From NCBI GenBank assembly GCA_043819555.1, contig JBDREQ010000079.1:1-7002 (forward strand): a DNA stretch of 7,002 nucleotides, in the 5' to 3' direction. The notes below the pieces were generated by a model. That model did no database searches and was not told the origin of the DNA. It was given only the letters and a program-made list of their open reading frames with translations. The DNA is from Candidatus Zixiibacteriota bacterium (GTDB lineage Bacteria; Zixibacteria; MSB-5A5; GN15; JAAZOE01). Each line of letters starts with the position of its first letter. The first letter of the stretch is position 1. This document shows, piece by piece, positions 1 to 7,002 of this stretch. The translations under genes and the position numbers were made by a program.

Positions 1-15
1 TGATTTGGTTTTGGC

Positions 16-44
16 TTGACATGGCTTGAAGATTTGCCGATAAT
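16..44 (+). promoter_or_regulatory. sigma70-type promoter of tRNA-Ser
   Basis: Perfect -35 TTGACA (16-21), 17-bp spacer and -10 GATAAT (39-44, 5/6 match), ending 10 nt upstream of the tRNA 5' end. Confidence 0.8.
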
Positions 45-54
45 TTGATGCAAC

Positions 55-142
55 GGAGGAGTGGCTGAGTGGTCGAAAGCGGCGGTCTTGAAAACCGTTG
101 TACCGCAAGGTACCGTGGGTTCGAATCCTACCTCCTCCGCCA
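55..142 (+). tRNA. tRNA-Ser, anticodon TGA (reads UCA/UCG)
   Basis: Acceptor stem GGAGGAG(55-61)/CTCCTCC(132-138), discriminator G139 and encoded CCA (140-142). D-loop AGTGGTCGAA. Anticodon arm GCGGT-CT-TGA-AA-ACCGT (82-98). Long variable arm GTACC-GCAA-GGTAC, typical of Ser. T-arm GTGGG-TTCGAAT-CCTAC (115-131). Confidence 0.98.
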
Positions 143-148
143 TAATTT

Positions 149-176
149 GTAAGGTATTGAAGTGCAATAAATTACG
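149..176. repeat. Imperfect inverted repeat of IHF-like half-sites just 3' of the tRNA; second degenerate copy at 310-337
   Basis: GTAAGGTATTG-AAGTG-CAATAAATTAC: the 11-bp arms are complementary at 9 of 11 positions and each loosely fits the IHF consensus YAANNNNTTGATW. AATAAATTACG is repeated exactly at 166-176 and 327-337. Confidence 0.5.
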
Positions 177-275
177 CCATAGGTTCGAAGGTTTTCAAAC
201 CATTTTCTAACCAATATAACACAATTGAACGAATGCTCTTTCGCTCGTACGAATATCCAATATGTCCTGAAAATG

Positions 276-300
276 GGCGGGGATTCGATTCCCCCACCTC
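276..300 (+). pseudogene. Degenerate 3'-end fragment of a tmRNA/tRNA (T-arm plus partial acceptor strand), possible att-site relic
   Basis: GGC-GGGGA-TTCGATT-CCCCC-ACCTC forms a T-loop on a 5-bp stem with one mismatch, followed by an ACCTC(C)-like acceptor 3' strand. It resembles the ssrA end GAC-GGGGG-TTCGATT-CCCCC-CACCTCCACCA. No 5' half and no CCA. Confidence 0.5.
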
Positions 301-486
301 AAGTTAAACTAAAGTTGTTGTTTGATAATAAATTACGATCTAATCAAGTTCAGTGAATTAACCTCCACAAATTCGTTGTTATAGTAGCTTGTATCTACAG
401 TGTGTACATACAGCGCAAAACTATAATCTTACCGTGTTAATAGGGCCATAACTATTATAAGTGTAATTAATCCAACGAAAATTAGT

Positions 487-516
487 AGTGGCCATATGCC
501 ACTTGTTTGCTTTTTT
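487..516. terminator. Possible intrinsic terminator between the convergent tRNA unit and the 541-933 gene
   Basis: Hairpin AGTGGC-CATAT-GCCACT (487-503) followed by TGTTTGCTTTTTT on +. On the - strand it is followed by ACTAATTTT. The stem is short, so support is weak. Confidence 0.4.
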
Positions 517-540
517 GGTTCCGAATTATCAGTCTGCTGA

Positions 541-933
541 TCATGCATGTTTCGCCTCCTTTACATTATTAGATATGAAATTATCTATGCCTTTATAGTC
601 TTTAATAATTTTAGTGCTCCGGCGCGGTCTGTCATTGCCTTCTGATATTTTTGGTATAGATTCATCGATAATCTTTGACAACGCATCATAAATGGCAAGC
701 ATTTCATCGCTATCACGCGAATCTGAACGGTACGTTTTACCGTCAAATGTCTTTAATAAAATGGTGCATTGATAACCATTGAGGTTTAACGGCGCATAAA
801 AGGCCTTTTTTAATTTCACTGCAAGAATATCTATTTGGGAGCCCCAAGGCTTCAAGGTGCCAAGTATAAGCTCTCGAACATTCTTTTCGATATGCCTTAA
901 GTCGCTTGTGATGCAGATATCTTCAATTTTCAT
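541..933 (-). CDS. Small protein, probably a divergent HPF/RaiA (ribosome-associated, S30AE-fold) family member, 130 aa
   Basis: Strong SD AAAGGAGGT (947-939 on -) 5 nt before the ATG supports a real gene. The pattern MKIE..., L..HIEK, I..LAVKL, YQCTILL, D...AIYDALSKI fits the beta-alpha-beta-beta-beta-alpha layout of the HPF/RaiA-like proteins often found divergent from nhaR-like genes. The product call is inference. Confidence 0.6.
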   Translation of the reverse strand: MKIEDICITSDLRHIEKNVRELILGTLKPWGSQIDILAVKLKKAFYAPLNLNGYQCTILLKTFDGKTYRSDSRDSDEMLAIYDALSKIIDESIPKISEGNDRPRRSTKIIKDYKGIDNFISNNVKEAKHA

Positions 934-994
934 TTCAAACCTCCTTTGAATCGTCTATCTCTTTCTTATTCTTTATATACGGCAATTCTAGCTA

Positions 995-1009
995 TTTGAT
1001 TATTTCAAA
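995..1009. promoter_or_regulatory. Candidate LysR (T-N11-A) operator
   Basis: Dyad TTTGA-TTATT-TCAAA containing T996-N11-A1008, in the divergent intergenic region next to the LysR gene's -35. Confidence 0.45.
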
Positions 1010-1017
1010 ATATAGTA

Positions 1018-1046
1018 TTGACATTTCTATTGAGTCTAACTATCTT
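1018..1046 (+). promoter_or_regulatory. sigma70-type promoter of the nhaR-like gene (predicted leaderless transcript)
   Basis: TTGACA (1018-1023), 17-bp spacer and TATCTT (1041-1046). The predicted +1 is at 1053-1054, which is the ATG. Confidence 0.65.
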
Positions 1047-1053
1047 CTTTGGT

Positions 1054-1950
1054 ATGGATTGGTTGAATTATCATCATCTTATGTATTTTTGGACGGTGGT
1101 ACGCAAAGGCGGACTGACTCCAGCGGCTGAAGAACTTCGGTTATCCCCTTCTACTGTCAGCACTCAAATTCAGCAACTTGAACATGTATTGGGATACAAA
1201 CTATTTGACCGATCAGGTAGGCAAATGATTGTCAATGATGTTGGTCAGGTTGTTTTTCGTTATGCCGAAGAAATTTTCTCACTTGGTCGTGAATTACAGG
1301 ATGCATTGGAAGATAGACCTGCCGAGAGACCAATTCGAGTTCAAATTGGCATAGCGGATGTTTTGTCGAAGTTATTCGTAGGCAAACTGCTGGCTCCGAT
1401 ACTGGGATCACCACAATCTTACCATTTGGTCTGTCGAGAAGATCATCCGGATAACCTGATTTCCCAGCTAATACTCCATGATCTTGATATCGTATTAACC
1501 GATTCGCCTTTAAGTCCAAACCTTAGAGTTAGAGGATTTAATCACCTTCTAGGCAGTAGCCCTCTCGCGGTATATGGTACTTCTTCAATGGTTGCGCGCT
1601 ATAAAGAAGACTTTCCAAAGTCGTTAAACGATGCTCCTTTCATACTGCCGGGCGATCGTTCTGAATTAAGGGGATCGCTTGAACGTTGGTTCGAATCTCA
1701 CAATATCCGTCCAAAAGTGGTTGCTGAGTGTGATGATAGCGCGTTAATCAAATCTCTTGGAAAGACAAATGTAGGGCTCTTTGTAGCTCCTCAAATTACG
1801 GGCAAAGAAACGATGCAACAGTACCGTGTCAAGGAGATTGGCTATCTTGAAAACATAGAGGAAAACTATTATGCAATCTCGATGGATAGGCGCATAAAAC
1901 ATCCGGCAATTCAGGCAATTGTTGAATATGCCAAGCGTAGCGTTTTTTGA
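1054..1950 (+). CDS. nhaR: LysR-family transcriptional regulator, NhaR type (298 aa)
   Basis: MDWLNYHHLMYFWTVVRKGGLTPAAEELRLSPSTVSTQIQQLE winged HTH plus NhaR-subfamily motifs (YAEEIFSLGREL, GIADVLSK, LDIVLTDSP, FNHLLG, FPKSLNDAPFILP, E.DDSALIK, YYAIS..RRIKHPA). Start moved from the track's TTG1018 to ATG1054 because the LNYHHL motif sits at the N-terminus of homologues. Confidence 0.88.
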   Translation: MDWLNYHHLMYFWTVVRKGGLTPAAEELRLSPSTVSTQIQQLEHVLGYKLFDRSGRQMIVNDVGQVVFRYAEEIFSLGRELQDALEDRPAERPIRVQIGIADVLSKLFVGKLLAPILGSPQSYHLVCREDHPDNLISQLILHDLDIVLTDSPLSPNLRVRGFNHLLGSSPLAVYGTSSMVARYKEDFPKSLNDAPFILPGDRSELRGSLERWFESHNIRPKVVAECDDSALIKSLGKTNVGLFVAPQITGKETMQQYRVKEIGYLENIEENYYAISMDRRIKHPAIQAIVEYAKRSVF

Positions 1951-1987
1951 GATTAACCGGTTATGTAATTATTGGAGGGTAGGAAAG

Positions 1988-3682
1988 TTGACTGAAAAAA
2001 ATAAAAAGAAGCTGATTTTGCCTGAGTCCTTGCCCTTTAAAGCCGAACATTATCGTGAGTGGCAGCAACGCCAGATAATGAGGATGGCTATTACATATTT
2101 GGCTCCGCTGATTATTCTGGTTGTTTACTTTCATTACCGATATATTGGTCTCGAGGCTGATAGTCATCGAATTCATCTAAGCGCTATTGCCGAACATCAG
2201 GCAAACACACTCGACCTGTTTATGTCAGAGCGCAGGGTAAACCTGGCGAATCTGGTGGATCATCCAAGATTCCTTGAATCACCAGTGTCTGAAGAAATGA
2301 CTGAATATCTGGCTGACCTGAAGCGCGTGAGCCAGGCATTTGTTGATATAGGATTCTTTGATTCCTCCGGCGCGCAAATTGCCTATGCAGGCCCCCATCC
2401 GTCTTTGGAGTCGCGCAACTACAGTAATGAGAATTGGTTCAAAACCTTAAAAGAGATAAAAAATAATTTTGTTATAACAGATGTATACCTTGGTTTTCGC
2501 CAACAACTTCATTTCACCATTGCGGTAAGCAGGACAATTGGCGATAGATTTTTAGCCCTCAGGGCTACTCTTGATCCGGCTCGTATGTTTGAATACATTG
2601 AATCCCAGCAATTGGCAGGTGATGTAACTACTTATATGATAAACCAAGAAGGCATTTACCAATTAGTTAAAGAGGAATTGGGATATCCTCTTGATAAATG
2701 TCCGATAATTGTTTCCTCGGACCAATCATCGGGTTTTGGCGAAATAAAATCAAAAAACGGTTCGCAACACTATGCTTTTTGGTGGTTGCACAATACCGAA
2801 TGGGCATTGATTGCGCAATCTATTCCCGGTACGGATTCATTTTTCAGTACCCCCAAATCTAAATCATTAATGGTATCATTGGCATTATTTCTAATCGCGG
2901 TCTTTGTGATTTTTAACAGAGCTGGAAAACTTGTGGAAATGCAAAAAGAGACCGATCAAACTCGGGCTCAATTGGAGCATGCCGCCAAGCTTGCATCAAT
3001 CGGAGAACTGGCCTCAGGAATAGCCCACGAGATAAACAATCCTCTGGCTGTAATAACTGAAGAGTCAGGTCTTCTTATGGATTACACTGATCCTCAGTTT
3101 GGACAAACCCTTGATCAGGACGACCTCCGAGAACGGCTTGATTCTATACAGGAGGCCGCTTTTCGATGTAGAGACATAACACGCAAGCTCCTCCGATTCG
3201 TTAGAAAGACCGATTTCGATCTACAGGAACACGATATAAATGATATAATAGACGGAGTCATAGATGATCTGCTTGGTCCCGAGATAAAGGTGTCAAGTAT
3301 TAACGTTGAACGAAGGTATAACCGCTCGCTGAGTAGGCTACGGACCGATGCCAATCAGTTACAGCAAGTGATACTCAACATAATTAATAATGCTGGCGAT
3401 GCAATCGGCGACAATGATGGCAAAATTACTATAAGAACGATGGGGCGGGGGAAAAATCTCGTAATCGCTATTACAGACACCGGACGTGGAATGACTCCGG
3501 ATGAGCTAGAAAAAGTGTTCCTCCCATTCTTCACAACAAAGGAAGTAGGTAAGGGTACTGGTCTCGGACTATCTGTCAGCTATGGTATAATCCGTGGCTT
3601 AGGAGGAGAAATAGAGGTTGAGAGTACTAAAGACGTTGGAACTACTTTTCGCCTGATTCTTCCGCTGAAACCAAAGCGTTGA
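1988..3682 (+). CDS. Membrane sensor histidine kinase: TM-Cache-TM-HisKA-HATPase_c (NtrB-like class), about 564 aa
   Basis: H-box LASIGELASGIAHEINNPL (His codon 3026-3028), N-box QLQQVILNIINNAGDA, G1 DTGRGM, F-box VFLPFFTTK, G2 GTGLGL. Two hydrophobic helices flank a dCache-like region (NWFK...ITDVYLGFR...HFTIAV). Start placed at TTG1988 behind SD GGAGGG (1974-1979); the track's 1919 start overlaps nhaR. Confidence 0.93.
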   Translation: MTEKNKKKLILPESLPFKAEHYREWQQRQIMRMAITYLAPLIILVVYFHYRYIGLEADSHRIHLSAIAEHQANTLDLFMSERRVNLANLVDHPRFLESPVSEEMTEYLADLKRVSQAFVDIGFFDSSGAQIAYAGPHPSLESRNYSNENWFKTLKEIKNNFVITDVYLGFRQQLHFTIAVSRTIGDRFLALRATLDPARMFEYIESQQLAGDVTTYMINQEGIYQLVKEELGYPLDKCPIIVSSDQSSGFGEIKSKNGSQHYAFWWLHNTEWALIAQSIPGTDSFFSTPKSKSLMVSLALFLIAVFVIFNRAGKLVEMQKETDQTRAQLEHAAKLASIGELASGIAHEINNPLAVITEESGLLMDYTDPQFGQTLDQDDLRERLDSIQEAAFRCRDITRKLLRFVRKTDFDLQEHDINDIIDGVIDDLLGPEIKVSSINVERRYNRSLSRLRTDANQLQQVILNIINNAGDAIGDNDGKITIRTMGRGKNLVIAITDTGRGMTPDELEKVFLPFFTTKEVGKGTGLGLSVSYGIIRGLGGEIEVESTKDVGTTFRLILPLKPKR

Positions 3683-3702
3683 TAAAAAAGGAGCTTTGAA
3701 AA

Positions 3703-4269
3703 ATGGCAGTAAAAAGGGCAAAGGATTTAATGGTTCCCCTAAGTGAATATCCGATTATTGATTCCTCAGCCACGGTCCTAGATGCCGTGATTAAGTTGAT
3801 CGAATCGCGCCGCAATTTTAAACCGGATAGGCAACCGTATCAAGCTGTTCTGGTAGCGGACAGAAATAATCAGATTATTGGAAAAATCGGGCAGTTTGCA
3901 ATTTTGAAATCTTTAGAGCCTCAAAGTCGGGTTTCACATGATCATGCCGCTCTTGAGAGAGCCGGTGTAAGCGATGAGTTAATGGAAACGGCGCTTGAGC
4001 ATACTCGGTCATTACAGCAAGGCTTAACAGATCTTTGCCCAGGAGCTTATACATTGCCGGCTCGCTCAGTAATGACTCCATTTAAAGAGCATGTTGATAT
4101 AGATACTCCTATCTGTGAAGTTGTTCATAAAATACTGAAATGGCAAACGCTTTCAGTTTTGGTCACCGAAGACAATTATCCGGTGGGATTAGTCCGTCTT
4201 TCAGATCTCTGCGATGAGGTTATGAGACAAATGCAACAAGCGGCCAAAAGCTTGGATGGCGAGGAATAA
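3703..4269 (+). CDS. CBS domain-pair (Bateman module) protein, 188 aa
   Basis: CBS hallmarks AKDLMVPLSEYPII, VLVAD...IIGKI, ARSVMTP...HVDIDTPI.EVVHKI and VLVTEDNYPVGLVRLSDL. SD AAGGAG at 3688-3693. Confidence 0.88.
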   Translation: MAVKRAKDLMVPLSEYPIIDSSATVLDAVIKLIESRRNFKPDRQPYQAVLVADRNNQIIGKIGQFAILKSLEPQSRVSHDHAALERAGVSDELMETALEHTRSLQQGLTDLCPGAYTLPARSVMTPFKEHVDIDTPICEVVHKILKWQTLSVLVTEDNYPVGLVRLSDLCDEVMRQMQQAAKSLDGEE

Positions 4270-4272
4270 ATT

Positions 4273-6306
4273 ATGGCGAAAATTTTGCTTGTAGATGATG
4301 AAAATAAATTCCGTTCTGATTTAGCGGAAAGATTAAATCTTCGCGGGTATGAAACGCTGGAAGCGGAAAATGGCGAAAGCGCGATCAAGGTTTCCAGAAG
4401 CGATTATGATATTGATGTAATATTATTAGACCTCAAAATGCCTGGTTTAAGCGGGGAGCAGACTCTCGAAGAAATAAAGAAATACAGACCTGCTGTTCAA
4501 GTAATCATGCTAACAGGGCACGGATCTATGGCATCGGCAATGGAGACCGGGCGATTGGAGGCTTTTGATTTTCTCGAGAAACCATGCGAAATTGAGAAGC
4601 TTATTCAGACTATTGAATCAGCCAGGGAAATGCGACCTCATATTATGGCGCGACATGAAATTCCTCAGGTGGAAAAGGGATCATTCAAGAAGTGGTTGAT
4701 AGGATCTCACAATTCGCGACCGGGCGTTTTAATACTTGGGGCATTGATTTTTGCAATTATGTTATTGGCGCCTGCGCCACAAAGGCTTTTGGATATATTA
4801 TCTGCCCCCAAAACCGGGGAAATTACAGACATTAATATGGGATTCTCCGGATACCGACAAATGAGTAACGGTGAGACTATTGCTGAATATTACAGTTATA
4901 AAAATAAAATGTATAAAACTGTAAAGGATTCCAACGGGGCCAATATTAAAGTGCAACAAACTCCCGCTGATGTCTCAAAAAAGGCGCGAATAATGTTGGC
5001 AACTTTGATTATTGCGGCTTTGTTTTGGGCTACCGGCGCAGTTCCGGTTGGCATAACGGCTCTGCTTGTAGGCGTGCCAATGTACTTTAGCGGGATACTT
5101 CGACCGGATGATATTGCCAAATCGTATGCAAAGGACGCCGTAATCTTTATATTTGGTGTTTTGGCGATGGCCGTAGCGATTGCCAAGACTGGCCTGGATA
5201 GACGGATTGGACTCCTTCTGCTGGGTTCGGCAAAAACGCTTCCTCGATTACTATTCATTTTTCTACCGCTTTTGGCTATGTCTTGTTCATTCGTATCGGA
5301 ACATGCCTTAGTTGCCTTTATTATGCCGCTTTTTATGATGGTTTATGTTACATCGATACGAGAGGCTGGGATCAAAAAGGATAGGGCCTTGGCAGTCATG
5401 TTTGCCCTTACTCTCTGTTTTACCGCCAATTCAGGCGGCCCAGGTTCGCCCGCTGCCGGAGGTAGAAATGCAATCATGATGGGTATTCTTCAAGATTATA
5501 ATATTGCTCCAACTTTCGGTGAATGGATGACCTATGGAATGCCATTTGTCCCCATCATGGCATTGACAATAGCCGCATATTTCTATTTGAGCTTTAAATC
5601 AAAACTCAAAGTCAAATCATTGAATGTCTCCGCTATAGTTCATAAAGCATCAGATCAGATTGGACCAATGAACAAGAATGAATATATTACGGCGGCCGTC
5701 CTAATAGGTGTAATAGCGTTATGGATCGGCGCTAGCGATACTTTTGGAATGGGAGGGCCGATTATTCTCGGTTTGGTCGCCCTGAATATTATGCGGGTGC
5801 TTAAATGGCGAGATATAACAAAGATTCACTGGGAAGTAGTCGCTTTATATGCCAGTGCGGCAGCCATGGGTAAAGGACTTGCAGAAACCGGTGGCGCATT
5901 GTTCCTGGCCGACGGTTTTCTCAGTATTCTTCCTGAATTTATGCGTGACGGTTCTGGCTTGGCGATGGCGGTAAGCTTGTTTACGGGAATTACGACCAAC
6001 TTCATGAGTGACGGAGCGACAGTGTCCGCAATTGGTCCAATAACGGTACCAATGGCAACAATCAGCGGCACCCATCCATGGATGGTCGGGTTCGCGACTG
6101 CATTTGCATCCTCATTCGCTCATATGCTGATTATCGGAACTCCATCGAATGCTATTGTATATGCGATGGCTAAAGATCCTGTTACTGGGGAGCAGTTGGT
6201 AAAATTATCTGACTTCCTAAAACATGGAGCAGTAGTTCTGCTATTGTCATTCGCTGTTTTGTGGGGTTGGACGATATTTGGATATTGGAGATATATAGGA
6301 TTTTAG
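4273..6306 (+). CDS. Fusion protein: N-terminal receiver (REC) domain plus SLC13/DASS-family anion transporter, 677 aa
   Basis: Residues 1 to about 119 form an intact REC domain (VDDE, phospho-acceptor D53 in LLDLKMPG, T81, K103-P). Residues from about 150 to 677 are a polytopic membrane domain with DASS motifs: LFWATGAVPVGITALL, AIAKTGLDRRI, GGPGSP, I.WEVVALYA...MGKGLAETG and AFASSFAHMLIIGTPSNAIVY. SD GAGG lies in the end of the upstream gene (3-nt gap). Confidence 0.92.
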   Translation: MAKILLVDDENKFRSDLAERLNLRGYETLEAENGESAIKVSRSDYDIDVILLDLKMPGLSGEQTLEEIKKYRPAVQVIMLTGHGSMASAMETGRLEAFDFLEKPCEIEKLIQTIESAREMRPHIMARHEIPQVEKGSFKKWLIGSHNSRPGVLILGALIFAIMLLAPAPQRLLDILSAPKTGEITDINMGFSGYRQMSNGETIAEYYSYKNKMYKTVKDSNGANIKVQQTPADVSKKARIMLATLIIAALFWATGAVPVGITALLVGVPMYFSGILRPDDIAKSYAKDAVIFIFGVLAMAVAIAKTGLDRRIGLLLLGSAKTLPRLLFIFLPLLAMSCSFVSEHALVAFIMPLFMMVYVTSIREAGIKKDRALAVMFALTLCFTANSGGPGSPAAGGRNAIMMGILQDYNIAPTFGEWMTYGMPFVPIMALTIAAYFYLSFKSKLKVKSLNVSAIVHKASDQIGPMNKNEYITAAVLIGVIALWIGASDTFGMGGPIILGLVALNIMRVLKWRDITKIHWEVVALYASAAAMGKGLAETGGALFLADGFLSILPEFMRDGSGLAMAVSLFTGITTNFMSDGATVSAIGPITVPMATISGTHPWMVGFATAFASSFAHMLIIGTPSNAIVYAMAKDPVTGEQLVKLSDFLKHGAVVLLLSFAVLWGWTIFGYWRYIGF

Positions 6307-6325
6307 AAATAGAAAGGAAAAAGCC

Positions 6326-6814
6326 ATGTCAGACAAAATTAAATTGTTGATTGTTGATGATGAGGAAAAATTTCTCGAGTCCATAGCCAAACGGCTTGAG
6401 ATGAGAGGTTTTGATGTTCGTACAGCGACGCGCGGAGCGCAAGCTGTGGAAATTGCACGAGAAGAGAAATTTGATCTTGCATTGTTGGATCTTAAGATGC
6501 CAGGAATGGATGGAAAGCAAGTATTGGAAATACTTAAGAAAGAACACAAACATATTGAAGTGATTATTCTAACAGGCCACGGTTCGATTGATTCAGCCAT
6601 TGAAAGTACCAAGCTTGGCGCTTTTGGGTATCTCCCCAAACCATATGAATTGGAGAAGCTGTTGGAAACCTTACAGCAAGCTTTCCAGGCTCGTATGGAA
6701 AAGAAGTTCAAAGTTGACCAAGCGAGAATGGACAAGCTCGCAGAGTTGGCGAAGGGACACAGTGCACTTGGCATCCTTCGCGAGATGAAACAGCTGGATG
6801 ACAGTGAGATGTAG
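6326..6814 (+). CDS. Stand-alone response regulator (REC domain plus ~40-aa helical tail, no DNA-binding domain), 162 aa
   Basis: LIVDDE, D55 in LLDLKMPG, T83 in LTGHGS, K105-P. SD AAAGGA at 6313-6318. Confidence 0.93.
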   Translation: MSDKIKLLIVDDEEKFLESIAKRLEMRGFDVRTATRGAQAVEIAREEKFDLALLDLKMPGMDGKQVLEILKKEHKHIEVIILTGHGSIDSAIESTKLGAFGYLPKPYELEKLLETLQQAFQARMEKKFKVDQARMDKLAELAKGHSALGILREMKQLDDSEM

Positions 6815-6862
6815 ACTTTCAGAGAAAGATAGTAGCGGTACAGCTTAGGTTACGATATAACA

Positions 6863-7002
6863 TGTACTGAACGATACTTAACTTGACAGTCACTTACCTC
6901 TGAGAGGTTTTTGGTTTAGGCCGTCAGTTTCTCTTCATTCTCCAGATTTGCATTATTTGCCAATTCCATTCCGTCAGTAAAAGTCTGAATCGGCGTTTTG
7001 CC
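6863..7002 (-). mobile_element. IS481-family insertion sequence, right end (continues beyond the window)
   Basis: Terminal sequence TGTACTGAACGATACTTAACTTGACAG (6863-6889) has the 5'-TGT end and the TGTA...ACTT...TGACAG pattern of IS481-family IRs. It lies just downstream of a transposase-like C-terminus on the - strand. Confidence 0.8.
6916..7002 (-). CDS. IS481-family transposase, C-terminal 28 aa (partial)
   Basis: Manual translation of the - strand gives GKTPIQTFTDGMELANNANLENEEKLTA* (stop 6918-6916). GKTP.QTF.D matches the G(K/R)TP..T(F/L).D tail of IS481-type transposases. Not in the ORF track. Confidence 0.75.
   Translation of the reverse strand, partial: GKTPIQTFTDGMELANNANLENEEKLTA

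Follow-up and report, generated by a model that had tools for sequence, protein, structure and literature searches.

A receiver domain fused to a DASS-fold transporter in a conserved four-gene operon of Candidatus Zixiibacteriota

Introduction

Most known response regulators are transcription factors, enzymes or protein-binding switches. In inducer exclusion by EIIA-Glc and in the GlnK-AmtB system, carriers are controlled by the modification state of small signalling proteins, and the fusion of a receiver (REC) domain to a DASS/SLC13 transporter described here, REC-DASS, may likewise provide fast post-translational control of uptake; the signalling partners there are separate proteins of the PTS and PII families, whereas here the receiver is fused in cis.

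The fold that REC-DASS has in common with VcINDY and the SLC13/DASS proteins (NaCT, NaDC1/3, NaS1 and Drosophila INDY; TC 2.A.47, PF00939) extends from TM1 to the C-terminus, but REC-DASS differs from them in its N-terminal receiver and in 64 additional periplasmic residues that separate TM1 from TM2. Yeast Pho90, Pho87 and Pho91 likewise place a cytosolic regulatory domain before the first membrane helix of a dimeric, DASS-fold elevator carrier (8r35_B: Z 35.2, model residues 136-677 onto chain residues 404-875, 18% identity). In the yeast phosphate carriers this is a eukaryotic SPX domain, reported to regulate transport (review PMC12653687) and read via a ligand and the partner Spl2, in contrast with the presumed phospho-aspartate switch here. 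Secondary-transporter domains (SSS, SLC5) are built into the two-component proteins CbrA and CrbS/MxtR, and CbrA transports histidine (PMC7918813). Proteins of the CbrA type are a mirror image of REC-DASS: their carrier has a LeuT-type rather than a DASS fold, and it sits on the kinase or input side instead of the receiver or output side. No HisKA or HATPase domain is detected by Pfam on the REC-DASS polypeptide (P0001), the kinase being a separate gene.

The closest described loci come from sulfate reducers. In Desulfobacteraceae, genes annotated as 'DASS-type sulfate transporter' cluster with Cache kinases and CBS proteins (PMC11887813); the Dvar_38230/38430 clusters of Desulfosarcina variabilis combine DASS genes with Cache kinases, response regulators and CBS proteins in sat/apr/dsr hosts, as is the case here. 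DASS clade Cii of sulfate reducers comprises proteins of 474-691 aa, a range that takes in the 677 aa of REC-DASS, and its members respond to the sulfate level (PMC5840216). Both papers deduce sulfate as the substrate from abundance and expression, and in their models WalR-type regulators act on the formation of the transporter. The words 'receiver', 'fused' and 'fusion' do not occur in the main texts of the two papers, figures aside, and the locus tags gave no match in one supplementary text file of the Science Advances paper. Fused orthologues, 58-60% identical to REC-DASS, are present in loci labelled Desulfobacteraceae (L079-L085). In a literature search that did not extend to response-regulator censuses, no paper turned up in which a fusion of receiver and transporter is described or tested, nor any experiment on a member of the family.

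The fusion is genuine

The window, i.e. the whole stretch of DNA analysed here, comprises 7,002 nt of a Candidatus Zixiibacteriota bacterium (GTDB lineage Bacteria; Zixibacteria; MSB-5A5; GN15; JAAZOE01), positions 1 to 7,002 of the forward strand of contig JBDREQ010000079.1 in assembly GCA_043819555.1. Its features are collected in Table 1. A search of public sequencing runs returned no RNA run with the window sequence, and DNA runs with a small share of it only.

Table 1. Features of the window, with the evidence on which each is based
Feature	Position	Strand	Evidence
LysR-family regulator scoring as NhaR; local context	1018..1950	+	NF008284, 238.7 bits vs cut-off 219
Sensor histidine kinase: periplasmic dCache_1 between two TM helices, then HisKA and HATPase_c	1919..3682	+	Pfam
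CBS-pair protein, cytoplasmic, 188 aa	3703..4269	+	Pfam CBS, two stretches, best 121-173
REC domain, residues 1-129, NtrC1-like	4273..4659	+	PF00072, catalytic residues, structural matches
Linker, second part, residues 130-149; conserved juxtamembrane motif KWLxG...RPG	4660..4719	+	AF2, orthologue alignment
DASS TM1, residues 150-166, cytoplasm to periplasm	4720..4770	+	AF2, structural alignments
Periplasmic TM1-TM2 insert, residues 167-230; two short helices and a beta-hairpin	4771..4962	+	AF2 secondary structure
DASS/SLC13-fold transport core, residues 231-677 and stop codon	4963..6306	+	PF00939, TIGR00785, structure
Hairpin-tip motif S342-E343-H344	5296-5304	+	aligned to VcINDY
R398 near the hairpin motifs	5464-5466	+	VcINDY alignment
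Hairpin-tip motif S579-D580-G581	6007-6015	+	aligned to VcINDY
REC2, stand-alone receiver, 162 aa, conserved C-terminal tail of ~45 aa	6326..6814	+	PF00072
Terminator-like hairpin and T-run after REC2, possible operon end	6896..6918	+	consensus scan, weak

The REC-DASS reading frame (4273..6306) opens with an ATG and runs through 677 codons with zero internal stops, and both Pfam domains are matched on its translation, in agreement with the original prediction that a single frame joins receiver and transporter. The assembly is of the metagenome type and the window makes up a short contig on its own, and paralogous modules do contain unfused REC-then-DASS gene pairs, which lends some weight to an artefact in which an error of assembly or sequencing in the 7-kb contig merged two neighbouring genes, one for a small response regulator and one for a DASS permease. 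However, PF00072 and PF00939 occur together on 118 of the 120 best database relatives (68-93% identical, nearly all of 677 aa; the remaining two are shorter entries), which come from many sources including closed chromosomes, so that orthologues are by no means always two separate genes. In the phylum sample, 31 of 151 genomes give a match over the full length of the protein (residues 1-677). Finally, a 7272-nt contig from an independent public run spans 3602-6366 with 170 substitutions and no gaps, a stretch that includes the junction (4630-4720) singled out for checking; the contigs compared here belong to relatives at ~94% identity or lower, that is, to other strains. Relatives, phylum genomes and gap-free contig thus rule out the artefact, whose probability is close to nil, and the REC-DASS architecture is confirmed as real, intact and under selection. 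The suspicion that this architecture already exists uncharacterised in databases proved right as well, the entries being called 'response regulator', 'anion permease' or 'SLC13 family permease', and the premise that characterised DASS proteins have no REC domain holds for every solved DASS structure matched by our sequence and structure searches.

An NtrC1-like receiver with intact catalytic residues

The N-terminal domain matches Response_reg (PF00072) over residues 4-114 with 88.1 bits (cut-off 30.2). The translation carries D8, D9, D53, T81 and K103, i.e. all the catalytic residues originally listed, in addition to the aromatic switch residue F100; the codon of the phospho-acceptor D53 lies at 4429-4431. 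This D-D-D-T-K signature is kept in all 29 close fused sequences (alignment A1), and deviations are seen in distant fused forms (NCETK in P0123, ESDTK in P0126). The order of strands and helices in the AF2 model fits the (beta-alpha)5 fold of a receiver, with a long helix alpha5 (107-129). Close structural counterparts are 3jte (Z 20.7, rmsd 1.7 Å, 125 residues) and the phosphorylated NtrC1 receiver (1zy2_B; Z 20.1, rmsd 1.7 Å), and by sequence the NtrC1 receiver is matched at E 2.6e-21 with 34% identity (1zy2). NtrC1/DctD-type receivers are the closest relatives of the domain and share with it an alpha5 that continues into the linker; in REC-DASS, however, alpha5 leads to a membrane helix instead of an AAA+/HTH output. 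Models for AtoC, GlrR, PgtA and NtrC match the REC part alone (residues 1 to ~145), far below their cut-offs; Pfam finds no AAA+ or HTH domain after the fused REC, and no DNA-binding domain on either the fused REC or REC2.

A conserved linker leads into TM1

The Pfam match to the transporter begins at residue 230, which is not where the membrane domain starts; the AF2 model and the VcINDY alignment place TM1 ahead of it. The AF2 model (mean pLDDT 86.9) predicts a confident helix at 150-165 (pLDDT ~91-93); structural alignments to VcINDY, NaCT and NaS1 begin at model residues 136-148 (for VcINDY 5uld, residues 141-674 onto chain residues 18-462), and the REC-less relatives P0128 and P0132 align from residue 140. 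Since TM1 follows a cytoplasmic N-terminus, the receiver lies inside the cell. The membrane domain is full, as had been supposed, but its arrangement is not that of a plain linker followed by a membrane domain at about residue 150: TM1 (150-165) is followed by the insert of 64 aa and only then by TM2. The insert (167-230) has this length in 62 of 74 orthologues and is the least conserved part of the protein (0.58); unfused relatives such as P0164 have a longer one.

The linker (119-149) measures 31 aa in 72 of 74 orthologues, and its majority-residue fraction is 0.68-0.77, compared with 0.72 for the REC domain. The predicted length of ~30 aa is therefore correct, but the picture of a loose basic tether is not, as the length is fixed and the segment is as conserved as the receiver itself; this argues for mechanical coupling. 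The AF2 model gives no support for a contact between REC and carrier, given the low confidence at 129-135 (pLDDT <50). The linker also bears on an alternative in which the receiver does not gate the transport cycle but sets the amount, assembly or location of the carrier, its phosphorylation state governing dimerisation, proteolysis or clustering. Dimers are obligatory in DASS proteins, receivers of the NtrC1 type change their dimer state on phosphorylation, and phospho-dependent adaptor or localisation receivers such as RssB and CpdR are known, with weak REC-only matches here. A linker of fixed length running into TM1 fits allosteric coupling better than a mere tag, however, and the flanks, which vary, contain no conserved gene for a protease or an adaptor (62 flank ORFs in 16 loci); we consider this alternative highly improbable.

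Among DASS relatives, the cytosolic modules seen are REC, Usp (P0129) or none. Relatives with 120-180 extra N-terminal residues (P0137, P0149, P0153, P0164, P0174 and P0230) were considered as carrying unknown cytosolic regulators; Pfam detects nothing in these residues, and the idea was dropped for P0164 and P0149, in which the cytosolic end is short and TM1 is followed by a long loop in the periplasm.

A non-canonical transport site

The membrane part is a DASS-fold transporter. Na_sulph_symp (PF00939) is matched over residues 230-673 with 125.1 bits (cut-off 27), and VcINDY by sequence at E 2.6e-23 with a residue alignment. The NCBIfam model TIGR00785 ('DASS family sodium-coupled anion symporter') scores 180.7 bits, under its cut-off of 198.6. 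From TM1 on, alignments with DASS structures give Z 34-40 and rmsd 2.4-2.8 Å over 431-458 residues, among them NaCT 8uvb (Z 40.1, rmsd 2.4 Å, 431 residues) and VcINDY 5uld (Z 34.5). The fold is that of an 11-TM elevator with two re-entrant hairpins (Foldseek TM-score by target 0.80-0.81 for VcINDY and NaCT). The helix breaks of the 'PxNA' type are conserved, GGRNA and GTPSNA aligning to SPPNA and TPPNA of VcINDY.

In contrast, the twin Ser-Asn-Thr hairpin-tip motifs at the Na+ and substrate sites of VcINDY are absent: 'ISNTA' is replaced by 'VSEHA' and 'ASNTA' by 'MSDGA', and R398 occupies the position of a VcINDY proline. SEH and SDG are present in 29 of 29 close fused sequences, and SEHAL, GGPGSPAAGGRNA, TNFMSDGATV and AIGPI are among seven stretches at least 95% conserved in 74 orthologues. 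These elements of the presumed transport site are also found in unfused relatives, which argues that the membrane part is selected as a carrier and not as an anchor. The site with SEH, SDG and the arginine marks a large DASS subfamily, with a chemistry outside any solved structure matched here. The missing SNT motifs count against assigning Na+ coupling and substrate by likeness to VcINDY; E343, H344 and D580 could equally fit H+ coupling, and a dianion would be unusually placed next to hairpin tips that bear the acidic E343 and D580, which counts against a sulfate-type reading.

A phospho-regulated carrier for something other than sulfate has to be weighed; candidate substrates are phosphate, di- and tricarboxylates and other ions used by these anaerobes. 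The family name covers dicarboxylate, citrate and sulfate carriers, VcINDY and SLC13 proteins are the closest solved relatives by sequence, and a CitMHS profile (Pfam) also matches, over residues 250-610. The E/D/H/R site is unlike that of NaS1, which is sulfate-bound according to the depositors' titles, and dCache kinases often sense carboxylates or amino acids. Against such a substrate stands the loss of both SNT motifs, which serve carboxylate binding in VcINDY, and the genomic distribution of the gene.

In two genome samples REC-DASS is confined to carriers of sulfate respiration genes

The source genome encodes dsrA (577.9 bits), sat (383.5 bits) and aprA (891.5 bits), each above its curated cut-off, and a dsrB match below the cut-off lies adjacent to dsrA. 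In the phylum sample the REC-DASS gene is present in 36 of 151 genomes, all of them dsrA-positive (36 of 55, compared with 0 of 96 dsrA-negative genomes) and all among the 54 aprA-positive genomes, the lists having been compared by hand; these counts and those below derive from related, non-independent genomes and metagenome bins. In three genera (g20, g23 and g30) the sole dsrA-positive genome is also the sole REC-DASS genome (G059, G043 and G055, respectively). A second sample, from the class around G153 (labelled Acidobacteriota), gives 9 of 24 dsrA-positive versus 0 of 97 dsrA-negative genomes, and dsrA is present in four of five carriers labelled as other phyla, one of the four being G153 itself, the centre of that sample. 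Sulfur genes adjoin the operon in L043, where an APS kinase and a DsrC-like gene lie directly upstream of the kinase, and in L068. Neither this co-occurrence nor the SEH/SDG site featured in the original prediction.

Such strict co-occurrence with the genes of dissimilatory sulfate reduction (dsr in all 36 and all nine carriers of the two samples) points to sulfate rather than a dicarboxylate, and makes a non-sulfate substrate rather unlikely. REC-DASS is most likely a secondary transporter with the DASS/SLC13 elevator fold for uptake of sulfate or a close sulfur oxyanion. It is important to point out that aprA and dsrA overlap near-perfectly in the phylum sample (54 and 55 genomes), so that these data cannot separate sulfate from sulfite or thiosulfate; aprA was tried as a discriminator of sulfate and sulfite users and gave no discrimination. 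Moreover, 19 of the 55 dsrA-positive genomes lack the gene, and the source genome has two SulP and two other DASS genes, indicating that the carrier is neither necessary for nor unique to sulfate uptake.

A conserved operon with a kinase, a CBS protein and a second receiver

REC-DASS is part of a conserved four-gene operon: in 48 of 61 loci the order is kinase, CBS, REC-DASS and REC2. Of the 64 loci with at least 2500 bp of upstream sequence, 63 have a homologue of the kinase there. In the window its dCache_1 (85-298), HisKA (362-430) and HATPase_c (477-584) domains are matched by Pfam, and the H-box 'AHEINNPL' is visible in the translation; the start codon may be slightly downstream of the TTG at 1919. 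The CBS gene, which ends 3 bp before the REC-DASS start, is directly upstream in 60 of 73 loci (alignment A2, 30 sequences), and at another place in the source genome a relative of this CBS gene lies ahead of a DASS gene without fusion. REC2 is directly downstream in 68 of 75 loci; it matches PF00072 with 108.9 bits and nothing else significantly, has no known output domain and is 47% identical to the fused REC. The conserved CBS and REC2 genes had gone unmentioned in the earlier prediction.

The flanks do not belong to this unit. The LysR regulator is outside it, with a homologue upstream in 3 of 80 loci only (L010, L013 and L016). A conserved link to Na+/H+ antiport, suggested by the NhaR-like score, a Na_H_Exchanger gene downstream in L010 and an NhaA gene upstream in L061, was rejected on this count, and the orthologue of the L010 exchanger in the source genome lies on another contig and not at its edge. 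Promoter and terminator scans of the window were not above shuffled expectation; the hairpin downstream of REC2 is weak, as the seven terminator-like sites in the window compare with 5.4 +/- 2.5 expected.

In a tree of 65 REC domains, the fused REC (29 rows) and REC2 (24 rows) form one clade each and are sisters; together with the free RECs of unfused kinase-REC-DASS modules, found in L043, L079 and L085, they make up a starred clade (95/88). This pattern of split and fused forms links REC and DASS. In the tree of the DASS core alone, the N-terminal modules changed at least three times, with a main REC clade (23 rows), P0123 with its degenerate REC and the distant P0158; the Usp fusion P0129 is present as well. 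Helix alpha1, usually the region of kinase contact, is more alike between fused REC and REC2 (0.59) than the whole domains (0.45), and the two sister receivers thus probably compete for one kinase.

The conserved REC2 tail ('ARLxKKFxxDQxRMxKLAKLATGxSALGILRxMRxLDD') suggests that the signal also goes elsewhere and that the fused REC could be a side branch. The DASS part might even act as a transceptor or flux sensor, reporting substrate occupancy or flux, with its conformation controlling gain or loss of the phosphoryl group on the fused REC; the latter would serve as a substrate-dependent phosphate sink or kinase partner, and the real output would be REC2~P acting through its tail on a target. 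The prevalence of REC2, its highly conserved 45-aa tail of no known domain and the probable competition for one kinase are in keeping with this, and transporters are established as co-sensors for kinases, e.g. DcuB or DctA with DcuS. The SSS domain fused to the kinase CbrA offers a parallel (PMC7918813). Yet the kinase has a periplasmic dCache sensor of its own and so can receive its input without a transporter, conservation of the motifs at the transport site equals that in unfused carriers, and REC2 is missing after the fused gene in seven loci, four of them labelled Desulfobacteraceae (L079, L080, L083 and L085; also L046, L050 and L074). On balance, a sensory role of this kind is improbable.

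A proposed model for phosphorylation-controlled uptake

The reading that we prefer, and to which we give an even chance, is that of a sulfate-type uptake carrier switched after translation by phosphorylation of Asp53 from the adjacent Cache kinase. In the scheme that we infer, with its phosphotransfer partner, direction of switching, substrate, coupling ion and all physical contacts, the membrane kinase would sense a periplasmic ligand via dCache, autophosphorylate and serve as phosphoryl donor both to D53 in the fused receiver and, in parallel, to the free REC2. The receiver would respond through the usual T81/F100 switch, probably with altered REC-REC pairing under the DASS homodimer, and this change could reach TM1 and the scaffold by way of the linker with its fixed length and conserved sequence, and would there either permit or block the elevator movement of the transport domain. 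The CBS protein may supply a second, cytoplasmic input in the form of an adenosine-nucleotide/APS-type or ion signal.

A more far-reaching version, which is tentative and somewhat doubtful in our estimate, is a two-component system with solute flux as its direct output. Here the Cache kinase would read external sulfate in sulfate respirers of several phyla, phosphorylation of the TM1-fused receiver would open or shut the sulfate carrier within seconds, REC2 would signal in trans to unfused DASS and SulP paralogues, and the CBS protein would veto uptake according to the adenylate/APS state. If true, such a system would account at the molecular level for the fast shutdown of high-affinity sulfate accumulation that is reported from physiological work of the 1990s (Stahlmann et al. 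1991, as cited in PMC5840216).

Significance

A receiver acting in cis on a secondary transporter would, if true, mean that two-component systems can also control flux across the membrane directly, and could be used to lock a carrier of the elevator type in defined states. Sulfate uptake influences rates of sulfate reduction in sediments, and the confinement to genomes with apr and dsr makes REC-DASS a concrete, testable candidate for control of the initial step in sulfate reduction that needs no newly made protein, in uncultured Zixibacteria as well as in genomes labelled Acidobacteriota, Calditrichota and Desulfobacteraceae.

A putative response regulator with a transporter output

REC-DASS begins with an ATG and, as the original prediction had it, reads through 677 codons as one frame uninterrupted by stops. 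The receiver is matched by Pfam over residues 4-114 (88.1 bits; cut-off 30.2) and, by count on the translation, holds all five of the catalytic residues that had been named, D8, D9, D53, T81 and K103, together with the aromatic switch residue F100. The full DASS membrane domain is likewise present: the Pfam sodium:sulfate symporter family covers residues 230-673 (125.1 bits; cut-off 27), a CitMHS match overlaps it, and structural alignment extends over the carrier from TM1 on.

The gene lies on a complete contig of 7002 bp (C79) in a 3.35-Mb assembly of 97% completeness. A reading in which the fusion is an artefact can be virtually dismissed, since three observations stand against it. Among the best 120 relatives found in 5.8 billion clustered proteins, PF00072 and PF00939 occur together in 118, the remaining two being shorter entries; nearly all are exactly 677 aa long and 68-93% identical to REC-DASS, and their source names are mostly Candidatus Zixiibacteriota bins. 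A full match to residues 1-677 is found in 31 of 151 sampled genomes of the same phylum. Finally, a contig of 7272 nt, taken from an independent public run, spans window positions 3602-6366 with 170 substitutions and no gaps. The ESM Atlas holds three further clusters with this architecture (92, 107 and 59 members), and full-text literature searches turned up no account of a receiver fused to a transporter. The suspicion that the architecture sits uncharacterised in databases was well founded: it is real, widespread, annotated and unstudied, and we class REC-DASS as a response regulator whose output would be a secondary transporter.

Two phylum genomes hold irregular orthologues that are possibly decayed or split forms. 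One is broken (G081:C13:16278-18310), with two TGA and two TAA codons in its N-terminal half; in the other, the single-contig genome G084 (G084:C1), a carrier part (residues 231-677, 73% identity, 495-aa frame) lies about 680 kb from a part with receiver, TM1 and insert (residues 1-271, 56% identity).

Positions of the features discussed; nucleotide positions are those of the window unless a locus or contig is named, and residues are those of REC-DASS.
Feature	Position	Strand	Description
Hairpin	487-503		Palindromic, terminator-like
ORF	541-933	-	130 aa; no Pfam or NCBIfam match
LysR-family gene	1018-1950		
Histidine kinase	1919-3682	+	Periplasmic dCache_1 domain
CBS-pair protein	3703-4269	+	188 aa
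REC-DASS	4273-6306	+	
Receiver in model			(beta-alpha)5 fold, alpha5 extending to residue 129 (AlphaFold2)
Low-confidence stretch	residues 129-135		Followed by small juxtamembrane helix (AlphaFold2)
Transmembrane helix	residues 150-165		AlphaFold2
Insert	residues 167-230 (4771-4962)		64 aa; two short helices and beta-hairpin (AlphaFold2)
DASS core	from residue 231		AlphaFold2
REC2	6326-6814	+	162-aa stand-alone receiver
Unfused DASS and CBS gene pair	L003 1399-2928 and 2972-3496	- (both)	
Module-related regions	L043 1840-3107 and 8580-13065		
Module-related regions	L079, L085 about 8250-12600		
Receiver-containing ORF adjoining SulP-family gene	G000:C65 ~1826-2149 and 3358-4857	- and +, respectively	

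Predicted structure, topology and linker

The AlphaFold2 model, built from a 59-row alignment of fused and unfused relatives, has a mean pLDDT of 86.9 and a pTM of 0.73. Residues 18-462 of the VcINDY chain (5uld) align with model residues 141-674 (Z 34.5, rmsd 2.8 Å), and NaCT (8uvb) aligns with model residues 148-677 (Z 40.1, rmsd 2.4 Å, 431 residues), in agreement with Foldseek. Because these alignments include the first predicted transmembrane helix, this helix is the DASS family's own TM1. DASS carriers have a cytoplasmic N-terminus, as is known from VcINDY, which places the receiver inside the cell and the insert in the periplasm; in the REC-less relatives P0128 and P0132 the alignment starts at query residue 140, so that TM1 and the insert are present there too. 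The model superimposes with an rmsd of 2.4-2.8 Å on entries whose titles name an inward or inhibitor-bound state, and less well (6-7 Å) on those titled 'outward'. The insert between TM1 and TM2 is modelled at good predicted confidence as a small folded element, and is longer in unfused relatives such as P0164 (about 130 aa).

The connection between the two domains had been described as a basic linker of about 30 residues. Its length stands, with residues 119-149 spanning 31 positions in 72 of 74 full-length orthologues and 30 in the other two. Across these orthologues the majority-residue fraction of the linker (0.68-0.77) is like that of the receiver (0.72; insert 0.58, core 0.81), and a KWLxG...RPG motif is conserved immediately N-terminal to TM1. 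Judged by this conservation, the linker is no loose tether.

A divergent transport site

The SNT motifs of VcINDY form its Na+ and substrate sites. In the residue alignment, the 'ISNTA' of the first hairpin falls on 'VSEHA' in REC-DASS (S342-E343-H344) and the 'ASNTA' of the second on 'MSDGA' (S579-D580-G581), while 'GSPPNA' falls on 'GGRNA', with R398 at the position of a VcINDY proline. SEH, GGPGSPAAGGRNA, SDG and GTP[SN]NA are shared by the 29 close fused sequences of the alignment without exception, and variants ([ST][ED]H ... SDG ... R-N) recur in many unfused relatives of 460-620 aa. Only seven stretches reach at least 95% conservation across the 74 orthologues, SEHAL, GGPGSPAAGGRNA, TNFMSDGATV and AIGPI among them; that the presumed site motifs belong to this set suggests selection on the membrane part at the presumed cargo-binding place. 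The predicted chemistry of the site is unlike that of every solved DASS protein matched. Every sequence and fold test assigns the receiver to its superfamily, and Pfam and structure both assign the carrier to the DASS fold; at the subfamily level REC-DASS falls outside, scoring 180.7 against the NCBIfam DASS cut-off of 198.6 and departing from the twin SNT motifs.

Other N-terminal modules are found among the relatives. The metagenome protein P0129, closely related to the carrier (692 aa, 47% identity, same SEH/SDG/GGRNA motifs), has a universal stress protein (Usp) domain in place of the receiver. Two distant fused proteins have degenerate pockets, N-C-E-T-K in P0123 (659 aa) and E-S-D-T-K in P0126 (695 aa) as against D-D-D-T-K, and may be pseudo-receiver versions of the architecture.

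A conserved four-gene operon

The kinase, CBS, REC-DASS and REC2 genes all lie on the forward strand, with intergenic gaps of 3-20 bp. The window proteins were compared by tblastn with 80 loci on contigs from one genome per species. Where the flank sufficed, a kinase is found upstream of REC-DASS in 63 of 64 loci, the CBS gene directly upstream in 60 of 73, REC2 directly downstream in 68 of 75, and all four genes in order in 48 of 61; absences of the CBS gene are chiefly in one other subgroup and in Desulfobacteraceae-labelled loci, whose fused orthologues show 58-60% identity. The flanks outside the unit are variable (62 of 111 flank ORFs scanned, from 16 of the 80 loci), and a LysR/NhaR-like gene lies upstream in only three of the 80, the three closest. 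In the window, this gene scores 238.7 against the NhaR equivalog cut-off of 219, and it runs 32 bp into the kinase gene as annotated from its TTG start; positions 1-1017 otherwise lack a called gene and contain a small ORF and a terminator-like hairpin.

Pfam finds no DNA-binding domain on the fused receiver or on REC2. About 45 aa at the C-terminus of REC2 form a tail, ARLxKKFxxDQxRMxKLAKLATGxSALGILRxMRxLDD, that has no Pfam match and stays conserved between phyla; its conservation suggests a specific binding partner. It also speaks for a reading in which REC-DASS is a flux sensor or transceptor and REC2 the true output, one that we consider unlikely.

The CBS gene has a counterpart elsewhere in the same genome, at locus L003 (G000:C15), where a 174-aa CBS-domain gene directly precedes an unfused 509-aa DASS gene, so that CBS-DASS pairing appears to recur independently of the receiver; the two CBS proteins are 35% identical over 74 residues. 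On another contig of this genome, a 428-aa receiver-containing ORF adjoins the gene of a 734-aa SulP-family transporter, which may be another signalling-transporter pairing.

Origin of the fusion

A tree of 65 receiver domains was built from 29 fused receivers (28 chosen from the 80 loci and the window's own), 24 REC2s, six receivers of neighbouring modules and six others. The fused receivers are monophyletic (100/95), as are the REC2s (100/99). Both join the free receivers of the unfused 'kinase - REC - DASS' modules found at L043, L079 and L085 in a larger clade (95/88) that leaves out four other receivers and takes in the 428-aa ORF of G000:C65, on a long branch with the REC2 and module receivers. 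These modules lie right after the fused operon and consist of a dCache kinase, one or two free receivers and a DASS protein of 618-619 aa. The DASS-core tree (49 of the 59 alignment rows, ten near-identical orthologues dropped and receiver columns excluded) groups 23 rows, all of them fused, in a main clade (SH-aLRT 99), whose neighbours are REC-less forms, the Usp-fused P0129 and the degenerate-receiver P0123 (NCETK); P0158, fused but distant, has a long branch, and at least three changes of REC label are required. That the pair exists both split and fused, and that the carrier's cytosolic N-terminal module has changed repeatedly, speaks for receiver and carrier being functionally linked.

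Association with sulfate reduction

The genome itself encodes dsrA (577.9 bits; cut-off 392.85), sat (383.5; 322.95) and aprA (891.5; 641.75), and a match to the dsrA profile below cut-off adjoins dsrA and is read as dsrB. REC-DASS (E <= 1e-60) is found in 36 of the 151 phylum genomes (31 full-length, five partial or broken), dsrA (above cut-off) in 55 and aprA (E <= 1e-100) in 54. With the lists compared by hand, and bearing in mind that related genomes are not independent and that bins can be incomplete or mixed, dsrA and aprA are both present in all 36 REC-DASS genomes, REC-DASS is absent from all 96 genomes without dsrA, and 19 have dsrA without REC-DASS; in genera g20, g23 and g30 the sole dsrA genome is the REC-DASS genome (G059, G043 and G055). 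A second sample of 121 genomes, from the class around an Acidobacteriota-labelled REC-DASS genome (G153) picked as its centre, contains 24 with dsrA and nine with REC-DASS; all nine have dsrA, and none of the 97 without dsrA has REC-DASS. Of five REC-DASS genomes labelled as other phyla, four (G153 included) have dsrA above cut-off, which was not found in the Fibrobacteria-labelled bin. At L043 an APS kinase and a DsrC-like gene lie just upstream of the kinase, and at L068 a TauE/SafE gene is nearby.

Zixibacteria are reported to have a full reductive Dsr set, dsrD included (PMC10591310). In Desulfobacteraceae, a study from 2025 reports genes for a 'DASS-type sulfate transporter' clustered with numerous two-component systems, Cache-domain kinases and CBS proteins, and proposes sulfate sensing and a second level of control via CBS (PMC11887813); the words 'receiver', 'REC domain', 'fused' and 'fusion' do not occur in its main text. 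In a comparative analysis from 2018, DASS genes that respond to sulfate in Desulfobacterium and Desulfobacula fall in clade Cii, at 474-691 aa, and 'receiver', 'regulator' and 'fused' are absent from the paper's main text (PMC5840216). An alternative with the same phospho-switch and a substrate other than sulfate is, in our view, rather doubtful.

A proposed model for receiver-controlled transport

In the proposed mechanism, the Cache kinase would sense a periplasmic ligand and phosphorylate two receivers in parallel, the fused one at D53 and REC2. A change in conformation or pairing of the fused receiver would then reach TM1 and the scaffold of a dimeric elevator carrier by way of the linker of rigid length, where it would permit or block movement of the transport domain, with the CBS protein as an additional cytoplasmic input. 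The observations behind this mechanism cover its parts list, the topology, the conservation and the genomic associations; we infer that phosphotransfer occurs, the sign of its effect, the identity of substrate and coupling ion, and every contact within the system. We hold the chances to be even that kinase-driven phosphorylation of D53 gates the carrier, and regard it as quite improbable that the receiver governs carrier abundance or assembly instead of gating.

Among known systems, REC-DASS probably works most like yeast Pho90/Pho91, DASS-fold carriers with an SPX domain ahead of TM1 that is reported to regulate them (structural Z 35.2). CbrA has its transporter domain fused to a kinase, whereas in REC-DASS the fusion is to a receiver, making the two mirror images. 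With two SulP genes and two more DASS genes in the genome, REC-DASS would be one carrier of several in this bacterium.
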